Origin: a virus
DNA: 21,029 bases
Virus genome (UHGV): UHGV-1794847
Reading direction: 5' to 3' (one strand)
Shown: one piece after another, positions 1 to 21,029 of the stretch
How positions within the stretch are numbered: the stretch's first letter is position 1
How the letters are laid out: the number at the start of each line of letters is the position of its first letter
Notes under the pieces: model-generated
The model's input: only the letters and a program-made list of their open reading frames with translations
Database searches by the model: none
Told to the model about the DNA's origin: nothing
Program-made: the position numbers and the translations under genes

Positions 1-494
1 ATCGCAAGCACATGCTGGCAATCACCTGTAGCAATGATGTGCTCAGGATTTGCTGCATAGTAGATGTCTTTTGCTTGCTTGATGAGCGACTTCACCTCAG
101 GGTACATGTCATAGTTGTCGAGCACGCCATCAACTGCTATTGCTCGAATGATTGGCTCATCGGTTGATGCAACATCTACTGCGTCTTCGATTGCTAATGC
201 AGCCTTTTGCATATTTGCAGAGCCATCACTCATCAAATCTTCCATGACAAGTGACGCCTTGAAGCCAAAGCCATCTGCACCAATTGCTGCTTTCTGTGAT
301 TTTGCAAATGCGCGTACAGCAGCATCTTTGCTATTTGCGGCGCTTTCCAAAATCATTGCAGCTTTTCGAAGAGTCAGACCAGACTTTTTGATTTGTGCAA
401 GTGACTCATTGACAAAGTTTGCACCGCCAAAAGTCAATGCTTTGATGCCTTTGATACCTTGAACAAATGCATCAACGTTTACAGTATGTTTCAT
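1..494 (-). CDS. Hypothetical protein, partial (3' end runs off the window start); begins MKHTVNVDAFVQGIKGIK
   Basis: Manual reverse-complement translation: ATG at 492..494, open frame of 164 codons to position 1 with no stop. Starts 7 nt after the stop of the upstream gene (502..504). Absent from the ORF track, presumably because it has no stop in the window; the plus ORF 115..462 is its antisense shadow. Confidence 0.5.
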   Translation of the reverse strand, partial: MKHTVNVDAFVQGIKGIKALTFGGANFVNESLAQIKKSGLTLRKAAMILESAANSKDAAVRAFAKSQKAAIGADGFGFKASLVMEDLMSDGSANMQKAALAIEDAVDVASTDEPIIRAIAVDGVLDNYDMYPEVKSLIKQAKDIYYAANPEHIIATGDCQHVLA

Positions 495-501
495 AGTCTA
501 C

Positions 502-1992
502 TTATGCCTTTTTAGATTTGCGCTTTGCAGCAACTACGACTTCTGCTACGATAGCTTCTACAGTAGCTTCAGTTACAACAGACTTGTCTGCAACTTTTAC
601 AAGAGCTGCATGCAACTTGTAGTTGCCGACTTTGCTGAAAGTGCACTTGAATTCTGTTGTTGCGTTGTATTCTGCAGGTACTGCAAAGCCGCTGTCAGGA
701 CCCCATGCACCACTGTCTTCGAATGTCCAAGGCTGACCCTGTGAATCTGTTGCAGTGAATGTCACATGACCATCTTCAGGTGCTTCTACAATTTCATATT
801 GCAGCTGAACGCCATCAACACCTGCCTTACCAACTACTTCAGTTGCAAGCGTTGCATTGATTGCTACTTCTGTTGCAGGCTGAATGCTTGCAGGGACATC
901 TACAGAAATCTTGTATTCTGATACTTCAGGCTGAACTGGCTCAGCAACAACTACTGTAGACTCTGCTTCAACAACTACACTGTCATCAGCAACCTTGGCA
1001 AGAACTGCATGCAATTTGTATGTGCCAGCCTTGCTAAAGATTACAGTGAACTTTGTAGTTGCATTGTATTCTGCAGGAATGTCAAAGCCTGTTGCAGGCC
1101 CCCAAGTGCCATTGTCGACAAATGTATATTCCTTGCCAGCAGCGTCAGTAGCCTTGAATGTCACATGGCCATCTTCAGGTGCTTCGTCTACACCATAGCG
1201 GAACTGAACTTTGTCAACACCGACATCACCAACAGTCTTCGTTTTGAATGTTGCATCAAGCTCAACTTCAGTGTTTTCGATGATTGTTTCAGGCGCAGAC
1301 ATTTCAAACTCATACTCAGATACTGTTTGCACAGCTTGTTCAAGTTTGATGTTCTTTGTCTTGTTTGAAATCATAGTTTCACGACCAGCCTGGCTAACGT
1401 AGCCCTCTTTAGACACTTCCCAGACAATTTCTTCGCCTGACAAAACAGTCAACGAATTGCGAACTTCACCATTCATCTTGACAACTGCATCTGCAGGTTC
1501 TACATTGATTGTCAGTGTAGCTTTGCTGAGCTCAACAAGCTCCACTACTTGAATGACATCATGGTTTGTGAGCGTGATTGTGCCCTCCTGAGATTCATAG
1601 CCCTCTTTCGACACTTCCCACTTAATTGGAATGCCTGCGGGCACATTCTCAAGCATCTTTGTAGCCTCACCATTGATTTCTACATGAGCATCTTCAGGCA
1701 CTGGCTGAATTGTGATGCTGAACTTGTCTTTGCCAGGTTCAGGGTCTGGTCCGGGTCCTGGGTCATCACCAGTAATTGCAGGGATAATTGTCTTTTCGAT
1801 GACTTTTTGAGCTTCTGCAGTTGTGCCATAGAATTTGAGAGTTTTCTTGGCTTCTTCTACAGACATTTTCTCAAGATTGTCTGCAAGATATGTCAGACCA
1901 GTGACTGCAGCAATTTTCTGCCGCATTTCTGGGCTAATGACTACACCAGTAGATTTGACCACTGGAGCAGCTTGTTTTTGTTTCTTTGCCAT
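502..1992 (-). CDS. Repeat-containing surface/structural-like protein: Pro/Gly/Asp-rich linker, two PEGA-like repeats, two Ig-like ~105-aa repeats
   Basis: ATG at 1990..1992, TAA at 502..504. Two ~60-aa repeats with PEDAHVEINGE / PADAVVKMNGE and WEVSKEGY signatures resembling the PEGA domain; two C-terminal repeats sharing VEAPEDGHVTF..WGP..PAEYNATT..FSK.G.YKLHA. Linker GDDPGPGPDPEPG. Domain names are from memory of family signatures. Confidence 0.75.
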   Translation of the reverse strand: MAKKQKQAAPVVKSTGVVISPEMRQKIAAVTGLTYLADNLEKMSVEEAKKTLKFYGTTAEAQKVIEKTIIPAITGDDPGPGPDPEPGKDKFSITIQPVPEDAHVEINGEATKMLENVPAGIPIKWEVSKEGYESQEGTITLTNHDVIQVVELVELSKATLTINVEPADAVVKMNGEVRNSLTVLSGEEIVWEVSKEGYVSQAGRETMISNKTKNIKLEQAVQTVSEYEFEMSAPETIIENTEVELDATFKTKTVGDVGVDKVQFRYGVDEAPEDGHVTFKATDAAGKEYTFVDNGTWGPATGFDIPAEYNATTKFTVIFSKAGTYKLHAVLAKVADDSVVVEAESTVVVAEPVQPEVSEYKISVDVPASIQPATEVAINATLATEVVGKAGVDGVQLQYEIVEAPEDGHVTFTATDSQGQPWTFEDSGAWGPDSGFAVPAEYNATTEFKCTFSKVGNYKLHAALVKVADKSVVTEATVEAIVAEVVVAAKRKSKKA

Positions 1993-2078
1993 AAGATATT
2001 GTGAATTTGGTTGTTATTCTTAACAAAATATGTACATACAGATGCAACAGATGATATGTCAGATGCACAAAACTGCAT

Positions 2079-2127
2079 AAAATGACCAGACTTGCAAATA
2101 AATTTAAGCAAGTCTGGTCATCAGTTT
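2079..2127 (-). terminator. Intrinsic terminator downstream of the polymerase C-terminal gene
   Basis: Perfect 14-bp inverted repeat atgaccagacttgc (2082..2095) / gcaagtctggtcat (2108..2121) with 12-nt loop, flanked by AAA on one side and TTTT (2124..2127) on the other; lies directly after the stop at 2136. Confidence 0.6.
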
Positions 2128-2135
2128 TGATTGCA

Positions 2136-3428
2136 CTACAACAATGACGGCACTCGTTGAGTTTCAAGTGGGTCACTGACATTGATGCCTGTGTATGCAA
2201 CAAGTCGTTGTATTGGGCCAAGCACGAGTTTTTCGAACATGAGTCGCTTATTCATTGGTGGCACATCTGGCATGTACTTAGGCGTTGGCATTTCACCTGG
2301 CGCAAAGCCAAATGCATCGCAATATTGACGAGAACCAATTGGGATATTTGACAAATCTGACTTTGCTCTATCGACGAAATAGTAGAACACTCTACCGCCT
2401 TCAATCAATGTATATCGTGTTTCCAATCCATGAGCTTTTACAAGTGCGTTATGGTATGCACAAGCCCTGTACTGAGGCAGTACGCCTTTTGCTAACTGCC
2501 ATTCGCCATCATAGCTTAGCACATAGTCATGATACTTGTTTGCATTGACATATGCACAAAGTTTCTCCAAGTCTTGCTCGGCTTCAAAGCGTTTCCATAA
2601 TTTCTGTATGAGCTTTGGATATGTCGCAGAAGTCAATTCACCTCTGAACATTTTCTTGAATGCATAATCAAGCATTTGCCTAACAAGCATTGATGAGCCT
2701 GTTTGAATAAGTTCGATGCCTTTGCCTTGAATGTGCTCAGTAGGGTCTTCGAATACTCGACCATCTACATATATTTGAGCCTTTAAGTACTTTTTCTTTT
2801 GGGCAAATAATGCAGTGTCAGAAATCGTTTCGAGGTCAAATAGCAAAATTGAATTGCCATGACGTTTTGCGAGGTCTGCTGCATATGCCCCATTGAATAA
2901 TTCTTCCATACGATATTTGAATATCGCAAGAATCAAGTCATACCAATTTTTGCCTATGTAGCCAATTGATTTGACAGTTGGCTCAAAGTGAATGTACAAA
3001 GAGTCTGTGTCAATATACAACACTTTGTCTTCATAGGGTTCTTGCTTTGGCGACACAGACAAATCAAAATTGCCCTTCAATTGTGGGTCATTACGCAGCT
3101 TTTCATGCAATTCATAATCACACCACCACTTATTGTTAAGATAGTCATTTGCTACTCGTTCACCAAAGTGAATGAAGTTGCGGCCTTCAGCAGTAATTGA
3201 TTCTGCAACAGCCATATTAAAGAAGTGATAGAAACGATTGCTTGTAGCGCCATATATTGAGTTTCGACAACATTTTGCTGAGACTTGTAGTCCTGCATGC
3301 TTTAGTGATTCTTGCATTGCAAAATCTCTCAATTCAAATAGACGTTCAGTAGACAACTGACTCAAATCACCAGTCAAATCTACTCCATCTATTTCAATTT
3401 TTGACATATCTATCTGAGCTTCTGCCAT
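2136..3428 (-). CDS. Family-B DNA polymerase, C-terminal part (motif B, motif C, thumb)
   Basis: Motif B KCCRNSIYG verified at 3249..3275 (K-x3-NS-x-YG) and motif C YIDTDS at 3000..3017 (YGDTDS-type). Stop TAG at 2136..2138. Start set to ATG at 3426..3428; the track's 3518 start is a TTG codon, and an alternative ATG exists at 3459..3461. Confidence 0.85.
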   Translation of the reverse strand: MAEAQIDMSKIEIDGVDLTGDLSQLSTERLFELRDFAMQESLKHAGLQVSAKCCRNSIYGATSNRFYHFFNMAVAESITAEGRNFIHFGERVANDYLNNKWWCDYELHEKLRNDPQLKGNFDLSVSPKQEPYEDKVLYIDTDSLYIHFEPTVKSIGYIGKNWYDLILAIFKYRMEELFNGAYAADLAKRHGNSILLFDLETISDTALFAQKKKYLKAQIYVDGRVFEDPTEHIQGKGIELIQTGSSMLVRQMLDYAFKKMFRGELTSATYPKLIQKLWKRFEAEQDLEKLCAYVNANKYHDYVLSYDGEWQLAKGVLPQYRACAYHNALVKAHGLETRYTLIEGGRVFYYFVDRAKSDLSNIPIGSRQYCDAFGFAPGEMPTPKYMPDVPPMNKRLMFEKLVLGPIQRLVAYTGINVSDPLETQRVPSLL

Positions 3429-3448
3429 AAGTTGTTTATTTTTGATTT

Positions 3449-3459
3449 TATTGTACAAC
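3449..3459 (-). promoter_or_regulatory. Conserved GTTGTACAATA element (sense strand), 20 nt upstream of the polymerase C-part ATG
   Basis: Plus-strand tattgtacaac at 3449..3459; identical 11-mer also at 8225..8235 and 10317..10327, each upstream of a minus-strand start. Contains a TACAAT -10-like hexamer and the palindrome TTGTACAA. Confidence 0.35.
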
Positions 3460-3496
3460 ATGCAAAACGAGTTTGCACTGTTTTGATACAACGACA

Positions 3497-4459
3497 CTAA
3501 ACTTTTACATGACCACAATCAAACACAGGATAAAATTGCCGTTGTAGCATAGTATTTGTGTCAAAATTGCCATCAATAAGATGTTCGTGTGTGCGCCAAT
3601 TATGCCAATGTTTTTGAATTGTCTGCAAGTTATCTGATTTTTGTGGATTCAATGCAAAGTCTGTTGATAGCACAGGTTCATTGTTCAAATGCGCTTGTAT
3701 TGCTGCAATAACTGCTTCAACAGACATCCACTCAAATGCAGTCACACAAATAAAACCTGCACGCAATGCATCTTGAGTTTTGTAAAAGTGATATGTTGGA
3801 TGAGTTGCTGCGCATTTTGATGCATTTTTGACAAGTGCATCAAAGCTTTTTGCGCTGTTATGCGACACTGTTGGATTGATTTCTACTACGACATTGTCAT
3901 ATCGCAAATCATACAACTTTAAGCCTATTCTGTAGTCATATTCAAAATTTATGCCAAGACGTTCAAATAGCAATGCATGCCAACGTTCATTAAGTTTTGA
4001 CTGTATTTGACCAGATGCTGCTCTGCATTTTGCATGCATGCAAAAATACGGCACATCATATCGCTCTTCACATGTTTGACGCAACTTAGCAATGTTTGCA
4101 GGCCCAAGCTTGCCAAAATGCTTAAGCTTAGTTGCATTTGCTTTGTCAGTATTGCTTGGACCTGCTTTGCCAAAATGTTCAAGCTTTGTCGCATTCGCTT
4201 TGTCAGTATTGCCTGGTCCAAGCTTGCCAAAATGTTTAAGCTTAGTCTGCTTGCATTGCTCTGTTACATATGATAACTGCATATTGTGTTCTACACCATA
4301 TTTTCGCAACATTGCAATTCGCCTGATGTATTTTCTACGAATTTTGCTGTGCGACGTCTTTCTTGGTGCGTATCTAACATATGGTGTATTTGCAATCAAC
4401 TCATCTCGCTCGTTTTCAAGTTTAGCAATACGAGCATCAATCTCTTCTTTTGTCATCAT
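3497..4459 (-). CDS. Repeat-containing putative DNA-binding / homing-endonuclease-like protein, class unassigned
   Basis: ATG at 4457..4459. Three tandem 19-aa repeats (TKLKHFGKLGPGNTDKANA) encoded by a 57-bp DNA repeat; basic N-terminus. Sits between the two polymerase halves, where freestanding endonucleases typically reside. No GIY-YIG or HNH motif recognised; the motif LYDLRYDNVVVEINPTVSH is only loosely nuclease-like. Confidence 0.55.
   Translation of the reverse strand: MMTKEEIDARIAKLENERDELIANTPYVRYAPRKTSHSKIRRKYIRRIAMLRKYGVEHNMQLSYVTEQCKQTKLKHFGKLGPGNTDKANATKLEHFGKAGPSNTDKANATKLKHFGKLGPANIAKLRQTCEERYDVPYFCMHAKCRAASGQIQSKLNERWHALLFERLGINFEYDYRIGLKLYDLRYDNVVVEINPTVSHNSAKSFDALVKNASKCAATHPTYHFYKTQDALRAGFICVTAFEWMSVEAVIAAIQAHLNNEPVLSTDFALNPQKSDNLQTIQKHWHNWRTHEHLIDGNFDTNTMLQRQFYPVFDCGHVKV
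4101..4260 (-). repeat. 57-bp in-frame tandem repeat, about 2.8 copies, inside CDS 3497..4459
   Basis: Units starting near 4108, 4165 and 4222 (gcttgccaaaatgcttaagcttagttgcatttgctttgtcagtattgc and variants); period 57 = 19 codons. Confidence 0.8.
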
Positions 4460-4467
4460 AGCAATTC

Positions 4468-4501
4468 AAAAAATGCAGCAGCAGATGTTCTGCTGCTGCA
4501 T
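4468..4501 (-). terminator. Intrinsic terminator between the SSB-like gene and the endonuclease-like gene
   Basis: Perfect 12-bp stem atgcagcagcag (4473..4484) / ctgctgctgcat (4490..4501), loop atgtt, preceded on plus by an A-run 4468..4472 (a T-run after the hairpin on the minus strand). It ends about 10 nt from the next ATG at 4459. Confidence 0.6.
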
Positions 4502-4543
4502 CGGCAGGTATCTTCACATGTGTTTGAGTTGATTACGATGTGA

Positions 4544-5371
4544 TTAGAATGGCAGGTCGCCATCGTCACCTGCAGCGTCAAATTCAGCTGCAATGTCATA
4601 TACCAACGTCATTGCGATTCGCAAATCGCGCTTCTTAGACTTCAGGCGCATGATATCATGACCAGAATTGTTTGTGATGACTGAACATTCAAACTCTTCA
4701 TTGCCATCAATAAATGACAGCATTGATTTGTGAATTGTGATTGGCGACAAATCAGATGGGTAATTTGCATCAATCACATATTCAAAGTTGTTGTTCTTGG
4801 CAATTAGCCCTCGTTCAGTCGTACGAATCTCAATGCCGGGCAATTCCTTGTCACCAGTATTCAATGAACCATACGATGACATGATGCCAAAGTGATTTGA
4901 CGTCAAATCGAGCTTTCTCAGATTTGTTGTGCTATCAAACAACATTGACATATCATTGTCAGACAGCTCAAAGTAGCCAAGTGATGGCATTGAACAAACC
5001 TGATTGATTTTGAGCTGATTGTTTGAGATTACAATGAGCTCTGCAATTGTATCTGTACCAATTTGTTTGACATAGATTTCAATCATTGCAGATGAGCCAA
5101 ATGCAGCAAGTACTCGATTGTTGAATTGCGTGCCATTGTAAATGAGCGCTTTGACTGTGACATCTTTGAGTGTAGACTCATAATGTTCGCAAATGTCAAG
5201 CACATTAAGTATCTGCGACTTTACAAAGCTACTATTGCCAGCATCAGTTCTGATTCGCTGGTCATTGAGTGAAAAGCTAAGCTTGCCATCGCATTTTAAT
5301 GATGATGCAAACAATGCTCGCAGCATATCAACGTTTGCATTGCGTAATGTAATTTTGTTCAGATTTTCCAT
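4544..5371 (-). CDS. Putative ssDNA-binding protein (SSB-like acidic C-terminal tail)
   Basis: ATG at 5369..5371. C-terminus ...AAEFDAAGDDGDLPF mirrors the acidic tail ending in Phe of bacterial SSB (DDDIPF) and T7 gp2.5; located in the replication module. Fold not verified. Confidence 0.5.
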   Translation of the reverse strand: MENLNKITLRNANVDMLRALFASSLKCDGKLSFSLNDQRIRTDAGNSSFVKSQILNVLDICEHYESTLKDVTVKALIYNGTQFNNRVLAAFGSSAMIEIYVKQIGTDTIAELIVISNNQLKINQVCSMPSLGYFELSDNDMSMLFDSTTNLRKLDLTSNHFGIMSSYGSLNTGDKELPGIEIRTTERGLIAKNNNFEYVIDANYPSDLSPITIHKSMLSFIDGNEEFECSVITNNSGHDIMRLKSKKRDLRIAMTLVYDIAAEFDAAGDDGDLPF

Positions 5372-5439
5372 CTTGTATCTATGTTGTTGATTTTCAATTT
5401 AATATATTGAACAACATTTGTTGACATTTTGCAACATTG

Positions 5440-5814
5440 TCATCGATTGTCGCCTGACCCATGTAGTACGCCTCGTAATTTTCGAGACTGCAGTTTCTGA
5501 ATGTTAAGCTGACAAATGTCAGTTAAGCTGTAGCCCAAATCATGTGCAAGAGTTGCAGCGTACCACATGACATCACTGAGCTCTTTTGCGATTTCCTTGC
5601 GAATGTCTTCATTGTCAAAATCGCCATTCTTGTCTCGAATGACTTTTTTGACTTTGTCTGCAACTTCGCCTGCTTCACCCGTTAAGCCAAGTGTTGGATA
5701 GATAATTGCAGCTGATTTAGGATACACTGCGCTATCAAGTGCAGCAATCTGATATTCATCAATAGTTGAAATCTGTGCATGGTCGATTACGCCATGTTCA
5801 TCTCGTTTAAGCAT
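5440..5814 (-). CDS. mazG: MazG-like nucleoside triphosphate pyrophosphohydrolase
   Basis: ATG at 5812..5814. Motifs LGLTGEAGEVADKVKK and ELSDVMWYAATLAHDLGYSL match the MazG EEXX(E/D) helix signature common in phages. Confidence 0.8.
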   Translation of the reverse strand: MLKRDEHGVIDHAQISTIDEYQIAALDSAVYPKSAAIIYPTLGLTGEAGEVADKVKKVIRDKNGDFDNEDIRKEIAKELSDVMWYAATLAHDLGYSLTDICQLNIQKLQSRKLRGVLHGSGDNR

Positions 5815-5815
5815 A

Positions 5816-6307
5816 TCATTTACGTTTTTGTTTGACTCTCAATCGTTTTTGCATAAATGCTCTTGTAGCTTCACCAAAAGCCATTTCATCTCGTTCACCG
5901 CCGCAAAGCTTTGCAAGCTTATTGAATGTGTCTTGGTCAATCATTGTGTATGTTGAGTTGTTGACCACATGCAATGCAAACTGAATCAGCGGTGTGCCTG
6001 GCTGCAAGCAGAATGGCTCTTTACCTGCATTGTACACTGCAAGATGAATCTCGCCATGATAGTCTGAATCTACAAACTCACTTGTTTTAATGATAAGATG
6101 ATTTCGTGAAATACCCGACTTGTTGTAGGCAATCAATGCATGACCAGCAGGCACAAGTGCTTTGATGCCAGATGGAATTGCAATGCCCTCGCCAGGTTGC
6201 AGCATTGTTTGCACAAAATCATTGGGTATGCAAAAGTCCCATGCGCCAGATTCTGCTGTTGACTTAAAAGGACTTTCTACATTTCTGCATTTTGCAAAGA
6301 ATAACAT
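5816..6307 (-). CDS. dut: dUTPase-like protein (dUTPase/dCTP deaminase superfamily)
   Basis: ATG at 6305..6307, stop TGA at 5816..5818, one nt before the MazG start. Motif-like segments SGAWDF, KSGISRNH, FVDSDYHGEI (compare G-x-ID-x-DYRGE), LIQF, and a C-terminal Gly-rich GGERDEMAFGEAT. Confidence 0.7.
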   Translation of the reverse strand: MLFFAKCRNVESPFKSTAESGAWDFCIPNDFVQTMLQPGEGIAIPSGIKALVPAGHALIAYNKSGISRNHLIIKTSEFVDSDYHGEIHLAVYNAGKEPFCLQPGTPLIQFALHVVNNSTYTMIDQDTFNKLAKLCGGERDEMAFGEATRAFMQKRLRVKQKRK

Positions 6308-6330
6308 ATTAAGTATGCGTTTGTATGTTG

Positions 6331-6675
6331 TTAGTACATTTCTCGTTTAACAAGAGCTTTGCGTTTTGAGCGTAGCCCAGCCCTATTACGCAATTCTACA
6401 GACCAATCACGAATCATTTGCCATGCAATCCCACCACGTTGAATACCACCGTGCTTGAACATTTCATTGCAAATGCCTTGAATAAACACTGCGTCAAACT
6501 TTGTCAGTGCATCGACAATTTGACCATGTGTATCTTCTGATTTGACATCATTGCAAAGCTTAAGCTCATCTACTGAAAGTTCACCAAGCAGCTCATAGTA
6601 ATATATGAGAGCTTTGCGTGCGGCAATTGCTTTTCTTGAATTGCCAGAATAAGACAAAGTTACATGTTTGCTCAT
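6331..6675 (-). CDS. Hypothetical protein (114 aa from ATG)
   Basis: ORF 6331..6681 in the track begins at TTG; first ATG at 6673..6675. 20-nt gap to the polymerase N-part stop. Confidence 0.55.
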   Translation of the reverse strand: MSKHVTLSYSGNSRKAIAARKALIYYYELLGELSVDELKLCNDVKSEDTHGQIVDALTKFDAVFIQGICNEMFKHGGIQRGGIAWQMIRDWSVELRNRAGLRSKRKALVKREMY

Positions 6676-6695
6676 ATTCAATTATTGTTATGGTG

Positions 6696-8201
6696 TTACA
6701 ATTTGATTGCACCTCTACGAGCAAGCTCTTCTTCAATCAATCTAACATGATTGTTAGCATACCAAAATTGCAATTTTTTGTGATAATTGCGAATGTCGCC
6801 AAGCTGTTCTTGAGTTTCTTTATACATTGAAGGCTCTCTATTGTCATACAGACAATTATTGACAGACACAAAGTAATTTGGGTCTGCTTTGTAATGCTCG
6901 ATTTCATCAGGATTTGTCAAACGTCTAATAAAGTTGTCTGGTGAAATATTCGCCGAGCGCATACTTGACGGATACAACGAGTTTGCATCAACACAGACAA
7001 CCATACGAGCCCAATGGTTAAATGGCTGCTTAACAAAGCCGCCCTCAAATGAATGTACAACATTCTCCGGACCGCCTTGAGCGCATACAACTTTACCGCC
7101 ATATTTGTTGTACAAATATGTCATCATGACGCCCTCAGATTGCTTAACTGGTCCTTGACAGTGATTCATGTCAATATTTGTCATATTTGACAATGACATT
7201 ACATTTGATATCAAGTCAGTTTTTGCAGCAATCATCGCATTGACCATCGTATCGACAGCATTATATGCAATGAACGTGCATGGATGATACAAATACAGCT
7301 CTTTAAGTGTGCAATCATAGGGCAGCTTACCTACGCCAAACATACGATGTGCAATATAGTCAAGTCGCAATGACTCTTTTTGCCACACTGAATAGTCGTA
7401 TGTGTCCATGAGTTGCATGTAGTCATCAATGTACTTGTGATATGGCATGCCATTGCCCCAGACAGTTCTGCCAACTGGAGATGCCAATGCTAAATCAATA
7501 TTGTGCATTGCGCATCGATTTTTGATATAGATGCTATCGAAGCCATTGATGTTCCAACCTGTCAATGCAGGAATGTTTTTGAAGAGCTTAGTCACCCAAA
7601 AATGCAACAATTCATGCTCATTTGCATGTTGAAAGATTTTGACAGTCGGACGCTCTTTCAAATATGCAGCAAAGCAATGCTGACCCATGTACTCTTGAAT
7701 GATGTTATTGACAAACTCAAATGCATCGTCCAGTGTTGGGTTTTGTTTGCCACAGCTTTTGCGCAAATCATCGTCATTCAACAAGTCAACAGTTGTCTGA
7801 ATGACACAATTACATTGCTCATCACATGTACTTATTGCATTAATGGGCATTTCAGCTTTGTCAGGCTTTGGAAAGCCATTGCCAATTTCAGTCTCAATAT
7901 CGTAAAAGTACAACTTTGGTCTACGATAAGCAAACAATTCAGCTTTGTCAGCTTCAGGCAATTCAAATAAGAATTGCAGTAAGTCAAATTGATTGAATCG
8001 CTTTGCTGTAACTCGAGTTACTGGCAATTTGCGCCAATCTTGAATATCTGCATATTGCGGCTCTACATGGTCTGATATTTGCCATACTGGAAATTGATAT
8101 GGCTGTTCACAGACAGGATATGTTTTAATATCAATGCCACCTTGCTCATTAACGTATGAAACTTCAATGCCATGTGACAAATATGCTACATCGACAATCA
8201 T
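6696..8201 (-). CDS. Family-B DNA polymerase, N-terminal part (3'-5' exonuclease domain plus motif A)
   Basis: Exo I FYDIETE (about 7893..7901), Exo II-like WNINGFD, Exo III-like YNAVD, and motif A DANSLYPS verified at 6966..6989. Ends with TAA at 6696..6698 about 100 aa after motif A, before any motif B. Start set to ATG 8199..8201; the track's 8237 start is TTG. Confidence 0.9.
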   Translation of the reverse strand: MIVDVAYLSHGIEVSYVNEQGGIDIKTYPVCEQPYQFPVWQISDHVEPQYADIQDWRKLPVTRVTAKRFNQFDLLQFLFELPEADKAELFAYRRPKLYFYDIETEIGNGFPKPDKAEMPINAISTCDEQCNCVIQTTVDLLNDDDLRKSCGKQNPTLDDAFEFVNNIIQEYMGQHCFAAYLKERPTVKIFQHANEHELLHFWVTKLFKNIPALTGWNINGFDSIYIKNRCAMHNIDLALASPVGRTVWGNGMPYHKYIDDYMQLMDTYDYSVWQKESLRLDYIAHRMFGVGKLPYDCTLKELYLYHPCTFIAYNAVDTMVNAMIAAKTDLISNVMSLSNMTNIDMNHCQGPVKQSEGVMMTYLYNKYGGKVVCAQGGPENVVHSFEGGFVKQPFNHWARMVVCVDANSLYPSSMRSANISPDNFIRRLTNPDEIEHYKADPNYFVSVNNCLYDNREPSMYKETQEQLGDIRNYHKKLQFWYANNHVRLIEEELARRGAIKL

Positions 8202-8212
8202 ATTATTATCTT

Positions 8213-8623
8213 TTAGAATAGAGATATTGTACAACAATTTGATTCAGGTTGCCATTCTACAATATGCGCATCAAAGTGTTTGTTAAGCCAATGTGCAAGT
8301 ATGTGTCTATGACAAAATGCAGATGGTCTGCACCAGCATAACAGTACAATGTCTCGTTCACCAGCAAGAAGCTTTATGCGATGCAGCATCAAACTTATCT
8401 GTGACAATGCAGCGTCAAGTTTTGCAGTGTATTGCTCTGCATATTGTGCATTGTCAAGCAAGCCTACTTTATGCAAACGAACAAGTGACATGTAATCAGG
8501 CATGACGTCAGTCCATGTAAAATCTGCTATGAAGCCCTTAGGTTTTGTTGCAGATACTTGAACAAGAAATGCGTTATCAGGCAGATGCCTGCATGCATAA
8601 TATGAAGTCAAGATTCTTGTCAT
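8213..8623 (-). CDS. DUF488-like protein
   Basis: ATG at 8621..8623, overlapping the upstream stop as ATGA. C-terminal RDIVLLCWCRPSAFCHRHILAHWL resembles the conserved LLC..E....CHR.l.a..L block of DUF488 (YeaO-like) proteins, recalled from memory. Confidence 0.5.
   Translation of the reverse strand: MTRILTSYYACRHLPDNAFLVQVSATKPKGFIADFTWTDVMPDYMSLVRLHKVGLLDNAQYAEQYTAKLDAALSQISLMLHRIKLLAGERDIVLLCWCRPSAFCHRHILAHWLNKHFDAHIVEWQPESNCCTISLF
8225..8235 (-). promoter_or_regulatory. Conserved GTTGTACAATA element, 23 nt upstream of the polymerase N-part ATG
   Basis: Plus tattgtacaac at 8225..8235; same 11-mer as at 3449..3459 and 10317..10327. Confidence 0.35.
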
Positions 8624-9543
8624 TCTACAGTAATTGTTGCAAGTTTGTTAATTGGCTGTATGAACACATCAAAGCTTTTAACAGTGCCAAACGCATTTCG
8701 TTTAACTGCATATAACATTGTAGTGTTCACATCATGCTTTGCATAGCGAGTTTCAATGACTTGACTGATGTAGCCTTTTGAATCTCGAATGTATTCTATG
8801 CTTGTAGCAATTTTGTTTGCTTTGATAGAGTTTACTGTAATCAATGCGCCATTCTGACCATATGCATATTGCATTGTTGCTGTAGATGGCTTTGCAGCAT
8901 TCACACTTAACTGCTGAATGACTTGCATTTTGCGACCATGCGAATCATAGTAATATGTGAATGTGCATGGAAACTTGCCAACCAAACTGTTCAAATGACG
9001 CAACTGCTCATAATGATAGCTGAACTGCACTACACTACTATTAGATTCACAAATGCTGCTTGGTCTGTAGTAGCCATTGAAGCACCCATACTGAATTGTG
9101 TATGTTTCAAAATGACCTCTACGATACAAACTAAGCAAACTAAGCATAGTCGTAGCCTCATCAACATGCAAGAACTTGATGTCTGCGCATGCATTGCTCT
9201 TGGCATAATCAGCTGCATTCCACTTATCAACGACTTTCCAAGAGTAGCATTTGATGCTTTGATTGCGCTCATTGACAAAGTGTATGCCATTTGACTGCAC
9301 CTTTACAATGTCATAGCAATTCAAATGACCATTACTGTCAATGAATTTTTGCAGCCAGTTTAAGGCCATAATATTTGTTGCAAATGTCTGTGCAAATGCA
9401 ATTTGACCATCTGCAAATGCTGTTGTGTATGTCTTGTTCTTATCGTAGATTGGCAATGTTGCATCTGCATATGATGATGCTACAAATGCATAGCCAATCA
9501 CATTATTCTCAGAACTTAAATTAGAGTGTCTTAACTGTTCCAT
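8620..9543 (-). CDS. Hypothetical protein (307 aa)
   Basis: ATG at 9541..9543; long ORF with stop overlapping the next start; no recognisable motifs. Confidence 0.65.
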   Translation of the reverse strand: MEQLRHSNLSSENNVIGYAFVASSYADATLPIYDKNKTYTTAFADGQIAFAQTFATNIMALNWLQKFIDSNGHLNCYDIVKVQSNGIHFVNERNQSIKCYSWKVVDKWNAADYAKSNACADIKFLHVDEATTMLSLLSLYRRGHFETYTIQYGCFNGYYRPSSICESNSSVVQFSYHYEQLRHLNSLVGKFPCTFTYYYDSHGRKMQVIQQLSVNAAKPSTATMQYAYGQNGALITVNSIKANKIATSIEYIRDSKGYISQVIETRYAKHDVNTTMLYAVKRNAFGTVKSFDVFIQPINKLATITVE

Positions 9544-9752
9544 GTGTCATTATGCTTACGACGTTCAATTTCTGCCTCAACGTCATCAATGTCATGATTT
9601 ATTTGAGCAAGACGAATGTCATTGTCATACTCTTTAAGTAGCTGTTCAAACAAATCTTCTTTGAACTGCTTCAAACGTTCATTTGAAAATGCTCTTACGT
9701 TCATATCAAAGTCTACATTCTTTTTCAAGTTTCTTGTCATTGATGACAACAT
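9531..9752 (-). CDS. Hypothetical small charged protein (73 aa)
   Basis: ATG at 9750..9752 (alternative ATG at 9738..9740); overlaps the end of the upstream gene by 47 nt, so the start is uncertain. Confidence 0.4.
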   Translation of the reverse strand: MLSSMTRNLKKNVDFDMNVRAFSNERLKQFKEDLFEQLLKEYDNDIRLAQINHDIDDVEAEIERRKHNDTWNS

Positions 9753-10275
9753 TCAACAAATAGTTGACATGTTTGCATGAATGACGATACATAAAGCCTG
9801 GGCAATCACAATACGCTTGCATTGATTCAGGATATAACACAAGTACATGTGAATTGCCTCGTGAGCCAAAGACTTTGTACTTGACCGGTACTGTCGGCAA
9901 GCCAATCAAATTATTGACGTCTTGTGAATGTCTGATATTATGCAGCTGTTTAAGTGAAACCCAGTGTTCTGCGGCTTCAGTAGCAGACATCAAATTAATG
10001 CCAAATGCTTGTTTATATTGCTGTTTGCAAAACAACTGCCATTTGTGTGCATATACAGAGTTCTTTTGCAGCATCTCTTTATGCAACAAATACTCTTCAA
10101 TATATCTTGGCTGCCAACGAGTTGACCATGACGCAAATTCAGGCACAAACTGAATGTCTTCAAGAGTTGTGCCTGCTGGTACAGAATGCCAAGCATCACC
10201 TGTGCATACATAAGTGCCTGTTGTTGTTACAATTATTGCCGGATTACATTTGCCAATGATTTGAATCTTGTCCAT
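9706..10275 (-). CDS. Hypothetical protein with SWIM-like zinc-finger motif
   Basis: ATG at 10273..10275. C-terminal CDCPGFMYRHSCKH fits the C-x-C-x(n)-C-x-H SWIM pattern. Confidence 0.55.
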   Translation of the reverse strand: MDKIQIIGKCNPAIIVTTTGTYVCTGDAWHSVPAGTTLEDIQFVPEFASWSTRWQPRYIEEYLLHKEMLQKNSVYAHKWQLFCKQQYKQAFGINLMSATEAAEHWVSLKQLHNIRHSQDVNNLIGLPTVPVKYKVFGSRGNSHVLVLYPESMQAYCDCPGFMYRHSCKHVNYLLNVVINDKKLEKECRL

Positions 10276-10316
10276 CTTATTTATGATTTGATGTCTTGTA
10301 TTATATTATATGTTGA

Positions 10317-10327
10317 TATTGTACAAC
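10317..10327 (-). promoter_or_regulatory. Conserved GTTGTACAATA element, 41 nt upstream of the ATG of gene 9706..10275
   Basis: Plus tattgtacaac at 10317..10327, followed on the sense strand by ATATAATATAAT (A/T-rich). Confidence 0.35.
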
Positions 10328-10335
10328 GCTAAGTG

Positions 10336-10515
10336 TCATTTTGCACTGTCGTCATCAATTTTTATTGATGGCGCAGCAATCAATGCAAGCAAACACCAGT
10401 CACTTTTAGTAACTGCACAAGCAACTGCTATTGCAGCAAAGAAGCTTGCATAAATGATTGCTGCAGCAAGCCAACTTGTTTTATCGCTACATTTGTTGTT
10501 CGATGAGTTCTCCAT
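10336..10515 (-). CDS. Candidate small hydrophobic protein (59 aa), below the ORF-track length threshold
   Basis: Manual translation: ATG 10513..10515, TGA 10336..10338, giving MENSSNNKCSDKTSWLAAAIIYASFFAAIAVACAVTKSDWCLLALIAAPSIKIDDDSAK with one clear hydrophobic helix. Overlaps the 3' end of the upstream gene by 29 nt. Confidence 0.25.
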   Translation of the reverse strand: MENSSNNKCSDKTSWLAAAIIYASFFAAIAVACAVTKSDWCLLALIAAPSIKIDDDSAK

Positions 10516-10738
10516 TGATAATGTCTTGTCTAATGTACACGCCCTTTAACGTTGGGTGCTGCTTTATGAGTGTCATATGACCGATTATATGCACTTTGTG
10601 ATTTTTAGGCAACACAATGCCATGCTCAAATACAGCATGAGTGTCTGTAAATCGCAGCAATTTTACTGGAGGTGTAACACAATTGACAAAGTATAGTTTG
10701 CCAATTTGCGCATCTGCTGCTTTGATTTTGTCTTTCAT
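10487..10738 (-). CDS. Hypothetical protein (83 aa from ATG)
   Basis: The track start 10777 is TTG; ATG at 10736..10738 lies 2 nt after the stop of the upstream gene (10741..10743), consistent with tight packing. Confidence 0.45.
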   Translation of the reverse strand: MKDKIKAADAQIGKLYFVNCVTPPVKLLRFTDTHAVFEHGIVLPKNHKVHIIGHMTLIKQHPTLKGVYIRQDIINGELIEQQM

Positions 10739-10740
10739 TG

Positions 10741-11025
10741 TTATGCAATTTGAGTGCTGGCATATTTTACTAGCCAAGCATACACGTCATAGTGAAAAAT
10801 CTTCACATAATGCGGCATGCTAAAGCATTCACCACAACTGCAATGAGCATCAATGTTACCTGTAATGACATTGTACATTAGCCTAACGATTTCATATGAC
10901 TCAGAGCCCATTTGACAATGCTGCTTAATGTCAATTGTTCTGCCAAATCGTTTGCGAAACCATATAACAAGTTGTGCATACAAATCATCAATGTTTGATG
11001 TCATTGAGCAGTCTTTCATATGCAT
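10741..11025 (-). CDS. Hypothetical Cys/His-containing protein (94 aa)
   Basis: ATG at 11023..11025 (alternatives at 11019 and 11004); contains HCSCGECFSMPHY; overlaps the upstream gene end. Confidence 0.45.
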   Translation of the reverse strand: MHMKDCSMTSNIDDLYAQLVIWFRKRFGRTIDIKQHCQMGSESYEIVRLMYNVITGNIDAHCSCGECFSMPHYVKIFHYDVYAWLVKYASTQIA

Positions 11026-11491
11026 ACGGATAATCAGGATTTGTTAGCAAACGCTTAATAAACTGTTTGAGCTCAAATTTGCTGTCAAATGATTGAACTG
11101 CAGGCCTGCCAACAAATTTGAGATATTTGATTGCTTCTTTAGCAAATTTGCCTGCAGAATTACTGTCAAGCATTATGTATGACGTCAGAGTATCAATCAT
11201 AAAAATGCTTCGCCAACTTGGCGCGCCACAAATGACTTCTACTGCATTCCTGTTAGGAATGCGTCGTACACGTACATTAAGAATGGTCATCAAGTCATTC
11301 CAAGACGCATCTCTGCATGTACATGGCTGCAAATTCCACTGACGTGTCATATGACACCAATATAGAATTGTGTTTGCAGGCAATTCTGCTCGTTCAGCTT
11401 TGCTAAGCTTATGGCCATCTGCTGCATAGACTGCTTGTCTGCTAATTTGAACAGAGCTAAGCTTGCCTCGTTTGTGCGTAACTGCTACCAT
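10988..11491 (-). CDS. Hypothetical protein (167 aa)
   Basis: ATG at 11489..11491, overlapping the upstream stop by 7 nt; no motif recognised with confidence. Confidence 0.6.
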   Translation of the reverse strand: MVAVTHKRGKLSSVQISRQAVYAADGHKLSKAERAELPANTILYWCHMTRQWNLQPCTCRDASWNDLMTILNVRVRRIPNRNAVEVICGAPSWRSIFMIDTLTSYIMLDSNSAGKFAKEAIKYLKFVGRPAVQSFDSKFELKQFIKRLLTNPDYPYAYERLLNDIKH

Positions 11492-11883
11492 GTCTTTGCG
11501 TAGTTAATGAGCTGCTTAACATCAAAGAATGCAGGATTGTCGTACGCAGACTTGTTGTAGTCGAAGATGACACAAATGTTGTTGCCAAGTAATCTGCAGT
11601 TGCCATAGATTTTTGCAATCTTTGTGTTACGTTTCTTGTCAACGCAAATATTGATTGCTCGTACTTTCATGACATCAAGCCACTGACCAGTGTATTCATT
11701 CTGAACTGCAGATGGTTCACAAGTTGGCAATGCAAGCATATATGTCTTACCACTGTCAAGTCGTTCAATAACTTCGCCATGATATCGAGGCTCAAGAATG
11801 TTGATGCCATTGACATCAGGATTTGCTGTTCGTAATGCAACTTTCAATTCTTCTGTAGTTGCGTTGTAATTTATTCTGTACAT
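11485..11883 (-). CDS. Hypothetical protein (132 aa)
   Basis: ATG at 11881..11883; compact spacing with neighbours. Confidence 0.6.
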   Translation of the reverse strand: MYRINYNATTEELKVALRTANPDVNGINILEPRYHGEVIERLDSGKTYMLALPTCEPSAVQNEYTGQWLDVMKVRAINICVDKKRNTKIAKIYGNCRLLGNNICVIFDYNKSAYDNPAFFDVKQLINYAKTW

Positions 11884-11898
11884 ATCGATTGATATTTG

Positions 11899-12129
11899 TT
11901 ATTCGAAATCCGTGTCGTCTACATTTTCATTAGGGTCATAGATGAGCCATACAAATGCTGCACAGCCAAGTATGAATAAGCCTCCGCCAATGATTGTCGT
12001 AAAAACCGAACCAATCCAATGCTTCATAATATCACCGAGCGGATTCAATGTTTCATAGCCAATCATAAATGCAACAAATACAACTATTATTGCTGCTATT
12101 GCTTTGTTTGTTGTGTTTCGTTTTATCAT
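11899..12129 (-). CDS. Small membrane protein, two predicted TM helices, acidic C-terminus
   Basis: The track start 12210 is GTG; first ATG at 12127..12129 gives MIKRNTTNKAIAAIIVVFVAFMIGY...IGGGLFILGCAAFVWLIYDPNENVDDTDFE. Confidence 0.5.
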   Translation of the reverse strand: MIKRNTTNKAIAAIIVVFVAFMIGYETLNPLGDIMKHWIGSVFTTIIGGGLFILGCAAFVWLIYDPNENVDDTDFE

Positions 12130-12252
12130 TATTGTAGAGGTTTTAGTGTTCTGTATATTATGTTCGAATATATGAGGACATATATTATATATAGATATAT
12201 TACAACACACAAATCATTTTTGCACACTTTTATAAACCAAAATTTCACAAAA

Positions 12253-12561
12253 ATGCAAACACAAGAAGTTTTAACGGATGTCATTGACATGTCACAATCA
12301 GCTCGCAATTATGCGCTTGGCGCTGTATGTGACGCAGAAGAGCATGAAGATGCTGTTGAAGCAGTTATCGAAGATTACATGCAAGGCGCAAGAGAAATGT
12401 ACGTCAAGTTGACTACATTTGTCAATGTCAATGATGCAGTGCCTGCAAATAACTACCCAGTCATTGCAAAGCTTGCAAATGATTCATATACAATTGCAAC
12501 ATTTGAAAATGACATGTGGTCAGTTGACCATATTGTTGCGTGGCGCAAGTTGCACATTTAA
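12253..12561 (+). CDS. Small acidic protein (102 aa); only plus-strand gene in the window
   Basis: ATG at 12253..12255 after an AT-rich divergent intergenic region; TAA at 12559..12561 followed by a terminator. About 17 D/E versus 6 K/R. The track's longer 12019 start would translate the AT-rich intergenic region and the antisense of the neighbouring gene. Confidence 0.55.
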   Translation: MQTQEVLTDVIDMSQSARNYALGAVCDAEEHEDAVEAVIEDYMQGAREMYVKLTTFVNVNDAVPANNYPVIAKLANDSYTIATFENDMWSVDHIVAWRKLHI

Positions 12562-12575
12562 GATTATAGCACAAC

Positions 12576-12607
12576 AAAAAAGTCCGAGCATTGCTCGGAC
12601 TTTTTTG
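12576..12607. terminator. Bidirectional intrinsic terminator between convergent genes
   Basis: Stem agtccgag (12581..12588) / ctcggact (12594..12601) with 5-nt loop, flanked by A-run 12576..12580 and T-run 12601..12606, so it reads as hairpin plus U-run on both strands. Confidence 0.75.
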
Positions 12608-12622
12608 TTGTGCACTGATTGT

Positions 12623-15600
12623 CTATCGAACAATCGATGTAATTGATGCTACTGGTATCGTACCAATGATTGATGTAGTTGAGCGGAAGTCTGCATAGAC
12701 TTTAATGTCAAATGTGAACTCCTTGCCACCAATGTAGCATATGAAATTCATTGTTTTTGTGTATGACAACTTGTTTTGTTGAGTATTGCTGTCAATGTCA
12801 GATGAACCAACTGCATCAGTCATACGAGCCTGGAACAACAATGGTATCAGCAATGCATTGTTTTCACCAGGCTTAACTACATAAGCTGCAGAATCAGTAC
12901 TATTCGAAACTTGCATTTGATTGACTGTTGTCGGATTCAACAGCAAGAATGCGCCACGACTATTTGCGCCGACTGCATAGACGTCGTTGTCTGTGAATGC
13001 GCATTTAGGCGCGTTTTCTGCAGTAAGTTCAAGTGGCAGAATCTGCTGATACTTTGACTTAATAACTGAATTGAACTTAGCAAGCTCTGCAAATGCAGCA
13101 GTCAAAGCAGCTTTTGTTTGTTCATTCTTGTTTGCTGAGTATGCAATCCATGCTGGATGCTGAACAGACATCAGATTATATGCGTCTGGTGATACTGTCG
13201 ACTTCAATGCAATCGCTTCATAATCATCGTCATTCTTATGAACAAATTTGCGATTTGCTGCTTGTGCAGAAGTGTCAATGTTTTGTGTTTCTACAGTAGA
13301 CGATGATGGTGTTTCTGCAGCAACATACAGCTTTTCTGTGCCTGCTACGTTTTTCAAACCAGCATACAATGTTTGACCCATGTATTGACGAGTGCCATAC
13401 GGTGCTAAGATGTCATTGCTGTCATATGCATCGCTGTTAAGCACTACAGGCACGTCATAGACATCTGCAAAATCTTGTAGTTTGTCTGTAATATGCTGTG
13501 ATAAGTCGCCATGATATCGTGGATACAATGAGATGTTTTCTGCACCAATATTGTAGAACTTCAGCCAATATTGTCGAGTAAGCACTTTGCCATAGTTGTC
13601 TGCTGAAGTAATGTCAAACTTATCTGCATAAGTGCCAGCAAACAAAACATTGCTCGAGCCATTCAGAATTTCTGTTTGATTGCCCTCGTCATCTACGATT
13701 GCAACTCGAAGCATTGAACCTTGATTCAGAATGATGTCTTTGAGCTGCGCAACTTCATTGCTAAGTGACAGCAGTTTTTCATATGTTGTCACTTTTGCAA
13801 GTTCTGATGTGAAGAAGCCTGATGCAATGTTTTGAGCATTGTGAGCATAGTAGATGTTGTTTTCTGAGAATGCATCTGCAATATGCTTGATAAGTCCTTT
13901 GTTCTCAAGCATATTTTCAAGAGCCACATTTTGCTTATCAATTGCAAGTTCATCTTTAAGTGTGACGAACATTGCAGAAGCTGCAAGACTTTCTGGGAAC
14001 TGAATGCTTACGATGTTTGACCACTCAGACTCATTGAGCACGTTTGGATAGCCTGCTTCACCAATTGCTTTGACACGGAACTGAACAATCTCATTAGCAG
14101 AAATTGGAATTTCAAGCTGATTGCATGAGATTGCATCAATGGATTCTGAATTGATTGGTTCCCATTGAATGCTACCATCGACAATGATTTTGCGACGAAG
14201 TGGCGTAAATACTTCATTCCATGTGCTAAATGCTGCTGTCGTAATTGTGCCTGCTGCGTTTTCGATGTCAAATGTGTCTGCCTTTGCTACTGTGCCATTC
14301 AATGACGCATATCTGTACTGCACCTTGAACTGCACAATGTTTTGTGCAGCAGTAAATCTACTGATTGCGGGGTCTTGTACTGGCAAGAAGCCTCGAACTC
14401 TAAACTTCGGATTATATAATGCGTCATATGCAGCGCCATTGATATTCAGCATCTCATCAATGATATTTGTGAGTGTTTGCAGTCGTTCTGCTCTTTGCTG
14501 AGTCAACGTAACATATTGCGTAGATGCTTTTTGACGTTCAACGTCATTCTTGAAATTATTTGTATTGAGCTTTGACATCACAGATGCGATATCAGAGTCA
14601 AGTACCGACATTTCTTGCTGAACTGCTCGTTTTTGATTGTACAATGACAAAATTCGAGATTTGTCAGTGTTGTCAATCAAATGTGTGTTAAGCTGAATAA
14701 CTTTGAATGATTCTGCAGACAATTGCAAACGATTTGGCTTAATTGCATATTGCGATGGCGCAAGCATATCAGTAGTCAATGCTGCAATATAAGCGCCAAT
14801 TGATGCGTCGCCATGTGACAACATATACGAGTTTGCATTGACAAGCTCATTTGTTGCAGTACGAATTGTAAGTGTTGCAGTGTCAATCAAAACTGCTGGG
14901 CTGTACTGAGCTACTGTGTTATATGCATCATGCACAGGCGACAAGAACAACACGAATTTTTCAGAATGTCGAAGTGGTACTTCAACGACTTTTCGAACAA
15001 TGGGCTCTACAAAGACGAGGTCAGTGACTTCTACATTCAATGCATTCAAGCCTGCAGTACGCTGCAGTATACATGTTTGCGACAGTTTGTCAATCGAAAC
15101 AATTTGCAGTAATACTGAACCAGTCGGGTCTGATAATGTGTCACCGACTTTCAATGTCAGTGAACCGGCAACCTTTGCGTCAATTGCATCATATACAATG
15201 CTGTCAAGTTTGACAGCAATTGTGCCATTGTTCGCATTTTGCTTCTTGAGAATTTTGAAGCTGCCACTTGATGCTGCTCGTCGTGGTCGCAAATTAACTG
15301 TGAAGTCTTCAAGAGTATAGTCATCATCAGTATGCCAGCCATGCGCATCAATTTCAGCAAGCAATGCAGCATGGCTCATTTCAATGTCTGTTTGTGCCAC
15401 AATTTGCTGCAATGCAGCAAACATGGCATCTGAGCATATGTACTTTGTAACTTGACATTGTTTAAGATATGATGATGCTTGACCAGTCACATCAATTTGC
15501 ACATGCATACCAAGCGCTGTTGTGCGTTCAAACATATCATTGCCAAGTGCGACAACATTGTTATCTTCTGCTATCGTGCCCTGCAAAGTCTTCAATGTCT

Positions 15601-15928
15601 CAGGCTGATTCAGCAAGCTCATATGCACCATTGTACGCATATTGTTGTTTGCATCTACAAGTTGTGCATACAACTGCTCACCATTATTTAAGCCTGTCAA
15701 GACTTTCATATTTTGCTCAATGACAGCCATGCGACGTTGAATTGACGCAAAGCTTGGCACAGTAATGCTTGTTGTGCTTCTATCATCATTTGTCAATGTT
15801 ATTGTGACTGTATCTTCTGATGATGACACTGCAGCTTGCAACACATCAAGATATTGCAGACTGTTATTGTACAGTTGCTTGATGTCTGCCAGCAATTGTT
15901 GCATTGCATTTGTTGAAACTTCTGACAT
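12623..15928 (-). CDS. Large hypothetical protein (about 1101 aa), probable virion structural protein
   Basis: The track start 15976 is TTG; first ATG at 15926..15928 (MSEVSTNAMQQLL). Beta-rich S/T/N/V composition with a central predicted coiled-coil segment (SRILSLYNQKRAVQQEMSVLDSDIASVMSKL...); no ATPase or enzymatic motif seen. Confidence 0.8.
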   Translation of the reverse strand: MSEVSTNAMQQLLADIKQLYNNSLQYLDVLQAAVSSSEDTVTITLTNDDRSTTSITVPSFASIQRRMAVIEQNMKVLTGLNNGEQLYAQLVDANNNMRTMVHMSLLNQPETLKTLQGTIAEDNNVVALGNDMFERTTALGMHVQIDVTGQASSYLKQCQVTKYICSDAMFAALQQIVAQTDIEMSHAALLAEIDAHGWHTDDDYTLEDFTVNLRPRRAASSGSFKILKKQNANNGTIAVKLDSIVYDAIDAKVAGSLTLKVGDTLSDPTGSVLLQIVSIDKLSQTCILQRTAGLNALNVEVTDLVFVEPIVRKVVEVPLRHSEKFVLFLSPVHDAYNTVAQYSPAVLIDTATLTIRTATNELVNANSYMLSHGDASIGAYIAALTTDMLAPSQYAIKPNRLQLSAESFKVIQLNTHLIDNTDKSRILSLYNQKRAVQQEMSVLDSDIASVMSKLNTNNFKNDVERQKASTQYVTLTQQRAERLQTLTNIIDEMLNINGAAYDALYNPKFRVRGFLPVQDPAISRFTAAQNIVQFKVQYRYASLNGTVAKADTFDIENAAGTITTAAFSTWNEVFTPLRRKIIVDGSIQWEPINSESIDAISCNQLEIPISANEIVQFRVKAIGEAGYPNVLNESEWSNIVSIQFPESLAASAMFVTLKDELAIDKQNVALENMLENKGLIKHIADAFSENNIYYAHNAQNIASGFFTSELAKVTTYEKLLSLSNEVAQLKDIILNQGSMLRVAIVDDEGNQTEILNGSSNVLFAGTYADKFDITSADNYGKVLTRQYWLKFYNIGAENISLYPRYHGDLSQHITDKLQDFADVYDVPVVLNSDAYDSNDILAPYGTRQYMGQTLYAGLKNVAGTEKLYVAAETPSSSTVETQNIDTSAQAANRKFVHKNDDDYEAIALKSTVSPDAYNLMSVQHPAWIAYSANKNEQTKAALTAAFAELAKFNSVIKSKYQQILPLELTAENAPKCAFTDNDVYAVGANSRGAFLLLNPTTVNQMQVSNSTDSAAYVVKPGENNALLIPLLFQARMTDAVGSSDIDSNTQQNKLSYTKTMNFICYIGGKEFTFDIKVYADFRSTTSIIGTIPVASITSIVR

Positions 15929-15953
15929 ATGCTTAAATGTAATTTGTTCTTGT

Positions 15954-16005
15954 TTTTGATGCAAGATGCAAAACAATTAAAATTGTTTTGATGCAAAATG
16001 CAAAA
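15954..16005 (-). repeat. Two 20-bp direct repeats TTTTGATGCAA(G/A)ATGCAAAA, 32 bp apart, upstream of the large gene
   Basis: Copies at 15954..15973 and 15986..16005 with one mismatch; sense-strand reading TTTTGCAT(C/T)TTGCATCAAAA, 26 to 77 nt upstream of ATG 15928. Confidence 0.6.
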
Positions 16006-16030
16006 ATCTGTTAGATTTTTGATATGTACA

Positions 16031-16067
16031 AACAAAAAGACTGCTGCAAATTATTGCAGCAGTCTTT
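16031..16067 (-). terminator. Intrinsic terminator downstream of gene 16086..16979
   Basis: Perfect 12-bp stem agactgctgcaa (16038..16049) / ttgcagcagtct (16054..16065), 4-nt loop, plus-strand A-run 16034..16037 giving a T-run after the hairpin on the minus strand. Confidence 0.7.
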
Positions 16068-16085
16068 AATAATTGCTTGTTTATG

Positions 16086-16979
16086 CTATGTCAATGCAAT
16101 GAAGACATCACCAGACTGTTCAGCTTCAAGCTCTTTTTCGACTTGTTGTTGCATTGTTTGACCTTTTGATGCAAGTCTATCAAAGTTAATGCGAACATTG
16201 CCAGGCAACTTGAAGTCATATGTGCCAATGATATCTGCAAGTTCTTGCATGCATTGACCTGTGCAGTATCTCAAGAAACGTCTGTCTTCATACAATGACT
16301 GCAGTGGCACTCTTACCCAACACATCAACACCAAATCAGACCCTTCATTATCACCAAGAATGTTCAGCTTATGACTAAATCTGTTGAAGTTATATGTGAT
16401 TGTTCGTTGTAGAATGCTTTCATATGTGCCAATTTCATACATTGTCACCCACAAGTCATCTGCAATTGATGCATTTTGAGAACCTGCAGGTCCAGCGTAG
16501 TTAAATGACACACCATTTGCCTCACTGTAGAAATTGATTGAATTGCTAAGCAGTCGTTCAAGATAGAAATTTGCACGCCGCATTGACAGTTTATGCTGCG
16601 ATTCAAGTAGCTGAACATCTGATACAGCCCAGATTTGTGGCGGCAATTTGACAATTTTGTTTGCGCCATCAGTCATGTCAATATCGCGAACAACAAACCA
16701 GCGCTCTTCAAGAGCAGACTCAGAATGTTCAAAAAACCATTCTGCACAAGTCTCAATGATTTGTGGCATACGAGTCTTCGGAATTGCAAATGGCAATGCA
16801 CAGCCTCGTGTGACTTCTTGTACAAGTCGCTCAATAAATCGCAAGTCTACGCTGTAGTCATATCGAGAATTGATATTTTCGACTTCAGGCTTATTGCACT
16901 CATTTGTTGTTGCGCCTTCGACTTTCCAAGAAGTTGCGCCGTCATTGATTGGTGGTGCTGGTTTACGTTGAACTTTCAT
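16086..16979 (-). CDS. Hypothetical protein (297 aa)
   Basis: ATG at 16977..16979 (MKVQRKPAPP); stop at 16086 followed by a terminator. Confidence 0.75.
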   Translation of the reverse strand: MKVQRKPAPPINDGATSWKVEGATTNECNKPEVENINSRYDYSVDLRFIERLVQEVTRGCALPFAIPKTRMPQIIETCAEWFFEHSESALEERWFVVRDIDMTDGANKIVKLPPQIWAVSDVQLLESQHKLSMRRANFYLERLLSNSINFYSEANGVSFNYAGPAGSQNASIADDLWVTMYEIGTYESILQRTITYNFNRFSHKLNILGDNEGSDLVLMCWVRVPLQSLYEDRRFLRYCTGQCMQELADIIGTYDFKLPGNVRINFDRLASKGQTMQQQVEKELEAEQSGDVFIALT

Positions 16980-17003
16980 GCTTGATAACGTTGAACTTTC
17001 ATG
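16965..17003 (-). repeat. 16-bp direct repeat acgttgaactttcatg duplicating the start region of gene 16086..16979
   Basis: Copies at 16965..16980 and 16988..17003; the upstream copy creates a second ATG (17000..17002) opening an 8-codon ORF MKVQRYQA whose TGA (16976..16978) overlaps the main ATG. Confidence 0.7.
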
Positions 17004-17188
17004 TGTCTTGTATATGGTCTACGGTGTGTGAAACACTCTACGGTATGATGTTGAAATTGACTGCAAGCAACAATGATGTGACATCTTCGCCCAATAGAAA
17101 TGAACCTGTAGCAAAACCAACGGCATCAAGTTGATTTGTAAACGTGCTCAGCGGCAATGTCAGTATGATGTAGCCTAACTTAACAGAG

Positions 17189-17198
17189 CCCCCCCCCC
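17189..17198. repeat. Homopolymeric C10 tract (G10 on minus strand) in the 287-bp intergenic region
   Basis: cccccccccc at 17189..17198 within otherwise AT-rich non-coding sequence 16980..17266. Confidence 0.8.
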
Positions 17199-17266
17199 GT
17201 GTTTTGCGAGCGATAGTGGTCTTGAGTTACATGTGACATATATGAAATGTTTGTTTGAATATGTAT

Positions 17267-17878
17267 TTATGGTGTAACAATCGGTCCGCCACCAGGCAAA
17301 CTTGAACATGTTTGCATGTATGTATACAACAAATTTCCTGCGTTTTGCATAATGTTTGCGAACATCAATGCAATGCCGCGCAAATCAGCTTCGCCTTCAA
17401 ATGTGTTGATAAATGCTTGCTGAGCGCATGCAAACATTACTGGCACAGTAGATGCACTTGTCATTGCTATCACAGGTCCGCCAGGCGACAAGGGCAACAC
17501 CGGTGGCGATGCTGGCACAGTTAAGTTTGTTGGAATCCATGCTGCAACTGCTGCAGCATAAGGCTTAAAGCCATTGCCAAACTTTATTGCAATGTTCTTT
17601 GGGTCTGATTCACCTTGAAAAGTTTCTATAAGTGCTTGTCTACCTGCTTCAAATAGAGATTGCTCAAGTGTAGCAGTTGGACCTGCAGTTATTGGACCGC
17701 CGACAGGCAAACCTGTGCAAGTTGCAATGTAGCTTGCTACACCCGTAGCAAACAATTGACTGAATTTGTTGGCAAACTTTGTCGCAATTTGCGGTCTATC
17801 AAGCTCACCTTGAAAAGTTGCAGTGTATGCTTGATATGCAATGGGCTGCACAGCAGCTTGCAATGTAGCGCCTGGCAT
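17267..17878 (-). CDS. Triple-repeat protein (three ~65-aa repeats)
   Basis: ATG at 17876..17878. Repeats share TF(Q/E)GE.D....IA.KF.N ... LP.GGPI; the DNA shows three degenerate ~200-bp tandem repeats. Confidence 0.7.
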   Translation of the reverse strand: MPGATLQAAVQPIAYQAYTATFQGELDRPQIATKFANKFSQLFATGVASYIATCTGLPVGGPITAGPTATLEQSLFEAGRQALIETFQGESDPKNIAIKFGNGFKPYAAAVAAWIPTNLTVPASPPVLPLSPGGPVIAMTSASTVPVMFACAQQAFINTFEGEADLRGIALMFANIMQNAGNLLYTYMQTCSSLPGGGPIVTP

Positions 17879-17879
17879 G

Positions 17880-18161
17880 TCAGATTAGCAATTGAGCAGC
17901 AACTGCACCAAGTGCAGCAGACATGAATGATTGCGCAATATATGACAAACTCCAGCAGCGTTCTACTACATAGAGTTTTGACAAGCCACATGCAATGATA
18001 TCAAGTGCGACTGCACACAATGTAACTACAAATAAATGTGTACGCTGTGGAATCTCTACTATGTCATATGTTACAAGTGTTGTTACAAATGCAATAAAAC
18101 TAACCATAACGCAATGCAACATTGCAGTCATTAAGCGTTCAATGAAATGTTGACTGTTCAT
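17880..18161 (-). CDS. Small hydrophobic membrane protein (93 aa)
   Basis: ATG at 18159..18161; stop TGA at 17880..17882, one nt from the next ATG; predominantly hydrophobic with about 3 predicted TM segments. Confidence 0.55.
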   Translation of the reverse strand: MNSQHFIERLMTAMLHCVMVSFIAFVTTLVTYDIVEIPQRTHLFVVTLCAVALDIIACGLSKLYVVERCWSLSYIAQSFMSAALGAVAAQLLI

Positions 18162-18163
18162 AT

Positions 18164-19042
18164 TTAGTCTTGGCCTTTATCAATTGTGGCAATTTTTGAC
18201 AGAGTTTCAGGCAAAAAGTCTGAGTCTTTCTTATGCGTGTTATTTGATGGCTGCTGCACTTTTGCAGGATACGTGCCAAATACAGGTGCAAGTGGGCTTG
18301 TGTATGGGTTGCCTTGAGCTGTCGTCTGGAGCTGCTTCATAACTTCTGCAAGATTATCTACAACTTCTTTCACATAGTCAAGAACATTTTGATGCGCAGT
18401 TTTGTTGTCATCTCCAACTACGCAAGGCTGTTCTGATTTATCTGTGCTACCAAAGCTCAAGTGACCATCAGCAGTCATATGAATGACGCCATTTTTATCA
18501 GCGTCAGTAGTCATATGAATTGATTTATCCTTACGCAAATTGATGTCTGTGCCATTGTAGTGAATATGCCATCCTTGCTCTGGTGTCCACCATATGCCAA
18601 ACTTGCCCTCAGCACCATATCGTTCAGCATCATCATAGACTACAATCTTTGCTTTGGCGTTTTCATCACCAATGACGTCTTTTGCGATATCTGAACGAGA
18701 ATCAAGATGCAGCCAAGTCATATTGTAGACGCCTCGACTCAAATCAAGCATGACCCAATCGCCAACAATTGGCGCATCATACATGTTCATCATGCTGCTA
18801 TCTGCATAGCACCATGGCAGCTTGTCTGTAGCAATTTCATTGTCAGCAAATCGAGTAAAGCCATCAATTTGACAGCGGATACGACATTGTAACATGTCAT
18901 CATCAACATCAACAACTTCACCAATGAGCTTAACAGGCATACCCTCTGTCAAAGACCCAATTGATGATGCAGTTATTGATGCATTGTATGCTGATATCTT
19001 TTCAAACAGCTCTTCTTGAGTAACAAGCAACATATCAGACAT
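18164..19042 (-). CDS. Hypothetical protein (292 aa), possibly virion-associated
   Basis: ATG at 19040..19042 overlapping the upstream TAA (TAATG). Contains duplicated SIHMTTDAD / VIHMTADGH segments; function not recognised. Confidence 0.7.
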   Translation of the reverse strand: MSDMLLVTQEELFEKISAYNASITASSIGSLTEGMPVKLIGEVVDVDDDMLQCRIRCQIDGFTRFADNEIATDKLPWCYADSSMMNMYDAPIVGDWVMLDLSRGVYNMTWLHLDSRSDIAKDVIGDENAKAKIVVYDDAERYGAEGKFGIWWTPEQGWHIHYNGTDINLRKDKSIHMTTDADKNGVIHMTADGHLSFGSTDKSEQPCVVGDDNKTAHQNVLDYVKEVVDNLAEVMKQLQTTAQGNPYTSPLAPVFGTYPAKVQQPSNNTHKKDSDFLPETLSKIATIDKGQD

Positions 19043-20472
19043 TACATTGAATCTTCATACACGTTGATGCGACCAAGCTTTGGCAGTTTTTCTTGGTCTG
19101 GTTCATACACAGGATTTGCAAGTGCTTTCTGTGATAAGCTGTCATCATATTTTGCTACTGCAGACCCTTTGAGCAATTGCTTTGCTCTTGAATATGCAAA
19201 CTGTGGATTTGTCAATGCTGCAATTTCAACAGCATTCAAGCCATAGACATTGCCAACAGTCTTGCCAACAAGTATTCGACTTGCTTGCATATTGATTTCA
19301 GCCAACGCATTTGCTGCAGTAGACAAAGCAAATTCTTTTGCATATTCAAGTGCTTCTTTAGCAGCTTTGTTAACTGCATCTTTAAGCAATTGTTTGACAG
19401 ACTGGCCTTTCATTGTCGACACAACTTGCTGCGTAATCTTGCCATACTTGCTATCTTTTGCAAGCTTGACAAATTGCTGGCCATAAGTCTCTTTCTTTTT
19501 CTCAACTGTTTCTGACGTATCAGTGTCACTAAGAAGTTTTTGAGACTGCACTACAAGGCCTTTGTGACTATCTTTCATTGCTGCAAATGCAGATGAAATT
19601 GACAATGTGCCATATGACACTTTGATGTTGTTTGTCGCCATTGTAGGCTCAGCAGTGTTGTCTATATCTTGCACAAAGTTTGCGCCAGAATCAGGCATAA
19701 ACGCGCATTGACCAAAGTTGAAAAGCACATACTGTCCAGCATTGATTACGACTGCAATGTCATCAGGTCTTGCCATTTGAGTTGATGATAACACGCCTTC
19801 TATTCGTGCTTGCTGAATTGCTTTGATGTCTTCGCCGTAGTTTGCAACTTCTGTTCTCGTATCACCAAAACTGTGCTCAGACATACCAAGCATTTGCTCA
19901 ACTTCATTGTCAAGCTTGAGTGACTTATCATCTGCAAGTTCTTCTTGGAATATGCGAACTTCTGTTACATACACAAACATGTTGAAGCGTTGCAAGTTCA
20001 GTGGTAGCACATAGACCATGCGGTCGTAGTCATATAACACTTGCTTGAGCAGCGTGTTAATTGTTGCAAATCGCCAGTCAATGCTTTCTGTCACAGTAAG
20101 CCCAACGGTTTTGTCATTCAAAATGACTTCTTTCATTGTTCGCTTATATGCATCAGCAAGTCCTTGAATGCCTGTAAAGCAATGAAATGCAGAGTCCTGA
20201 ATTGCTTGCAGCATCTTTATGACAATTTCAAGCTGTGCATATCGTGTTTCATCGCCAATTCGCTTCAAATATGCCAATGCGCTGTTCTTAAACTTAGCAT
20301 CTGCAAGTAAACCCATTTCAGAGTCAAAGTTAAAGAACACTCTGAATGTCAAATATGTTGGGTCTTGATATGCATTGCACAACACACCATTTATGACCTC
20401 TGGGTCAAGTGACATGAACTGGTATACACCATTGAACATGTCTATGCGTGAAGTTGCGTGATTTGATGGCAT
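19042..20472 (-). CDS. Hypothetical protein (476 aa), possibly virion-associated
   Basis: ATG at 20470..20472, first gene after terminator 20529..20561; no Walker A or other catalytic motif seen. Confidence 0.75.
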   Translation of the reverse strand: MPSNHATSRIDMFNGVYQFMSLDPEVINGVLCNAYQDPTYLTFRVFFNFDSEMGLLADAKFKNSALAYLKRIGDETRYAQLEIVIKMLQAIQDSAFHCFTGIQGLADAYKRTMKEVILNDKTVGLTVTESIDWRFATINTLLKQVLYDYDRMVYVLPLNLQRFNMFVYVTEVRIFQEELADDKSLKLDNEVEQMLGMSEHSFGDTRTEVANYGEDIKAIQQARIEGVLSSTQMARPDDIAVVINAGQYVLFNFGQCAFMPDSGANFVQDIDNTAEPTMATNNIKVSYGTLSISSAFAAMKDSHKGLVVQSQKLLSDTDTSETVEKKKETYGQQFVKLAKDSKYGKITQQVVSTMKGQSVKQLLKDAVNKAAKEALEYAKEFALSTAANALAEINMQASRILVGKTVGNVYGLNAVEIAALTNPQFAYSRAKQLLKGSAVAKYDDSLSQKALANPVYEPDQEKLPKLGRINVYEDSM

Positions 20473-20528
20473 ATTGTGTATAGTTTGCTTTCTTAATTTT
20501 TGGATATATACACATGCTCAAACTGCAC

Positions 20529-20561
20529 AAAAAAACTTCGCATCAATAACTTGATGCGAAG
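20529..20561 (-). terminator. Intrinsic terminator downstream of the partial gene 20580..21029
   Basis: Perfect 11-bp stem cttcgcatcaa (20536..20546) / ttgatgcgaag (20551..20561), loop taac, plus-strand A7 run 20529..20535 giving a T-run after the hairpin on the minus strand. Confidence 0.7.
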
Positions 20562-20579
20562 TGTACTCAATGTAATATG

Positions 20580-21029
20580 CTAACGACCGTAGCTGTATGC
20601 ATTTGCTTTATCAGCATTTGCTTTACGTACATTGTTTCGTTGAGTTTGACTACGAATTGCTTTCTTATTGCCAGACGCCTCAAGTGCAGCATTGTACTGC
20701 TTAACTGCTGCATTGAGCTCATTTACAAATTGCTGTGTATTGCATTGTTCAAGCAACAGCATGTCAGATGTCAATTGTGTTGACTCAGTATTATCATTGA
20801 GCTGCTCCAAATCACGACAATTGTAATATGTGGTGACGTCATCATCTGTAATGCTGACACAAGTTGATGCAAATGCCACTGTAGGCTTAGCAATGTTGCA
20901 TTCATATTCATAGTATTTGACGTCTTGATAGTCATATCCACCACTCAAGCGCTTAACTTTGACATTATTGCGAACTTGTTCTACTTTCTGAATGTTTGCT
21001 ATCTGTGCAAGCTGTGCATACTTAGATGC
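20580..21029 (-). CDS. Hypothetical protein, partial (5' end beyond window edge)
   Basis: The frame of track ORF 20580..20948 stays open upstream to 21029 (ASKYAQLAQIANIQKVEQVRNNVKVKR then LSGGYDYQDV...); the track's M at 20948 is a TTG codon, so the true start is probably outside the window. Confidence 0.55.
   Translation of the reverse strand, partial: ASKYAQLAQIANIQKVEQVRNNVKVKRLSGGYDYQDVKYYEYECNIAKPTVAFASTCVSITDDDVTTYYNCRDLEQLNDNTESTQLTSDMLLLEQCNTQQFVNELNAAVKQYNAALEASGNKKAIRSQTQRNNVRKANADKANAYSYGR

What the first reader, a model, noticed from the sequence alone, without database searches (positions are those of the whole stretch)
502..1992. Modular repeat protein: two PEGA-like and two Ig-like domains behind a Pro/Gly/Asp linker
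The 496-aa protein has an N-terminal region, a flexible GDDPGPGPDPEPG linker, two ~60-aa PEGA-like repeats and two ~105-aa beta-rich repeats that are also visible as a ~360-bp tandem DNA duplication (about 530..1250). Such display modules on phage particles commonly mediate adhesion to surfaces or glycans. It sits directly upstream of a partial ORF at the window start that may be structural.
Basis: partly seen in the sequence, partly recalled or inferred. Interest (0 to 1): 0.45.

Follow-up and report, generated by a model that had tools for sequence, protein, structure and literature searches.

The report
Modular surface-display fibre protein of a phage
This is a real, selectively maintained phage gene that strings two PEGA-like and two Ig-like beta-sandwich modules behind a small helical anchor domain and a proline-rich hinge; it is most likely a dispensable sticky decoration on the virus particle, an ordinary kind of protein built from partly unannotated parts.

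Summary
The ORF (window 502-1992, minus strand, 496 aa) is real and under purifying selection (dN/dS 0.10-0.16). It has seven parts:
- a disordered N-terminus;
- a four-helix N-domain (aa 21-74);
- a Pro/Gly/Asp/Glu hinge;
- two about 66-aa domains of Pfam PF25641 (PEGA-like), homologous only to the exposed C-terminal domain of crAss001 head-fibre gp29;
- two about 130-aa Ig-like sandwiches, 57% identical, DNA period 399 nt rather than 360;
- a short basic tail.

The B domain has no Pfam model. It is nevertheless widespread (880 cluster representatives) in bacterial surface proteins carrying SLH, PKD, T9SS and cohesin domains.

The phage has a genome of about 175 kb and a T4-like core. It is distantly related to Chryseobacterium, Tenacibaculum and PAU jumbo phages. 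The gene is an accessory insertion after the split DNA polymerase and is absent from phage MA9V-2.

Relatives keep the N-domain and basic tail but swap, delete or add the middle modules. A promoter-like motif, TGTAYATAT, is shared with portal and prohead-protease genes.

Best reading: a late-expressed virion display or adhesion fibre similar to Hoc, pb10 or gp29. Whether it sits on the head or the tail is unresolved, and virion association is inferred, not shown. It is a new member of a known kind, of modest interest.

The parts
502..1992 (-). Complete gene for the 496-aa modular protein, with its stop codon at 502-504.
   Evidence: ORF list. Pairwise dN/dS is 0.10-0.16 against four close relatives. 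The true start is the ATG at 1992: the upstream extension called in relatives is out of frame in the window because of a 1-nt difference.
1768..1992 (-). N-domain, aa 1-75. Residues 1-15 are disordered and basic; a four-helix domain covers aa 21-74 and carries the invariant TGL.YLA..E motif. Proposed virion anchor.
   Evidence: AF2 helices at 21-31, 36-40, 45-55 and 59-74, pLDDT 73-79. It is the most conserved part of the family. It has no Pfam, PHROG or PDB match. It occurs once per locus.
1729..1767 (-). Pro/Gly/Asp/Glu hinge, aa 76-88 (DDPGPGPDPEPGK).
   Evidence: pLDDT is below 50 for aa 77-83. One GP unit is missing in the relative P0003.
1531..1728 (-). A1, aa 89-154: PEGA-like / Head_fiber_dimeric beta-sandwich.
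   Evidence: PEGA 2.1e-4, matched stretch aa 92-149; PF25641 two stretches. BLASTP to the crAss001 gp29 C-terminal domain gives 42% identity.
1327..1530 (-). A2, aa 155-222: second Head_fiber_dimeric beta-sandwich.
   Evidence: PF25641 best stretch 157-218. PDB 7qof_j residues 50-116, E 5.9e-9. 47% identical to A1.
922..1326 (-). B1, aa 223-357: Ig-like (MG/CARDB-like) beta-sandwich, first copy.
   Evidence: 57% identical to B2. DNA direct repeat with period 399. Predicted all-beta.
541..921 (-). B2, aa 358-484: Ig-like beta-sandwich, second copy. Missing in relatives L010 and L011.
505..540 (-). C-terminal basic tail, aa 485-496 (VVVAAKRKSKKA). A basic tail is kept across domain-swapped relatives.
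   Evidence: Alignment A2. Disordered in the model. Removed by a GAA-to-TAA change in L010 and L011.
2028..2036 (-). Promoter-like motif TGTACATAT, ending 36 nt upstream of the ATG.
   Evidence: 4 matches in the window against 0.5 expected. The same motif lies 36-85 nt upstream of the portal, prohead-protease-like, 1117-aa and 476-aa genes in the window, L001 and L003.
2083..2121 (-). Intrinsic-terminator-like hairpin (14-bp stem, T-run after it) between the DNA polymerase C-half and this gene.
   Evidence: Sequence. Folding energy -26.9 kcal/mol, z = -7.0. Equivalent hairpins occur in L001 and L003.
3..494 (-). 5' part of the conserved downstream gene (429 aa in relatives), function unknown. 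A neighbour, not part of the protein.
   Evidence: Translation. Full-length copies in L013, L014 and L001. Homologous to MA9V-2 gp197. No family match.

Best explanation
The gene encodes a non-essential, late-expressed surface-display fibre of a phage with a genome of about 175 kb and a T4-like core, probably infecting Bacteroidota.

Proposed mechanism:
- The conserved four-helix N-domain docks the protein onto a virion structure. This is most likely the capsid surface, as in T5 pb10, T4 Hoc and crAss001 gp29.
- The Pro/Gly/Asp/Glu hinge lets the rest of the protein swing freely.
- The two PEGA-like domains form a stalk.
- The two Ig-like B domains, and possibly the lysine-rich tail, make weak multivalent contacts with anionic glycans. 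Candidates are host capsule or LPS, or mucus. Such contacts would keep the particle where hosts are.
- Specificity evolves by swapping, duplicating or deleting the middle modules between the conserved ends, not by point mutation.

Shown here: the domain anatomy, the folds, the homologies, the purifying selection, the accessory and cassette-like evolution, and the shared upstream motif.

Inferred only: virion attachment, head location, glycan binding, and the role of the tail.
For: - It is a real gene. dN/dS is 0.10-0.16 in every domain, against 0.03-0.08 in the flanking genes.
- Phage context. It lies next to a split family-B DNA polymerase whose best relatives are the Chryseobacterium MA9V, Tenacibaculum PTm1/PTm5 and Sphingomonas PAU jumbo phages. 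In relatives L001 and L003 the T4 gp2, Portal_T4 and prohead-protease genes lie 6-9 kb downstream. Near-identical copies sit on IMG/VR contigs of 175.6 and 174.6 kb.
- The A domains match the solvent-exposed C-terminal sandwich of the cryo-EM-proven head fibre gp29 (PMC10172136).
- The same Pfam domain occurs in structural modules of other phages.
- B is an Ig-like sandwich. Its homologues are tandem repeats in bacterial cell-surface proteins that also carry SLH, PKD, Big_2, T9SS-tail and cohesin domains.
- The layout of helical N-domain, Pro-rich linker and exposed sandwich domains mirrors T5 pb10 (PMC5292684).
- There is no signal peptide or hydrophobic segment (sequence).
- It is an accessory cassette. 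It is absent between the same two genes in MA9V-2. Relatives keep the N-domain and basic tail but carry different middles. A close relative lacks B2.
- The motif T[AG]TA[CT]ATAT sits after a terminator and 36-85 nt before this gene. It sits in the same position before portal and protease-like genes: 7 of 9 hits fall in 3.5% of the sequence.
- In distant relatives the gene lies beside the terminase and tail-sheath genes (L009), or beside a collagen-like tail-fibre gene (L007).
- PTm1 and PTm5, distant relatives, show head-fibre-like appendages by EM (cited in PMC8643167).
Against: - No proteomic or structural datum places this protein in a virion.
- The N-domain has no detectable homologue of known function.
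- The match to gp29 excludes gp29's capsid-binding residues 1-47.
- PTm1, PTm5 and all cultured phages lack a full-length homologue.
- Foldseek against viral models returns tail proteins, baseplate proteins and Hoc alike.
- The immediate neighbours are a DNA polymerase half and an unknown gene followed by a sigma-like ORF. They are not head genes.
- The promoter motif was defined post hoc and its timing is unknown.
- The basic tail is lost in L010 and L011, so it cannot be essential.
Confidence: 0.5

Rival explanations
1. The protein is virion-borne but sits on the tail, neck or baseplate. It would be an accessory side fibre or auxiliary receptor-binding protein, with the N-domain docking onto a tail component and the B domains contacting the host surface polysaccharide directly.
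For: - PF25641 repeats occur in long proteins placed where podovirus and siphovirus tail fibres sit: after portal and adaptor genes, and next to a BACON-domain protein.
- The top BFVD structural match is annotated 'Tail protein'.
- In L007 the homologue is immediately followed by a collagen-like tail-fibre gene.
- Some family members carry a distal module in place of B that looks, by eye only, like a beta-helix, as tailspikes have. This is untested: Pfam matches nothing there.
Against: - There is no similarity to any tail-fibre anchor or PHROG tail family.
- In three lineages the gene is not in the baseplate or tail-fibre cluster of the window (18164-20472), but next to the polymerase.
- The layout of a small monomer-type helical anchor plus hinge resembles capsid decoration proteins.
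- The gene is dispensable in MA9V-2.
Confidence: 0.27
2. The protein is not part of the virion. It is made in the infected cell and released at lysis, or acts intracellularly. It might bind host envelope polymers or debris so that progeny are not trapped, or act as an adhesin or decoy.
For: - There is no direct evidence of virion incorporation.
- The gene sits at the end of a replication gene block.
- B-domain homologues are cellular surface proteins, including a 157-aa chromosomal lipoprotein-like protein.
Against: - There is no signal peptide, so export before lysis is unlikely.
- It has its own transcription unit, with a motif shared with portal and protease genes.
- A conserved N-terminal docking-type domain with a swappable distal part is the hallmark of virion appendages.
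- The A domain is otherwise known only from virion proteins.
Confidence: 0.13
3. The protein is a capsid cement protein. Its main role would be mechanical stabilisation of a large T4-like head, with the sandwich domains as passive spacers.
For: Decoration proteins such as pb10 measurably stabilise capsids (PMC5292684; review PMC7602432, listed).
Against: - The gene is absent from related phages with comparable genomes (MA9V-2).
- The distal modules are exchanged freely, and one is deleted in close relatives. That fits a binding function better than a structural lattice.
- A long flexible hinge is ill suited to cementing.
Confidence: 0.06

Closest known systems
crAss001 gp29, dimeric head fibre protein (PDB 7QOF/8CKB; Pfam PF25641)
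   Same: The A1 and A2 domains are homologous to gp29 residues 48-116, at 39-42% identity. That is the beta-sandwich projecting from the capsid (PMC10172136). Both proteins have an N-terminal non-sandwich part followed by exposed sandwich domains.
   Different: - gp29 is 122 aa with one sandwich. This protein is 496 aa with four.
- gp29's capsid-binding N-terminus (residues 1-58 in the paper) has no counterpart here.
- The phages are unrelated: Crassvirales podovirus-like against a T4-like core.
- Oligomeric state is unknown here.
Phage T5 decoration protein pb10
   Same: Both have the same design logic: an alpha-helical N-terminal domain of about 70 aa, a proline-rich linker, and a solvent-exposed Ig-like domain. 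Both are accessory and dispensable (PMC5292684).
   Different: - There is no sequence similarity. pb10 is not among the PDB hits even at E = 10.
- pb10 has one Ig-like domain, against four sandwiches plus a basic tail here.
- Capsid binding is demonstrated for pb10 and not tested here.
T4 Hoc and Hoc-like mucus-adhering capsid proteins
   Same: It is an accessory protein made of tandem Ig-like domains in a phage with a T4-type portal and protease. The proposed role of weak glycan or mucin adherence is the same (PMC11853027, PMC11150434, PMC6867891; titles and abstracts listed).
   Different: - By my own knowledge of the T4 literature (not read here), Hoc anchors by its C-terminal domain and displays its N-terminal Ig domains. 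Here the conserved putative anchor is N-terminal.
- No Pfam or PHROG hit to Hoc families.
- A Hoc model appears only at rank 28 of the generic Foldseek matches.
Bacterial cell-surface repeat proteins carrying the B domain (with SLH, PKD, Big_2, Flg_new, T9SS C-terminal tail or cohesin)
   Same: The B1 and B2 domains are clear homologues. A profile search gives 880 hits at E <= 1e-3 and 414 at E <= 1e-10, often as 2-8 tandem copies. These are extracellular display proteins.
   Different: Those proteins are cellular, exported, and anchored by SLH, lipid or T9SS signals. This one is phage-encoded, has no export signal, and carries a phage-specific N-domain.

Membership tests
Pfam PF25641 Head_fiber_dimeric domain | Sequence score above the curated gathering threshold (30 bits). 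| tested here: met
   77.5 bits, E 6.9e-22, two stretches (A1 and A2). PDB 7qof_j gives E 5.9e-9.
Pfam PF25641 Head_fiber_dimeric domain | Small beta-sandwich fold (CATH 2.60.40.1120-like, per PMC10172136). | tested here: inconclusive
   AF2 predicts 6 strands per A domain at pLDDT 80-90. The A domains were not fold-searched on their own.
crAss001 gp29-type head fibre (whole protein) | N-terminal capsid-binding segment (gp29 residues 1-58) that inserts into the hexon pocket. | tested here: not met
   The BLASTP alignment covers only gp29 residues 48-116. There is no similarity to its N-terminus.
crAss001 gp29-type head fibre (whole protein) | Physical location at hexamer centres of the capsid, as a dimer. 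| not testable with these tools
   This needs cryo-EM or proteomics. No multimer prediction was available.
Pfam PF08308 PEGA domain | Score above the gathering threshold (20.8 bits). | tested here: met
   21.5 bits, E 2.1e-4, aa 92-149 (A1). This is marginal. Relatives P0006 and P0010 score 34-36 bits.
T4 Hoc family | Sequence membership in Hoc families, with a C-terminal capsid-binding domain. | tested here: not met
   No Pfam or PHROG Hoc hit. The conserved non-sandwich domain is N-terminal.
T5 pb10-like decoration proteins | An alpha-helical N-terminal domain, a Pro-rich linker and exposed Ig-like domain(s). | tested here: met
   Helices at aa 21-74, disordered hinge at aa 77-83, then sandwich domains. 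Compare PMC5292684. This is an architectural resemblance only.
T5 pb10-like decoration proteins | Homology of the N-terminal domain to the pb10 NTD. | tested here: not met
   A profile of the N-domain against all PDB sequences at E <= 10 finds only two chance-level hits, neither of them pb10. The fold comparison was not done.
Ig-like / E-set beta-sandwich (MG, CARDB, cohesin-like) | Fold similarity of the B domain. | tested here: met
NCBIfam NF038134 choice-of-anchor M domain | Score above the curated cut-off (55 bits). | tested here: not met
   25.2 bits, E 1.5e-5, aa 392-477. This suggests only a distant relationship.
Virion structural protein (any) | Presence in purified particles. | not testable with these tools
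   No cultured phage carries a full-length homologue.

The most novel reading that the evidence does not exclude
The conserved four-helix N-domain and the basic C-terminal tail may define a previously undescribed cassette holder for capsid fibres in a lineage of T4-like phages (about 175 kb) that infect host-associated Bacteroidota. Binding modules would be shuffled into this holder from unrelated phages (the crAss-like head fibres) and from bacterial surface proteins (the B domain found with SLH, T9SS and cohesin domains). The phage's adhesion specificity would then be re-tooled by whole-domain exchange rather than by mutation. The N-domain would be a new capsid-docking fold usable for display.
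Probability: 0.2. Interest if true: 0.5.

Novelty: new member of a known kind. Interest (0 to 1): 0.3.

Why it matters
If confirmed as a capsid fibre, it would extend the crAss001 head-fibre module to a second, unrelated phage lineage. That would suggest module trafficking between phages sharing Bacteroidota hosts or habitats.

It would add a new small docking domain to the few known capsid anchors (pb10, Hoc, gp29), which are useful for phage display.

It would also flag a widespread, still unannotated Ig-like surface domain (about 880 sequence clusters) that deserves a family model.

In itself, an Ig-like or PEGA-like decoration protein on a phage is expected biology. The result mainly improves annotation.

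Tried and rejected
- Tandem Repeats Finder on 1-3000 finds no array in the gene. The repeats are too diverged, so exact-seed repeat finding and protein self-alignment were used instead.
- PHROGs: no family for this protein.
- tblastn and megablast against 50,697 phage records: no match at 1e-5. At E <= 1, only the A domains match gp29 homologues of crAss-like Bacteroides phages.
- N-domain searches returned nothing informative: Pfam, a PDB profile search (a dockerin hit at E 1.3 was rejected as chance, since there is no Ca-binding D-x-D pattern), and a word-indexed profile search that found only two fragments of the same family.
- Foldseek of the full-length model against PDB and BFVD returned generic tandem-sandwich proteins: transglutaminases, integrins, tail proteins, baseplate proteins and Hoc. 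TM-scores were below 0.3, so this is useless for deciding location.
- Diversifying selection on the distal domains was considered and rejected. dN/dS is 0.06-0.28 in all domains.
- The idea that the gene is a conserved core gene of this phage group was rejected. In MA9V-2 the polymerase C-half is followed directly by the homologue of the downstream 429-aa gene.
- The N-terminal extension called in database entries (525-536 aa) was rejected. It overlaps the terminator and the motif, and it is out of frame in the window.
- The Kawato et al. 2020 paper on PTm1 head-fibre-like appendages is not held.
- The sigma-70 promoter and terminator consensus scans gave counts at chance level.

Full report
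**Observation**

The window carries a 496-aa ORF at 502..1992 on the minus strand. Self-alignment of the product shows two repeat pairs:
- A1 (aa 89-154) and A2 (aa 155-222) are 47% identical, with a score of 107 against 24.7 +/- 4.9 for shuffles.
- B1 (aa 223-357) and B2 (aa 358-484) are 57% identical, with a score of 380 against 32.4 +/- 5.6.

At DNA level the B pair appears as a direct repeat of period 399 nt (566-726 against 965-1125, 70% identity). The A pair has a period of 198 nt. Over the whole units, nucleotide identity is 64% for B and 56% for A. Tandem Repeats Finder sees nothing.

The Pro/Gly/Asp/Glu stretch GDDPGPGPDPEPG is at aa 75-87.

The beta repeats are about 130 aa (399 nt, about 535..1323), not about 105 aa (360 bp, 530..1250). 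The gene is read right to left.

**The gene is real**

Four close relatives were compared codon by codon (L013, L014, L012, L010; 91-98% amino-acid identity). dN/dS is 0.10-0.16 overall and 0.06-0.28 for every domain that can be compared; B2 cannot be assessed against L010, which lacks it. The flanking polymerase and downstream genes give 0.03-0.08.

The start is the ATG at 1992. The 29-40-aa N-terminal extensions in database entries overlap a terminator hairpin. They are out of frame in the window because of a 1-nt length difference.

**Domains**

- Pfam places A1 and A2 in PF25641 'Head_fiber_dimeric' (77.5 bits, cut-off 30). A1 falls marginally in PEGA (21.5 bits against 20.8).
- The only significant PDB match is chain j of 7QOF/8CKB, the crAss001 head-fibre protein gp29, residues 50-116 (E 5.9e-9).
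- The cryo-EM paper shows that gp29 residues 1-58 bind the hexon pocket as a dimer. Residues 58-118 form the exposed Ig-like sandwich (PMC10172136).
- BLASTP against the gp29 sequence confirms that only the exposed sandwich is shared, at 39-42% identity. Nothing matches its capsid-binding N-terminus.
- AlphaFold2 on a 13-sequence family alignment gives mean pLDDT 79.9. It predicts four helices at aa 21-74; disorder at aa 1-15, 77-83 and 487-496; and four all-beta domains.
- B2 modelled alone gives pLDDT 91.9 and pTM 0.81.
- No Pfam model covers B. NCBIfam gives only a sub-threshold hit to choice-of-anchor M (25 bits against 55).
- An exhaustive profile search nevertheless finds 880 cluster representatives at E <= 1e-3, and 414 at E <= 1e-10. 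Many carry 2-8 tandem copies, in proteins of up to 6,594 aa.
- Forty-two of these hits were scanned against Pfam. Ten carry SLH domains. Others carry PKD, Big_2, Listeria-Bacteroides repeats, beta-helices, T9SS sorting tails, cohesin or VWA.
- One single-domain homologue, P0019, is a 157-aa lipoprotein-like protein in a bacterial chromosome.
- B is thus an unannotated bacterial cell-surface repeat domain.

The N-domain has no match in Pfam, PHROGs or the PDB.

**Genomic setting**

The window belongs to a phage.
- The gene follows the C-terminal half of a split family-B DNA polymerase (2136-3428). The N-terminal half is at 6696-8237. dUTPase, MazG and a homing-endonuclease-like gene lie between them.
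- The polymerase's best cultured relatives are Chryseobacterium phages MA9V-1/2 (36% identity), Tenacibaculum PTm1/PTm5/pT24 and Sphingomonas PAU.
- Homologues of the fibre gene in L001 and L003 keep the order: polymerase C-half, fibre, 429-aa gene, then T4 gp2, Portal_T4 and a prohead-protease-like gene.
- Two IMG/VR contigs of 175.6 and 174.6 kb carry a 99%-identical copy.
- In MA9V-2 the polymerase C-half is followed directly by the homologue of the 429-aa gene (E 4e-14). No fibre gene lies between them. The gene is therefore an accessory insertion.
- More distant family members sit beside the large terminase and tail sheath (L009), or beside a collagen-like tail-fibre gene (L007).

**Family and evolution**

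Only about 15 sequence clusters out of 5.8 billion share the N-domain. All keep the N-domain, with an invariant TGL.YLA..E motif. All but the truncated P0003 variant and contig-end fragments also keep a short basic C-terminal tail. The middles differ:
- P0005 has no A domain and two B domains.
- P0017 has one A domain and one B-like domain.
- P0006 has two A domains, an unknown module and one B domain.
- P0010 to P0015 have two A domains, mostly an unknown module, and a distal module that looks by eye like a beta-helix. Pfam matches nothing in these distal modules.

Close relatives also vary. L010 and L011 lack B2 entirely. They also carry a GAA-to-TAA change that cuts off the basic tail while its coding sequence remains downstream. 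L012 has a 31-aa in-frame deletion in B1.

Variation is therefore by module gain, loss and exchange under otherwise purifying selection.

**Regulatory signals**

A 14-bp-stem hairpin with a T-run (2083-2121; -26.9 kcal/mol, z = -7) follows the polymerase stop.

Between the hairpin and the ATG lies TGTACATAT (2028-2036). The pattern TGTAYATAT occurs 4 times in the window against 0.5 expected. The three copies on the coding strand each lie in an intergenic region after a hairpin. Each ends 32-46 nt before the start of a gene: the fibre gene, the 1117-aa gene and the 476-aa gene.

Across the window, L001 and L003, 7 of 9 coding-strand hits of T[AG]TA[CT]ATAT lie 36-85 nt upstream of starts. That class is 3.5% of the bases, giving a binomial probability of 2e-9. 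The motif was defined post hoc, so this probability is optimistic. The hits include the Portal_T4 gene and the prohead-protease-like gene. Replication genes in the window lack the motif.

I read this as a phage-specific, probably late, promoter that puts the gene in the same regulon as head-morphogenesis genes. This is an inference.

**Mechanism**

The most economical model is a Hoc-, pb10- or gp29-like display fibre. The closest architectural analogue is T5 pb10. It has an alpha-helical N-terminal capsid-binding domain of about 70 aa, a polyproline linker and an exposed Ig-like domain, and it is dispensable (PMC5292684).

In this protein:
- the conserved helical N-domain would dock on the virion;
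- the hinge would give freedom of movement;
- the PEGA-like pair would act as a stalk;
- the Ig-like pair, and perhaps the lysine-rich tail, would make weak contacts with glycans, as proposed for Hoc-type proteins in mucus (PMC11853027, PMC11150434 and PMC6867891, listed).

Head location is favoured by the pb10-like layout and by head-fibre-like appendages in the related PTm1/PTm5 phages (cited in PMC8643167).

Head location is not demonstrated:
- PTm1 has no homologue of this protein.
- PF25641 repeats also occur in tail-fibre-like positions in other phages.
- Structural searches against viral models do not discriminate.

**Verdict**

The protein is a new member of the known class of modular Ig-like phage display proteins. 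Three points are of modest interest:
- a crAss001 head-fibre module in an unrelated T4-like lineage;
- an undescribed N-terminal docking-type domain;
- an unannotated, widespread surface Ig-like domain.

Interest is 0.3.

Noticed in passing
window 2028-2036, 16022-16030, 20504-20512 (minus strand); L001 9916, 18396, 20335; L003 20278: The promoter-like motif T[AG]TA[CT]ATAT lies after terminator hairpins and 36-85 nt before the fibre, 1117-aa, 476-aa, portal and prohead-protease-like genes. It is absent before the replication genes. It may be the late promoter of this phage group. A weak sigma-70 region-2-like ORF lies two genes downstream of the fibre gene in L013 (8867-9493).
   Followed up: partly
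window 2136-3428 and 6696-8237 (minus strand): The family-B DNA polymerase is split into an exonuclease half and a polymerase half, 3.2 kb apart, with about six genes in between. These include dUTPase (5816-6307), MazG (5440-5814), a 275-aa unknown and an endonuclease-like gene. The split is conserved in L001, L003 and Chryseobacterium phage MA9V-2, which carry different inserted mobile genes (TnsA-like, TnpB).
   Followed up: partly
window 3497-4459 (minus strand); L013 9490-10440; L014 9390-10589: A 320-aa homing-endonuclease-like gene (Pfam DUF7487; weak PHROG homing-endonuclease hit) overlaps the annotated start of the polymerase C-half. It is absent at this position in L001 and L003. It contains an internal repeat, KL(K/E)HFGK(L/A)GP.N(T/I). 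A paralogue with the same N-terminus lies downstream of the fibre locus in the near-identical phages L013 and L014.
   Followed up: no
L010 about 720-760 compared with window 2083-2121: The terminator hairpin upstream of the fibre gene has the same stem in the relative L010, but its loop and the adjoining bases are inverted (TTAAATTTATT against AAATAAATTTAA).
   Followed up: no
window 17267-17878 (minus strand): This 203-aa protein is made of three internal repeats of about 65 aa, each containing a motif like TF(Q/E)GE.D...IA.KF(A/G)N and a Pro/Gly-rich end. It has no family match. It lies between baseplate-like and neck-like genes.
   Followed up: no
window 12623-15976 (minus strand): This 1117-aa protein of unknown function (PHROG 29329) is conserved at 25-31% identity in the MA9V, PAU (gp264), PTm1/PTm5, pT24 and Flavobacterium MaF61 phages. 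It also matches records named Prevotella phage. It appears to be a signature gene of this phage group and carries the same upstream motif.
   Followed up: partly
window 8213-8623 (minus strand): A small ORF matches Pfam DUF488-N3a / DUF4326 (E 1.4e-9). It sits inside the replication gene block.
   Followed up: no
L016 9959-12421; L017 10107-14243: In unrelated phages, PF25641 (head-fibre-type) repeats occur in 650-1400-aa proteins just after portal and adaptor genes. One lies next to a BACON-domain protein. The domain is a general virion-surface module and is not specific to head fibres.
   Followed up: partly
L012 399-1796 (P0002): A close relative has a 31-aa in-frame deletion inside B1 that should remove two or three strands of the sandwich. 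This is either an assembly artefact or tolerated damage to one module.
   Followed up: no

What the first reader, a model, noticed from the sequence alone, without database searches (positions are those of the whole stretch)
2136..8201. Family-B DNA polymerase encoded as two genes separated by a 3.3-kb five-gene cassette
The exonuclease motifs and motif A (DANSLYPS, 6966..6989) are in ORF 6696..8201, which ends about 100 aa after motif A. Motif B (KCCRNSIYG, 3249..3275) and motif C (YIDTDS, 3000..3017) are in a separate ORF 2136..3428. Between them are five ORFs with their own starts and stops, plus an intrinsic terminator at 4468..4501. The break falls in the fingers region between motifs A and B, so an active enzyme would need the two polypeptides to assemble in trans. 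Short endonuclease-associated splits of phage polymerases are known; a five-gene cassette between the halves is not an arrangement I can place.
Basis: partly seen in the sequence, partly recalled or inferred. Interest (0 to 1): 0.8.

Follow-up and report, generated by a model that had tools for sequence, protein, structure and literature searches.

The report
Two-piece phage DNA polymerase flanking its clamp
This phage encodes its replicative family-B DNA polymerase as two separate genes broken at the tip of the fingers domain, with the sliding-clamp gene and other genes between them; the arrangement is real and conserved, but it is already present in known phages.

Summary
All genes lie on the minus strand. 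ORF 6696..8201 (501 aa) carries the exonuclease motifs, motif A and fingers helix N. ORF 2136..3428 (430 aa) carries motif B, motif C, KKRY and the thumb. The two meet end to end at about T4 gp43 residue 509, the fingers tip, with no overlap, no loss and no room for an intein.

Both halves are under strong purifying selection. Independent assemblies and cultured phages (PAU, MA9V-1/2, pT24, PTm1) show the same split. In one huge phage the halves lie 280 kb apart.

The "five-gene cassette" is not a single unit:
- a universally conserved gp45/PCNA-like sliding clamp (4544..5371);
- a widely conserved dUTPase;
- lineage-specific genes (MazG, a 116-aa ORF);
- a mobile, homing-endonuclease-like DUF7487 gene (3497..4459), which is absent from a 94%-identical strain.

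There is published precedent. T4-related phages 44RR, 25, 31, 65 and 133 have the same fingers-tip split. In phage 133, eight genes (about 2.9 kb) separate 43A from 43B. Split phage 25 and split Pfu enzymes are active.

Verdict: a genuine heterodimeric PolB, and a new member of a known kind.

The parts
6696..8201 (-). PolB N-half (501 aa): N-terminal and 3'-5' exonuclease domains (Exo I FYDIETE, Exo II NINGFD, Exo III YNAVD), palm motif A DANSLYPS, and fingers helix N with the R/K pair (IRNYHKK). It ends ...EEELARRGAIKL.
   Evidence: Pfam exo1 9.5e-13 plus DNA_pol_B positions 40-97. Aligned to T4 gp43 residues 61-485. Its end maps to about T4 residue 509. dN/dS 0.03 against L014.
6331..6681 (-). 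Small ORF of 116 aa (114 aa if it starts at the ATG at 6675, as called in L013/L014). Function unknown. Specific to this lineage.
   Evidence: No Pfam or PHROG hit. Homologues found only in the near-identical strains L013/L014. dN/dS 0.035, based on few substitutions.
5816..6307 (-). dUTPase / dCTP-deaminase-like protein (163 aa). The intervening gene conserved across this subclade and also present in PAU (gp106).
   Evidence: Pfam dUTPase 5.8e-11. phrog_135. 57-63% identical in L005/L007/L009. PAU gp106 is annotated dUTPase. dN/dS 0.008.
5440..5814 (-). MazG-like nucleotide pyrophosphohydrolase (124 aa). A variable slot: absent in L005, L007 and L009.
   Evidence: Pfam MazG 7.5e-9. phrog_229 1e-35. 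Comparison across loci.
4544..5371 (-). Sliding clamp (275 aa, two clamp-fold domains, gp45/PCNA-like) with an acidic C-terminal tail ...DDGDLPF. The one intervening gene conserved in every linked lineage.
4463..4502 (-). Intrinsic-terminator-like hairpin (14 bp stem plus T-run) at the 3' end of the clamp gene.
   Evidence: Conserved in L013 and in the empty-site strain L014, so it belongs to the clamp gene and not to the insertion.
3482..4468 (-). 987-bp insertion that carries only the 320-aa DUF7487 gene (ORF 3497..4459). The gene is a free-standing homing-endonuclease-like mobile gene with 57-nt tandem repeat modules at 4090..4246.
   Evidence: L014 (94-95% nucleotide identity) has 11 bp in place of these 987 bp. 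L013 carries a divergent 382-aa allele (37% identity). Pfam DUF7487 1.1e-6. phrog_3339 'homing endonuclease' 8.6e-4; paralogue 1.6e-5; PTm1 gp238 in the same slot 1.1e-8. Repeats.
2136..3428 (-). PolB C-half (430 aa): fingers helix P with motif B KCCRNSIYG, palm motif C YIDTDS, KKRY-type QKKKY, the thumb, and a hydrophobic C-terminal tail ...QRVPSLL that may tether the clamp.
   Evidence: Pfam DNA_pol_B positions 153-353, 3.2e-15. Aligned to RB69 gp43 from residue 529. dN/dS 0.025-0.076. C-terminal comparison.
8225..8234 (-). Promoter-like motif TTGTACAATA, 24 nt upstream of the PolN ATG.
   Evidence: 14 matches with at most one mismatch, against 3.3 expected.
5405..5414 (-). One-mismatch copy of the same motif (TTGTTCAATA), 34 nt upstream of the clamp ATG.
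3449..3458 (-). The same motif TTGTACAATA, 21 nt upstream of the PolC ATG.
   Evidence: Conserved in L013/L014.
2082..2121 (-). Perfect 14-bp inverted repeat just downstream of the PolC stop. Probably the end of the transcription unit.
   Evidence: I6. Also present in L014 upstream of the head-fibre gene.

Best explanation
The window encodes a single replicative family-B (T4 gp43-like) DNA polymerase as two separately translated polypeptides, broken at the tip of the fingers domain.

How it most likely works (inferred):
- The N-half supplies the proofreading exonuclease, the motif A metal ligand and fingers helix N, which carries the triphosphate-binding Arg/Lys.
- The C-half supplies fingers helix P (motif B), motif C, the KKRY primer grip and the thumb.
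- The two chains associate non-covalently. The two fingers helices would pack as an intermolecular antiparallel pair, and the two palm segments would form one catalytic palm.
- The resulting heterodimer works with the sliding clamp encoded between the halves.
- PolN, the clamp and PolC are each preceded by the same promoter-like motif, which suggests co-regulation.

What the intervening DNA is (shown by comparison): not one inserted cassette. It is an old replication and nucleotide-hygiene gene block (clamp, dUTPase) plus variable slots. The slot just upstream of PolC is a hotspot for selfish endonuclease or transposon genes. It holds DUF7487 here, in L013 and in PTm1, and TnpB in MA9V-2.

Shown: complementarity of the halves, conservation, selection, clamp fold, insertion polymorphism. 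Inferred: physical assembly, clamp tethering, promoter function.
For: Complementary, non-overlapping halves:
- Pfam profile ranges, PDB alignments and MAFFT agree.
- The junction falls at about T4 residue 509. The halves total 931 aa against 898 aa for T4 gp43.
- All catalytic motifs are intact but divided between the two chains.
- The roles of helix N R482/K486 and helix P motif B are described in PMC3564110.

Selection and reality:
- dN/dS is 0.025-0.08 for both halves and 0.008-0.095 for the intervening genes.
- The same break point occurs in MA9V-1/2, PAU, pT24, PTm1, L005, L007, L009 and L024.
- There is a single place per complete genome for each half.
- The halves are 280 kb apart in LR756504, so trans assembly is obligatory there.
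- 113 of 158 of the closest sequences (best 150 cluster representatives plus reference sequences) end at the same point.

Experimental precedent:
- Split 43A/43B of phage 25 co-purify and are active (PMC2988022).
- Pfu split at the finger tip behaves like wild type (PMC3061061).

Other parts:
- Clamp.
- Mobile gene.
- Shared upstream motif.
Against: - No biochemical or structural test of association was possible here.
- The rest of this phage's genome is not in the window, so a second polymerase cannot be excluded for this particular genome.
- The promoter motif and the clamp-binding tail are inferred from sequence patterns only.
- The clamp model has moderate confidence (pLDDT 71) and its domain orientation is imperfect.
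Confidence: 0.85

Rival explanations
1. The halves are joined after translation by a split intein (protein trans-splicing), as in 'fractured' PolB genes.
For: Relatives do use this route at another site. PTm1 gp239/gp241 are annotated as an intein-containing split polymerase, with a VSR endonuclease between them and an ...ILVHNS block at the gp241 N-terminus. P0012/L022 is the same kind. MIJ3 is another case (PMC6892783).
Against: The N-half ends and the C-half begins within a few residues of each other on the T4/RB49 alignment. There is no unaligned extension, and the total is 931 aa. There is no Pfam intein hit, no Cys/Ser/Thr +1 context and no HN block at the junction.
Confidence: 0.02
2. 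The split gene is a decaying pseudogene pair, or the halves have diverged to separate functions (for example a stand-alone exonuclease), and replication relies on another polymerase.
For: The remainder of this genome is unseen. Iyer et al. report an additional split minimal Pol III alpha in group 2.2 jumbo phages (PMC7824862).
Against: Both halves show dN/dS of 0.03-0.08 with every polymerase motif intact. The split form is conserved down to 26% identity across many lineages. There is no second PolB in the complete relatives.
Confidence: 0.05
3. The 3.3-kb interval is an assembly chimera, or a DNA element that is excised to restore an intact gene.
For: None found beyond the unusual layout.
Against: The order is identical in independent samples (L013 Logan ERR13912692, L014 ENA ERZ19289541) and in cultured phage genomes. 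There are no flanking direct repeats, no recombinase and no intron. The interval holds the conserved clamp and dUTPase. Both ORFs have their own stop and start in all lineages.
Confidence: 0.01
4. The split is not merely tolerated but adaptive. A discontinuous finger tip may widen nucleotide substrate tolerance for modified DNA, or may allow separate regulation of the subunits.
For: Split Pfu gains tolerance for bulky gamma-phosphate substituents, and its authors speculate the same for natural splits (PMC3061061). PAU DNA is heavily modified (PMC7824862). The split is retained in most of the closest clusters. Nucleotide-pool enzymes sit inside the locus.
Against: Unsplit relatives are interleaved with split ones. 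There is no direct evidence of modified bases for this phage. Neutral tolerance at a structurally permissive loop, seeded by selfish-element insertion, explains the data equally well.
Confidence: 0.1

Closest known systems
Bicistronic gp43 (43A/43B) of T4-related phages 44RR, 25, 31, 65 and Acinetobacter phage 133 (Petrov et al. 2006, 2010, as cited in PMC3061061 and PMC2988022)
   Same: The break is at the fingers tip at the same alignment position: about T4 residue 509 here, about 510 in 44RR. Sizes are similar: 501+430 aa here, 498+391 in 44RR and 506+392 in phage 133. There are two independent cistrons and no intein. In phage 133 eight genes (about 2.9 kb) lie between the halves. In phage 25 a homing endonuclease sits between them.
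   Different: The lineage is different: only about 27% identity to T4-type gp43, and the nearest relatives are PAU/MA9V/PTm1-type jumbo phages. Here the split is shared by the window's whole immediate clade rather than being a sporadic variant. The sliding-clamp gene lies between the halves, whereas in T4-like phages gene 45 lies outside, next to 44/62.
Split PolB loci of Sphingomonas phage PAU (gp105...gp110), Chryseobacterium phages MA9V-1/2 and Tenacibaculum phages pT24 and PTm1
   Same: These are homologous halves (26-36% identity) with the same break point and the same PolN...clamp...PolC order. PAU also has the dUTPase between the halves.
   Different: The number and identity of the variable genes differ. 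MA9V-2 carries TnpB where the window carries DUF7487. PTm1 has an additional split-intein break, giving three pieces. As far as I could search, the papers on these phages list the two ORFs without discussing the split.
Engineered split Pfu polymerase (Hansen et al. 2011, PMC3061061)
   Same: It is split near the finger tip. The fragments reassemble and behave like wild type.
   Different: It is artificial, archaeal and bicistronic with coupled translation, and it has no intervening genes.
Methanothermobacter PolB split and split-intein 'fractured' PolB genes (Nanoarchaeum type, MIJ3, PTm1 gp239/241)
   Same: A family-B polymerase is encoded in pieces at separate loci.
   Different: The Mth break is in the palm, about 83 residues C-terminal of the finger tip (PMC3061061). 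Fractured genes rely on inteins at motif C. Neither applies to the window's junction.

Membership tests
Family B DNA polymerase (T4 gp43 / RB69 type) | Exo I/II/III motifs, motif A DxxSLYPS, helix N Arg/Lys, motif B KxxxNSxYG, motif C DTDS, and the KKRY motif | tested here: met
   All are present, but divided between two ORFs.
Finger-tip split (bicistronic) PolB | The break lies between fingers helices N and P | tested here: met
   The N-half ends at about T4 residue 509. C-half residue 21 aligns to RB69 residue 529 and its K52 to K560.
Finger-tip split (bicistronic) PolB | Two cistrons, each with its own stop and start, and no intein or intron at the junction | tested here: met
   TAA at 6696 and ATG at 3428. 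No intein domain. No Rfam intron. No extra residues at the junction.
Finger-tip split (bicistronic) PolB | The two polypeptides associate and are jointly required for polymerase activity | not testable with these tools
   Shown only for phage 25 and split Pfu in the literature. Supported here indirectly by the composite active site, purifying selection and the unlinked halves in LR756504.
T4-related (Straboviridae) 43A/43B lineage | Descent from the same split event within T4-related phages | tested here: not met
   The window groups with PAU/MA9V/PTm1-type sequences and shares only about 27% identity with T4-type gp43. The T4-like split forms nest among unsplit T4/RB49. This points to an independent origin. 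The tree is NJ only.
Split-intein fractured gene | Intein N- and C-blocks flanking the break, usually with a homing endonuclease gene between them | tested here: not met
   There are no intein blocks at the window junction. They are present at a different site in PTm1 and L022.
gp45/PCNA-type sliding clamp (for ORF 4544..5371) | Two tandem DNA-clamp-fold domains of about 110-130 aa each | tested here: met
gp45/PCNA-type sliding clamp (for ORF 4544..5371) | Ring-forming trimer loaded by a gp44/62-type loader and bound by the polymerase C-terminus | not testable with these tools
   A clamp loader is annotated in relatives (MA9V-1 ORF237, PAU) but none is in the window. The PolC tail ...PSLL is only suggestive.
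Free-standing homing endonuclease gene (for ORF 3497..4459) | Presence/absence polymorphism at a fixed intergenic site between otherwise near-identical genomes | tested here: met
   987 bp are present in the window, replaced by 11 bp in L014, and L013 has a divergent allele.
Free-standing homing endonuclease gene (for ORF 3497..4459) | A recognisable nuclease catalytic domain | tested here: inconclusive
   Only DUF7487 (1.1e-6) and a weak phrog_3339 'homing endonuclease' hit (8.6e-4). No PDB match. The single-sequence AF2 model failed, pLDDT 35. A Vsr/PD-(D/E)XK-like pattern YDL...VVEINP..SH was seen by eye only.

The most novel reading that the evidence does not exclude
The finger-tip split could be a selectively maintained architecture of a very large clade of jumbo and huge phages, gained many times. 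About 100 of the 150 closest 50%-identity clusters are split. A discontinuous finger tip, together with the clamp and nucleotide-sanitising enzymes embedded in the locus, might adapt the replicase to unusual or modified nucleotide pools, or to subunit-level regulation. On this reading the split is not a neutral scar of selfish-element insertion.
Probability: 0.1. Interest if true: 0.65.

Novelty: new member of a known kind. Interest (0 to 1): 0.3.

Why it matters
For annotation, the two ORFs should be read as subunits of one polymerase, and the 275-aa "hypothetical" gene between them as its sliding clamp.

More broadly, the exhaustive search shows that finger-tip-split PolBs are common in uncultured phages rather than rare T4-family curiosities. 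They sometimes have unlinked halves, and further breaks occur at motif C. That makes this clade a natural data set for two questions. One is how modular family-B polymerases are. The other is how selfish endonuclease genes fragment essential genes. It may also be a source of naturally split polymerases for engineering.

None of this overturns current understanding.

Tried and rejected
- Megablast of 2000..8400 against the phage collection found nothing. The window is not a sequenced isolate.
- Sequence-profile searches of the 275-aa protein gave only spurious LRR-like hits against PDB and Pfam. Its identity came from the fold and from the literature.
- A second word-indexed search with the clamp alignment added only two homologues.
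- Single-sequence AF2 of the DUF7487 protein failed, pLDDT 35. phmmer of its C-terminal domain against PDB found nothing. Its nuclease class therefore remains unproven.
- Petrov 2010 (PMID 19896487) is not held. Its content is cited second-hand through PMC3061061 and PMC2988022.
- Split intein, intron, excisable element and assembly chimera were all considered and rejected.
- The clamp profile found no clamp within about 7 kb of either half in LR756504.
- The NJ tree and Fitch count (about 24 state changes) are too weak to decide the number of independent splits. I use them only to say the states are interleaved.
- Pfam on the remaining large ORFs of the window gave nothing useful.
Full report
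**1. Observation**

All long ORFs of the window are on the minus strand.
- 6966..6989 encodes DANSLYPS (motif A).
- 3249..3275 encodes KCCRNSIYG (motif B).
- 3000..3017 encodes YIDTDS (motif C).
- ORF 6696..8201 starts at the ATG at 8201 and stops at 6696.
- ORF 2136..3428 starts at the ATG at 3428.

Pfam places DNA_pol_B_exo1 plus positions 40-97 of the DNA_pol_B profile in the first ORF. It places positions 153-353 in the second.

Five ORFs with their own starts and stops lie between the two. A 14-bp hairpin with a T-run lies at 4502..4472.

**2. Where the break is**

- phmmer against PDB aligns the N-half to T4 gp43 residues 61-485.
- It aligns the C-half to RB69 gp43 from residue 529.
- A MAFFT alignment of concatenated halves with intact T4-type and RB49 gp43 puts the last N-half residue at about T4 residue 509.
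- The halves total 931 aa against 898 aa for T4 gp43, with no unaligned extension at the junction.

The N-half therefore holds the exonuclease site, motif A and fingers helix N. Helix N carries the conserved Arg/Lys pair (IRNYHKK), corresponding to RB69 R482/K486. The C-half holds helix P (motif B), motif C, a KKRY-type motif (QKKKY) and the thumb. The roles of these elements are described in PMC3564110. The polymerase active site is thus composite, and neither chain can be a polymerase alone.

**3. Is it real and functional?**

- Near-identical strains from other samples (L013, L014; about 94% nucleotide identity) have the same order.
- dN/dS against them is 0.025-0.076 for PolC and 0.031 for the available part of PolN.
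- dN/dS is 0.008-0.095 for the intervening genes.
- tblastn finds the same two-ORF polymerase in several cultured phages: Chryseobacterium phages MA9V-1/2, Sphingomonas phage PAU (gp105/gp110), and Tenacibaculum phages pT24 and PTm1. Each half occurs at one place per complete genome.
- N-half alignments run end to end, and the break maps to T4 residues 505-513 in all of them.
- In the 636-kb uncultured phage LR756504 the two halves are separate ORFs 280 kb apart. Trans assembly is the only option there.
- An exhaustive HMMER search gave 981 cluster representatives at E<=1e-10. Of the best 150 plus reference sequences, 113 of 158 end within 25 residues of the window's N-half end, and 41 continue as long, unsplit proteins.
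- The window's immediate clade is uniformly split. Elsewhere split and unsplit forms are interleaved. The tree is neighbour-joining only, so I do not rely on the count of transitions.

**4. What lies between the halves**

- *Sliding clamp.* The 275-aa ORF 4544..5371 had no Pfam, PHROG or PDB sequence match.
  - An AF2 model (pLDDT 71) has two beta-alpha-beta-beta-beta repeat domains.
  - Homologues lie between the two halves, immediately upstream of PolC in most lineages (next to PolN in PTm1). They are found in MA9V-1/2, PAU (gp109), pT24 (gp167), PTm1 (gp237), L005, L007, L009 and L024.
- *dUTPase.* 5816..6307 is shared with L005/L007/L009, and PAU has one in the same interval.
- *Lineage-specific genes.* MazG (5440..5814) and the 116-aa ORF are specific to this lineage.
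- *Mobile gene.* The 320-aa DUF7487 gene is an insertion polymorphism.
  - L014 has 11 bp where the window has 987 bp (3482..4468).
  - L013 carries a divergent 382-aa allele that shares the first 57 codons.
  - The same family occupies the corresponding slot in PTm1 (gp238). MA9V-2 has a TnpB there that MA9V-1 lacks.
  - PHROG 3339 "homing endonuclease" matches the family weakly to moderately. The nuclease domain itself could not be confirmed.

The "cassette" is therefore a mosaic. It combines a conserved replication and nucleotide-hygiene core, variable slots and one selfish gene sitting at the break.

**5. Expression (inferred)**

- The decamer TTGTACAATA, or a one-mismatch variant, lies 21-42 nt upstream of the starts of PolN, the clamp, PolC and ORF 9706..10275. 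There are 14 matches in the window against 3.3 expected.
- Related GTACAAT-type motifs precede PolN and the clamp in relatives.
- The clamp gene ends in the hairpin terminator, which is also present in the empty-site strain.
- The DUF7487 gene follows the terminator directly, without the motif. That would keep its expression low.
- PolC is followed by a perfect 14-bp inverted repeat.
- No Shine-Dalgarno sequences are visible. This fits the Bacteroidota hosts of the nearest cultured relatives.

**6. Mechanism**

The best-supported model is a non-covalent heterodimeric PolB that functions with the clamp encoded inside the locus.

Experimental precedent exists. The 43A and 43B products of Aeromonas phage 25 co-purify and are active (PMC2988022). 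Pfu polymerase split at the finger tip, whether co-translated or reconstituted, behaves like wild type (PMC3061061).

Alternatives were examined and found unlikely: split-intein ligation, an intron, DNA excision, pseudogenisation and misassembly.

**7. Comparison with what is known**

- Finger-tip splits are described for T4-related phages 133, 44RR, 31, 25 and 65, with the ORFs 2 bp to 3 kb apart (PMC3061061).
- I verified that 44RR has adjacent 43A (498 aa) and 43B (391 aa).
- I verified that Acinetobacter phage 133 has 43A (506 aa) and 43B (392 aa) separated by eight annotated genes, about 2.9 kb.
- The 44RR break aligns within one residue of the window's.
- The window is not a member of that lineage (about 27% identity, different clade). 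The split is best seen as an independent use of the same permissive loop.
- The identical locus design already exists in deposited genomes (PAU since 2012, pT24, PTm1, MA9V).
- The papers I could search list the ORFs without analysing the split. PTm1's record annotates only its additional intein break.
- Relatives show further fragmentation. PTm1 and L022 have split-intein breaks at motif C. L012 has an intein-less break just after motif C.

**8. Verdict**

The finding is real and correctly read as a two-subunit polymerase. Its claimed singularity does not hold. It is a new, uncultured member of a known kind.

Modest added value comes from four points:
- the clamp assignment;
- the dissection of the interval into conserved, variable and mobile parts;
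- the insertion hotspot just upstream of PolC;
- the evidence that this split form is widespread.

Noticed in passing
window 4544..4567 (the C-terminus of the clamp ORF 4544..5371): The clamp ends in an acidic tail ...DDGDLPF. This resembles the bacterial SSB C-terminal tip (DDDIPF; from my own knowledge). It is conserved as DDLPF in P0045, P0046, L005, L007 and L009, but not in MA9V, PAU or pT24. T4 gp45 has no such tail. It could be a docking peptide for host or phage replisome proteins.
   Followed up: partly
window 8225..8234, 5405..5414, 3449..3458 and 10317..10326 (minus strand): The motif (T/C)GTTGT(A/T)CAATA lies 21-42 nt upstream of the PolN, clamp, PolC and ORF 9706..10275 starts. 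There are 14 matches with at most one mismatch against 3.3 expected. It is probably a phage-specific promoter class. GTACAAT-like motifs occur upstream of the same genes in L005, L007 and PAU.
   Followed up: partly
window 4090..4246, inside ORF 3497..4459: Three 57-nt tandem modules encode K(L/E)(K/E)HFGK(L/A)GPxNxDKANAT. The L013 allele has more and more divergent modules. Copy number therefore varies between alleles of this DUF7487 gene.
   Followed up: partly
window 3459..3496, compared with L014 2782..2812 and L013 about 3545..3575: Just 5' of the PolC promoter-like motif, L013 and L014 carry the inverted repeat ACACACATTGCAAAATTGCAATGTGTGT. The window has a different, shorter hairpin (TGCAAACTCGTTTTGCA) at the insertion boundary. 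It could be a regulatory operator or part of the endonuclease target. This is unexplained.
   Followed up: no
window 8213..8623 (minus strand): A DUF488-N3a / DUF4326 protein (136 aa) is encoded 11 bp upstream of PolN. The PolN promoter-like motif lies within its 3' end. Its function is unknown.
   Followed up: no
window 502..1992 (minus strand): The gene downstream of PolC is a head-fibre protein with Head_fiber_dimeric and PEGA domains. It has an internal duplication: about 587-834 and 986-1272 cross-match at 69-74% in related loci. The related phages PTm1/PTm5 are known for head fibres. The length varies between strains (494-740 aa).
   Followed up: no
L012 6537..9320, L022 5197..9507, L018 (PTm1) 2175..8502: Relatives fragment the same polymerase at other points. 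L012 has an intein-less break 18 aa after motif C (666 aa + 241 aa). L022 and PTm1 have split-intein breaks at motif C, with a gene between the parts (a VSR-type endonuclease gene in PTm1, an uncharacterised 345-aa gene in L022). PTm1 thus has three polymerase pieces.
   Followed up: partly
L002 (MA9V-2) 6007..7173 compared with L001 (MA9V-1): A TnpB (IS605 OrfB / Cas12f-like) gene sits between the clamp and PolC in MA9V-2 and is absent in MA9V-1. This is the same slot that holds the DUF7487 gene in the window.
   Followed up: partly
window-wide, upstream of the starts listed: No Shine-Dalgarno-like sequences precede any gene. The upstream regions are A-rich. This fits a Bacteroidota-type host, as for the nearest cultured relatives (Chryseobacterium, Tenacibaculum).
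   Followed up: no
L011 10001..11527 (P0020): A finger-tip-split N-half lies next to portal and terminase genes, with no C-half within 10 kb downstream. This is another case of unlinked halves, and its close relative P0017 is broken at a different site.
   Followed up: partly

What the first reader, a model, noticed from the sequence alone, without database searches (positions are those of the whole stretch)
3449..3459. Identical 11-mer GTTGTACAATA upstream of both polymerase halves and a third gene
The sense-strand element GTTGTACAATA (plus tattgtacaac) occurs at 3449..3459, 8225..8235 and 10317..10327, at 20, 23 and 41 nt upstream of the respective ATGs. It contains a TACAAT -10-like hexamer and the perfect palindrome TTGTACAA. 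Degenerate versions (ATGTACA) sit upstream of the 502..1992 gene (about 2030..2040) and the large gene (16021..16033). Sharing it between the two polymerase halves suggests coordinate control, either as a promoter or as a dimeric regulator site. The palindrome also occurs inside coding sequence (7107..7114, 14637..14644), so it is not exclusive to intergenic DNA.
Basis: seen in the sequence. Interest (0 to 1): 0.55.

Follow-up and report, generated by a model that had tools for sequence, protein, structure and literature searches.

The report
Repeated promoter of a gut phage
The repeated 11-mer is the core of a two-box promoter that a roughly 175-kb human-gut phage places in front of its DNA-replication genes, which is ordinary in kind; the notable point is that its sequence does not fit the presumed host's promoter rules, while close relatives of the phage encode a sigma factor that could read it.

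Summary
GTTGTACAATA occurs three times on the coding (minus) strand, 20, 23 and 41 nt upstream of the ATGs of PolB-C, PolB-N and a 189-aa gene.

It is half of a bipartite element, (T/G)TGCAA–N13–GTTG–TACAAT, giving a 17-nt spacer between the two hexamers. The window holds five copies, all co-oriented with genes, against 0.007 expected. Two 95%-identical, 175-kb relatives carry 13 and 14 strict copies each. These sit upstream of topoisomerase II subunits, ribonucleotide reductase, an SbcD-like gene by N-terminal sequence, homing endonucleases and a gp55-like late sigma gene. Variants break the palindrome but keep TAnnAT.

I read it as a pre-replicative promoter class, not a polymerase-specific signal. 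Relatives at 64% identity lack it upstream of the PolB halves.

It is probably the late promoter.

The element mismatches the Bacteroidota sigma-A consensus at three of six near-invariant positions. The close relatives encode a sigma-70-family factor with regions 2 and 4, itself behind a host-type promoter. My inference is a cascade: host sigma, then phage sigma reading this motif, then a gp55-like sigma.

Indels between close relatives, including homing-endonuclease genes, break at the motif, as at T4-type PeSLs.

It is a new member of a known kind and of moderate interest.

The parts
3450..3478 (-). Class A promoter upstream of PolB C-half: -35 GTGCAA (3478-3473), 13-nt variable spacer, GTTG (3459-3456), -10 TACAAT (3455-3450).
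   Evidence: The PolB-C ATG at 3428 lies 20 nt after the 11-mer.
3484..3492 (-). GTTGTATCA, a decayed upstream copy of the core, just after the homing-endonuclease stop. Many sites in relatives have the same tandem arrangement.
   Evidence: L154 shows a 27-nt promoter-unit duplication that generates the same structure.
5406..5434 (-). Class A variant TTGCAA-N13-GTTG-TTCAAT, upstream of the unknown gene 4544-5371.
   Evidence: Conserved in both 95%-identical relatives.
8226..8254 (-). Class A promoter upstream of PolB N-half: TGGCAA-N13-GTTG-TACAAT. It overlaps the last codons of the DUF488 gene 8213-8623.
10318..10346 (-). Class A promoter upstream of the 189-aa zinc-finger-like gene 9706-10275: GTGCAA-N13-GTTG-TACAAT. 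The -35 box overlaps the end of ORF 10336-10515.
12197..12225 (-). Class A variant GTGCAA-N13-GTTG-TAATAT, upstream of the small membrane-protein gene 11899-12132. The orthologous position in the 64% relatives carries TTGCAC-N17-TACTAT.
2136..3428 (-). DNA polymerase B, C-terminal (polymerase) half.
   Evidence: phrog_1918 2e-46; PF00136.
6696..8201 (-). DNA polymerase B, N-terminal (exonuclease) half.
3497..4459 (-). Free-standing homing-endonuclease-like gene (DUF7487). It is absent from both 95%-identical relatives. Its right-hand junction falls at the class A core.
4472..4502 (-). Intrinsic terminator. In relatives lacking the endonuclease gene it abuts the PolB-C promoter, forming a terminator-promoter cassette.
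   Evidence: -23.9 kcal/mol, z -6.6.
2028..2034 (-). Class B motif TACATAT (late-type) upstream of the head-fibre-like gene 502-1992.
   Evidence: The orthologous site in the 64% relatives is TACATAT and in MA9V-1 is TATACATAA.
16022..16028 (-). Class B motif TACATAT, immediately after terminator 16036-16067 and upstream of the 1101-aa gene.
17259..17265 (-). A third intergenic class B motif, TACATAT.

Best explanation
GTTGTACAATA is the extended -10 region of a phage-specific, two-box promoter with consensus a(T/G)TGCAAa - N12/13 - GTTG-TACAAT-at, giving a 17-nt spacer between the hexamers. It recurs roughly every 2 kb through the replication module of a ~175-kb T4-distant myovirus-type phage of the PAU/PTm1/MA9V-1 group from the human gut.

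An RNA polymerase holoenzyme carrying a sigma-70-family factor with both region 4 (reads -35) and region 2 (reads -10) would bind it. Transcription would start about 7 nt downstream of TACAAT, giving short leaders of about 10-50 nt.

The genes it drives are pre-replicative: both PolB halves, topoisomerase II subunits, ribonucleotide reductase, an SbcD-like gene (assigned from its N-terminal sequence only), homing endonucleases and the gp55-like late sigma factor.

Shown here:
- the bipartite anatomy;
- the copy number, strand and position of the copies;
- the classes of downstream genes;
- the mismatch to the Bacteroidota host consensus;
- a phage sigma-70-family gene in the two 95%-identical sister genomes, behind a host-type promoter.

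Inferred:
- The phage-encoded sigma factor (regions 2 and 4), not the host sigma-A, reads this class. That would make these 'middle' promoters in a cascade: host sigma-A, then phage sigma (this motif), then gp55-like sigma (TACATAT late promoters).
- The palindrome TTGTACAA is a by-product of GTTG abutting TACAAT.
- The conserved core doubles as a recombination hotspot at which gene cassettes, notably homing-endonuclease genes, are gained and lost, as at T4-type PeSLs.
For: **Anatomy**
- All three exact copies have TGCAA or GGCAA exactly 13 nt upstream.
- A relaxed bipartite pattern gives 5 hits on the gene strand and 0 on the other, against 0.0067 expected per strand.
- A whole-collection scan of TGCAA-N13-GTTGTACAAT found 13 and 14 copies in the two sister genomes, all on the coding strand. 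Nearly all of the roughly 90 other matching stretches were single hits in unrelated contigs.
- Among 25 exact cores on the coding strand, 22 have TGCAA and 2 have GGCAA at N13. The one without is intragenic.
- Information content is high in the two boxes and low in the spacer, so these are not simple recent duplicates.
- The core-to-ATG distance is mostly 16-59 nt.

**Variants**
- GTAGTACAAT, GATGTACAAT, GTGGTACAAT, GTTGTTCAAT, GTTGTATAAT and GTTGTAATAT all keep TAnnAT and the -35 box but break the palindrome.
- The 64% relatives keep the architecture at the orthologous site (TTGCAC-N17-TACTAT) and elsewhere (TGCAC-N18-TACAAT), without GTTG.

**Downstream genes**
- Topoisomerase II large and medium subunits, ribonucleotide reductase with an intein (both read from the sequence), a nucleotidyltransferase and homing endonucleases.
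- A gp55-like late sigma (phrog_234, 1.3e-8).

**Not host-type**
- TACAATAT differs from the Bacteroidota -7 consensus TAHHTTTG at -8, -6 and -5, three of the six near-invariant positions (PMC6847099, PMC7366714).
- TAHHTTTG is not enriched in sense-strand non-coding DNA of the held sequence.

**Phage sigma**
- L089:1431-2324 matches Sigma70_r2 at 33.2 bits and Sigma70_r4 at 26.2 bits, both above the Pfam cut-offs, and phrog_351 at 5e-25.
- It matches TIGR02937 at 67 bits.
- Orthologues exist in MA9V-1, PAU and PTm1.
- Its own promoter is host-type, TTTCACATGT-N12-TTAAATTTATA. This is near-identical to the repeated early-type motif of Chryseobacterium phage MA9V-1 and to the region upstream of the MA9V-1 sigma gene, which has TATATTTG.

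**Recombination**
- Junctions of homing-endonuclease presence/absence polymorphisms, and several smaller rearrangements, fall at the motif.
Against: - There are no transcript data, so no transcription start site is shown.
- The host is not identified. Bacteroidota is inferred from three things: the absence of Shine-Dalgarno sequences, the nearest isolates infecting Flavobacteriia, and the human-gut origin of relatives. If the host sigma-A had classical specificity, the motif would simply be an early host-type promoter.
- The assignment of the phage sigma to this promoter class is circumstantial. The sigma gene was seen in the 95%-identical sister genomes, not in the window itself.
- Only about 40-45% of each sister genome was held, and those stretches were fetched because they contain the motif. 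Gene-class statistics are therefore biased.
- MA9V-1 has an orthologous sigma but no recognisable class A equivalent in the 47 kb examined.
- The near-invariance of C in TACAAT and of GTTG exceeds what sigma-70 -10 recognition usually demands. A second protein recognising the palindrome remains possible.
Confidence: 0.75

Rival explanations
1. [quoted passage not shown] The phage-encoded sigma-70-family factor serves some other promoter set.
For: - The geometry, TTG-N20-TA, is that of primary-sigma promoters in both Proteobacteria and Bacteroidota.
- T-12, A-11 and T-7 match both consensuses (PMC6847099).
- T4 early promoters are also unusually uniform, with extra conserved positions (PMC2988021).
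- The host is unknown.
- Only one clear host-type promoter was found in the held sequence. If class A is not early, the early promoters of this phage are largely unaccounted for.
Against: - There are mismatches at T-8, T-6 and G-5 of the Bacteroidota -7 box, which are near-invariant in F. johnsoniae (PMC6847099).
- E. coli-type promoters are reported not to function in Bacteroidota (PMC6847099, PMC7366714).
- The phage's own sigma gene, and the MA9V-1 early-type repeats, use a clearly different, host-like motif.
- The motif precedes replication genes and the late sigma gene, which are typical middle functions.
Confidence: 0.25
2. The perfect palindrome TTGTACAA is an operator for a dimeric phage or host regulator. 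It could be a repressor that shuts off, or an activator that turns on, this gene set. It overlaps the -10 region and acts either instead of or in addition to the promoter function.
For: - The 8-bp palindrome is perfect in nearly all copies and extends imperfectly to ATnTTGTACAAnAT.
- Conservation of GTTG and of the C in TACAAT is stronger than a -10 hexamer alone needs.
Against: - Functional-looking variants break either half of the palindrome yet keep TAnnAT and the -35 box.
- The 64% relatives keep the -35/-10 architecture but not the palindrome.
- The strongest flanking conservation is one-sided: TGCAAa at a fixed 13 nt upstream.
- The three palindrome copies inside genes lack any context and are near chance expectation.
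Confidence: 0.1
3. The repeat is primarily a recombination or mobility element with no transcriptional role. It could be the end of a mobile cassette, a homing-endonuclease target, or a miniature repeat spreading through intergenic DNA.
For: Indel junctions between 95-99%-identical genomes coincide with the motif. Homing-endonuclease genes carry a copy at their 3' end. Tandem partial duplications occur.
Against: - The spacer between the boxes is not conserved while the two boxes are. That is the signature of selection on function, not of copy-paste.
- Every copy is co-oriented with, and just upstream of, a gene.
- The sister lineage keeps the two-box architecture with a different sequence.
- In T4-type phages the same association, PeSLs, is explained by promoters acting as recombination substrates (PMC2839356).
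Confidence: 0.05

Closest known systems
T4-type PeSLs (promoter-early stem-loops; Arbiol et al. 2010 PMC2839356; Comeau et al. 2014 PMC4122927)
   Same: - It is a highly uniform two-box promoter repeated tens of times per genome in a T4-like replication/accessory gene context.
- Copies flank and separate the halves of a split gene-43-type DNA polymerase. PeSL-like sequences were reported on either side of g43 and between g43A and g43B.
- Indels between very close relatives have their junctions at the element.
- Some copies abut a strong terminator.
   Different: - The stem-loop is not an intrinsic part. The short inverted repeat TGCAAA/TTTGCA in some spacers is weak (-6.6 kcal/mol, z -1.2), and many copies have none.
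- The sequence is not the host primary-sigma consensus, if the host is Bacteroidota.
- The cassettes seen moving here are homing-endonuclease genes rather than ORFans.
- Mini-circles were not testable.
Phage middle promoters read by a phage-encoded sigma-70-family factor (Bacillus phage SPO1 gp28; cascade summarised in PMC13401047; consensus from my own knowledge)
   Same: - A -35/-10-type two-box promoter with a 17-nt spacer and a phage-specific sequence.
- It sits upstream of replication genes.
- The phage encodes a sigma factor expressed from a host-type promoter, plus a separate late sigma system.
   Different: - The sigma-promoter pairing here is inferred, not shown.
- The late system is T4 gp55-like, not SPO1 gp33/34.
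- The presumed host phylum, Bacteroidota, has a divergent primary sigma.
T4 early and middle promoters (Hinton 2010, PMC2988021)
   Same: - Early: very uniform strong -35/-10 promoters with extra conserved positions.
- Middle: a phage-specific upstream box combined with a stringent TAnnnT -10, upstream of replication genes.
   Different: - The upstream box lies at the normal -35 position (17-nt spacer), not 12±1 bp from the -10 as the MotA box does.
- It is TGCAAa rather than TGCTTtA.
- There is no TGn extended -10. G/T/T/G occupy -16 to -13 instead.
Bacteroidota primary-sigma promoters (-33 TTTG / -7 TAnnTTTG; PMC7366714, PMC6847099)
   Same: The overall geometry (TTG about 20 nt upstream of TA) and T-12, A-11 and T-7.
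   Different: A, A and T at -8, -6 and -5, where T, T and G are near-invariant. The phage's sigma gene promoter (TTAAATTTATA) and the MA9V-1 repeats fit this family much better.
   Same: TACATAT is a single -10-type box without a -35 box. It sits after terminators and upstream of structural genes, in a phage that encodes a gp55-like sigma.
   Different: The sequence differs (TACATAT against TATAAATA). Function is untested.

Membership tests
Sigma-70-family two-box (-35/-10) promoter | Two conserved boxes separated by a spacer of 17±1 nt that is variable in sequence | tested here: met
   (T/G)TGCAA-N17-TACAAT in 24 of 25 exact-core sites. Information content is high in the boxes and low in the spacer.
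Sigma-70-family two-box (-35/-10) promoter | A -10 hexamer that keeps A at position 2 and T at position 6 (TAnnnT) across variants | tested here: met
   TACAAT, TTCAAT, TATAAT, TAATAT and TACTAT: T6 is kept in all of them. A2 is kept in all but TTCAAT (5411-5406).
Sigma-70-family two-box (-35/-10) promoter | Located upstream of, and co-oriented with, genes | tested here: met
   All 27 strict copies in the two sister genomes and all 5 in the window are on the coding strand. The distance to the ATG is mostly 16-59 nt.
Sigma-70-family two-box (-35/-10) promoter | A transcript 5' end 5-9 nt downstream of the -10, and holoenzyme binding | not testable with these tools
   No transcriptome or biochemical data.
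Bacteroidota sigma-A promoter | A -7 box TAHHTTTG with near-invariant T-12, A-11, T-8, T-7, T-6 and G-5 | tested here: not met
   TACAATAT matches -12, -11 and -7 only (against PMC6847099).
T4-type PeSL | A strong, uniform promoter repeated many times, preferentially in plastic regions | tested here: met
   13-14 strict copies per 175 kb, with more relaxed ones. Copies flank variable genes.
T4-type PeSL | An associated stable stem-loop acting as terminator or attenuator | tested here: inconclusive
   Some copies abut strong terminators, for example the L001/L002 PolB-C site and c152288 position 114127. The spacer inverted repeat is weak (z -1.2), and many copies have no hairpin.
T4-type PeSL | Junctions of insertions, deletions and replacements between close relatives fall in the element | tested here: met
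   The window endonuclease gene 3463-4469 and the L002 endonuclease insertion both end at a copy. L154 has a 27-nt unit duplication. L155 and the c152288/c149023 comparison show flank swaps. Other indels, at about 15941-16017 and about 17118, are not at the motif.
T4-type PeSL | Formation of excised mini-circles | not testable with these tools
   Needs PCR or sequencing of phage DNA.
T4 middle (MotA/AsiA) promoter | A MotA box (a/t)(a/t)(a/t)TGCTTtA centred at -30, 12±1 bp from the -10 | tested here: not met
   The box is TGCAAa and lies 16-17 nt from the -10 (against PMC2988021). MotA and AsiA homologues were not searched for.
T4 late (gp55) promoter | A single extended -10 box with no -35 box, upstream of late or structural genes | tested here: not met
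   Class A has a conserved -35 box and precedes replication genes. The TACATAT sites do fit this description.
Palindromic operator of a dimeric regulator | Two-fold symmetric conservation, with both half-sites required | tested here: inconclusive
   The core palindrome is perfect in most copies. However, variants break either half, the flanking conservation is asymmetric, and the sister lineage lacks the palindrome.

The most novel reading that the evidence does not exclude
This would be the cognate promoter of the 'complete', RpoD-like sigma factor that T4-like and group-2 jumbo phages are known to encode but whose targets are uncharacterised.

On this reading, a Bacteroidota gut phage uses host sigma-A only to express its own sigma factor from a host-type TTTCAyATGT...TTAAATTTA promoter. 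That factor then redirects host core polymerase to E. coli-like -35/-10 promoters (TGCAAa-N-GTTGTACAAT) that the divergent Bacteroidota sigma-A cannot read. A gp55-like sigma then reads TACATAT late promoters.

That is a three-sigma cascade combining SPO1-like and T4-like logic. The middle promoters would also serve as recombination sites for homing-endonuclease cassettes.
Probability: 0.4. Interest if true: 0.6.

Novelty: new member of a known kind. Interest (0 to 1): 0.42.

Why it matters
Phage-specific promoter families are routine, so the bare finding is ordinary.

Two things give it some value.

- **A testable sigma-promoter pairing.** It supplies a precise hypothesis for an uncultured human-gut phage lineage, whose host is probably Bacteroidota. 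Bacteroidota transcription signals are unusual, and phage transcription programmes in the phylum are almost unstudied. If the phage sigma reads this motif, the sigma plus its promoter would form an orthogonal expression module for Bacteroidota.
- **PeSL-like behaviour beyond the T4 group.** It would extend the pattern of promoters serving as recombination junctions for gene cassettes, here homing endonucleases around a split DNA polymerase. So far that pattern has been described for T4-type coliphages and vibriophages, which are only distantly related to this group.

Tried and rejected
- **Nucleotide search of the whole window against GenBank phages:** no match.
- **tRNA and Rfam scans of the window:** nothing. 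The motif is not part of a known RNA.
- **Generic sigma-70 and terminator scan:** not enriched over shuffles. It caught only site 2, because GTGCAA scores 3 of 6 against TTGACA.
- **PolB-N in bacterial genomes, to find a host:** no relative found.
- **Distant-relative scan of IMG/VR:** only relatives at 30% identity or below besides the two sister genomes. The single metagenome scan supplied the useful 64% relatives.
- **Restriction-site explanation for the palindrome:** GTAC and TGTACA are at expectation, so there is no avoidance or retention story.
- **Spacer hairpin as an intrinsic PeSL stem-loop:** weak and not significant.
- **MotA-box reading of TGCAAa:** rejected on spacing.
- **gp55-type late promoter reading of the 11-mer:** rejected, because it has a -35 box and precedes replication genes and the gp55-like gene itself.
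- **Scan for more host-type early promoters across the sister genomes:** a strict pattern found only the sigma-gene promoter. How many host-type promoters the phage has therefore remains unknown.
- **Other contigs carrying the strict pattern:** L041 (114 kb) carries it twice, inside a 258-nt tandem repeat. It showed no detectable similarity to this phage in the tblastx comparison, and the remaining hits are single chance matches.
- **Literature search for the sequence itself:** it returned only cloning primers.
Full report
**1. The observation.** GTTGTACAATA occurs exactly three times, all on the minus strand, at 3449-3459, 8225-8235 and 10317-10327. Every substantial gene but one lies on that strand. 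The three copies end 20, 23 and 41 nt before the ATGs at 3428 (PolB C-half), 8201 (PolB N-half) and 10275 (a 189-aa zinc-finger-like protein).

TTGTACAA occurs six times against about 1 expected.

One caveat applies to the window-only statistics. Eleven different 11-mers occur at least three times in the window, against about 2.9 in Markov simulations. The triple by itself is therefore not strong. The context makes it real.

**2. Anatomy.** All three copies carry a second box exactly 13 nt upstream: GTGCAA at two sites and TGGCAA at one. Allowing the -10 hexamer to vary as T[AT][ACT][AT]AT gives five sites, all on the minus strand and all just upstream of start codons:

| Site (window, minus strand) | Downstream gene |
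|---|---|
| 3478-3450 | PolB C-half, 2136-3428 |
| 5434-5406 | unknown gene, 4544-5371 |
| 8254-8226 | PolB N-half, 6696-8201 |
| 10346-10318 | 189-aa gene, 9706-10275 |
| 12225-12197 | small membrane protein, 11899-12132 |

The plus strand has none, and 0.0067 are expected per strand. The layout is (T/G)TGCAA-N17-TACAAT, with GTTG filling positions -16 to -13. This is the geometry of a sigma-70-family promoter.

**3. What the window is.** The PolB halves, dUTPase, MazG, baseplate and adaptor-like genes and tblastn hits place it near three groups: Chryseobacterium phage MA9V-1 (36% identity), Tenacibaculum phages PTm1/PTm5, and Sphingomonas phage PAU. MA9V-1 is syntenic and also has a split PolB.

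IMG/VR holds two sister genomes of 174.6 and 175.6 kb that are about 95% identical in DNA. The metagenome scan added two 99%-identity fragments and three contigs at 63-64% PolB-N identity. Two of those three are labelled human gut metagenome.

No gene has a Shine-Dalgarno sequence. Together with the Flavobacteriia hosts of the nearest isolates, this points to a Bacteroidota host (PMC6847099). That is an inference. No host was identified.

**4. Genome-wide behaviour.** A scan of all IMG/VR for TGCAA-N13-GTTGTACAAT returned 116 stretches. About 90 were single hits in unrelated contigs, roughly the chance number. Contig 149023 had 13 matches and contig 152288 had 14, all on the coding strand, spread from 23 to 160 kb.

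Sites were then selected by the exact 10-nt core alone, on the coding strand:
- 22 of 25 have TGCAA at N13.
- 2 have GGCAA.
- The single exception is intragenic.

Information content is high in the two boxes and near zero in the spacer. The copies are therefore held by selection on the boxes, not by recent copying.

One caveat: the sister-genome stretches I hold, about 40-45% of each, were fetched because they contain the motif.

**5. Promoter or operator?** Natural variants that retain the -35 box and the upstream-of-gene position are GTAGTACAAT, GATGTACAAT, GTGGTACAAT, GTTGTTCAAT, GTTGTATAAT and GTTGTAATAT. They break either half of the palindrome but preserve TAnnAT.

In the 64% lineage, the site orthologous to 12197-12225 reads TTGCAC-N17-TACTAT, and another reads TGCAC-N18-TACAAT. 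Neither has GTTG or the palindrome.

I conclude the functional core is the two-box promoter. The palindrome is most simply a consequence of GTTG abutting TACAAT. A regulator that uses the palindrome is not excluded, because GTTG and the C of TACAAT are unusually invariant.

**6. Not specific to the polymerase.** Genes downstream of the motif in the sister genomes include:
- topoisomerase II large and medium subunits;
- a ribonucleotide reductase with an intein (both the enzyme and the intein are read from the sequence);
- a nucleotidyltransferase;
- an SbcD-like gene (assigned from its N-terminal sequence only);
- several homing-endonuclease paralogues;
- a T4 gp55-like late sigma factor (phrog_234, 1.3e-8), about 1 kb beyond window position 1.

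In the 64% relatives neither PolB half has such an element. The genes are tightly packed behind their upstream neighbours. One sister genome has GTAGTACAATT at the PolB-C site. The shared motif therefore reflects a general pre-replicative promoter class. It is not a device to couple the two halves.

**7. The 'degenerate versions' are another motif.** TACATAT is the other word most enriched upstream of genes. It occurs at 2028-2034, 16022-16028 and 17259-17265 in the window, and at about 14 intergenic sense-strand sites in 79 kb of contig 152288. There are none in antisense non-coding DNA.

It typically follows a terminator and precedes structural genes. It has no -35 partner. At the head-fibre orthologue it is exactly conserved in the 64% lineage. 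MA9V-1 has TATACATA(A/C) at the corresponding positions. With a gp55-like sigma present, this is the probable late promoter, comparable to T4 TATAAATA.

**8. Who reads class A?** The Bacteroidota primary sigma recognises TTTG / TAnnTTTG. T-12, A-11, T-8, T-7, T-6 and G-5 are near-invariant, and classical -35/-10 promoters are reported not to work in the phylum (PMC7366714, PMC6847099). TACAATAT mismatches at -8, -6 and -5. TAHHTTTG is not enriched in sense non-coding DNA of the held sequence.

The hit was then confirmed independently:
- L089:1431-2324 (minus strand, 298 aa) matches Sigma70_r2 at 33.2 bits and Sigma70_r4 at 26.2 bits, both above the Pfam cut-offs.
- It matches phrog_351 at 5e-25 and TIGR02937 at 67 bits.
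- Its nearest solved relatives are SigA, RpoD and RpoS.
- Orthologues are annotated in MA9V-1 and PAU and are present in PTm1.
- This agrees with the published observation that T4-like 'group 2' jumbo phages encode both a minimal and a complete sigma (PMC7824862).

The sigma gene's own upstream region is GTTTCACATGTGACAAAAAATGATTAAATTTATA. Compare two MA9V-1 sequences:
- the repeated motif TTTTCATATGTCGTAAAAAATGCTTAAATTTATAC;
- the MA9V-1 sigma gene upstream region, TTTCCATATGTCAAATATTTTTCTTATATTTGTA, whose -7 box TATATTTG is a perfect host consensus.

The most economical model is therefore a three-step cascade:
1. The host sigma-A expresses the phage sigma.
2. The phage sigma, which has a region 4 and can therefore specify a -35 box, reads class A.
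3. Class A expresses the replication genes and the gp55-like sigma, which reads TACATAT.

The first and last elements rest on sequence evidence. The pairing of the phage sigma with class A is an inference, and I put it at roughly 0.5-0.6.

**9. Recombination at the motif.** The 320-aa homing-endonuclease-like gene 3497-4459 (DUF7487; phrog_3339) is absent from both sister genomes. There, a strong terminator directly abuts the PolB-C promoter. The right-hand junction of the insertion is at the core, at 3460/3462.

L002 carries a paralogous 399-aa endonuclease inserted after PolB-N. A class A copy lies at its 3' end, and the -35 box of that copy lies in the last codons of the endonuclease gene.

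Further changes at class A copies:
- L154 has a 27-nt promoter-unit duplication. This explains the frequent upstream GTTGTATCA remnants, one of which is at 3484-3492.
- L155 and the two sister genomes differ by flank swaps around other copies.

This matches the behaviour described for T4-type PeSLs. Those flank gene 43, and similar sequences lie between g43A and g43B in some Aeromonas phages (PMC2839356).

It is not a full match. The stem-loop component is inconsistent here, and other indels in the window are not at the motif.

**10. Verdict.** The 'polymerase-coupling' reading and the lumping-in of the TGTACATAT sites are not supported. The element is a new member of a known kind, a phage-specific pre-replicative promoter with PeSL-like behaviour. 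The MA9V-1 paper, the only paper on this phage group that I searched for the term, does not mention promoters. Interest is moderate. It rests mainly on the testable sigma-promoter pairing in a probable Bacteroidota phage.

Noticed in passing
whole window; also 78.8 kb of contig IMGVR_UViG_3300045988_152288: GATC is completely absent: 0 against about 53 expected in the window, and 0 against about 220 in the relative. CTAG is almost absent (1 against 25, and 1 against 80), and CATG is at about 0.58 of expectation. This suggests strong avoidance of GATC-specific restriction in the host.
   Followed up: no
window 2028-2034, 16022-16028, 17259-17265 (minus strand); L157 12922; L119 upstream of 12461 and 25181: A second promoter-like motif, TACATAT, sits after terminators and upstream of structural genes. 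It has no -35 box and is conserved at orthologous sites in 64%-identity relatives. MA9V-1 has TATACATA(A/C) there. It is the probable gp55-type late promoter.
   Followed up: partly
L089:1431-2324 (minus strand) = contig 152288 positions 18066-18962; promoter at about 18963-19040: The sister genomes encode a sigma-70-family factor with regions 2 and 4. Orthologues exist in MA9V-1, PAU and PTm1. Its upstream region is a Bacteroidota-type promoter nearly identical to a motif repeated in Chryseobacterium phage MA9V-1.
   Followed up: partly
L002 about 19440-19960 (contig 149023, promoter core at 80259); about 1 kb beyond window position 1: A T4 gp55-like late sigma factor gene (166 aa; phrog_234 at 1.3e-8; weak Sigma70_r2 match) is preceded by a class A promoter.
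   Followed up: partly
window 3497-4459; L002 11515-12714; contig 152288 positions 19065-20123, 89483-90556, 90613-91674, 106982-108220 and 112405-113604: A family of free-standing homing-endonuclease-like genes has many paralogues per genome. They share DUF7487, repeated K..RYGN modules, an (E/N)(I/L)NPT(V/I)SHNS motif and a VYDCGH C-terminus. They show presence/absence polymorphism between 95%-identical genomes.
   Followed up: partly
window 15941-16017 (minus strand): A 77-nt leader insert made of TTTTGCAT repeats lies between the late-type motif and the start of the 1101-aa gene. It is absent from both sister genomes, where the leader is 23 nt.
   Followed up: no
window 12253-12561 (+) and 12569-12612: This is the only convincing plus-strand gene (102 aa, unknown function). 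It diverges from the class A promoter at 12197-12225 and is followed by a very stable bidirectional terminator of -31.4 kcal/mol.
   Followed up: no
window 17189-17198 and about 17115-17121: A C10 homopolymer (G10 on the coding strand) lies inside a truncated ORF that starts MSHVTQDHYRSQN. The sister genome has two tandem paralogues here and a G7 run. The window lacks about 770 nt relative to L001. This could be a deletion between paralogues, slippage or an assembly error.
   Followed up: no
contig 149023, gene downstream of the promoter at 42892: A ribonucleotide reductase (1073 aa) appears to contain an intein, with a Hint-like CFTGDTKVLV...HNFF segment. This is read from the sequence only.
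   Followed up: no
L041 (IMGVR_UViG_3300012352_000310), minus strand 2182-2700: A phage with no detectable similarity in the tblastx comparison carries GTTGTACAAT-N..-GTTGTATAAT in three 258-nt tandem repeats, upstream of a gene that has a Shine-Dalgarno sequence. There, TTGTAC could serve as the -35 box and TATAAT as the -10.
   Followed up: no

What the first reader, a model, noticed from the sequence alone, without database searches (positions are those of the whole stretch)
3497..4459. Endonuclease-like ORF with a 57-bp in-frame tandem repeat lodged between the polymerase halves
The ORF immediately upstream of the polymerase C-part carries three tandem 19-aa repeats (TKLKHFGKLGPGNTDKANA) encoded by a near-perfect 57-bp DNA repeat at 4101..4260, plus a basic N-terminus. 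Its position is where freestanding homing endonucleases are found in other split phage polymerase genes. I could not match it to GIY-YIG, HNH or LAGLIDADG signatures, so it may be a divergent or uncharacterised nuclease or DNA-binding family. The repeat is a likely site of copy-number variation.
Basis: partly seen in the sequence, partly recalled or inferred. Interest (0 to 1): 0.65.

Follow-up and report, generated by a model that had tools for sequence, protein, structure and literature searches.

The report
Hef-like free-standing homing endonuclease gene
The ORF is a selfish, mobile nuclease gene of a known kind (a Hef-like, Vsr-fold homing endonuclease) sitting just upstream of the second half of a phage DNA polymerase gene; some near-identical phage genomes lack it, so it is ordinary but well documented.

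Summary
The 320-aa ORF (window 3497-4459, minus strand) is real, and so is its in-frame 57-bp repeat. The repeat is not near-perfect: unit identities are 82, 70 and 58%, about 2.5 copies. A high-confidence AlphaFold model matches the I-Bth0305I homing-endonuclease catalytic domain, Vsr and RAP domains. Profile comparison links the nuclease core to an annotated Hef-like homing endonuclease (hhalign 97%). The repeats are three recent copies of the 19-aa helix-loop module that defines Pfam DUF7487. Relatives carry roughly 4-12 such modules.

Two about 95%-identical phage genomes lack exactly window 3461-4469 and have 34 bp there instead. Two other relatives carry the gene. Paralogues come and go next to polB-N, polB-C and other genes in those relatives, and another sits next to a terminase gene in a different phage. 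dN/dS between two alleles is 0.14. The polymerase split predates this gene: PAU, PTm1 and MA9V-2 share it.

Verdict: a free-standing homing endonuclease gene, a new member of a known kind. Cleavage activity and target site are untested.

The parts
3497..4459 (-). Complete ORF, 320 aa, including the stop codon: a Hef-like free-standing homing endonuclease gene.
   Evidence: ORF list. Pfam DUF7487 and PHROG 3339 'homing endonuclease'. Called as a 320-aa gene in relative L008. dN/dS 0.14 against the L008 allele.
4382..4459 (-). aa 1-26: an acidic N-terminal helix, possibly a coiled coil for dimerisation.
   Evidence: AF2 model helix 4-24 with pLDDT 95-98. pI 4.5. The role is inferred.
4019..4381 (-). 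aa 27-147: a basic region carrying about five 19-aa helix-loop modules (K-x3-T-x3-[KR]-[YF]-G-x7-8). This is Pfam DUF7487 and the presumed DNA-binding array.
   Evidence: DUF7487 hit on aa 49-145. Family consensus. Predicted helices 63-77, 85-96, 104-115 and 123-134. pI 10.2. DNA binding is inferred.
4076..4246 (-). Three in-frame 57-bp units (aa 72-128). These are recent tandem copies of the family module.
   Evidence: TRF. Unit-by-unit identities of 82, 70 and 58%.
3680..4018 (-). aa 148-260: a Vsr-like PD-(D/E)XK nuclease domain. Conserved residues are S154, N157, D184, E193, N195, P196, H200, N201, H224, K227 and W244.
3500..3679 (-). aa 261-320: C-terminal tail with the motif HWxN..H..D...M..G..V(Y/F)DCG. 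Longer relatives have a Mom-like domain of about 120 aa inserted before this tail.
   Evidence: Alignment columns and linker lengths. Mom hits in 6 of 60 relatives and in the Pm5461 Hef-like protein. It is the most divergent part between alleles.
3461..4469 (-). The segment that is present or absent between near-identical genomes. The 1009-bp cassette is replaced by 34 bp in L009 and L010.
   Evidence: blastn breakpoints. Junction sequences.
4472..4502 (-). Strong intrinsic terminator of the upstream 275-aa gene. Its stem ends 12 nt before the ORF's ATG. It is also present at empty sites.
   Evidence: Terminator scan. Fold energy -23.9 kcal/mol, z -6.6. Present in L009 and L010.
3450..3491 (-). 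3' flank of the cassette: TTGTATCAAAA, then a weak hairpin (3461-3477), then TTGTACAAT. The last is a -10-like motif 21 nt before the polB-C ATG.
   Evidence: Sequence. Motif searches. The same composite element lies upstream of another gene in L008. It is triplicated in L012. Promoter function is inferred.
2136..3428 (-). polB C-terminal half (430 aa). It is the downstream neighbour and a likely beneficiary or target of homing.
   Evidence: Pfam DNA_pol_B and PHROG 1918.
4544..5371 (-). 275-aa gene, the upstream neighbour. It is a homologue of PAU gp109, which in PAU directly precedes polB-C.
   Evidence: BLASTP 24% identity, E 4e-7. Synteny.

Best explanation
The ORF is a free-standing homing endonuclease gene of the Hef-like branch of the Vsr-like (PD-(D/E)XK) nuclease superfamily.

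The protein has four parts: an N-terminal helix, a basic array of 19-aa helix-loop modules (DUF7487) that most likely binds DNA, a Vsr-fold catalytic domain, and a short conserved tail.

The proposed mechanism is intronless homing, and it is inferred. In a cell co-infected by a phage that carries the gene and one that lacks it, the enzyme cuts the gene-less genome at or near the empty intergenic site between the 275-aa gene's terminator and the polB-C promoter. Recombinational repair then uses the carrier genome as template and copies the gene, with some flanking sequence, into the break.

The gene sits in a transcriptionally quiet gap, right after a strong terminator and right before the polB-C -10-like motif. 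It is therefore probably expressed weakly, by read-through, and does little harm to the polymerase genes.

Shown here: the fold, the family, the conserved residues, purifying selection, the exact presence/absence polymorphism, and several polymorphic paralogues. Inferred: cleavage activity, the target site, DNA binding by the modules and the mode of expression.

For: Family. Pfam DUF7487 scores above its gathering threshold. PHROG 3339 'homing endonuclease' matches the ORF weakly (E 9e-4) and 48 of 60 relatives strongly. hhalign against the annotated Hef-like homing endonuclease of Proteus phage Pm5461 gives 97.2%, E 4e-11, over the nuclease core. A relative, P0054, hits 426 phage records annotated Hef-like or homing endonuclease, with up to 11 places per Campylobacter phage record. 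The family is very large: 9466 50%-identity clusters at E<=1e-3.

Integrity. D184, E193, N195, H200, H224 and K227 are invariant or nearly so, and all are present in the window protein. dN/dS is 0.14.

Mobility.
- L009 and L010 are about 95% identical on both flanks and lack window 3461-4469.
- L008 and L012 carry the gene.
- Paralogue P0004 follows polB-C in L008 and is absent from the window.
- A 399-aa paralogue follows polB-N in L010 and is absent from the window.
- P0002 is present in L007 and absent from L008.
- L010 holds a truncated copy.
- P0003 lies next to a terminase gene in another phage.

Other points. No intron or other Rfam family is present. The same slot holds other mobile genes in distant relatives: TnpB in MA9V-2, and a DUF7487-module protein plus a 'VSR endonuclease' in PTm1. 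Literature: Hef of phage U5 cleaves nrdB, and free-standing endonucleases move by intronless homing (PMC2988022). Hef-type enzymes are grouped with the Vsr-like I-Bth0305I family (PMC3239194).
Against: No activity data exist for this protein or for any close relative.

Two of the five EDxHD positions differ. N157 stands where Hef-like and Vsr proteins have Glu. H224 stands where Vsr and I-Bth0305I have Asp; Hef-like proteins also have His there. The chemistry may therefore differ. The residue mapping rests on motif spacing, on one good profile alignment and on one insignificant alignment.

There is no sequence-level match to any solved structure.

No cluster of carrier-specific substitutions was found in the flanking genes that would mark a distant target site. 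Only four genomes could be compared.

The start codon has no obvious promoter of its own and follows a strong terminator.

The link from 'annotated Hef-like' to the original U5 Hef was not checked here.
Confidence: 0.75

Rival explanations
1. A domesticated or catalytically altered derivative of a homing endonuclease. It would act as a sequence-specific DNA-binding protein, for example regulating the polB-C promoter next to it or excluding competitors by binding, rather than cutting DNA.
For: N157 and H224 replace the Glu and Asp of the EDxHD signature. The gene sits directly before a promoter-like element. Purifying selection fits any function.
Against: N157 and H224 are invariant or nearly so across a very large family that behaves as mobile DNA. 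The polymorphic presence of this gene and its paralogues in near-identical genomes is hard to explain without a mobility function. Relatives that lack the gene keep the same polymerase operon.
Confidence: 0.1
2. An accessory nuclease that is not self-mobilising. Examples would be degradation of host or competitor DNA, or a Vsr-type repair nickase. Gain and loss would then occur by ordinary illegitimate recombination.
For: Vsr-like fold. The cassette's 3' flank carries a regulatory element that also occurs elsewhere in the genome. This would allow recombination between repeated motifs.
Against: The long sequence-reading module array and the many paralogues, each lodged beside a conserved essential gene (polB-N, polB-C, terminase, portal), are the typical pattern of homing endonuclease genes. 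There is no significant similarity to Vsr itself.
Confidence: 0.08
3. A decaying, no longer functional remnant of a homing endonuclease gene.
For: It lacks the roughly 120-aa Mom-like domain found in many longer relatives. The C-terminal tail is the most divergent part between alleles. A truncated paralogue exists in L010.
Against: The ORF is intact in four independent alleles. All conserved residues are present. dN/dS is 0.14 overall and 0.15 in the tail. The short architecture is shared by many family members.
Confidence: 0.05

Closest known systems
Hef (phage U5) and 'Hef-like' free-standing homing endonucleases of T4-like, ViI-like (LIMEstone F-LimIII/VII/VIII/X) and Campylobacter phages
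   Same: The nuclease core is homologous, with the motif D...ExN...H...YHxxK (hhalign 97.2% to the Pm5461 Hef-like protein; PHROG 3339). Both are free-standing and intergenic, lie beside essential genes, and occur in several copies per genome (PMC3296691; PMC2988022).
   Different: The window protein lacks the roughly 120-aa Mom-like domain of the long forms. It has Asn where the Pm5461 protein has Glu at the first catalytic position. It carries a DUF7487 module array, which Pfam does not detect in the Pm5461 protein. Homology to the original U5 Hef was not tested directly.
I-Bth0305I, prototype of the EDxHD homing endonuclease family (PDB 3R3P)
   Different: I-Bth0305I is intron-encoded and binds DNA through NUMOD2/HTH motifs. 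No sequence similarity is detectable. The E and final D of EDxHD are N157 and H224 here.
T4 seg/mob free-standing endonucleases, including seg43(25) in the split gene 43 of Aeromonas phage 25
   Same: The biology is the same: intronless homing of a gene lodged between phage genes, including at a split family-B polymerase whose split may predate the endonuclease (PMC2988022).
   Different: Their catalytic folds are GIY-YIG or HNH. The window ORF has no such Pfam hit.
E. coli Vsr very-short-patch repair endonuclease and DUF559/3HRL-type endonuclease-like proteins
   Different: No significant profile match. Vsr is a mismatch-specific nickase with no repeat array.
FASTK/RAP-domain proteins of organelles
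   Different: They are eukaryotic RNA-binding proteins. The rmsd is large (about 12 A) and sequence identity is at background level. This is an architectural analogy, not membership.

Membership tests
Hef-like free-standing homing endonucleases (PHROG 3339) | Nuclease core homologous to annotated family members | tested here: met
   hhalign of A2 against the Pm5461 'Hef-like homing endonuclease': 97.2%, E 4e-11. PHROG 3339 matches the ORF at E 9e-4 and 48 of 60 relatives, down to E 1.5e-80.
Hef-like free-standing homing endonucleases (PHROG 3339) | Conserved motif D...E-x-N...H...Y-H-x-x-K is intact | tested here: met
   D184, E193, N195, H200, H224 and K227 are present and invariant or nearly so. 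They align to the same residues in the Pm5461 protein.
Hef-like free-standing homing endonucleases (PHROG 3339) | Free-standing: not inside an intron or intein | tested here: met
   The ORF has its own start and stop in an intergenic gap. No Rfam intron is found.
Hef-like free-standing homing endonucleases (PHROG 3339) | Sporadic presence/absence at a fixed site among closely related genomes | tested here: met
   L009 and L010 lack window 3461-4469. L008 and L012 have it.
Hef-like free-standing homing endonucleases (PHROG 3339) | Site-specific cleavage of the gene-less allele and biased inheritance | not testable with these tools
   Needs a biochemical assay or phage crosses.
EDxHD family (I-Bth0305I) | Vsr-like catalytic fold | tested here: met
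   [not shown]
EDxHD family (I-Bth0305I) | Composite catalytic signature E-D-x-H-D | tested here: not met
   D184, N195 (the x position) and H200 fit. The first position is N157 and the last is H224. The mapping to Vsr rests on motif spacing and on a weak alignment.
EDxHD family (I-Bth0305I) | NUMOD2/HTH DNA-binding motifs in the N-terminal region | tested here: not met
   No NUMOD or HTH Pfam hit, even at E<=10. DUF7487 modules occupy that region instead.
EDxHD family (I-Bth0305I) | Detectable sequence similarity to I-Bth0305I | tested here: not met
   phmmer and profile searches of PDB sequences do not recover 3r3p at E<=10.
Pfam DUF7487 | Score above the curated gathering threshold | tested here: met
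   29.2 bits against a cut-off of 27, on aa 49-145. 54 of 60 relatives also match.
GIY-YIG / HNH / LAGLIDADG homing endonucleases | Match to the family's catalytic domain model | tested here: not met
   No such Pfam hit at E<=10.
Vsr mismatch-repair endonuclease | Sequence homology to Vsr | tested here: not met
   hhalign of A3 against E. coli Vsr: probability 1.2%. Only the fold is shared.

The most novel reading that the evidence does not exclude
The DUF7487 19-aa helix-loop modules would form a modular, countable DNA-reading array. Changes in module number and sequence, such as the recent triplication here, would retarget the attached Vsr-fold nuclease to new intergenic sites. That would explain how one family colonised the flanks of polB-N and polB-C and the neighbourhoods of the terminase and portal genes. 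The array could then be a natural scaffold with programmable specificity.
Probability: 0.1. Interest if true: 0.7.

Novelty: new member of a known kind. Interest (0 to 1): 0.3.

Why it matters
The finding itself is routine: one more homing endonuclease gene in a phage. It has modest practical value for two reasons.

1. It supplies natural occupied and empty alleles at about 95% identity. The cleavage site of a barely studied endonuclease class can therefore be tested directly with synthetic DNA. That class is Hef-like and carries a Pfam domain of unknown function.

2. It shows that in this phage lineage both halves of an anciently split family-B polymerase gene are flanked by polymorphic copies of one endonuclease family. 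This fits the view that nuclease genes mark boundaries of genetic exchange between phages.

It also gives DUF7487 a likely role as the DNA-binding array of Vsr-fold homing endonucleases.

Tried and rejected
- Direct sequence searches of the ORF and of three family profiles against PDB sequences gave nothing meaningful.
- tblastn of the ORF and of a 135-aa family nuclease domain against 50,697 phage records gave no match. Only the longer relative P0054 connected to annotated phages.
- The word-indexed protein search found only 4 homologues. The exhaustive profile search was needed to see the family.
- BLASTP against the PTm1 'VSR endonuclease' was not significant. The profile comparison was modest, at 80%.
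- hhalign against E. coli Vsr was not significant.
- NCBIfam gave no useful hit.
- NUMOD3 or other NUMOD similarity of the modules was looked for and not found.
- Group I/II intron, other RNA families and tRNAs: none.
- Base composition of the ORF does not differ from its surroundings.
- A search for carrier-specific substitutions in the flanking genes, which would mark a distant target site, found no cluster. Only four genomes were available.
- The idea that this ORF caused the polymerase split was rejected.
- The Sandegren 2005 Hef paper could not be read.

Full report
**Observation**

The ORF exists on the minus strand at 3497..4459 and is 320 aa. Tandem Repeats Finder reports a 57-bp period at 4104-4247, with 2.5 copies, 83% matches and score 216. 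Read in frame, the units are aa 72-90 (TKLKHFGKLGPGNTDKANA), 91-109 and 110-128, which is window 4246-4076. Their DNA identities are 47/57, 40/57 and 33/57, so the repeat is real but not near-perfect.

Residues 27-147 are strongly basic, with pI 10.2. Residues 1-26 form an acidic helix.

The ORF stops 68 nt before the real start of the polB C-terminal half, ATG at 3428. The overlapping TTG start at 3518 in the ORF list is an artefact. The polB N-half is at 6696-8237. Between the halves lie a 116-aa ORF, a dUTPase-like gene, a MazG-like gene, a 275-aa gene and this ORF.

**What the protein is**

Pfam gives DUF7487 on aa 49-145, at 29.2 bits against a cut-off of 27. PHROGs gives family 3339, 'homing endonuclease', weakly (E 9e-4). 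Direct searches of PDB sequences and of phage genomes found nothing.

The word-indexed protein search found four homologues, all DUF7487. An exhaustive profile search found a very large family: 9466 clusters at E<=1e-3 and 226 at E<=1e-30. Of 60 relatives, 54 match DUF7487 and 48 match PHROG 3339.

One relative, P0054, hits 426 phage records. Their annotations include 'Hef-like homing endonuclease', 'homing endonuclease' and 'putative nuclease/acetyltransferase protein'. Campylobacter phage records hold up to 11 places each.

A profile comparison with the annotated Hef-like homing endonuclease of Proteus phage Pm5461 gives 97.2% probability, E 4e-11, over the nuclease core.

**Fold**

The first AlphaFold model used 5 sequences and was mediocre (pLDDT 65). 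The second used 60 sequences and reached pLDDT 91.

- the DUF559-like protein 3hrl;
- Vsr, 1cw0;
- RAP domains.

BFVD hits are 'endonuclease-like protein', 'putative homing endonuclease' and 'DUF7487 domain-containing protein'. The core is therefore a Vsr-like PD-(D/E)XK nuclease.

**Conserved residues**

Across 60 relatives N157, D184, P196, H200 and A231 are invariant. S154, E193, N201, H224, K227 and W244 are nearly so. All are present in the window protein.

The equivalences below rest on motif spacing and on the alignments to the PTm1 'VSR endonuclease' and the Pm5461 Hef-like protein:
- D184 corresponds to Vsr D51 and I-Bth0305I D196.
- N195 corresponds to Vsr H64 and I-Bth0305I N208.
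- H200 corresponds to Vsr H69 and I-Bth0305I H213.
- H224 occupies the place of Vsr D97 and I-Bth0305I D222. It is also His in the Hef-like protein.
- N157 occupies the place of the Glu of Hef-like proteins and Vsr.

The Vsr and I-Bth0305I residue numbers come from PMC3239194. The Vsr alignment itself is not significant, so this mapping is an inference. The protein therefore does not carry the strict EDxHD signature. It belongs to the Hef-like sister branch.

**The repeats**

The family consensus is a chain of modules, K-x3-T-x3-[KR]-[YF]-G-x7-8. The window protein has about five of them. The middle three are the 57-bp units, which are recent internal duplicates.

Each module is predicted as one helix plus a Gly-rich loop.

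The module region runs from 78 to 238 aa among relatives. Module number therefore varies between paralogues. The four close alleles (window, L008, L012, P0001) all have three units.

DNA binding by the array is inferred from its charge and from the architecture of other phage homing endonucleases. No NUMOD hit was found.

**Mobility**

Two IMG/VR genomes of about 175 kb, L009 and L010, match the window at about 95% on both sides. They lack window 3461-4469 and have 34 bp there instead. L008 and L012 carry the gene.

The same genomes show further polymorphic paralogues:
- P0004 lies directly after polB-C in L008 and is absent at window 2119-2139.
- A 399-aa copy starts 9 nt after the polB-N stop in L010 and is absent at window 6691-6693.
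- P0002 is present in L007 and absent in L008.
- A truncated copy sits in L010.
- A 389-aa copy lies between a gp2-like gene and the portal gene.
- P0003 lies beside a terminase gene in another phage.

dN/dS between the window and L008 alleles is 0.14. No intron or other RNA family is present. Invasion, spread to new sites and decay, always beside conserved genes, is the pattern expected of homing endonuclease genes.

**The split polymerase**

The nearest cultured phages are Chryseobacterium phage MA9V-2, Tenacibaculum phage PTm1 and Sphingomonas phage PAU, at 29-36% identity in polB-N. All have the polymerase in two or more genes with other genes in between.

In PAU the homologue of the 275-aa gene directly precedes polB-C. 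In MA9V-2 a TnpB gene occupies the slot. In PTm1 the slot holds a DUF7487-module protein (gp238), an intein-containing polymerase piece and a 'VSR endonuclease'.

The split is therefore old. This ORF is a later tenant of a slot that attracts mobile genes.

**Insertion site**

On the coding strand, the 275-aa gene ends with a strong terminator (-23.9 kcal/mol, z -6.6). The ORF's ATG follows 12 nt after the stem.

After the stop codon come TTGTATCAAAA, a weak hairpin and TTGTACAAT. TTGTACAAT lies 21 nt before the polB-C ATG, and the same motif lies ahead of polB-N. The same composite element stands before another gene in L008. L012 has three tandem copies of the unit, followed by a copy of the empty-site segment.

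The gene thus sits between a terminator and a promoter-like motif. Weak read-through expression and little polarity on polB-C are inferred from that position.

No cluster of carrier-specific substitutions was seen in the flanking genes. This mildly favours a target at or near the empty site itself.

Flank identity is mosaic. The first ~300 bp of polB-C in L010 are only about 79% identical to the other three genomes. This is consistent with recombination around nuclease genes (PMC10448857).

**Verdict**

This is a free-standing Hef-like, Vsr-fold homing endonuclease gene, a new member of a known kind. The claims of an uncharacterised family, of a near-perfect repeat and of a role in the split were not.

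Interest is low to moderate. The main use is a ready-made substrate pair for testing a poorly characterised endonuclease class, and a likely role for DUF7487.

Noticed in passing
window 2119-2139 (L008 4187-5307): Relative L008 carries a second family member (P0004, 367 aa) between the polB-C stop codon and its terminator. The window has only 21 bp there.
   Followed up: partly
window 6691-6693 (L010 2488-3687): Relative L010 carries an intact 399-aa paralogue starting 9 nt after the polB-N stop. It brings a CATGTTGTACAAT motif at its 3' end. The window lacks it.
   Followed up: partly
L010 10927-11877: A truncated paralogue of 316 aa whose reading frame stops inside the nuclease domain. It looks like a decaying copy.
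   Followed up: no
window 4485-4489 (terminator loop): The 5-nt loop of the perfect-palindrome terminator is inverted between genomes. It reads AACAT in the window and L009, and ATGTT in L008 and L010. This is independent of whether the endonuclease gene is present.
   Followed up: no
window 3450-3458 and 8226-8234 (minus strand): TTGTACAAT lies about 21-24 nt upstream of the likely ATG starts of both polymerase halves and may be a -10-like promoter element. The listed TTG start of polB-N at 8237 is probably not the real start.
   Followed up: partly
L012 1317-1415: Three tandem copies of a 33-bp unit (TTGTATCAAAA plus hairpin) follow the endonuclease gene. Next comes a copy of the empty-site segment. 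TGCATTTT flanks the cassette on both sides.
   Followed up: partly
window 3120-3420 compared with L010: The first ~300 bp of polB-C are only about 79% identical in L010, but 98-100% identical among the window, L008 and L009. This is a sharp mosaic block next to the insertion site.
   Followed up: partly
window 5440-6307: dUTPase-like and MazG-like genes lie between the polymerase halves. PAU also has a dUTPase gene between its halves, so part of the intervening gene set is conserved.
   Followed up: partly
family alignment A2 (relatives such as P0054, P0029): Many longer family members have a domain of about 120 aa (IYARKC...YHLQG) that hits Pfam Mom. It lies between the nuclease domain and the shared C-terminal tail. 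Some are annotated 'nuclease/acetyltransferase'.
   Followed up: partly
[not shown]
   Followed up: no
window 502-1992: The head-fibre-like protein (Pfam Head_fiber_dimeric) has internal duplicated segments. Window 587-834 and 986-1272 cross-match at about 70% in BLAST against relatives.
   Followed up: no
window 8213-8623: A DUF488-N3a / DUF4326-like 136-aa ORF lies directly upstream of polB-N.
   Followed up: no
window 3428-3460, 4460-4470, 6682-6695: No Shine-Dalgarno-like sequence precedes the start codons of the endonuclease gene, polB-C or the 116-aa gene. Together with the Bacteroidota hosts of the nearest cultured phages, this hints at a Bacteroidota host.
   Followed up: no

What the first reader, a model, noticed from the sequence alone, without database searches (positions are those of the whole stretch)
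4460..4543. Strong terminator hairpin about 10 nt upstream of the endonuclease-like gene start
A perfect 12-bp stem with a T-run lies between the SSB-like gene stop (4544) and the next ATG (4459), leaving no room for a conventional promoter. Either the endonuclease-like gene and polymerase C-part depend on read-through of this terminator, or the hairpin is an RNA processing or regulatory structure. Either way it could set the stoichiometry of the two polymerase halves.
Basis: seen in the sequence. Interest (0 to 1): 0.45.

Follow-up and report, generated by a model that had tools for sequence, protein, structure and literature searches.

The report
Phage terminator with endonuclease gene behind it
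The hairpin is real and looks like an ordinary transcription terminator that closes the first DNA-polymerase operon of an uncultured phage; a mobile endonuclease gene, missing from some near-identical relatives, has landed directly behind it, an arrangement already known from T4-type phages.

Summary
On the minus strand, 4502..4472 forms a 13-bp perfect stem plus one G·U pair, with a 3-nt loop and six T's (-23.9 kcal/mol). It starts 41 nt after the upstream stop codon, and its stem ends 13 nt before the ATG at 4459.

It is one of five canonical terminator hairpins in the window, and each follows a stop codon. All 15 fetched loci from close relatives (~95% identical) that span it keep the hairpin. 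Three of them lack the endonuclease gene, so the hairpin is a resident feature and did not arrive with that gene.

The gene is a promoterless, free-standing homing-endonuclease-like gene. Its nuclease domain has a Vsr/I-Bth0305I-like fold. It lies in a 1,008-bp cassette (4468..3461) that begins at the end of the T-run. Its leader is also unusually poor in A. I infer that it is expressed only by terminator read-through.

The polymerase C-part does not need read-through. A promoter-like motif, GCAA-N14-TTGTACAAT, lies 21 nt before its ATG. The same motif precedes the polymerase N-part and is present in the relatives that lack the endonuclease gene.

The "SSB-like" gene has a sliding-clamp fold.

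The closest precedents are T4 mobE and seg43(25) of Aeromonas phage 25. This is a new member of a known kind, of modest interest.

The parts
4472..4502 (-). Terminator stem-loop: 13 Watson-Crick pairs plus one G·U pair, loop ACA.
   Evidence: Folding energy is -23.9 kcal/mol (z = -5.8). It is present in all 15 fetched loci from close relatives that span it.
4468..4473 (-). T-run (U-tract) of the terminator. The HEG cassette begins at its 3' end.
   Evidence: Homology with the HEG-less relatives L001 and L002 ends at 4469 and 4470.
4544..5371 (-). 275-aa gene upstream of the hairpin. It is sliding-clamp-like, not SSB-like, and is the last gene of the PolB-N unit.
3461..4468 (-). 1,008-bp insertion cassette that is absent from L001, L002 and L019. 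It holds the HEG and a 3' hairpin/promoter-like unit.
   Evidence: BLAST break-points, junction alignments and intergenic sequences.
3497..4459 (-). Promoterless free-standing homing-endonuclease-like gene of 320 aa. It has DUF7487 repeats and a Vsr/I-Bth0305I-like nuclease domain.
3459..3491 (-). About 34-nt unit (TTGTATCAAAA..TGCAAA..TTTTGCATG) between the HEG stop and the promoter-like motif. HEG+ relatives carry 1 to 3 copies.
3450..3476 (-). Promoter-like motif GCAA-N14-TTGTACAAT, 21 nt before the PolB-C ATG.
   Evidence: (3 found in the window, 0.07 expected). The same motif is present in the HEG-less relatives L001 and L019.
2136..3428 (-). DNA polymerase B, C-terminal part. The true start is ATG 3428 (MAEAQID...), not the TTG at 3518.
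6696..8201 (-). DNA polymerase B, N-terminal part (exonuclease domain plus the start of the polymerase domain). It is the first gene of the unit that the hairpin closes.
8226..8252 (-). The same promoter-like motif, 24 nt before the PolB-N ATG.

Best explanation
The hairpin is a Rho-independent terminator that ends the transcription unit PolB-N, 114-aa gene, dUTPase, MazG, sliding-clamp-like gene. It is a resident feature of this phage lineage. In the ancestral arrangement, still seen in relatives L001, L002 and L019, it is followed by a spacer of about 75 nt. That spacer holds a second, weaker hairpin and a promoter-like motif (GCAA-N14-TTGTACAAT) that starts the PolB-C unit.

In the window, a 1,008-bp cassette has been inserted exactly at the end of the T-run. 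The cassette carries a promoterless gene for a Vsr-like homing endonuclease (HEG) and its own 3' hairpin/promoter-like unit. The HEG can therefore be transcribed only by polymerases that read through the terminator. Its leader is U-rich, in a genome where every other leader is A-rich and lacks a Shine-Dalgarno sequence, so I expect it to be translated poorly as well.

PolB-C keeps a promoter-like motif just downstream of the HEG and is insulated from the insertion.

What is shown: the anatomy, the conservation, the presence/absence polymorphism, the insertion point, the motif enrichment and the fold of the nuclease. What is inferred: actual termination, promoter activity, low HEG expression and homing activity.
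For: Terminator anatomy and statistics. Four other canonical terminator hairpins in the window each sit just after a stop codon (20562..20535, 16067..16036, 12613..12569, 2122..2081).

Conservation: the hairpin is present in all 15 fetched loci from close relatives that span it. Twelve of these loci carry the HEG and 3 lack it.

Position in distant phages: a terminator-like hairpin of unrelated sequence sits at the same place, after the clamp-like gene and before PolB-C, in the cultured Chryseobacterium phages MA9V-1 (-19 kcal/mol) and MA9V-2 (-18.6 kcal/mol).

Promoter-like motif: it occurs at fixed spacing before PolB-C, PolB-N, a third gene and the late-sigma-like gene of L019.

HEG identity: Vsr/I-Bth0305I fold, with paralogues at other intergenic sites.

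HEG leader: 3 A's, against 9.25 +/- 2.0 in other genes.

Precedent: T4 mobE is promoterless, is limited by an intrinsic terminator, and has a middle promoter at its 3' end for nrdB (PMC2790892; PMC2988022).
Against: There are no transcript data, so neither termination nor read-through has been measured.

Covariation is weak. The close relatives show only one compensatory pair (G-C to A-U, in L019), which is not significant (104 of 500 shuffles reach it). In a perfect palindrome such a change can also arise by template switching between the arms.

A sister lineage (L006, L027-L029; clamp 43-44% identical) has no hairpin, so the element is not essential to the split-polymerase arrangement.

The host is unknown. 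The absence of Shine-Dalgarno sequences and the nearest cultured relatives suggest Bacteroidota. The GCAA-N14-TTGTACAAT motif does not match the host promoter consensus I recall for that phylum (TTTG / TAnnTTTG), so calling it a promoter rests on its position and recurrence only.
Confidence: 0.7

Rival explanations
1. The hairpin acts mainly as a translational control element for the endonuclease gene. In read-through mRNA it would block ribosome access to the HEG start. This is how the hairpins of I-TevI and of Aeh1 mobE work, and the geometry resembles the very stable hairpin just upstream of seg43(25) in Aeromonas phage 25.
For: The stem ends only 13 nt before the AUG, inside the usual ribosome footprint. 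The leader is unusually poor in A. In the window sequence, the minimum-energy fold of the whole spacer adds an outer helix that pairs the AUGAUG with sequence just after the clamp stop codon. The seg43(25) precedent is described in PMC2988022.
Against: The hairpin exists unchanged in relatives without the HEG, so it did not evolve for the HEG. It does not cover the start codon, and there is no Shine-Dalgarno sequence for it to hide. The outer helix that would sequester the AUG is not predicted in L008, L009, L010 or L020. No internal late-type promoter exists that could produce a hairpin-free transcript.
Confidence: 0.12
2. The palindrome matters at the DNA level. It would be part of the recognition or cleavage site of the homing endonuclease, or a recombination hot spot that attracts mobile nuclease genes.
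For: The cassette starts exactly at the end of the palindrome's T-run. A paralogous HEG in L022 is inserted directly next to the 5' base of another terminator palindrome, after PolB-C. In Chryseobacterium phage MA9V-2 a TnpB gene begins 22 nt after the equivalent hairpin. The 3-nt loop occurs in both orientations (ACA and TGT) in both HEG+ and HEG- genomes and does not follow the flanking haplotypes, which points to repeated DNA-level inversion. The related enzyme I-Bth0305I acts as a dimer on a pseudopalindromic site (PMC3239194).
Against: In a compact phage genome, intergenic DNA is mostly terminators and promoters, so an intergenic insertion is likely to sit next to one by chance. The L001 paralogue is inserted 8 nt after the PolB-N stop codon with no strong palindrome nearby. 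The MA9V-2 hairpin could belong to the TnpB element's own end. No cleavage data exist.
Confidence: 0.1
3. The hairpin is an RNA processing or stability element, such as an RNase III-type site or a 3'-exonuclease barrier, and does not stop transcription.
For: Any stable 3' hairpin protects the upstream mRNA. The stem is perfect and very stable.
Against: A stem of 13-14 bp is shorter than the roughly two helical turns that RNase III usually needs (my own knowledge). A U-tract directly follows the stem in every relative: 4 to 7 T's, and 7 in the L010 group, where the outer A-U pair is lost. That is the signature of intrinsic termination and is not needed for processing. There is no Rfam match.
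Confidence: 0.06

Closest known systems
Phage T4 mobE in the nrdA-nrdB spacer (Wilson and Edgell 2009, PMC2790892)
   Same: Both are free-standing, promoterless homing endonuclease genes that depend on upstream transcription. In both, an intrinsic terminator limits the transcripts that reach the gene. In both, a promoter at the 3' end of the insertion restores expression of the essential downstream gene (nrdB in T4, PolB-C here).
   Different: In T4 the terminator lies 27 nt inside mobE and is found only in phages that carry mobE. Here it lies upstream of the ORF and is also present in relatives without the HEG. The T4 enzyme is HNH; this one is Vsr-like. The T4 case has been tested by experiment, and this one has not.
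seg43(25) in the split gene 43 (PolB) of Aeromonas phage 25 (Petrov et al. 2006 and 2010, as summarised in PMC2988022)
   Same: An endonuclease gene lies between the two halves of a split T4-type PolB, with a very stable hairpin immediately upstream of its translation start that does not cover the start. As in that case, the HEG here seems to have invaded a gene that was already split.
   Different: seg43(25) is a GIY-YIG (segD-like) enzyme with a Shine-Dalgarno site. In the window, four other genes also lie between the polymerase halves, and the hairpin carries a full U-tract and follows a stop codon.
Canonical Rho-independent terminators of T4 and its hosts
   Same: A G+C-containing perfect stem, a short loop, a U-tract directly after the stem, a position just after a stop codon, and the same orientation as the gene.
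   Different: The stem is rather long (13-14 bp) and the loop has 3 nt, against the usual 4. Activity in the unknown host has not been tested.
EDxHD / Vsr-like homing endonucleases (I-Bth0305I, Hef-type; PMC3239194, PMC2677866)
   Different: No sequence-level match to the PDB or to a named family was found. The N-terminal repeats are DUF7487-type, not the NUMOD motifs of I-Bth0305I. I did not verify the EDxHD motif residue by residue. The conserved residues here are YD...E(I/L)(N/S)P..SHN...H..K and EH..D.

Membership tests
Rho-independent (intrinsic) terminator | Stable G+C-containing stem with a short loop | tested here: met
   13 Watson-Crick pairs plus one G·U pair, 7 G-C pairs, 3-nt loop, -23.9 kcal/mol, z = -5.8.
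Rho-independent (intrinsic) terminator | U-tract immediately 3' of the stem | tested here: met
   Six T's at 4473..4468. Every close relative has 4 to 7 T's.
Rho-independent (intrinsic) terminator | Lies downstream of a gene end, on the coding strand | tested here: met
   41 nt after the stop codon at 4544. All neighbouring genes are on the minus strand. There is no T-run on the plus strand.
Rho-independent (intrinsic) terminator | Structure maintained in relatives | tested here: inconclusive
   The stem is kept in all 15 fetched loci from close relatives, and hairpins of unrelated sequence occupy the same position in MA9V-1 and MA9V-2. However, there is only one compensatory pair, which is not significant, and the hairpin is absent from the L006 lineage.
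Rho-independent (intrinsic) terminator | Transcript 3' ends map to the U-tract | not testable with these tools
   Needs Term-seq, 3' RACE or in vitro transcription.
RBS-sequestering hairpins of phage homing endonuclease genes (I-TevI, Aeh1 mobE type) | The hairpin covers the ribosome binding site or the start codon | tested here: not met
   The stem ends 13 nt before the AUG, and no gene in the window has a Shine-Dalgarno sequence. An outer AUG-pairing helix is predicted only in some haplotypes.
RBS-sequestering hairpins of phage homing endonuclease genes (I-TevI, Aeh1 mobE type) | A late promoter inside or after the 5' arm gives a hairpin-free transcript | tested here: not met
   Only 13 nt lie between the stem and the AUG. 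Neither the promoter-like motif nor a sigma-70-like site is there.
RBS-sequestering hairpins of phage homing endonuclease genes (I-TevI, Aeh1 mobE type) | The element travels with the endonuclease gene | tested here: not met
   The hairpin is present in the HEG-less relatives L001, L002 and L019.
T4 mobE-type arrangement (promoterless HEG, terminator, downstream promoter) | The HEG lacks its own promoter | tested here: met
   By sequence only: 13 nt between the stem and the AUG. Paralogues start 8 nt (L001) and 5 nt (L022) after the preceding stop codon.
T4 mobE-type arrangement (promoterless HEG, terminator, downstream promoter) | A promoter at the 3' end of the insertion serves the downstream essential gene | tested here: inconclusive
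   A promoter-like motif is present at 3476..3450 and at the 3' end of the L001 and L009 cassettes. Promoter activity has not been tested.
T4 mobE-type arrangement (promoterless HEG, terminator, downstream promoter) | The terminator is found only in genomes that carry the HEG | tested here: not met
   The terminator is present in relatives that lack the HEG.
Vsr-like (EDxHD) homing endonucleases, for the 320-aa protein | Vsr-like nuclease fold | tested here: met
   [not shown]
Vsr-like (EDxHD) homing endonucleases, for the 320-aa protein | EDxHD catalytic residues | not tested
   No residue-by-residue superposition was done. The invariant residues of the family are listed.
Vsr-like (EDxHD) homing endonucleases, for the 320-aa protein | Mobility: presence/absence at one site in otherwise collinear genomes | tested here: met
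   The 1,008-bp cassette is present in 12 of the 15 fetched loci and absent from 3, all about 95% identical. The flanking haplotypes are shuffled with respect to its presence.
   [not shown]

The most novel reading that the evidence does not exclude
The terminator palindrome may be more than a neighbour of the insertion. It could be the landing signal. On this reading, Vsr-like endonucleases with DUF7487 repeats would recognise or cut at terminator palindromes. The spot behind the clamp-gene terminator would then be a recurrent dock for unrelated mobile nuclease genes: this HEG here, and TnpB in Chryseobacterium phage MA9V-2. The flipped loop (ACA or TGT) would be a scar of repeated break repair at the palindrome.
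Probability: 0.1. Interest if true: 0.55.

Novelty: new member of a known kind. Interest (0 to 1): 0.25.

Why it matters
The result corrects the gene map of this region. The polymerase C-part starts at 3428 and appears to have its own promoter. The "SSB-like" gene is a clamp-like gene. The endonuclease gene is a recent, polymorphic insertion.

It also adds a case from outside the Enterobacteria and Aeromonas phages, with a Vsr-like enzyme, to a known rule. The rule is that free-standing homing endonuclease genes sit where transcription is low and carry or keep a promoter for the essential gene downstream.

The natural set of occupied and empty alleles (window, L008-L012, L014-L017, L020 and L022 against L001, L002 and L019) would make a convenient system for studying homing in a poorly known group of large phages. 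At least one related contig comes from a human-gut metagenome. None of this would surprise a specialist.

Tried and rejected
1. Near-identical phage genomes. Megablast of 3400..5500 against 50,697 phage records found nothing. tblastn of the clamp-like and HEG proteins also found nothing. Only the PolB-N protein found distant cultured relatives.

2. Rfam and tRNA scans of the window found nothing.

3. Sequence searches for the HEG and clamp-like proteins against NCBIfam and the PDB gave only noise. Their identity came from fold comparison instead.

4. Covariation support for the hairpin. The close relatives are too similar, with one compensatory pair that is not significant. The metagenome scan added only one more close copy and three copies of the hairpin-less sister lineage.

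5. A long-range helix that sequesters the HEG start codon. It is predicted in the window but is not conserved across HEG+ haplotypes, so I rejected it as a general mechanism.

6. The motif TTGYATCAAAA as a window-wide signal. It is not enriched (8 found, 5.2 expected), although three exact copies cluster in or just upstream of the 16067..15930 spacer.

7. A split intein at the PolB break, as in the 'fractured genes' of PMC2677866. PolB-N plus PolB-C come to 501 + 430 aa, about the length of an uninterrupted T4-type PolB, and I saw no intein-like extension. This was judged by eye only.

It was repeated with eligible rows.

Full report
**1. The observation**

All long ORFs around the finding are on the minus strand. 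Read on that strand, the 84-nt gap between the stop codon of the 275-aa gene (4546..4544) and the next ATG (4459) contains GATGCAGCAGCAGA-ACA-TCTGCTGCTGCATT, followed by TTTTGAATTGCT and then ATG.

- The arms 4501..4489 and 4485..4473 are 13 nt long and perfectly complementary. A G·U wobble adds a 14th pair.
- The loop has 3 nt, and six T's (4473..4468) follow.
- The hairpin alone folds at -23.9 kcal/mol, against -9.6 +/- 2.5 for shuffles. None of 200 shuffles is as good.
- A stringent scan of my own (stem of at least 8 pairs, dG at most -10, T-rich tail) finds three sites on the coding strand, all directly after stop codons. The expectation is about 0.05 per shuffled sequence.

**2. The surroundings**

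From high to low coordinates, the minus strand encodes the following:

- PolB N-part, true start ATG 8201, ending at 6696
- a 114-aa gene
- dUTPase
- a MazG-like pyrophosphatase
- the 275-aa gene (5371..4544)
- the hairpin
- the 320-aa endonuclease-like gene (4459..3497)
- PolB C-part

The mechanical ORF for the C-part starts at a TTG at 3518. Alignment with relatives and with the PHROG profiles puts the real start at ATG 3428 (MAEAQID...).

No gene in the window has a Shine-Dalgarno sequence, and the leaders are A-rich. The nearest cultured phages are large phages of Chryseobacterium and Tenacibaculum, and Sphingomonas phage PAU, at 29-36% amino-acid identity in PolB-N. One related contig is from a human-gut metagenome. 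A Bacteroidota host is therefore likely but not shown.

**3. Relatives with and without the endonuclease gene**

Two IMG/VR contigs (L001, L002) are about 95% identical to the window across this region. Both lack 4468..3461 (1,008 bp), which includes the whole 320-aa gene. In its place they have about 35 nt.

More loci were recovered through the clamp-like protein and one through a HEG paralogue (L022). They gave 12 fetched loci with the gene in total: L008, L009 (a 382-aa variant), L010-L012, L014-L017, L020 and L022. They also gave a third locus without it, L019.

Every locus that spans the site keeps the hairpin. The hairpin is therefore resident. The endonuclease gene is a polymorphic insertion that begins exactly at the end of the T-run.

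- With the gene: CATTTTT|TGAATTGCTATGATG
- Without it: CATTTTT|GTTTAACACACAT...

Variation within the hairpin is small:

- The loop is ACA or its reverse complement TGT, in genomes both with and without the insertion, and does not follow the flanking haplotypes.
- L019 has a compensatory G-C to A-U change.
- The L010 group loses the outer A-U pair and gains a longer T-run.

Formally, covariation is not significant. In a perfect palindrome a double change can also arise by template switching between the arms, so I do not count it as proof of selection on the RNA.

**4. More distant comparisons**

A sister lineage (L006, L027-L029; clamp 43-44% identical) has only 26 nt between the clamp gene and PolB-C and no hairpin.

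The cultured Chryseobacterium phages do have a terminator-like hairpin of unrelated sequence at the same place (clamp-like protein about 20% identical, pairwise E = 2e-11 to 4e-12):

- In MA9V-1: UUUGGAGAG..CUCUCCAAA plus a U-rich tail, -19 kcal/mol, 28 nt before the PolB-C ATG.
- In MA9V-2: a different 11-bp hairpin (-18.6 kcal/mol) plus AUUUUU, followed after 22 nt by a TnpB gene and then PolB-C.

The position is thus used for a terminator-like hairpin in three unrelated sequence versions. In two lineages a mobile nuclease gene sits directly behind it.

**5. The endonuclease-like gene**

Paralogues at 34-46% identity occupy other intergenic sites in this lineage:

- 8 nt after the PolB-N stop codon in L001
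- 5 nt after the PolB-C stop codon and just before that gene's terminator in L022
- next to the terminase gene in L021

Taken together, the fold, the presence/absence polymorphism, the shuffled flanking haplotypes and the paralogues at other sites make a free-standing homing endonuclease gene the best reading. Nuclease activity and homing are inferred.

**6. Promoter-like motif**

TGTACAAT occurs 8 times in the window, 7 of them on the coding strand, against 1.9 expected. The extended pattern GCAA-N14-TTGTACAAT occurs three times with identical spacing, against 0.07 expected:

- 3476..3450, 21 nt before the PolB-C ATG
- 8252..8226, 24 nt before the PolB-N ATG
- 10344..10318, 42 nt before the ATG at 10275

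In the loci it recurs before the same genes and before a late-sigma-like gene, directly after a T-run in L019. It is present between the hairpin and PolB-C in L001 and L019, which lack the insertion. L002 has it with one mismatch.

The motif also lies at the 3' end of the L001 cassette, at a site where genomes without that cassette have no such motif. L009 has one cassette unit with the motif, followed by the complete resident spacer. The cassettes therefore appear to carry a promoter-like unit at their 3' end.

Between the HEG stop codon and the motif, relatives carry one to three tandem units of about 34 nt.

I infer that PolB-C has its own promoter and does not depend on read-through. That this motif is a promoter rests on position, spacing and recurrence only.

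**7. Mechanism proposed**

- The hairpin ends the unit that runs from PolB-N to the clamp gene.
- The HEG has no room for a promoter, with 13 nt between the stem and the AUG. It would be transcribed only by read-through.
- Its leader has 3 A's in -20..-1, against 9.25 +/- 2.0 for 20 other genes, the lowest in the window. I therefore expect weak translation in a system that lacks Shine-Dalgarno sequences.
- PolB-C is served by the motif downstream of the HEG.

This matches what has been shown experimentally for T4 mobE. That gene is promoterless, is co-transcribed with nrdA, and is limited by an intrinsic terminator that stops 30-50% of transcripts. A middle promoter at its 3' end serves nrdB (PMC2790892; PMC2988022). 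The geometry also matches seg43(25) of Aeromonas phage 25, a HEG in a split gene 43 with a very stable hairpin just upstream of its start (PMC2988022).

The main difference from mobE is that this terminator is older than the insertion and lies upstream of the ORF.

**8. Rival explanations**

- A translational-control hairpin of the I-TevI type fails three defining features. It does not cover the start, no internal promoter exists, and it is present without the HEG. An outer helix that pairs the AUG in the window's predicted fold is not conserved.
- A DNA-level role for the palindrome, as endonuclease target or insertion hot spot, is suggested by several observations. The junction is exact, the L022 and MA9V-2 cases are similar, and the loop is flipped in some genomes. 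However, intergenic DNA in such genomes is mostly terminators and promoters, the L001 paralogue has no such neighbour, and no cleavage data exist.
- A pure processing or stability element is unlikely, because the U-tract is conserved and the stem is short for RNase III.

**9. Verdict**

It is partly wrong: the polymerase C-part has its own promoter-like motif, and the stoichiometry idea is neither supported nor needed.

The element is an ordinary intrinsic terminator in an instructive context. It is a new example of a known arrangement, in a poorly studied phage group and with a Vsr-like endonuclease. Interest is 0.25. The most novel reading still open, that the terminator palindrome is the landing signal for mobile nuclease genes, has a probability of about 0.1.

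Noticed in passing
window 4486-4488 (loop); L001, L008, L009, L019, L022 compared with window, L002, L010-L017, L020: The 3-nt loop of the terminator occurs as ACA or as its reverse complement TGT. Both forms occur in genomes with and without the endonuclease gene, and they do not follow the flanking haplotypes. This suggests repeated inversion of the loop at the DNA level.
   Followed up: partly
[not shown]
   Followed up: yes
L001 3447-4680 (insertion between the PolB-N stop and the 114-aa gene; empty in window 6696-6691): L001 carries a 399-aa paralogue of the endonuclease gene (34% identical). It starts 8 nt after the PolB-N stop codon and has the TTGTACAAT motif at its 3' end. The window and L002 have nothing at this site.
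   Followed up: yes
L022 4001-5104; window 2081-2122: L022 has a third paralogue (367 aa), inserted 5 nt after the PolB-C stop codon and directly before that gene's terminator hairpin. In the window this site is empty, and the hairpin (15-bp stem, -25.1 kcal/mol) lies at 2122..2081.
   Followed up: partly
window 12569-12613: A 45-nt perfect palindrome (22-nt arms, -35.6 kcal/mol) with an inner A6-stem-T6 core lies just after the stop codon of the 1,101-aa gene. It looks like a bidirectional terminator. The plus-strand ORF 12019-12561 that would converge on it has no family hit, so the convergent arrangement is uncertain.
   Followed up: partly
window 3459-3491; L008, L010, L011, L020 downstream of the endonuclease gene: A unit of about 34 nt (TTGTATCAAAA..TGCAAA..TTTTGCATG, containing an AU-rich hairpin) is present in 1 to 3 tandem copies between the endonuclease stop codon and the promoter-like motif. 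Related TTTTGCAT and TTGCATCAAAA elements cluster in the spacer 16035-15930. They may be an operator or a promoter element.
   Followed up: partly
window 16980-17266: This is a 288-nt stretch without a long ORF. It contains a run of ten G's at about 17196-17187 on the minus strand, which is unusual for this AT-leaning sequence.
   Followed up: no
L023 (Chryseobacterium phage MA9V-2) 10676-11889; L025 (Tenacibaculum phage PTm5) 10052-12830: In MA9V-2 a TnpB-family gene sits between the hairpin after the clamp-like gene and PolB-C. In PTm5 the PolB C-part is annotated as further broken, with a split intein and a Vsr endonuclease. The polymerase locus of this phage group attracts several kinds of mobile nuclease genes.
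   Followed up: partly
L019 7122-7665; L022 8185-8728: A gene of 162-166 aa lies a few genes downstream of the polymerase locus in relatives, beyond the end of the window. The L019 copy matches the PHROG for late sigma factors (gp55-like, E = 1e-8). In both loci the gene is preceded by the same GCAA-N14-TTGTACAAT motif.
   Followed up: partly

What the first reader, a model, noticed from the sequence alone, without database searches (positions are those of the whole stretch)
4544..5371. 275-aa protein ending in an SSB-type acidic tail (DDGDLPF)
The C-terminus ...AAEFDAAGDDGDLPF closely resembles the protein-interaction tail of bacterial SSB (DDDIPF) and T7 gp2.5, both ending in an essential Phe. 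The rest of the protein is not recognisably an OB-fold by eye, and at 275 aa it is longer than typical SSBs. It may be a divergent ssDNA-binding protein or a protein that mimics the SSB tail to recruit host replication factors.
Basis: partly seen in the sequence, partly recalled or inferred. Interest (0 to 1): 0.5.

Follow-up and report, generated by a model that had tools for sequence, protein, structure and literature searches.

The report
Phage sliding clamp with SSB-type tail
The 275-residue protein is not a single-stranded-DNA-binding protein. It is the very divergent, so far unannotated DNA sliding clamp of a large phage, and it ends in the same short docking peptide (…D-L-P-F) that bacterial SSB uses to recruit its partner proteins.

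Summary
The ORF is real. It lies at window 4544-5371 on the minus strand, encodes 275 aa and ends …AAEFDAAGDDGDLPF*.

- A confident AlphaFold model (pLDDT 93) shows two DNA-clamp domains followed by a flexible tail.
- A profile-profile comparison with a gp45 family alignment gives 92% probability.

Context supports the clamp reading:
- The gene sits between the two halves of a split T4-type family-B DNA polymerase. The same arrangement is found in five related phages or contigs: PTm1, pT24, PAU, MA9V-2 and metagenomic contig L001.
- Three of the cultured relatives (PTm1, PAU, MA9V) have a gp44-type clamp loader. In PTm1, the genome I searched almost completely, there is no canonical gp45.

The tail:
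- 37 of 54 family representatives carry acidic, aromatic tails. Canonical gp45 has none.
- Only this narrow clade ends in DD-x-DLPF.
- The tip is invariant while the linker varies about four times faster than the core.
- It matches the DLPF form of the SSB C-terminus in Flavobacteriia, the probable host phylum.

What the tail binds (host SSB partners, phage replisome proteins or the clamp itself) remains inferred. I rate this a new variant of a known kind, of moderate interest.

The parts
4544..5371 (-). Gene for the 275-aa sliding-clamp protein (ATG at 5371, TAA stop at 4544-4546)
   Evidence: ORF list and translation. Close homologues all start MENLNK, METLNK or MDNLNK. Fold and profile evidence.
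4991..5371 (-). Clamp domain 1 (residues 1-127)
4604..4990 (-). Clamp domain 2 (residues 128-256)
4547..4603 (-). Flexible acidic C-terminal tail (residues 257-275, VYDIAAEFDAAGDDGDLPF; net charge about -6)
   Evidence: pLDDT falls to 58-68, with a short helix at residues 261-267. Charge. 37 of 54 family representatives have an acidic/aromatic tail here, and canonical gp45 has none.
4547..4558 (-). SSB-Ct-type tip D-L-P-F (residues 272-275)
   Evidence: Invariant in all clade members from 43 to 100% identity. Same form as the SSB C-termini of Flavobacteriia and Firmicutes (PMC3991886, PMC5531588).
4472..4502 (-). Terminator-like hairpin (14-bp stem, 7 G-C pairs, 3-nt loop, then a T-run) beginning 42 nt downstream of the clamp stop codon
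   Evidence: Consensus scan. This is a pattern match only, not proof of function.
6696..8237 (-). N-terminal half of the split family-B DNA polymerase (exonuclease domain plus motif A, DANSLYPS). The likely true start is the ATG 12 codons into the listed ORF.
   Evidence: Pfam DNA_pol_B_exo1 (1e-12); PHROG 2062 (1.6e-62). 36% identical to the Chryseobacterium phage MA9V polymerase.
2136..3428 (-). C-terminal half of the split family-B DNA polymerase (motif C YIDTDS, thumb). It ends ...ETQRVPSLL, a plausible clamp-binding tail. The ORF lister gives 2136-3518 from a TTG; the ATG at 3428 gives 430 aa, as in orthologue L002.
   Evidence: Pfam DNA_pol_B (3.6e-15); PHROG 1918 (2.4e-46). C-termini compared.
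3497..4459 (-). Homing-endonuclease-like gene (DUF7487) inserted between the clamp and the PolB C-half. It is not part of the clamp system.
   Evidence: Pfam DUF7487 (1.1e-6); PHROG 3339, homing endonuclease (8.6e-4). Absent at this position in relative L001, where the clamp directly abuts the PolB C-half.
5440..6307 (-). MazG-like pyrophosphatase (5440-5814) and dUTPase (5816-6307), directly upstream on the same strand and probably co-transcribed with the clamp
   Evidence: Pfam and PHROG hits. The same order is found in L002, and a dUTPase lies upstream in L001.

Best explanation
The gene encodes the DNA sliding clamp (the processivity factor, functional counterpart of T4 gp45) of a roughly 175-kb T4-superfamily phage that probably infects Bacteroidota.

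Shown:
- The protein has two DNA-clamp domains.
- It is a remote homologue of gp45.
- It is encoded between the two halves of the phage's split family-B DNA polymerase.
- In related cultured phages it is the only clamp-like gene found, and it accompanies a gp44-type clamp loader.

Inferred:
- Three subunits form a ring that the phage clamp loader places on primed DNA.
- The polymerase docks on the ring through its C-terminal tail (...RVPSLL).
- As in T4, the gp55-type late sigma factor encoded nearby probably docks on it too.

The tail. Unlike gp45 or PCNA, each subunit carries a flexible, strongly acidic 19-residue C-terminal tail. Its linker drifts while its tip, D-L-P-F, is fixed. That tip has the form of the bacterial SSB C-terminal peptide, and specifically the DLPF variant reported for Flavobacteriia SSBs. 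The most likely mechanism (inferred) is that the tip acts as a short linear docking motif: the terminal Phe and its carboxylate insert into a hydrophobic pocket flanked by basic residues on a partner protein. A DNA-loaded clamp would then display three SSB-like hooks.

Whether the partners are host SSB-interacting enzymes (mimicry), the phage's own replisome proteins (as with the T7 gp4 and gp2.5 tails) or both is unresolved.
For: Fold:
- AF2 with the 54-sequence alignment gives pLDDT 93.2 and pTM 0.87.
- The first, shallower model already gave clamp hits for domain 1.
- The best BFVD matches are unannotated proteins of Tenacibaculum jumbo phages, followed by viral PCNAs and beta-clamps.

Homology:
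- hhalign of the family profile against a gp45 profile (T4 gp45 plus 59 gp45s found beside clamp loaders) gives 92.2% probability, E 5.8e-7, over 162 collinear columns.

Context:
- The order PolB-N ... clamp ... PolB-C is conserved in the window, L001, PTm1 ORF-237, PAU gp109, pT24 and MA9V-2.
- PTm1, PAU and MA9V have a gp44-type AAA+ loader.
- A gp45 profile finds nothing in about 98.6% of the PTm1 genome, while the family profile finds exactly one gene, at E 1e-67.
- Iyer et al. 2021 (PMC7824862) state that this jumbo-phage group typically has an RFC-type loader and a PCNA-superfamily clamp.
- The polymerase halves and the late sigma factors end in short hydrophobic or acidic motifs resembling T4's ...SLDFLFG.

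Tail:
- Conserved to 43% identity.
- Tip 0 of 4 variable, against linker 6 of 15 and core 27 of 256.
- Low pLDDT, 58-68.
- Rare terminus in phage ORFs.
- The two Flavobacteriia SSBs studied end in DLPF, and Firmicutes SSBs end in DDDLPF.
- No Shine-Dalgarno sequence precedes any of 25 genes, and the closest cultured relatives infect Chryseobacterium and Tenacibaculum.
Against: - No sequence library recognises the protein as a clamp. There are no hits in Pfam, PHROGs or the PDB sequences for any of the 54 family members. hhalign against T4 gp45 alone is not significant. The assignment therefore rests on a predicted structure plus one profile-profile match.
- Oligomeric state, DNA loading and polymerase binding are not shown.
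- This phage's own clamp loader and SSB were not located. Four IMG/VR scans missed its two contigs, so the loader is inferred from relatives.
- The host is inferred, not known.
- In three cultured relatives the clamp tail is not a copy of the phage gp32 tail, so a shared-partner model has no support there.
- The wider family's tails are acidic and aromatic but not SSB-like. The DLPF tip could therefore be one of many workable endings rather than specific mimicry.
Confidence: 0.8

Rival explanations
1. Divergent SSB: an OB-fold or gp2.5-like ssDNA-binding protein whose acidic tail regulates DNA binding and recruits partners.
For: The tail has the SSB-Ct form, DD-x-DLPF. The phage's own SSB was not located.
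Confidence: 0.02
2. Host mimicry (a sub-hypothesis about the tail): the clamp displays the host's own SSB C-terminal peptide. It would either pull host SSB-partner enzymes (for example PriA, RecQ, RecJ, RecO, UNG, topoisomerase III or RNase H) onto phage DNA, or titrate them away from host SSB, helping phage replication or shutting down host repair.
For: The tip is D-L-P-F after Asp residues, the form reported for the two Flavobacteriia SSBs studied (PMC3991886) and for Firmicutes (PMC5531588). The probable host phylum is Bacteroidota. None of the roughly 45 gp32-type phage SSB tails examined ends in [IL]PF, so the motif resembles the bacterial SSB tail, not the phage one. The tip is invariant on a drifting linker.
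Against: No interaction was tested. The host and its SSB sequence are unknown. Relatives in the same family work with quite different tails. Position -4 is Gly in the window protein (Asp in P0006, P0009 and P0010), so the match to DDDLPF is not perfect. No precedent was found in the literature searched.
Confidence: 0.35
3. Internal replisome tether (a sub-hypothesis about the tail): the acidic, Phe-terminated tail binds basic patches on the phage's own polymerase, clamp loader or helicase. The T7 gp2.5 and gp4 tails do this on T7 DNA polymerase (established knowledge). The tail would keep spare polymerases or the loader at the fork.
For: Acidic/aromatic tails are a family-wide feature, present in 37 of 54 representatives, whatever the tip. 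That argues for a conserved phage-internal partner. The gene is embedded in the polymerase operon. gp32-type tails of related phages share similar motifs, such as LNFDDFEK and EDWLKEFD.
Against: Within PTm1, PAU and MA9V-2 the clamp and gp32 tails are not alike. It does not explain why this clade alone converged on the bacterial SSB form. No partner was identified.
Confidence: 0.35
4. Self-regulation or turnover (sub-hypotheses about the tail). The tail might fold back into the clamp's own partner-binding pocket or its central channel as a pseudo-ligand or DNA mimic. Alternatively, the C-terminal LPF might be a protease degron.
For: Family tails such as DFDDFD and EFENF resemble clamp-binding peptides like T4 gp43 ...SLDFLFG. 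AF2 places a short helix at residues 261-267. In S. mutans, a C-terminal LPF from SsbA is a ClpXP degron (PMC5143411).
Against: The same paper shows that ClpXP of E. coli and S. gordonii does not recognise LPF. The model gives low confidence for the tail and I could not inspect any docked pose. 17 of 54 family members lack a tail.
Confidence: 0.15
5. Loader-independent processivity factor of the herpesvirus UL42/UL44 type: a clamp-fold protein that does not form a closed ring and holds DNA through a basic face.
Confidence: 0.08

Closest known systems
T4 gp45 sliding clamp (Pfam gp45 N- and C-terminal sliding-clamp domain families; PDB 6drt)
   Different: No match to any Pfam model, the gp45 domain models included, and no PHROG match. 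About 10% identity. Roughly 30 residues longer in the core. It carries a 19-residue acidic tail, which none of 60 canonical gp45s has. The gene lies inside the split polymerase gene pair instead of next to genes 44 and 62.
Archaeal/eukaryotic PCNA
   Different: No sequence-level match (Pfam and PDB searches). No SSB-like tail in PCNA (from established knowledge; not surveyed here).
Bacterial SSB C-terminal peptide (SSB-Ct: DDDIPF or DDDLPF)
   Same: C-terminal D-L-P-F preceded by Asp residues at the end of a flexible linker, with an upstream F-D as in MDFDDDIPF. DLPF is the variant in Flavobacterium psychrophilum, Psychroflexus torquis, S. aureus and B. subtilis.
   Different: It is attached to a clamp rather than an OB-fold tetramer. 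The linker is very short (about 15 residues). Gly replaces Asp at position -4 in the window protein.
T7 gp2.5 and gp4 acidic tails ending in Phe
   Same: Precedent (established knowledge) for a non-SSB replisome protein, the gp4 helicase-primase, carrying the same kind of acidic, Phe-terminated tail as the phage SSB and using it to bind the polymerase.
   Different: The proteins and folds are unrelated. The T7 tails do not have the [IL]-P-F form. T7 has no sliding clamp.
Unannotated orthologues: Tenacibaculum phage PTm1 ORF-237, pT24, Sphingomonas phage PAU gp109, Chryseobacterium phage MA9V2_194
   Same: Same family (hmmsearch E 1e-53 to 1e-67; Foldseek TM 0.84-0.86). Same position between the polymerase halves. 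Acidic/aromatic tails.
   Different: The tails end ...WDDFETDTNWDN...GWADFN and ...NEFAAFANGH, not DLPF. All are annotated only as hypothetical proteins.

Membership tests
Bacterial SSB (OB-fold tetramer, PF00436) | OB-fold ssDNA-binding domain | tested here: not met
Bacterial SSB (OB-fold tetramer, PF00436) | Acidic C-terminal tip D-D-D-[IL]-P-F on a disordered linker | tested here: met
   The window protein ends ...DDGDLPF and relatives end ...DDDDLPF or ...DSDDLPF. Low pLDDT in the tail. Reference forms come from PMC5531588 and PMC3991886.
Bacterial SSB (OB-fold tetramer, PF00436) | Binds ssDNA | not testable with these tools
   Needs a gel-shift assay with purified protein.
T7 gp2.5-type SSB | OB-fold core with a C-terminal acidic tail ending in Phe | tested here: not met
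   The tail feature is present, but the core is a clamp fold.
gp45/PCNA-type sliding clamp (two-domain subunit) | Two tandem DNA-clamp domains | tested here: met
gp45/PCNA-type sliding clamp (two-domain subunit) | Sequence membership in a curated clamp family (Pfam gp45, PCNA or DnaN models) | tested here: not met
   No Pfam, PHROG or PDB-sequence hit for any of the 54 members. Only profile-profile homology to gp45 was detected (92%, E 6e-7).
gp45/PCNA-type sliding clamp (two-domain subunit) | Closed trimeric ring around DNA | not testable with these tools
   No multimer prediction was available. Needs SEC-MALS, a structure or AF-multimer.
gp45/PCNA-type sliding clamp (two-domain subunit) | A cognate AAA+ clamp loader in the same genome | tested here: inconclusive
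   A gp44-type loader is present in relatives carrying the same gene: PTm1, PAU and MA9V. It was not located on this phage's 175-kb contigs, because the scan was saturated by more than 600 matches.
gp45/PCNA-type sliding clamp (two-domain subunit) | It is the only clamp in the genome, that is, the replicative one | tested here: met
   Tested in the relative PTm1, not in this phage. The gp45 profile finds nothing (best E 0.02) and the family profile finds only ORF-237.
gp45/PCNA-type sliding clamp (two-domain subunit) | The polymerase carries a C-terminal clamp-binding peptide | tested here: inconclusive
   The PolB C-halves end ...RVPSLL...LLPALI...QMMMEL...FKNMFKKK and ...IQNSFGN. These are plausible clamp-binding tails, but there is no defined consensus and binding was not tested.
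Herpesvirus UL42/UL44-type processivity factor | Clamp fold with a basic DNA-binding face, no loader required | tested here: not met

The most novel reading that the evidence does not exclude
A phage replicative sliding clamp has acquired the host's SSB C-terminal docking peptide. Each DNA-loaded ring would then present three SSB-like hooks that capture, or compete for, the host's SSB-interactome (restart helicases, RecQ/RecJ/RecO, UNG, topoisomerase III and others). This would be a previously undescribed way for a virus to plug into, or disarm, the host's genome-maintenance hub.
Probability: 0.3. Interest if true: 0.75.

Novelty: new variant of a known kind. Interest (0 to 1): 0.5.

Why it matters
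1. It assigns a function to a protein family with no annotation: at least 57 clusters at 50% identity, 'hypothetical' in PTm1, pT24, PAU and MA9V. That fills the missing clamp slot beside the gp44-type loader in this lineage of large Bacteroidota-type phages (shown by a near-whole-genome search in PTm1).

2. About two-thirds of the family carry acidic, aromatic C-terminal tails that canonical gp45 lacks. That points to a different wiring of clamp-partner contacts, with the clamp offering a peptide as well as a pocket.

3. One clade has converged on the bacterial SSB-Ct peptide. If that tip engages host SSB partners, it would be a new route of viral interference with, or exploitation of, the SSB hub. 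It can be tested directly with a synthetic peptide and a four-residue deletion.

Tried and rejected
Searches that found nothing for the target protein:
- Direct sequence searches in Pfam, PHROGs and PDB sequences, and for the whole family.
- tblastn and megablast of the window against 50,697 phage records.
- hhalign against a single T4 gp45 sequence was not significant. It became informative only with a gp45 family profile.

The first structure prediction, with six close sequences, resolved only domain 1. The exhaustive representative search was needed to obtain a good model.

Attempts to locate this phage's own SSB and clamp loader on IMG/VR contigs 3300045988_149023 and _152288 all missed. 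I used three gp32 alignments and one gp44 alignment. I do not count this as absence.

A scan of bacterial genomes for the clamp found nothing, so it gave no host clue.

The Bacteroidota -7 promoter motif TAnnTTTG is not enriched: 24 matches against 21 expected.

The hypothesis that the clamp tail copies the phage gp32 tail was rejected for PTm1, PAU and MA9V-2.

No family member lies beside the loader in 80 T4-like loader loci; those loci have canonical gp45 instead.

Literature searches found no precedent for a clamp with an SSB-type tip, but the library is incomplete.

The two other [DE][ILMV]PF-ended ORFs in the fetched loci look, from reading their sequences, like CobS/MoxR-type AAA+ proteins (not checked with a profile search). 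They appear unrelated to replication.

Full report
**1. The observation.**

The plus-strand translation of 4544-5371 is full of stop codons. The ORF is on the minus strand. It starts at ATG 5371, stops at TAA 4544-4546, encodes 275 aa and ends ...LVYDIAAEFDAAGDDGDLPF. So the reported feature is real at the stated coordinates.

The feature is more than chance:
- Ten close homologues exist in public assemblies, and the tail motif F-D...DD-x-D-L-P-F persists at 77% identity (P0009...NFDDADSDDLPF) and at 43% (P0010...NFDDESDDDDLPF).
- Among 11 distinct sequences of the close clade, the core varies at 27 of 256 positions and the tail linker (257-271) at 6 of 15 (Fisher p = 0.005). The last four residues do not vary at all. 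A fixed tip on a drifting linker is the pattern of a short linear motif on a flexible tether.
Four are orthologues of this gene. The other two look, from their sequences, like CobS/MoxR-type AAA+ proteins unrelated to replication.

**2. What the protein is.**

Sequence libraries are silent. There is no significant Pfam, PHROG or PDB-sequence match, and no relative in 50,697 phage records by tblastn.

An exhaustive HMMER search of 1.84 billion representatives with a profile of the close homologues found 57 proteins, almost all 247-296 aa. None of the 54 used for the alignment has any Pfam or PHROG assignment.

Structure prediction:
- With the 54-sequence alignment the model is confident: pLDDT 93.2, pTM 0.87. 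It shows two similar domains (residues 1-127 and 128-256) and a low-confidence tail.
- In BFVD the best matches are uncharacterised proteins of Tenacibaculum phages PTm1 and pT24 (TM 0.84-0.86), followed by viral PCNAs and beta-clamps.

There is no OB-fold, so the SSB reading is refuted.

Is this homology or only a shared fold?
- hhalign of the family profile against T4 gp45 alone was not significant.
- I then collected 59 canonical gp45s lying beside gp44-type loaders in 80 IMG/VR loci and built a gp45 profile from them.
- The profile-profile comparison gives 92.2% probability, E 5.8e-7, over 162 collinear columns running to the end of the core.

The family is therefore best described as an extremely divergent branch of the gp45-type clamps.

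**3. Genomic context.**

All the plausible genes in the window lie on the minus strand.

The clamp gene sits inside a split family-B (T4 gp43-type) polymerase:
- The N-half is at 6696-8237 and carries the exonuclease domain and motif A.
- The C-half is at 2136-3428 and carries motifs B and C and the thumb.
- Between them lie a 116-aa ORF, a dUTPase, MazG, the clamp, and a homing-endonuclease-like DUF7487 gene.

A strong terminator-like hairpin (4502-4472) follows the clamp gene. In the 43%-identical relative L001 the endonuclease gene is absent and the clamp directly abuts the PolB C-half.

The polymerase is closest to those of jumbo phages of Bacteroidota, Chryseobacterium MA9V-1/2 (36% identity) and Tenacibaculum PTm1/PTm5/pT24, and to that of Sphingomonas PAU. 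In each of these a member of the same family lies between or next to the polymerase halves, and all are annotated as hypothetical proteins: PTm1 ORF-237, PAU gp109, pT24 and MA9V2_194.

Three of these phages (PTm1, PAU, MA9V) have a gp44-type AAA+ clamp loader. In about 98.6% of the PTm1 genome the canonical-gp45 profile finds nothing (best E 0.02), whereas the family profile finds exactly ORF-237 (E 1e-67). So PTm1 has a loader, no canonical clamp, and this protein in the polymerase operon. This fits the statement of Iyer et al. 2021 (PMC7824862) that group-2 jumbo phages typically combine a T4-type polymerase, gp32, an RFC-type loader and a PCNA-superfamily clamp.

Further consistent details:
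- The polymerase C-halves end in short hydrophobic motifs...RVPSLL...LLPALI...QMMMEL...FKNMFKKK and ...IQNSFGN.
- A gp55-type late sigma factor lies two genes beyond the PolB C-half: L005:15271-15894 (PHROG 234, 2.7e-8), syntenic in MA9V-2 and PTm1. These sigma factors end ...PIDSLFQTGKHE...PLDAFINNDADKAE and ...ADFSYSTIFTDDV.
- Both sets of endings resemble the T4 clamp-binding peptide ...ASLDFLFG.

This phage itself is represented by two IMG/VR contigs of about 175 kb. I could not locate its loader or SSB on them. That step is therefore inferred from relatives.

**4. The tail.**

When the family is anchored on the last core strand, 37 of 54 representatives carry a tail of 15-33 residues with net charge -4 to -13 and 2-5 aromatic residues. 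Typical motifs are [DE]F-x-[DE]F and N-W, for example IDFDDFDNL, SEFENF and NWEEFE. The other 17 have no tail. None of the 60 canonical gp45s has one.

Only the window's clade ends in D-L-P-F. That clade comprises two clusters at 50% identity. It keeps the proximal E/N-F-D of the family motif and replaces the distal part with DD-x-DLPF.

The window protein's core is mildly acidic (pI 5.6). The tail adds a net charge of about -6.

The tip has the form of the bacterial SSB C-terminal peptide:
- DDDIPF in Gram-negative model organisms.
- DDDLPF in S. aureus and B. subtilis (PMC5531588).
- DLPF in the two Flavobacteriia SSBs characterised by Nowak et al. (PMC3991886, Table 1). The primers listed there translate to ...VENDLPF and ...EEDDLPF.

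A Bacteroidota host is likely for two reasons. The closest cultured relatives infect Chryseobacterium and Tenacibaculum. No Shine-Dalgarno sequence precedes any of the 25 genes.

By contrast, none of the roughly 45 gp32-type phage SSB tails I examined ends in [IL]PF; they end ...EDWLKEFDIK...DDDLYSGL or ...DDDFMKEVMG. In PTm1, PAU and MA9V-2 the clamp tail is not a copy of the gp32 tail of the same genome. The tip therefore resembles the bacterial SSB motif, not the phage one.

**5. Mechanism.**

Shown:
- A clamp fold.
- Remote gp45 homology.
- Embedding in the polymerase operon.
- It is the only clamp candidate in a relative that has a loader.
- A disordered acidic tail with a selectively maintained SSB-Ct-type tip.

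Inferred:
- The protein forms a trimeric ring, loaded by the phage gp44-type loader.
- It tethers the two-part polymerase, and probably the late sigma factor, through their C-terminal peptides.
- The tail is an additional docking peptide offered by the clamp itself.

From established knowledge of SSB-Ct recognition, the terminal Phe side chain and carboxylate sit in a hydrophobic pocket with a basic rim, as in ExoI, RecQ, PriA and chi. The DLPF tip is expected to bind such pockets.

Two partner sets are about equally plausible:
- Host SSB-interacting enzymes, i.e. mimicry. The motif's bacterial form and its match to the host phylum favour this.
- The phage's own replisome proteins. The family-wide presence of acidic/aromatic tails favours this, as does the T7 precedent in which both gp2.5 and the gp4 helicase-primase use Phe-terminated acidic tails to hold the polymerase.

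Self-binding as a pseudo-ligand, or a degron role, are less likely but not excluded. LPF is a ClpXP degron in S. mutans but not in E. coli or S. gordonii (PMC5143411).

**6. Comparison and novelty.**

Functionally this is a gp45/PCNA-type sliding clamp. It fails curated sequence-family membership and is a distinct, unannotated family.

A sliding clamp in a T4-superfamily phage is expected. The new points are:
- the identification of this family as that clamp;
- the clamp-borne acidic tails;
- in this clade, a tip of bacterial SSB-Ct form.

I found no literature precedent for a clamp with such a tip, though the searchable library is incomplete.

Verdict: new variant of a known kind. Interest is about 0.5. 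It would be higher, about 0.75, if the tail is shown to engage the host SSB-interactome, which I put at about 0.3 probability.

Noticed in passing
window 2136-3428 and 6696-8237 (minus strand): The family-B DNA polymerase is split between motif A and motif B into two genes. They are 3.3 kb apart, with five genes between them. The split is shared with PTm1, PAU, MA9V and L001, but the inserted genes differ: TnpB in MA9V-2; an intein-containing fragment and a VSR endonuclease in PTm1.
   Followed up: partly
window 3497-4459 (minus strand): A homing-endonuclease-like DUF7487 gene lies just after the clamp's terminator-like hairpin. The orthologous slot holds a 382-aa gene in L002 and nothing in L001, which suggests a mobile insertion. 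A second DUF7487-type gene occurs further along in L002 and L005.
   Followed up: partly
L005:15271-15894 (beyond window position 1); MA9V-2 L003:16932-17336; PTm1 L004:19795-20157: A gp55-type late sigma factor (PHROG 234) lies two genes downstream of the PolB C-half, in conserved synteny. Its C-terminus carries a hydrophobic/acidic motif. This suggests T4-like clamp-activated late transcription in this lineage.
   Followed up: partly
window, upstream of all 25 minus-strand genes: There are no Shine-Dalgarno-like sequences. The leaders are A-rich. This is consistent with a Bacteroidota-type host. The TAnnTTTG promoter motif is not enriched.
   Followed up: partly
window 17267-17878 (minus strand): A 203-aa ORF is built of three tandem repeats of about 65 aa (...TFQGExD...IAxKFxNxF...GGPI...). 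No family match.
   Followed up: no
window 502-1992 (minus strand): A 496-aa protein with an internally duplicated C-terminal module (...EYNATTKFTVIFSKAGTYKLHAVLAKVADDSVV... and ...EYNATTEFKCTFSKVGNYKLHAALVKVADKSVV...). Its L002 orthologue carries Pfam Head_fiber_dimeric. PTm1-type phages are known for head fibres.
   Followed up: no
window 11899-12210 (minus strand): A small predicted membrane protein ends in an acidic/aromatic tail (...NENVDDTDFE). It was the only other genuine-looking ORF in the window flagged by the tail scan.
   Followed up: no
L011-L052 (IMG/VR gp32 loci): gp32-type SSBs of many uncultured T4-like phages share strongly conserved C-terminal motifs (...[DE]IEDWLKEFDIK, ...DDELENWLNSAV, ...LNFDDFEK...DDDIYAGL). 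These may be lineage-specific partner-binding peptides, and some resemble the clamp-family tails.
   Followed up: partly
L168:44-994 and L171:5887-7086: Proteins in T4-like loader loci, which look from their sequences like CobS/MoxR-type AAA+ ATPases, end in ...SVEVPF and ...DEEEELPF. They are the only other [DE][ILMV]PF termini in 2.4 Mb of phage loci.
   Followed up: no
window 8213-8623 (minus strand): A DUF488-N3a family protein (Pfam 1.4e-9) is encoded immediately upstream of, and overlapping, the PolB N-half ORF. Function unknown.
   Followed up: no
A2 alignment (P0033-P0064 subset): 17 of 54 clamp-family representatives (247-259 aa) lack the tail altogether. They appear to form a separate subfamily with sequences starting MKLKI..RV... 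Their genomic context was not examined.
   Followed up: no

Follow-up and report, generated by a model that had tools for sequence, protein, structure and literature searches.

What does a large phage keep between its virion genes and its replication genes? In the window analysed here, 21,029 nucleotides of viral DNA (UHGV-1794847), the region from position 8213 to 12129 had been described as a block of ten or eleven small, tightly overlapping ORFs to which no function could be assigned, and as the most likely place for unannotated function, since host-takeover and anti-defence genes tend to be located in such regions. This raises the questions whether these ORFs are genes, how they are expressed and what their products might do.

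The ORFs of the block are protein-coding genes

The block is filled by ten ORFs on the minus strand, here called A to J, which abut or overlap each other (ORF list, with starts refined from relatives). Neighbours overlap by 4–35 nt or are spaced by 1–15 nt, and the sole real gap within the block, of 60 nt, separates F from G. The frames are open in four ∼95% identical relatives (L001–L004), with the exceptions of C and of the first start codon of H, and they remain open across dozens of variants. The pooled pN/pS values of all ten ORFs (0.04–0.40) indicate purifying selection. Eight of them (A, B, C, D, E, G, I, and J) are found in the same order in the diverged contig L005 with 36–69% amino acid identity; F and H have no counterpart there and are lineage-specific. 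Clusters of 51–58 sequence variants come from many contigs of up to 181 kb, and the coding density as well as the 4-nt ATGA-type overlaps are those commonly seen in phage operons. A to J are real protein-coding genes, as the preliminary description had supposed, and only the label "small" is unsuited to ORF I with its 307 aa.

None of the ten could be placed in a routine family of structural or replication proteins, so that in this respect the preliminary description stands. Profile searches assigned J to DUF488-N3a, whereas no fold search yielded a significant match; B, E, and H are orphans. Only J, G, and I receive any assignment. For seven of the ten proteins no homologues are detectable outside this phage lineage, and functions named for these seven are therefore guesses.

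The phage and its variable gene slot

The block is flanked on one side by the genes of a T4 gp13-like neck protein, a baseplate protein, and a conserved protein of 1117 aa, and on the other side by a split family-B polymerase (PolB), dUTPase/dCD, and MazG; the described position between structural and replication genes is thus correct. The phage is a ∼175-kb T4-like myovirus. Its closest isolates are the Chryseobacterium phages MA9V-1/2, whose PolB is 36% identical, and a Shine–Dalgarno-like motif was found upstream of none of 24 genes. From these relatives and the missing motifs we infer a probable host among the Bacteroidota.

The slot is also present in MA9V-1/2, where it is bordered by a conserved protein of ∼1100 aa (31% identity over 1109 aa) and by the N-terminal half of the split PolB, and is filled with 9 or 7 ORFs which have no similarity to A to J. 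As the flanks are conserved and the content is entirely different, the region is accessory and plastic: the slot beside the polymerase gene is hyperplastic. The hyperplastic regions of the T4 superfamily, also called the plastic periphery, are stretches in which conserved core modules enclose a series of small ORFs, most of them orphans, and their content varies among related phages with syntenic flanks. The block resembles these regions in its dense packing, the common orientation of its genes, and its apparent transcription ahead of the late genes, and the slot does so in its syntenic flanks and its different content when compared with MA9V-1/2. Nevertheless, with the above PolB identity to the nearest isolate the phage is only distantly T4-like, its host probably belongs to the Bacteroidota, its promoter-like element is unlike the early, middle, or late consensus of T4, and none of A to J is homologous to the genes of the T4 regions.

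Putative promoters and terminators

A promoter-like motif of 26 nt has two matches in the whole window and none in 100 shuffled sequences. Both copies lie in gene orientation in the two non-coding gaps of the block: GTTGTACAATATCAACATATAATATA (10302–10327, minus strand) 27 nt upstream of the start codon of G and GTTGTAATATATCTATATATAATATA (12181–12206, minus strand) 52 nt upstream of that of A. The latter has a GCAAA element 12 nt upstream and a CCTCTAC leader directly before the ATG, as at the other copies, and a variant of the motif upstream of G is conserved in L005. The 175-kb relatives carry four to five exact copies per genome, each 13–54 nt upstream of an ORF starting with ATG. One of the genes preceded by the motif elsewhere in these genomes codes for a Mre11/Rad50-like nuclease, which suggests expression earlier than the late genes. 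As its spacing is not sigma-70-like and the −33/−7 consensus of the Bacteroidota is not matched, we call the motif a putative promoter element specific to the phage.

Middle promoters of T4 combine an activator box near −30 with a −10 element. The motif is similar in that a GTTGTA box is located 10–11 nt from a TATAAT-like element with no canonical −35, and it likewise precedes DNA metabolism genes and small accessory genes. On the other hand, its sequence is unrelated to the MotA box and there is an extra conserved GCAAA further upstream. No T4-type late promoter (TATAAATA) is present in the window.

Just outside the block follows the sole plus-strand gene, a divergent ORF for an acidic protein of 102 aa (12253–12561; pI 4.3; pN/pS 0.18). 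It is open in L001–L004, with an in-frame indel of one codon, and the gene calls of L003 and L004 include it; family searches gave no match. A perfect palindrome with 22-nt arms, an inverted repeat of 100% complementarity flanked by A/T runs (12569–12613), has the features of a bidirectional intrinsic terminator and would divide the block from the gene of the 1117-aa protein. On the minus strand no strong terminator was found between 4502 and 10300, and the terminator-like sites inside the block are weak. The first strong one downstream of the block, a 14-bp stem with a T-run (4472–4502, minus strand), likely ends the transcription unit reaching from G to the polymerase, and G to J are probably co-transcribed with the polymerase and the dUTPase/MazG genes.

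Taken together, transcription of the block would precede that of the late genes and proceed in two units, each headed by the element GCAAA-N11-12-GTTGTA-N10-TATAATA. The first unit would comprise A to F, among them the small membrane proteins A and F and the Cys/His-rich C and D; the second would comprise G to J, the N-half of the polymerase, a dCTP-deaminase/dUTPase-like gene, MazG, and one further gene.

Proteins of the first unit

ORF A (11899–12129), the first gene of the block, codes for a protein of 76 aa which has two hydrophobic helices and ends in an acidic tail. Its homologue in L005 is in the same position and 44% identical (pN/pS 0.09), and there is a faint match to the PHROG "membrane protein" (E = 0.07). 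ORF F (10336–10515) codes for a lineage-specific, hydrophobic protein of 59 aa and is the weakest gene call; in its hydropathy profile, a long hydrophobic helix precedes a second, shorter stretch of hydrophobic residues. F is open in all four close relatives, and its pN/pS of 0.40 is the maximum of the block. A and F account for the two small membrane proteins which had been noticed in the sequence.

The orphan B (11485–11883; 132 aa) has no match in Pfam, PHROGs, NCBIfam, PADLOC, or PDB and is 36% identical to its L005 homologue (pN/pS 0.23). No family was matched by E (10487–10738; 83 aa), whose start was inferred from the alignment as a conserved ATG and whose L005 homologue is 51% identical (pN/pS 0.14).

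The Cys/His-containing protein of the preliminary description fits D (10741–11019; 92 aa), and C as well. D is 53% identical in L005, where the motifs HCQMG and SMPHYVK(I/L)FH are conserved with one swap of Cys to His; its pN/pS of 0.04 is the minimum of the block. Family searches gave no match, and D might bind zinc. C (10988–11491) codes for a basic protein of 167 aa (pI 9.7) with four conserved Cys in its N-terminal half. This gene is frameshifted in three of the four close relatives and is present as two ORFs in some relatives. L003 and L004 have T6 for T5 at about residue 94, L002 lacks one nucleotide at residue 145, and in L005 (50% identity) TAG replaces a Trp codon at about residue 94. 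According to the nucleotide alignment, a terminator-like hairpin with T-run inside C, CGCCAAGTTGGCG (11211–11223, minus strand), is the site of frame-breaking polymorphisms. The two halves of C are each under purifying selection (pN/pS 0.08 and 0.15), and the 167-aa form prevails among the listed members of the 51-member cluster.

Proteins of the second unit

No gene of the block is more conserved than ORF G (9706–10275; 189 aa), which is 69% identical in L005/P0004 and carries the C-terminal SWIM-type signature C156-x-C158-x8-C167-x-H169, all residues of which are invariant. PHROG 29279, "zinc-finger domain protein", is matched with E = 9e-5. In Pfam the SWIM score is 14.6 and thus below the cut-off of 19.6 (E = 0.024), and the homologue also stays under it (E = 0.013). 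The label SWIM-like is therefore borne out by a conserved signature and by the PHROG match, but not by the Pfam threshold. G shares with the SWIM zinc-finger domain (PF04434) the CxCxnCxH pattern and a predicted beta-beta-beta-alpha unit (residues 131–177 of a low-confidence AF2 model, pLDDT 54), and differs from it in not being attached to a SNF2 helicase, transposase, or kinase. For the N-terminal 130 residues no relatives were found and fold searches gave no significant match. G may be a SWIM zinc-finger protein which binds nucleic acid or a partner protein.

ORF H (9531–9704 or 9531–9740) codes for an acidic, helical protein of 57 or 69 aa (pI 4.8; pN/pS 0.15). The first ATG of the frame cannot be the start, as in L001 the fourth codon is a stop.

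In ORF I (8620–9543) the C-terminal ∼140 residues consist of YD/Rhs-like beta-hairpin repeats, a weak similarity suggested by three independent searches. An exhaustive search of 1.8 billion proteins returned this lineage only (95% and 37% identity) and weak matches to three RHS-repeat proteins. The PDB Rhs protein 8h8a was matched with E = 0.005, or with E = 0.33 once a profile was used; the YD signal fades when the diverged homologue joins the profile, and there is no match to the Pfam RHS_repeat above threshold. The AF2 model has a pLDDT of 48 overall and of 60–73 across the hairpin array, and the top fold matches (teneurin, Rhs, OspA, and MORN proteins) are not convincing. Compared with Rhs/YD-repeat proteins such as teneurin-like proteins and T6SS Rhs effectors, the C-terminal half of I shares the YxYDxxG(R/x)-like hairpin motifs, whereas it has about four to six hairpins instead of the dozens of a cocoon and neither an Rhs core nor a toxin domain; its shape is equally close to the single-layer sheets of MORN and OspA. 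I might offer a binding surface made of beta-hairpin repeats.

ORF J (8213–8623; 136 aa) is a DUF488-N3a protein of the rhodanese-phosphatase superfamily, which agrees with its description as DUF488-like. It matches PF22751 with 38.8 bits (gathering cut-off 27), also DUF4326 and DUF488 in Pfam, and phrog_2450 with E = 7e-18, and a member of its cluster is named "YeaO (DUF488 family)" in IMG. J keeps the conserved Cys…CHR core of the family, and its motif CxCxPxxFCHRH is invariant at less than 30% identity. Like the phage members of DUF488-N3a, it is a standalone protein of ∼130 aa in a large myovirus. We know of no member of the N3a subclade with a demonstrated activity; Burroughs and Aravind reportedly predicted DNA-end processing in 2023. 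The role of the clade in virus–host conflict is a published computational prediction and not an experimental result. For the sister family DUF4326, action on ribose-linked phosphates of ADP-ribose derivatives in viruses has been predicted (PMC9503650), whereas J belongs to DUF488-N3a and is neither fused nor adjacent to Macro, NADAR, or SLOG domains. J would be a cysteine-dependent enzyme of the phosphoesterase type (RapZ-C/DUF488/DUF4326 clade). Most likely, it would remove or transfer phosphate groups, with nucleotides, ADP-ribose derivatives, or nucleic-acid ends as substrates.

Possible roles of the block

The preliminary description had singled out the block for host-takeover and anti-defence genes. 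The plastic slot and the lack of routine families suit this idea, but A to J have no significant match in PADLOC or in the host-takeover categories of PHROG. The best hits are partial matches to candidate-system or Cas models (E = 3e-4 to 7e-3) and the faint PHROG match of A, and known defence or anti-defence families are not significantly matched.

As G to J are apparently co-transcribed with the polymerase, they could equally be accessory factors of replication or nucleotide metabolism and have no part in conflict with the host. In that case J would serve the polymerase by cleaning up or modifying nucleotides or DNA ends, the DNA-binding protein G would assist the replisome, and I would act as a scaffold. 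The genes immediately precede the N-half of the polymerase and no terminator lies between, the apparent co-transcription extends to dUTPase/dCD and MazG, the high conservation of G would be in line with such a function, and the Mre11/Rad50-like gene has the same promoter-like motif. On the contrary, MA9V-1/2 share the split polymerase and have no homologues of G, I, and J in the slot, so that these proteins are not required partners of this type of polymerase; in jumbo phages, homologues of J sit among unrelated hypothetical genes and not beside polymerases. All in all, we regard this explanation as rather unlikely, albeit the most serious competitor.

We consider it improbable that the block is a virion or lysis module in which I is a YD-repeat part of the virion or an adhesin, A a class II-type holin or some further factor of lysis or of the membrane, and the remaining proteins assembly chaperones. 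The block does adjoin the neck, baseplate, and 1117-aa protein genes on the same strand, A is small with two hydrophobic helices and a charged C-terminus, and proteins with beta-hairpin repeats often function at surfaces or in binding. Nevertheless, the strong putative bidirectional terminator and the divergent gene lie in between, the late promoter TATAAATA is absent from the window, there is neither a nearby endolysin nor a PHROG structural or lysis match, and MA9V-1/2 conserve the virion genes but not the content of the block. Chance non-coding frames in AT-rich intergenic DNA, which the high pN/pS of F, the diverged relative devoid of F and H, and the seven ORFs with no database homologues beyond the lineage might call to mind, are a very remote explanation given pN/pS values well under 1 in every frame, eight collinear conserved proteins, frames open in dozens of variants, and an operon-like density with 4-nt ATGA-type overlaps.

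Thus, we rather favour the view that the ten genes, packed head to tail between the virion gene module and the N-half of the split polymerase, are a lineage-specific accessory cassette of two pre-late transcription units in a hyperplastic slot of a T4-like myovirus. The region is of an ordinary type among phage accessory regions and no new type of system. Within it an anti-defence role is plausible, and J, by its membership in DUF488-N3a, would be the only family-level lead toward virus–host conflict.

Ten genes between the polymerase and the virion genes

The minus strand holds every substantial ORF of the 21-kb window, and ten of them follow in a row at 8213–12129. After adjustment of the start codons using relatives these ORFs, lettered along the direction of transcription, are A (11899–12129, 76 amino acids), B (11485–11883, 132 amino acids), C (10988–11491, 167 amino acids), D (10741–11019, 92 amino acids), E (10487–10738, 83 amino acids), F (10336–10515, 59 amino acids), G (9706–10275, 189 amino acids), H (9531–9704 or 9531–9740, 57 or 69 amino acids), I (8620–9543, 307 amino acids), and J (8213–8623, 136 amino acids), all on the minus strand. 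Adjacent ORFs overlap by 4–35 nt or are spaced by 1–15 nt, and the 60 nt between F and G are the sole real gap. The preliminary description was right in the count and the coordinates of these ORFs; its term small is not true of I.

The frames of A to J are open in four close relatives (L001–L004, about 95% identical). The exceptions are C, which is frameshifted in three of the four (L002, L003, L004), and the first ATG of H, which is ruled out since codon 4 is a stop in L001. Nei–Gojobori counts pooled over three relatives gave pN/pS values from 0.04 to 0.40 (D 0.04, A 0.09, J 0.12, G and I 0.13, E 0.14, H 0.15, B 0.23, F 0.40), and the same count gave 0.10 for the polymerase. In the more diverged relative L005, a contig of 3.6 kb, the gene order A, B, C, D, E, G, I, J is kept with amino acid identities of 44, 36, 50, 53, 51, 69, 37, and 56%, respectively, and F and H are missing. 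In addition, 51–58 sequence variants per protein cluster were found on many contigs, the longest of 181 kb. A to J are genuine genes, and a non-coding nature of the ORFs is excluded. F, a lineage-specific gene with the highest pN/pS of the ten, is the weakest gene call. Paralogy among the ORFs of the block was not found.

Downstream of the block lies the gene for the exonuclease/N-terminal half of a family-B DNA polymerase (PolB; 6696–8201, minus strand), the C-terminal half being encoded by a separate gene (2136–3428, minus strand). The two genes are about 3.3 kb apart, with five genes between them: a small ORF, a dCTP-deaminase/dUTPase-like gene, MazG, a 275-aa gene, and a 320-aa DUF7487 gene. 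The same split with other intervening genes is present in the Chryseobacterium phages MA9V-1 and MA9V-2 and, with an intein, also in the Tenacibaculum phage PTm1. The DUF7487 ORF (3497–4459, minus strand) is located just upstream of the polymerase C-half on a segment of about 1 kb (3461–4469), which is replaced by about 35 bp in L001 and L002 and is missing from L003; in MA9V-2 the corresponding position is occupied by a TnpB gene. This segment looks like a mobile, homing-type insertion.

Upstream of the block a conserved protein of 1117 amino acids (12623–15976, minus strand), a T4 gp13-like neck protein, and a baseplate protein are encoded. The 1117-aa protein matches phrog_29329 (E = 2.5e-155), has no Pfam domain, is 31% identical to MA9V1_125, and has a pN/pS of 0.04. 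Its position beside the genes for neck and baseplate makes a large virion protein probable. Between the gene for the gp13-like neck protein and the following gene, 287 nt (16980–17266) are free of genes; they include a G10 run, have a GC content above that of the surroundings, and had no Rfam or tRNA match. Rfam and tRNA scans were empty in general.

Judged by PolB, the closest isolates are MA9V-1 and MA9V-2 (36% identity), with jumbo phages of Tenacibaculum and Sphingomonas coming next. The relatives with about 95% identity comprise two IMG/VR contigs of about 175 kb and further ENA and Logan assemblies. Among GenBank phages, megablast with the whole window found no match, and neither did tblastn with I or, at E ≤ 1, with concatenated A–H. 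The empty result of the concatenated A–H protein query was discarded as a false negative, since G and I alone recover proteins of 93–95% identity in that same database. None of the 24 genes of the window is preceded by a Shine–Dalgarno-like motif, which together with the identity of the relatives suggests a Bacteroidota-type host.

A plastic slot with conserved flanks

MA9V-1 and MA9V-2 share the flanks of the block. They have the 275-aa gene and the split PolB, and their version of the protein of about 1100 amino acids is 31% identical over 1109 residues. The interval between the large protein and the polymerase N-half contains nine small ORFs in MA9V-1 and seven in MA9V-2, and none of them resembles any of A to J. 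Conserved syntenic flanks around content that is non-homologous between related phages are the mark of a hyperplastic region of T4-like phages. PTm1 has no such block beside its polymerase. Within the lineage of the window, the slot genes F and H come and go.

Putative transcription signals

A motif of 26 nt, GTTGTAnnATATCnAnATATAATATA, occurs exactly twice in the window and not in shuffled sequences. The minus strand carries both copies; one precedes A by 52 nt and the other precedes G by 27 nt. L005 has a variant upstream of its G. The two 175-kb relatives have four to five exact copies each, all 13–54 nt upstream of an ORF starting with ATG; every copy is preceded by GCAAA at a distance of 11–12 nt and several are followed by a CCTCTAC leader. 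One of these copies heads a Metallophos/AAA_23 (Mre11/Rad50-like) gene. CCTCTAC is found 4–5 nt before the ATG in several motif-headed genes (loci L008, L023, L027, L030, and L032) and is possibly a phage-specific leader signal.

The spacing of the elements in GTTGTAnnATATCnAnATATAATATA does not fit a sigma-70 −35/−10 pair, and sigma-70-like promoters are not enriched in the window over shuffled sequences. The window does not contain the T4 late promoter consensus TATAAATA. A box near −30 combined with a −10-like element recalls the layout of T4 middle promoters, by analogy only.

The window's only plus-strand gene, a conserved acidic orphan ORF of 102 amino acids under purifying selection (12253–12561), is separated from A by a divergent AT-rich region of 123 nt and is convergent with the gene of the 1117-aa protein. 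The two converge on a perfect palindrome with arms of 22 nt and A/T runs on its flanks (12569–12613), which would serve as terminator for both. From G down to 4472–4502 no strong terminator was found. Thus, G to J probably share a transcript with the polymerase N-half and the genes of nucleotide metabolism.

The individual proteins

When the ten ORFs and their L005 versions were compared with Pfam, PHROGs, NCBIfam, and PADLOC, only J and, weakly, G gave matches. Searches in PDB sequences with B, C, D, E, G, and J and profile searches with G and I yielded nothing significant.

J matches the Pfam family DUF488-N3a (PF22751), which belongs to the rhodanese-phosphatase superfamily, with 38.8 bits and E = 1.4e-9, above the gathering cut-off of 27. 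Overlapping weaker matches are to DUF4326 (24.3 bits, cut-off 25) and DUF488 (22.0 bits, cut-off 22.2), and phrog_2450 is matched with E = 7e-18; in PDB sequences there was no match at E ≤ 1. The active-site loop and the CHR motif are retained (VLLC96-W-C98-R-P-S-A-F-C104-H-R-H). In jumbo-phage homologues of 27–29% identity the residues C96, C98, P100, F103, C104, H105, R106, and H107 are invariant. Because the motif C-x-C-x-P-x2-F-C-H-R-H shows no change at less than 30% identity, J is probably catalytically competent. Standalone homologues of about 130 amino acids are present in Erwinia Ea35-70-like phages, Salmonella and Escherichia Seoulvirus phages, Prevotella Lak megaphages, and Pseudomonas phages. 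Two neighborhoods were inspected, those in Erwinia phage Desertfox and Escherichia phage Lh1B, and in each the homologue carries the annotation hypothetical, as do the genes around it.

We know of no characterized member of the DUF488-N3a subclade. RapZ-C, DUF488, and DUF4326 have reportedly been united by Burroughs and Aravind in 2023, with a predicted role in DNA-end processing in virus–host conflict. DUF4326, the sister family of DUF488-N3a, has been placed in the rhodanese-phosphatase superfamily; in viruses it is predicted to process the ribose-linked phosphates that ADP-ribose derivatives carry (PMC9503650).

G carries the metal-ligand signature CxCxnCxH of SWIM zinc fingers (C156-D-C158-x8-C167-K-H169), and these ligands are unchanged in the aligned homologue of 93% identity (P0003) and in the L005 homologue of 69% identity (P0004). 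The Pfam model PF04434 is matched by G with 14.6 bits (E = 0.024) and by the L005 homologue with 15.5 bits (E = 0.013), both under the gathering cut-off of 19.6. A profile search with G in PDB sequences found nothing significant. The AF2 model, of low confidence with a pLDDT of 54, shows β-β-β-α at residues 131–177. A search for more distant loci containing G led to the same phage lineage only; the two loci L038 and L039 proved to be false positives inside a terminase gene.

For I, an exhaustive search in 1.8 billion representative proteins returned its own lineage and weak matches to three proteins rich in RHS repeats (P0006, P0007, and P0009; E = 3e-4 to 1e-3). In the PDB the Rhs protein 8h8a was matched with E = 0.005, dropping to E = 0.33 with a profile that includes the diverged homologue. 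Pfam searches with I and its L005 homologue gave no match at E ≤ 0.1, to RHS_repeat (PF05593) or any other family. The AF2 model has an overall pLDDT of 48 and reaches 60–73 across a C-terminal run of β-hairpins, and its best fold matches, all weak, are teneurin-like, Rhs, OspA, and MORN. Rhs proteins are distinguished by a long repeat array forming a closed cocoon, an Rhs core, and a C-terminal toxin, whereas I has 307 residues in total with a hairpin array of about 120–140 residues and no further domain. On this basis I is described here as carrying a YD-like β-hairpin-repeat tail and not as a member of the Rhs family.

Of the remaining proteins, B, E, and H have no detected relatives in Pfam, PHROGs, and NCBIfam, nor in the PDB for B and E; the L005 versions of B and E gave no family match either. 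F is a short hydrophobic protein. Conserved Cys/His positions in the basic protein C and in D, which shows a Cys-to-His swap, suggest that both may bind metal.

C is a single frame of 167 codons in the window and in most variants and is broken in a minority. Two independent lesions split it near residue 95, a change from T5 to T6 in L003 and L004 and from TGG to TAG in L005. These lie, in the region 11195–11225, directly 3′ of a small hairpin CGCCAAGTTGGCG and a T-run; an in-frame ATG directly behind the T-run is a possible start codon for the downstream part. Purifying selection nonetheless acts on each of the two halves. The break could reflect gene fission, slippage on the T-run, or internal attenuation. 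Recoding of the in-frame TAG in L005 was rejected, as TAG, TGA, and TAA are all genuine stops.

Possible functions of the block

The preliminary description regarded the block as a likely place for host-takeover or anti-defence genes. As a seat of unannotated, possibly host-directed functions it is still a reasonable expectation, but in PADLOC and PHROGs no known defence or anti-defence family was significantly matched. PADLOC gave partial matches only, to candidate-system or Cas models (E = 3e-4 to 8e-3), and the PHROG categories matched by A to J are confined to unknown and zinc-finger. The best reading of the sequence data is that the block is an accessory cassette in a hyperplastic slot, carried by a distant T4-like phage and presumably expressed before the late genes. 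Indirect evidence on pre-late expression and on dispensability comes from the motif shared with the Mre11/Rad50-like gene, the lack of TATAAATA, and the disruption of C in some natural variants.

The main rival to an accessory cassette is that G to J serve replication or nucleotide metabolism. However, these genes are absent from the MA9V phages, which have the same polymerase, and this argues against an obligatory role in either process. A structural or lysis role is unlikely because of the terminator boundary and the lack of structural matches. A, with two hydrophobic helices and an acidic tail, does have the shape of a class II holin (76 amino acids, two hydrophobic segments, and the charged C-terminal tail DPNENVDDTDFE), but there is no lysis gene anywhere in the window, and A heads the block behind a promoter-like motif common to DNA-metabolism genes.

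Within the accessory cassette, a further proposal, to which we give little credence, is that G as a SWIM zinc-finger protein, I as a β-hairpin repeat protein, and J as a putative active phosphoesterase form one unit with H for an undescribed processing of DNA ends or nucleotides that would be co-expressed with PolB and the dUTPase/MazG genes. Such a unit might, for example, remove a phosphate- or ADP-ribose-linked block installed by the host on replicating phage DNA. If true, this would give large Bacteroidota phages a new module for anti-defence or DNA modification.

Neither the block nor the leads it offers overturn the current understanding. If our interpretation holds, it adds another plastic accessory slot carrying fast-evolving genes in large phages, and the conserved flanks make this slot easy to find, so that accessory genes can be sought there in related phages. 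Two leads are the most useful: J, a tractable predicted enzyme of the DUF488-N3a subclade, and the recurrent promoter-like motif. The subclade is common in jumbo phages (Lak, phiKZ-like, SPN3US-like, and Ea35-70-like), and J is a compact and well-conserved candidate for its first biochemistry. The motif GTTGTAnnATATCnAnATATAATATA could define a temporal gene class in the little-studied Bacteroidota-type phages.

What the first reader, a model, noticed from the sequence alone, without database searches (positions are those of the whole stretch)
12253..12607. Lone plus-strand acidic ORF, convergent with the large gene across a bidirectional terminator
Every other supported gene is on the minus strand. 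This 102-aa protein, with roughly 17 acidic and 6 basic residues, is transcribed divergently from an AT-rich region and ends at a symmetric terminator. Opposite-strand small acidic genes in phages are often regulators or anti-defence DNA mimics; this is speculative here.
Basis: inference. Interest (0 to 1): 0.45.

Follow-up and report, generated by a model that had tools for sequence, protein, structure and literature searches.

The report
Small acidic phage gene, function unknown
The lone plus-strand ORF is a real, selected phage gene with its own two-way terminator. It encodes a fast-evolving acidic two-domain protein from an undescribed family, and nothing yet shows that it is a DNA mimic or an anti-defence factor.

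Summary
ORF 12253-12561(+) encodes 102 aa with 17 D/E and 6 K/R (pI 4.3). It is the only plus-strand gene in about 21 kb. It starts next to the most AT-rich stretch of the window (GC 23.6%). It ends 7 nt before a perfect 21-bp palindrome (12569-12613, about -36 kcal/mol on either strand) that also ends the convergent 1101-aa gene.

The gene is real. A syntenic ortholog of 51% identity (L011) keeps the same layout and its own two-way terminator with a different stem sequence; dN/dS is 0.22.

The protein has two modules. The N-terminal part is an acidic helical hairpin (pLDDT 80-95). It also occurs alone, as 52-57 aa proteins between dUTPase and DNA ligase, in another lineage of roughly 100-185 kb phages, some of them from human faecal samples. 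The C-terminal part is a small beta domain that only weakly resembles DUF551.

No match was found in Pfam, PHROGs, NCBIfam, PDB sequences or fold libraries, and none to T7 Ocr.

Acidity is conserved across the family, and the gene evolves much faster than the neighbouring large gene. That fits a protein-binding accessory factor. DNA mimicry and anti-defence remain untested speculation, and expression timing is unknown. The cassette is ordinary and the protein family is uncharacterised, so interest is modest.

The parts
12130..12252 (.). AT-rich divergent intergenic region between the 76-aa minus-strand gene and the plus-strand ORF
   Evidence: GC is 23.6%, the lowest region in the window. It is nearly invariant among four close relatives, although the adjacent 76-aa gene differs by about 10%.
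12157..12206 (-). Promoter-like element for the leftward 76-aa gene (TTGTAATATATC.ATATATAATATA..CATATATTCGAACATAAT), one copy of a repeated family
   Evidence: Related copies lie upstream of the 189-aa gene (10276-10335) and upstream of two further genes in the 175-kb relative L055. Promoter function is inferred, not shown.
12228..12237 (+). TTTTATAAAC box ending 15 nt before the ORF start codon; candidate -10-like promoter element of the ORF
   Evidence: The same 10-mer ends 11 nt before the start codon of the 51%-identical ortholog in L011, although the rest of the spacer differs. It is the only copy of this 10-mer in the window. Promoter function is inferred.
12253..12561 (+). Protein-coding gene: 102 aa, acidic, two domains
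   Evidence: Translation. It was called independently in several assemblies. dN/dS is 0.22 against the L011 ortholog.
12283..12417 (+). N-terminal acidic helical-hairpin module (residues about 11-55), motif A..YA...[DE]H.DA[VI]......D[YF]..GA...Y..L
   Evidence: AlphaFold2 with an 18-sequence alignment gives helices 14-24 and 32-54 at pLDDT 80-95. It occurs alone as 52-57 aa proteins in another phage lineage. This half of the window protein has 12 D/E in 55 residues and net charge -9.4.
12418..12558 (+). C-terminal small beta domain (residues about 56-102), weakly DUF551-like
   Evidence: Three short strands are predicted at pLDDT about 60. It is conserved in L011. There is no Pfam hit. Against an HMM built from 8 real DUF551 domains it scores 6.8 bits (window) and 10.5 bits (L011), with 10 of 2000 and 1 of 2000 shuffles reaching those scores. 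hhalign probability is 10.7%.
12569..12613 (.). Bidirectional intrinsic terminator shared by the ORF (+) and the 1101-aa gene (-)
   Evidence: Perfect 21-bp palindrome with a G+C core and a U6 tract on both transcripts, about -36 kcal/mol. The position and architecture are kept in L011 with a different, compensated stem, GUCUGACUA/UAGUCAGAC.
12623..15928 (-). Convergent large gene (1101 aa from ATG 15928; PHROG 29329, function unknown)
   Evidence: PHROG match at 2.5e-155. Homologues occur in phages of Chryseobacterium, Sphingomonas (PAU), Tenacibaculum, Flavobacterium and Prevotella (Lak). The start codon was read from the sequence and matches the 1101-aa call on L001.
11899..12129 (-). Divergent neighbour: 76-aa hydrophobic (probably membrane) protein gene, the first gene of the leftward block that runs to the DNA polymerase
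   Evidence: ORF list and gene calls. The ortholog in L011 is 47% identical. Membrane location is inferred from the hydrophobic sequence.

Best explanation
What is shown. This is a genuine, self-contained gene cassette. It sits at the junction between the block that contains the neck and baseplate genes and the block that contains the replication genes. The genome is a roughly 175-kb, distantly T4-like myovirus related to jumbo phages that mostly infect Bacteroidota. The gene starts at an AT-rich divergent region and ends at a two-way intrinsic terminator that also stops the convergent 1101-aa gene. Its product is a fast-evolving but selected acidic protein of two modules. The N-terminal module is a roughly 45-residue acidic helical hairpin from an undescribed family. 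The C-terminal module is a roughly 45-residue beta domain.

What is inferred. The hairpin module is the working part. It probably pairs into a small helical bundle and uses its conserved acidic surface and its invariant [DE]-H-x-D / D-[YF] / G-A / Y positions to bind a basic surface on a partner protein and block or modulate it. The partner is most plausibly a host or phage protein that handles DNA, because in the only other lineage that has the module it is co-transcribed between dUTPase and DNA ligase. The C-terminal domain would then be a portable add-on for targeting or oligomerisation, as DUF551 is described to be at the C-termini of other modular phage proteins. On this view the protein is an accessory host-interaction factor and not a virion or core replication component.

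The confidence of 0.35 is for the whole statement. The anatomy and coding status alone are about 0.95. The binding mechanism alone is about 0.3.
For: Real gene:
- dN/dS is 0.22 with near-saturated synonymous sites against the syntenic ortholog.
- Both domains are conserved.
- It was called in independent assemblies.

Cassette anatomy:
- AT-rich gap.
- Terminator, conserved with compensatory changes.
- The same three-gene layout, 77 aa(-) | 94 aa(+) | large(-), in L011.
- Absent from the same position in the distant relatives MA9V-2 and MaF61.
- No homologue in 50,697 phage records.

Modularity:
- 52-57 aa proteins consisting of the N-domain alone lie between dUTPase and DNA ligase in every locus examined.

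Fold:
- The helical hairpin is predicted at pLDDT 80-95.

Acidity:
- It is conserved across the family.

Fast evolution:
- The ORF is 50% identical between the window and L011, against 81% for the large neighbour.

Phage-only distribution:
- No relative was found in one genome for each of 185,579 bacterial and archaeal species.

DUF551 as a portable C-terminal domain:
- Described in PMC10834534.
Against: - No binding partner, activity or expression time is known.
- No homology to any characterised inhibitor or DNA mimic.
- The model of the C-terminal half has low confidence, and its link to DUF551 is below family thresholds.
- The dUTPase-ligase context comes from a single phage lineage, so it counts as roughly one evolutionary observation.
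- The invariant His and Asp residues could instead bind a metal or simply cap a helix.
- The TATAAAC box resembles sequences upstream of two genes of the neck/baseplate block. That could mean late expression and a role in assembly.
Confidence: 0.35

Rival explanations
1. The protein is a DNA mimic that blocks a host DNA-binding defence enzyme, such as a restriction-modification enzyme, or another DNA-binding protein such as a uracil-DNA glycosylase or a nucleoid protein.
For: - Conserved strong negative charge of the hairpin module: -0.15 to -0.24 per residue, against -0.24 for Ocr.
- Fast evolution.
- Standalone relatives lie just downstream of dUTPase (adjacent, or one small gene away) in DNA-metabolism operons.
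- Small size, and probable dimerisation of a two-helix hairpin (inference).
Against: - No similarity to Ocr (hhalign probability 2.9%) or to any solved chain.
- The full-length protein is only 16.7% acidic.
- The conserved positions include His, Tyr, Gly and Ala as well as acidic residues.
- There is no evidence of early expression.
Confidence: 0.15
2. The protein is a late accessory or assembly factor, for example a chaperone, for the adjacent 1101-aa protein or for neck and tail assembly. It would be expressed together with the neck/baseplate block.
For: - Adjacency to the large gene is conserved in the window and in L011.
- The upstream TATAAACCAAAATTT resembles TATATCCAAAAATT and CATATCAAAAATC, which lie upstream of the 476-aa and 1101-aa genes.
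- The terminator is shared with the large gene.
Against: - The motif was defined after seeing the sites. In the 20-kb relative locus half of its matches are inside genes.
- Relatives of the N-domain lie in replication and nucleotide-metabolism operons, not structural ones.
- The ORF has diverged to 50% identity while the supposed client is 81% identical.
- More distant phages keep the large gene without this ORF.
Confidence: 0.15
3. The protein is a transcription factor or a modulator of RNA polymerase (an anti-sigma or co-activator type of small acidic protein). It would switch expression between the two gene blocks whose boundary it sits on.
For: - It lies exactly at the boundary between the two blocks, next to a repeated promoter-like element.
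- It is small and acidic, like several phage proteins that bind RNA polymerase (established knowledge of T4 AsiA and gp33; not tested here).
Against: - No helix-turn-helix or other DNA-binding family is detected.
- Its acidity argues against direct DNA binding.
- There is no sequence relation to solved RNA polymerase binders.
Confidence: 0.1
4. The ORF is a chance open frame or a non-coding spacer, and the functional element is only the terminator together with the promoter region.
For: - No match in any family library.
- Very few homologues exist.
- Among the closest relatives, one shows 4 non-synonymous and 0 synonymous changes.
Against: - dN/dS is 0.22 with pS 0.70 against the ortholog, which keeps the frame, a similar length and both domains.
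- The N-domain family has more than 20 distinct members in other phages.
- The strand skews switch sign over the ORF.
Confidence: 0.02

Closest known systems
DUF551 (Pfam PF04448): the portable C-terminal domain of modular phage proteins such as P22 EaA, the Stx-phage Ea22 variant V2, NinX-type proteins and E. coli prophage YfdS
   Same: - It has a similar size (about 45-60 residues) and lies at the C-terminus of a modular phage protein.
- The sequence pattern is the same in the first two thirds: [WF]-[IV]-x-V-x-[DE]-x-[LV]-P, then a short hydrophobic strand, then an aromatic strand, then W.
- There is a V-x-(x)-W-x-x-L ending, seen by eye only.
- Scores against a DUF551 HMM are above the shuffled controls, in the same register for both orthologs.
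- The function of DUF551 is itself unknown (PMC10834534).
   Different: - It does not reach the Pfam threshold, and no hit is listed even at E = 10.
- hhalign probability is only 10.7% and covers only the first 34 columns.
- It lacks the near-invariant HWMPLPxPP ending of DUF551 and has WRKLH instead.
T7 Ocr (gp0.3) and other acidic DNA-mimic anti-restriction proteins
   Same: It is a small, mostly helical, strongly acidic phage protein. The charge density of the standalone hairpin module approaches that of Ocr.
   Different: - No sequence relation and no fold match.
- The full-length protein has about half the charge density of Ocr.
- Its position is mid-genome, not the first early gene.
- Its activity is untested.
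Phage 'morons': independent promoter-gene-terminator cassettes inserted between conserved genes (established concept from lambdoid phages)
   Same: - A single gene with its own terminator and a candidate promoter.
- It lies between two conserved gene blocks and is absent from that position in distant relatives.
- Its orientation is opposite to its neighbours.
   Different: - No compositional difference from the genome: GC 40.8% against 40.2%.
- The genome is probably that of a lytic phage, not a prophage: no relative was found in bacterial genomes.
- The terminator is shared with, and needed by, the neighbouring gene.
- The promoter is not demonstrated.
Standalone 52-57 aa acidic hairpin proteins of uncultured phages, some from human faecal samples (for example in MT835470 and MT835492, and on IMG/VR contigs of about 100-185 kb)
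   Same: They are true homologues of residues about 11-55: 35-55% identity, profile E-values from 1e-10 to 1e-21, and the same invariant H31, D33, A34, D41, G45 and Y50.
   Different: - They have no C-terminal domain.
- They are co-directional with, and overlap, their neighbours inside a dUTPase-to-DNA-ligase operon, and are not separate convergent cassettes.
- They too are uncharacterised.

Membership tests
Protein-coding gene under selection | Excess of synonymous over non-synonymous change, with the frame kept in a diverged ortholog | tested here: met
   pS 0.70, pN 0.34, dN/dS 0.22. Differences by codon position are 36/28/53. The ortholog has 94 aa against 102, in the same layout.
Bidirectional intrinsic (Rho-independent) terminator | A stable G+C-rich hairpin followed by a U tract on both transcripts, lying between convergent genes | tested here: met
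   -35.9 and -35.6 kcal/mol, with A6 and U6 flanks, 7 nt and 9 nt from the two stop codons.
Bidirectional intrinsic (Rho-independent) terminator | The structure, rather than the sequence, is conserved in relatives | tested here: met
   L011 has a hairpin at the same place with a different, compensated stem and the same A/U flanks: -27.6 kcal/mol, z = -7.1.
Bidirectional intrinsic (Rho-independent) terminator | Transcripts actually end there | not testable with these tools
   This needs Term-seq or 3' RACE.
DUF551 (PF04448) | Match to the Pfam model at or above the gathering score (22 bits) | tested here: not met
   No hit at E up to 10 for the whole protein or for either C-terminal domain. A DUF551 consensus written from memory scored 62 bits in the same call, as a positive control.
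DUF551 (PF04448) | Profile-level similarity in a consistent register | tested here: inconclusive
   hhalign probability 10.7%, P = 0.003. A local HMM of 8 real DUF551 domains gives 6.8 and 10.5 bits, with 10 of 2000 and 1 of 2000 shuffles as good, and the same register for both orthologs.
DUF551 (PF04448) | Conserved C-terminal HWMPLPxPP motif | tested here: not met
   The DUF551 alignment has invariant H, W, M, L, P and P. The window protein ends in VAWRKLHI.
Ocr-type DNA-mimic anti-restriction proteins | Sequence or fold relation to Ocr, or to another solved DNA mimic | tested here: not met
Ocr-type DNA-mimic anti-restriction proteins | Very high density of surface negative charge arranged like DNA phosphates | tested here: inconclusive
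   The whole protein has 16.7% D/E and -0.11 charge per residue. Standalone members of the N-domain family have -0.15 to -0.24, and Ocr has -0.24.
Ocr-type DNA-mimic anti-restriction proteins | Inhibits a DNA-binding defence enzyme and is expressed early | not testable with these tools
   This needs expression timing and protection assays.
Moron-like independent cassette | Own terminator, and absence from the same site in related genomes | tested here: met
   Terminator. MA9V-2 and MaF61 have no such gene after the large gene. No homologue in the phage collection.
Moron-like independent cassette | Own promoter | tested here: inconclusive
   A conserved TTTTATAAAC box lies close upstream in both orthologs. 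The sigma-70 consensus scan finds nothing upstream of the ORF and no more sites in the region than chance. The host promoter type is unknown.
Moron-like independent cassette | Base composition distinct from the rest of the genome | tested here: not met
   ORF GC is 40.8% against 40.2% for the window.

The most novel reading that the evidence does not exclude
The acidic helical-hairpin module (A..YA...[DE]H.DA......D[YF]..GA...Y..L) may define a new family of phage-encoded inhibitors of a host DNA-handling or defence protein. Such a family would be a DNA-mimic-like or target-capping factor. It would be shared by two unrelated lineages of large phages: here fused to a DUF551-like targeting domain and expressed from its own cassette, and elsewhere embedded next to dUTPase.
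Probability: 0.15. Interest if true: 0.6.

Novelty: new member of a known kind. Interest (0 to 1): 0.3.

Why it matters
If the acidic hairpin proves to be an inhibitor of a host DNA-handling or defence protein, it would add a new and very small counter-defence or takeover module. It would come from large, uncultured phages whose relatives infect Bacteroidota, a group with almost no accessory genes of known function. It would also give a first functional handle on a DUF551-like appendage.

As it stands, the value is more modest:
- The gene is annotated cleanly.
- A two-way terminator is documented, with compensatory evidence from an ortholog.
- A small protein family absent from Pfam, PHROGs and NCBIfam is defined.

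Tried and rejected
- Library scans. Pfam, PHROGs and NCBIfam scans of the ORF, its orthologs and its neighbours gave no family for the ORF.
- Phage collection. Megablast and tblastn against 50,697 phage records found no match for the locus DNA or the ORF protein.
- PDB sequence searches with two profiles gave nothing significant.
- Word-indexed search with the C-terminal domain profile found only near-identical fragments.
- Fission test. I asked whether the genes next to the standalone hairpin genes encode the missing C-terminal domain. They do not; the neighbours are unrelated small acidic or coiled-coil proteins.
- Paralogues. An HMM search of six-frame translations of the window, the 20-kb relative locus L055, L011 and the loci from two cultured relatives (MA9V-2, MaF61) found none.
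- Bacterial and archaeal genomes held no relative. The metagenome scan added only two more standalone loci.
- Terminator scan. The consensus scan missed the real terminator because full stem extension absorbs the T run, so the hairpin was folded directly instead.
- Late-promoter motif. A candidate motif shared with genes of the neck/baseplate block was examined and set aside as weak. It was defined after the fact, and in L055 half of its matches are inside genes.
- Window-wide RNA scans. Rfam and tRNA scans of the whole window were empty.
- Extending the contig through the 476-aa protein returned only the 16-kb contig already held.

Full report
**1. The observation**

The sequence shows an ATG at 12253 and a stop codon at 12559-12561, giving 102 aa. 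The mechanical ORF list extends the frame back to 12019. That extension runs antisense through the 76-aa gene and is not supported: the N-termini of all homologues align to the 12253 start.

It has the most negative charge per residue of any protein in the window.

Gene calls on three related contigs place every other gene within about 20 kb on the opposite strand.

The 123-nt gap upstream (12130-12252) has 23.6% G+C against 40.2% for the window. It is the most AT-rich place in the window.

Seven bases after the stop codon begins a perfect 21-bp palindrome, 12569-12613. Its G+C core is GUCCGAGC, with A6 on one side and U6 on the other. It folds at -35.9 kcal/mol on the plus transcript and -35.6 on the minus transcript, and none of 200 shuffles does as well. 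The convergent large gene stops 9 nt beyond it.

The consensus terminator scan missed this hairpin because full stem extension uses up the T run.

**2. What genome this is**

The window carries:
- a family-B DNA polymerase in two separate genes, plus dUTPase and MazG;
- a T4 gp13-like neck gene and a baseplate-like gene;
- a 1101-aa protein of PHROG 29329.

That large protein has homologues of 23-31% identity in phages of Chryseobacterium (MA9V), Sphingomonas (PAU), Tenacibaculum (PTm1, PTm5, pT24), Flavobacterium and Prevotella (Lak).

Near-identical contigs of 174.6 and 175.6 kb exist in IMG/VR. The window therefore comes from an uncultured, distantly T4-like myovirus of about 175 kb. Its host is probably a member of the Bacteroidota; this is inferred from the hosts of its relatives.

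**3. Is the ORF a gene?**

The word-indexed search found only relatives of at least 91% identity.

The exhaustive HMMER search added P0006, a 94-aa protein 51% identical over the full length. Its contig (L011) has the same layout: a 77-aa gene on the minus strand, the ORF on the plus strand, and the large gene convergent on the minus strand.

Against this ortholog, synonymous sites are nearly saturated (pS 0.70) while pN is 0.34. This gives dN/dS = 0.22, with differences by codon position of 36/28/53. The ORF is therefore a protein-coding gene under purifying selection.

It also evolves fast. The two phages are 81% identical in the large protein but only 50% in this protein, 47% in the 76-aa neighbour and 36% in the next small gene.

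L011 has a two-way terminator at the same position with a different, compensated stem (GUCUGACUA/UAGUCAGAC) and the same A and U flanks. This is good comparative evidence that the hairpin is functional.

**4. Anatomy of the protein**

Homologues fall into two classes:
- the two-domain form, which occurs only in this phage clade;
- proteins of 52-57 aa that match residues about 11-55 only.

The shared module has invariant H31, D33, A34, D41, G45 and Y50, and near-invariant A17, Y20, A21 and L53.

With the 18-sequence alignment, AlphaFold2 predicts two helices (14-24 and 32-54) at pLDDT 80-95. The C-terminal half is predicted as three short strands at pLDDT about 60, and its model is not reliable.

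The standalone proteins all come from one other lineage of uncultured phages, on contigs of roughly 100-185 kb. Two GenBank records that carry the module (MT835470 and MT835492) are from human faecal samples. There they lie between dUTPase and DNA ligase, co-directional with their neighbours and often overlapping them, in every locus examined.

The whole family is acidic. The standalone proteins carry net -8 to -13 over about 55 residues, or -0.15 to -0.24 per residue. T7 Ocr, computed the same way, has -0.24.

**5. The C-terminal domain**

By eye it follows the DUF551 pattern. I tested this in three ways:
- A DUF551 consensus written from memory scored 62 bits against PF04448. The two C-terminal domains gave no hit in the same call.
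- I fetched eight real DUF551 domains from phage records and aligned them. hhalign against them gave probability 10.7% and P = 0.003, aligning FVNVNDAVP with WISVxERLP.
- A local HMM of those eight domains scored the window domain at 6.8 bits and the L011 domain at 10.5 bits in the same register. These scores were reached by 10 and 1 of 2000 shuffles respectively.

The HWMPLPxPP ending of DUF551 is absent. The result is a weak, consistent resemblance, not membership.

DUF551 itself is described as a portable domain of unknown function at the C-termini of varied phage proteins (PMC10834534).

**6. Searches for a known function**

There is no match in Pfam, PHROGs or NCBIfam and none to PDB sequences.

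No relative was found in one genome for each of 185,579 bacterial and archaeal species, and none in cultured phages.

Distant relatives that keep the large gene (MA9V-2 and MaF61) have no such gene after it.

**7. Regulation**

The leftward half of the AT-rich gap (12157-12206) is one copy of a repeated promoter-like element. Related copies lie upstream of the 189-aa gene in the window and upstream of two further genes in the 175-kb relative.

The ORF's own upstream region has a TTTTATAAAC box ending 15 nt before the ATG. The same box ends 11 nt before the ATG in L011, although the spacer has otherwise changed.

The box resembles sequences upstream of the 476-aa and 1101-aa genes. I defined that motif after seeing the sites, and half of its matches in the larger locus lie inside genes. 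I therefore do not rely on it, and expression timing remains open.

**8. Explanation and rivals**

Shown: a real, independently terminated, selected and fast-evolving gene for a two-module acidic protein that is confined to phages.

Inferred: the acidic hairpin is the effector and binds a basic surface on a partner. That partner is most plausibly a host or phage protein acting on DNA, given where the module sits in the other lineage. The C-terminal domain would be a portable appendage.

I put the anatomy at about 0.95 and this mechanism at about 0.3. The rivals are:
- a true DNA mimic or anti-defence protein, a special case of the same idea (0.15);
- a late assembly factor for the large neighbour (0.15);
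- a modulator of transcription at the boundary between the two blocks (0.1);
- a non-coding spacer (0.02, contradicted by the selection analysis).

**9. Novelty and score**

The cassette architecture and the two-way terminator are textbook features.

The protein family is undescribed, and its acidity and rate of change fit a host-interaction role, but nothing here is surprising to a phage biologist. No function can be assigned without experiments.

Interest is 0.3. Novelty is a new member of a known kind: a small phage accessory gene in a moron-like cassette.

Noticed in passing
window 16980-17266 (G10 run at 17189-17198 on the minus strand): This 287-nt stretch, which contains a 10-G homopolymer, replaces without homology the 150-aa gene that the 175-kb relatives carry between the 203-aa gene and the gp13-like neck gene. 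It is a variable cassette site inside the neck/baseplate block. The homopolymer could also be an assembly weak point.
   Followed up: partly
window 2136-8237 (-): The family-B DNA polymerase is encoded in two separate genes: the exonuclease part at 6696-8237 and the polymerase part at 2136-3518. Between them lie dUTPase, MazG, two unknown genes and a 320-aa gene at 3497-4459 with a weak (E about 9e-4) match to a homing-endonuclease family. Relative L001 has an extra 399-aa gene just downstream of the exonuclease part.
   Followed up: no
window 12157-12206 (-) and 10276-10335 (-); L055 upstream of the genes starting at 2368 and 6137: A repeated promoter-like element of about 50 nt (TTGTAATATATC.ATATATAATATA, in two copies followed by CATATATTCGAACATAAT) precedes several minus-strand genes. 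It is likely a phage promoter family, and its class is unknown.
   Followed up: partly
window 15951-16005 (-): The leader of the large gene carries two imperfect tandem copies of TTTTGCAT(T/C)TTGCATCAAAA(A)CA. The 175-kb relative lacks them, and its gap between the neck gene and the large gene is about 70 nt shorter (86 nt against 157 nt). This may be a regulatory insertion.
   Followed up: no
window 16034-16064 (-) and 20529-20561 (-): Further intrinsic-terminator hairpins with T runs lie after the neck gene and after the gene that runs off the right end of the window. The neck/baseplate block is therefore punctuated into several transcription units.
   Followed up: no
window 12623-15928 versus L011 1992-4874: The 1101-aa protein of unknown function is 81% identical between two phages whose flanking small genes are only 36-50% identical. 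It is conserved across PAU, PTm1, MA9V and Lak-type jumbo phages, yet has no match in Pfam or to PDB sequences.
   Followed up: partly
window 8019-8159 (-), N-terminus of the polymerase exonuclease gene: A very weak tblastn match (E = 15) of the ORF's C-terminal domain falls in this segment, which ends ...DIQDWRKLPV. It is not significant and is recorded only because of the shared WRKL ending.
   Followed up: no
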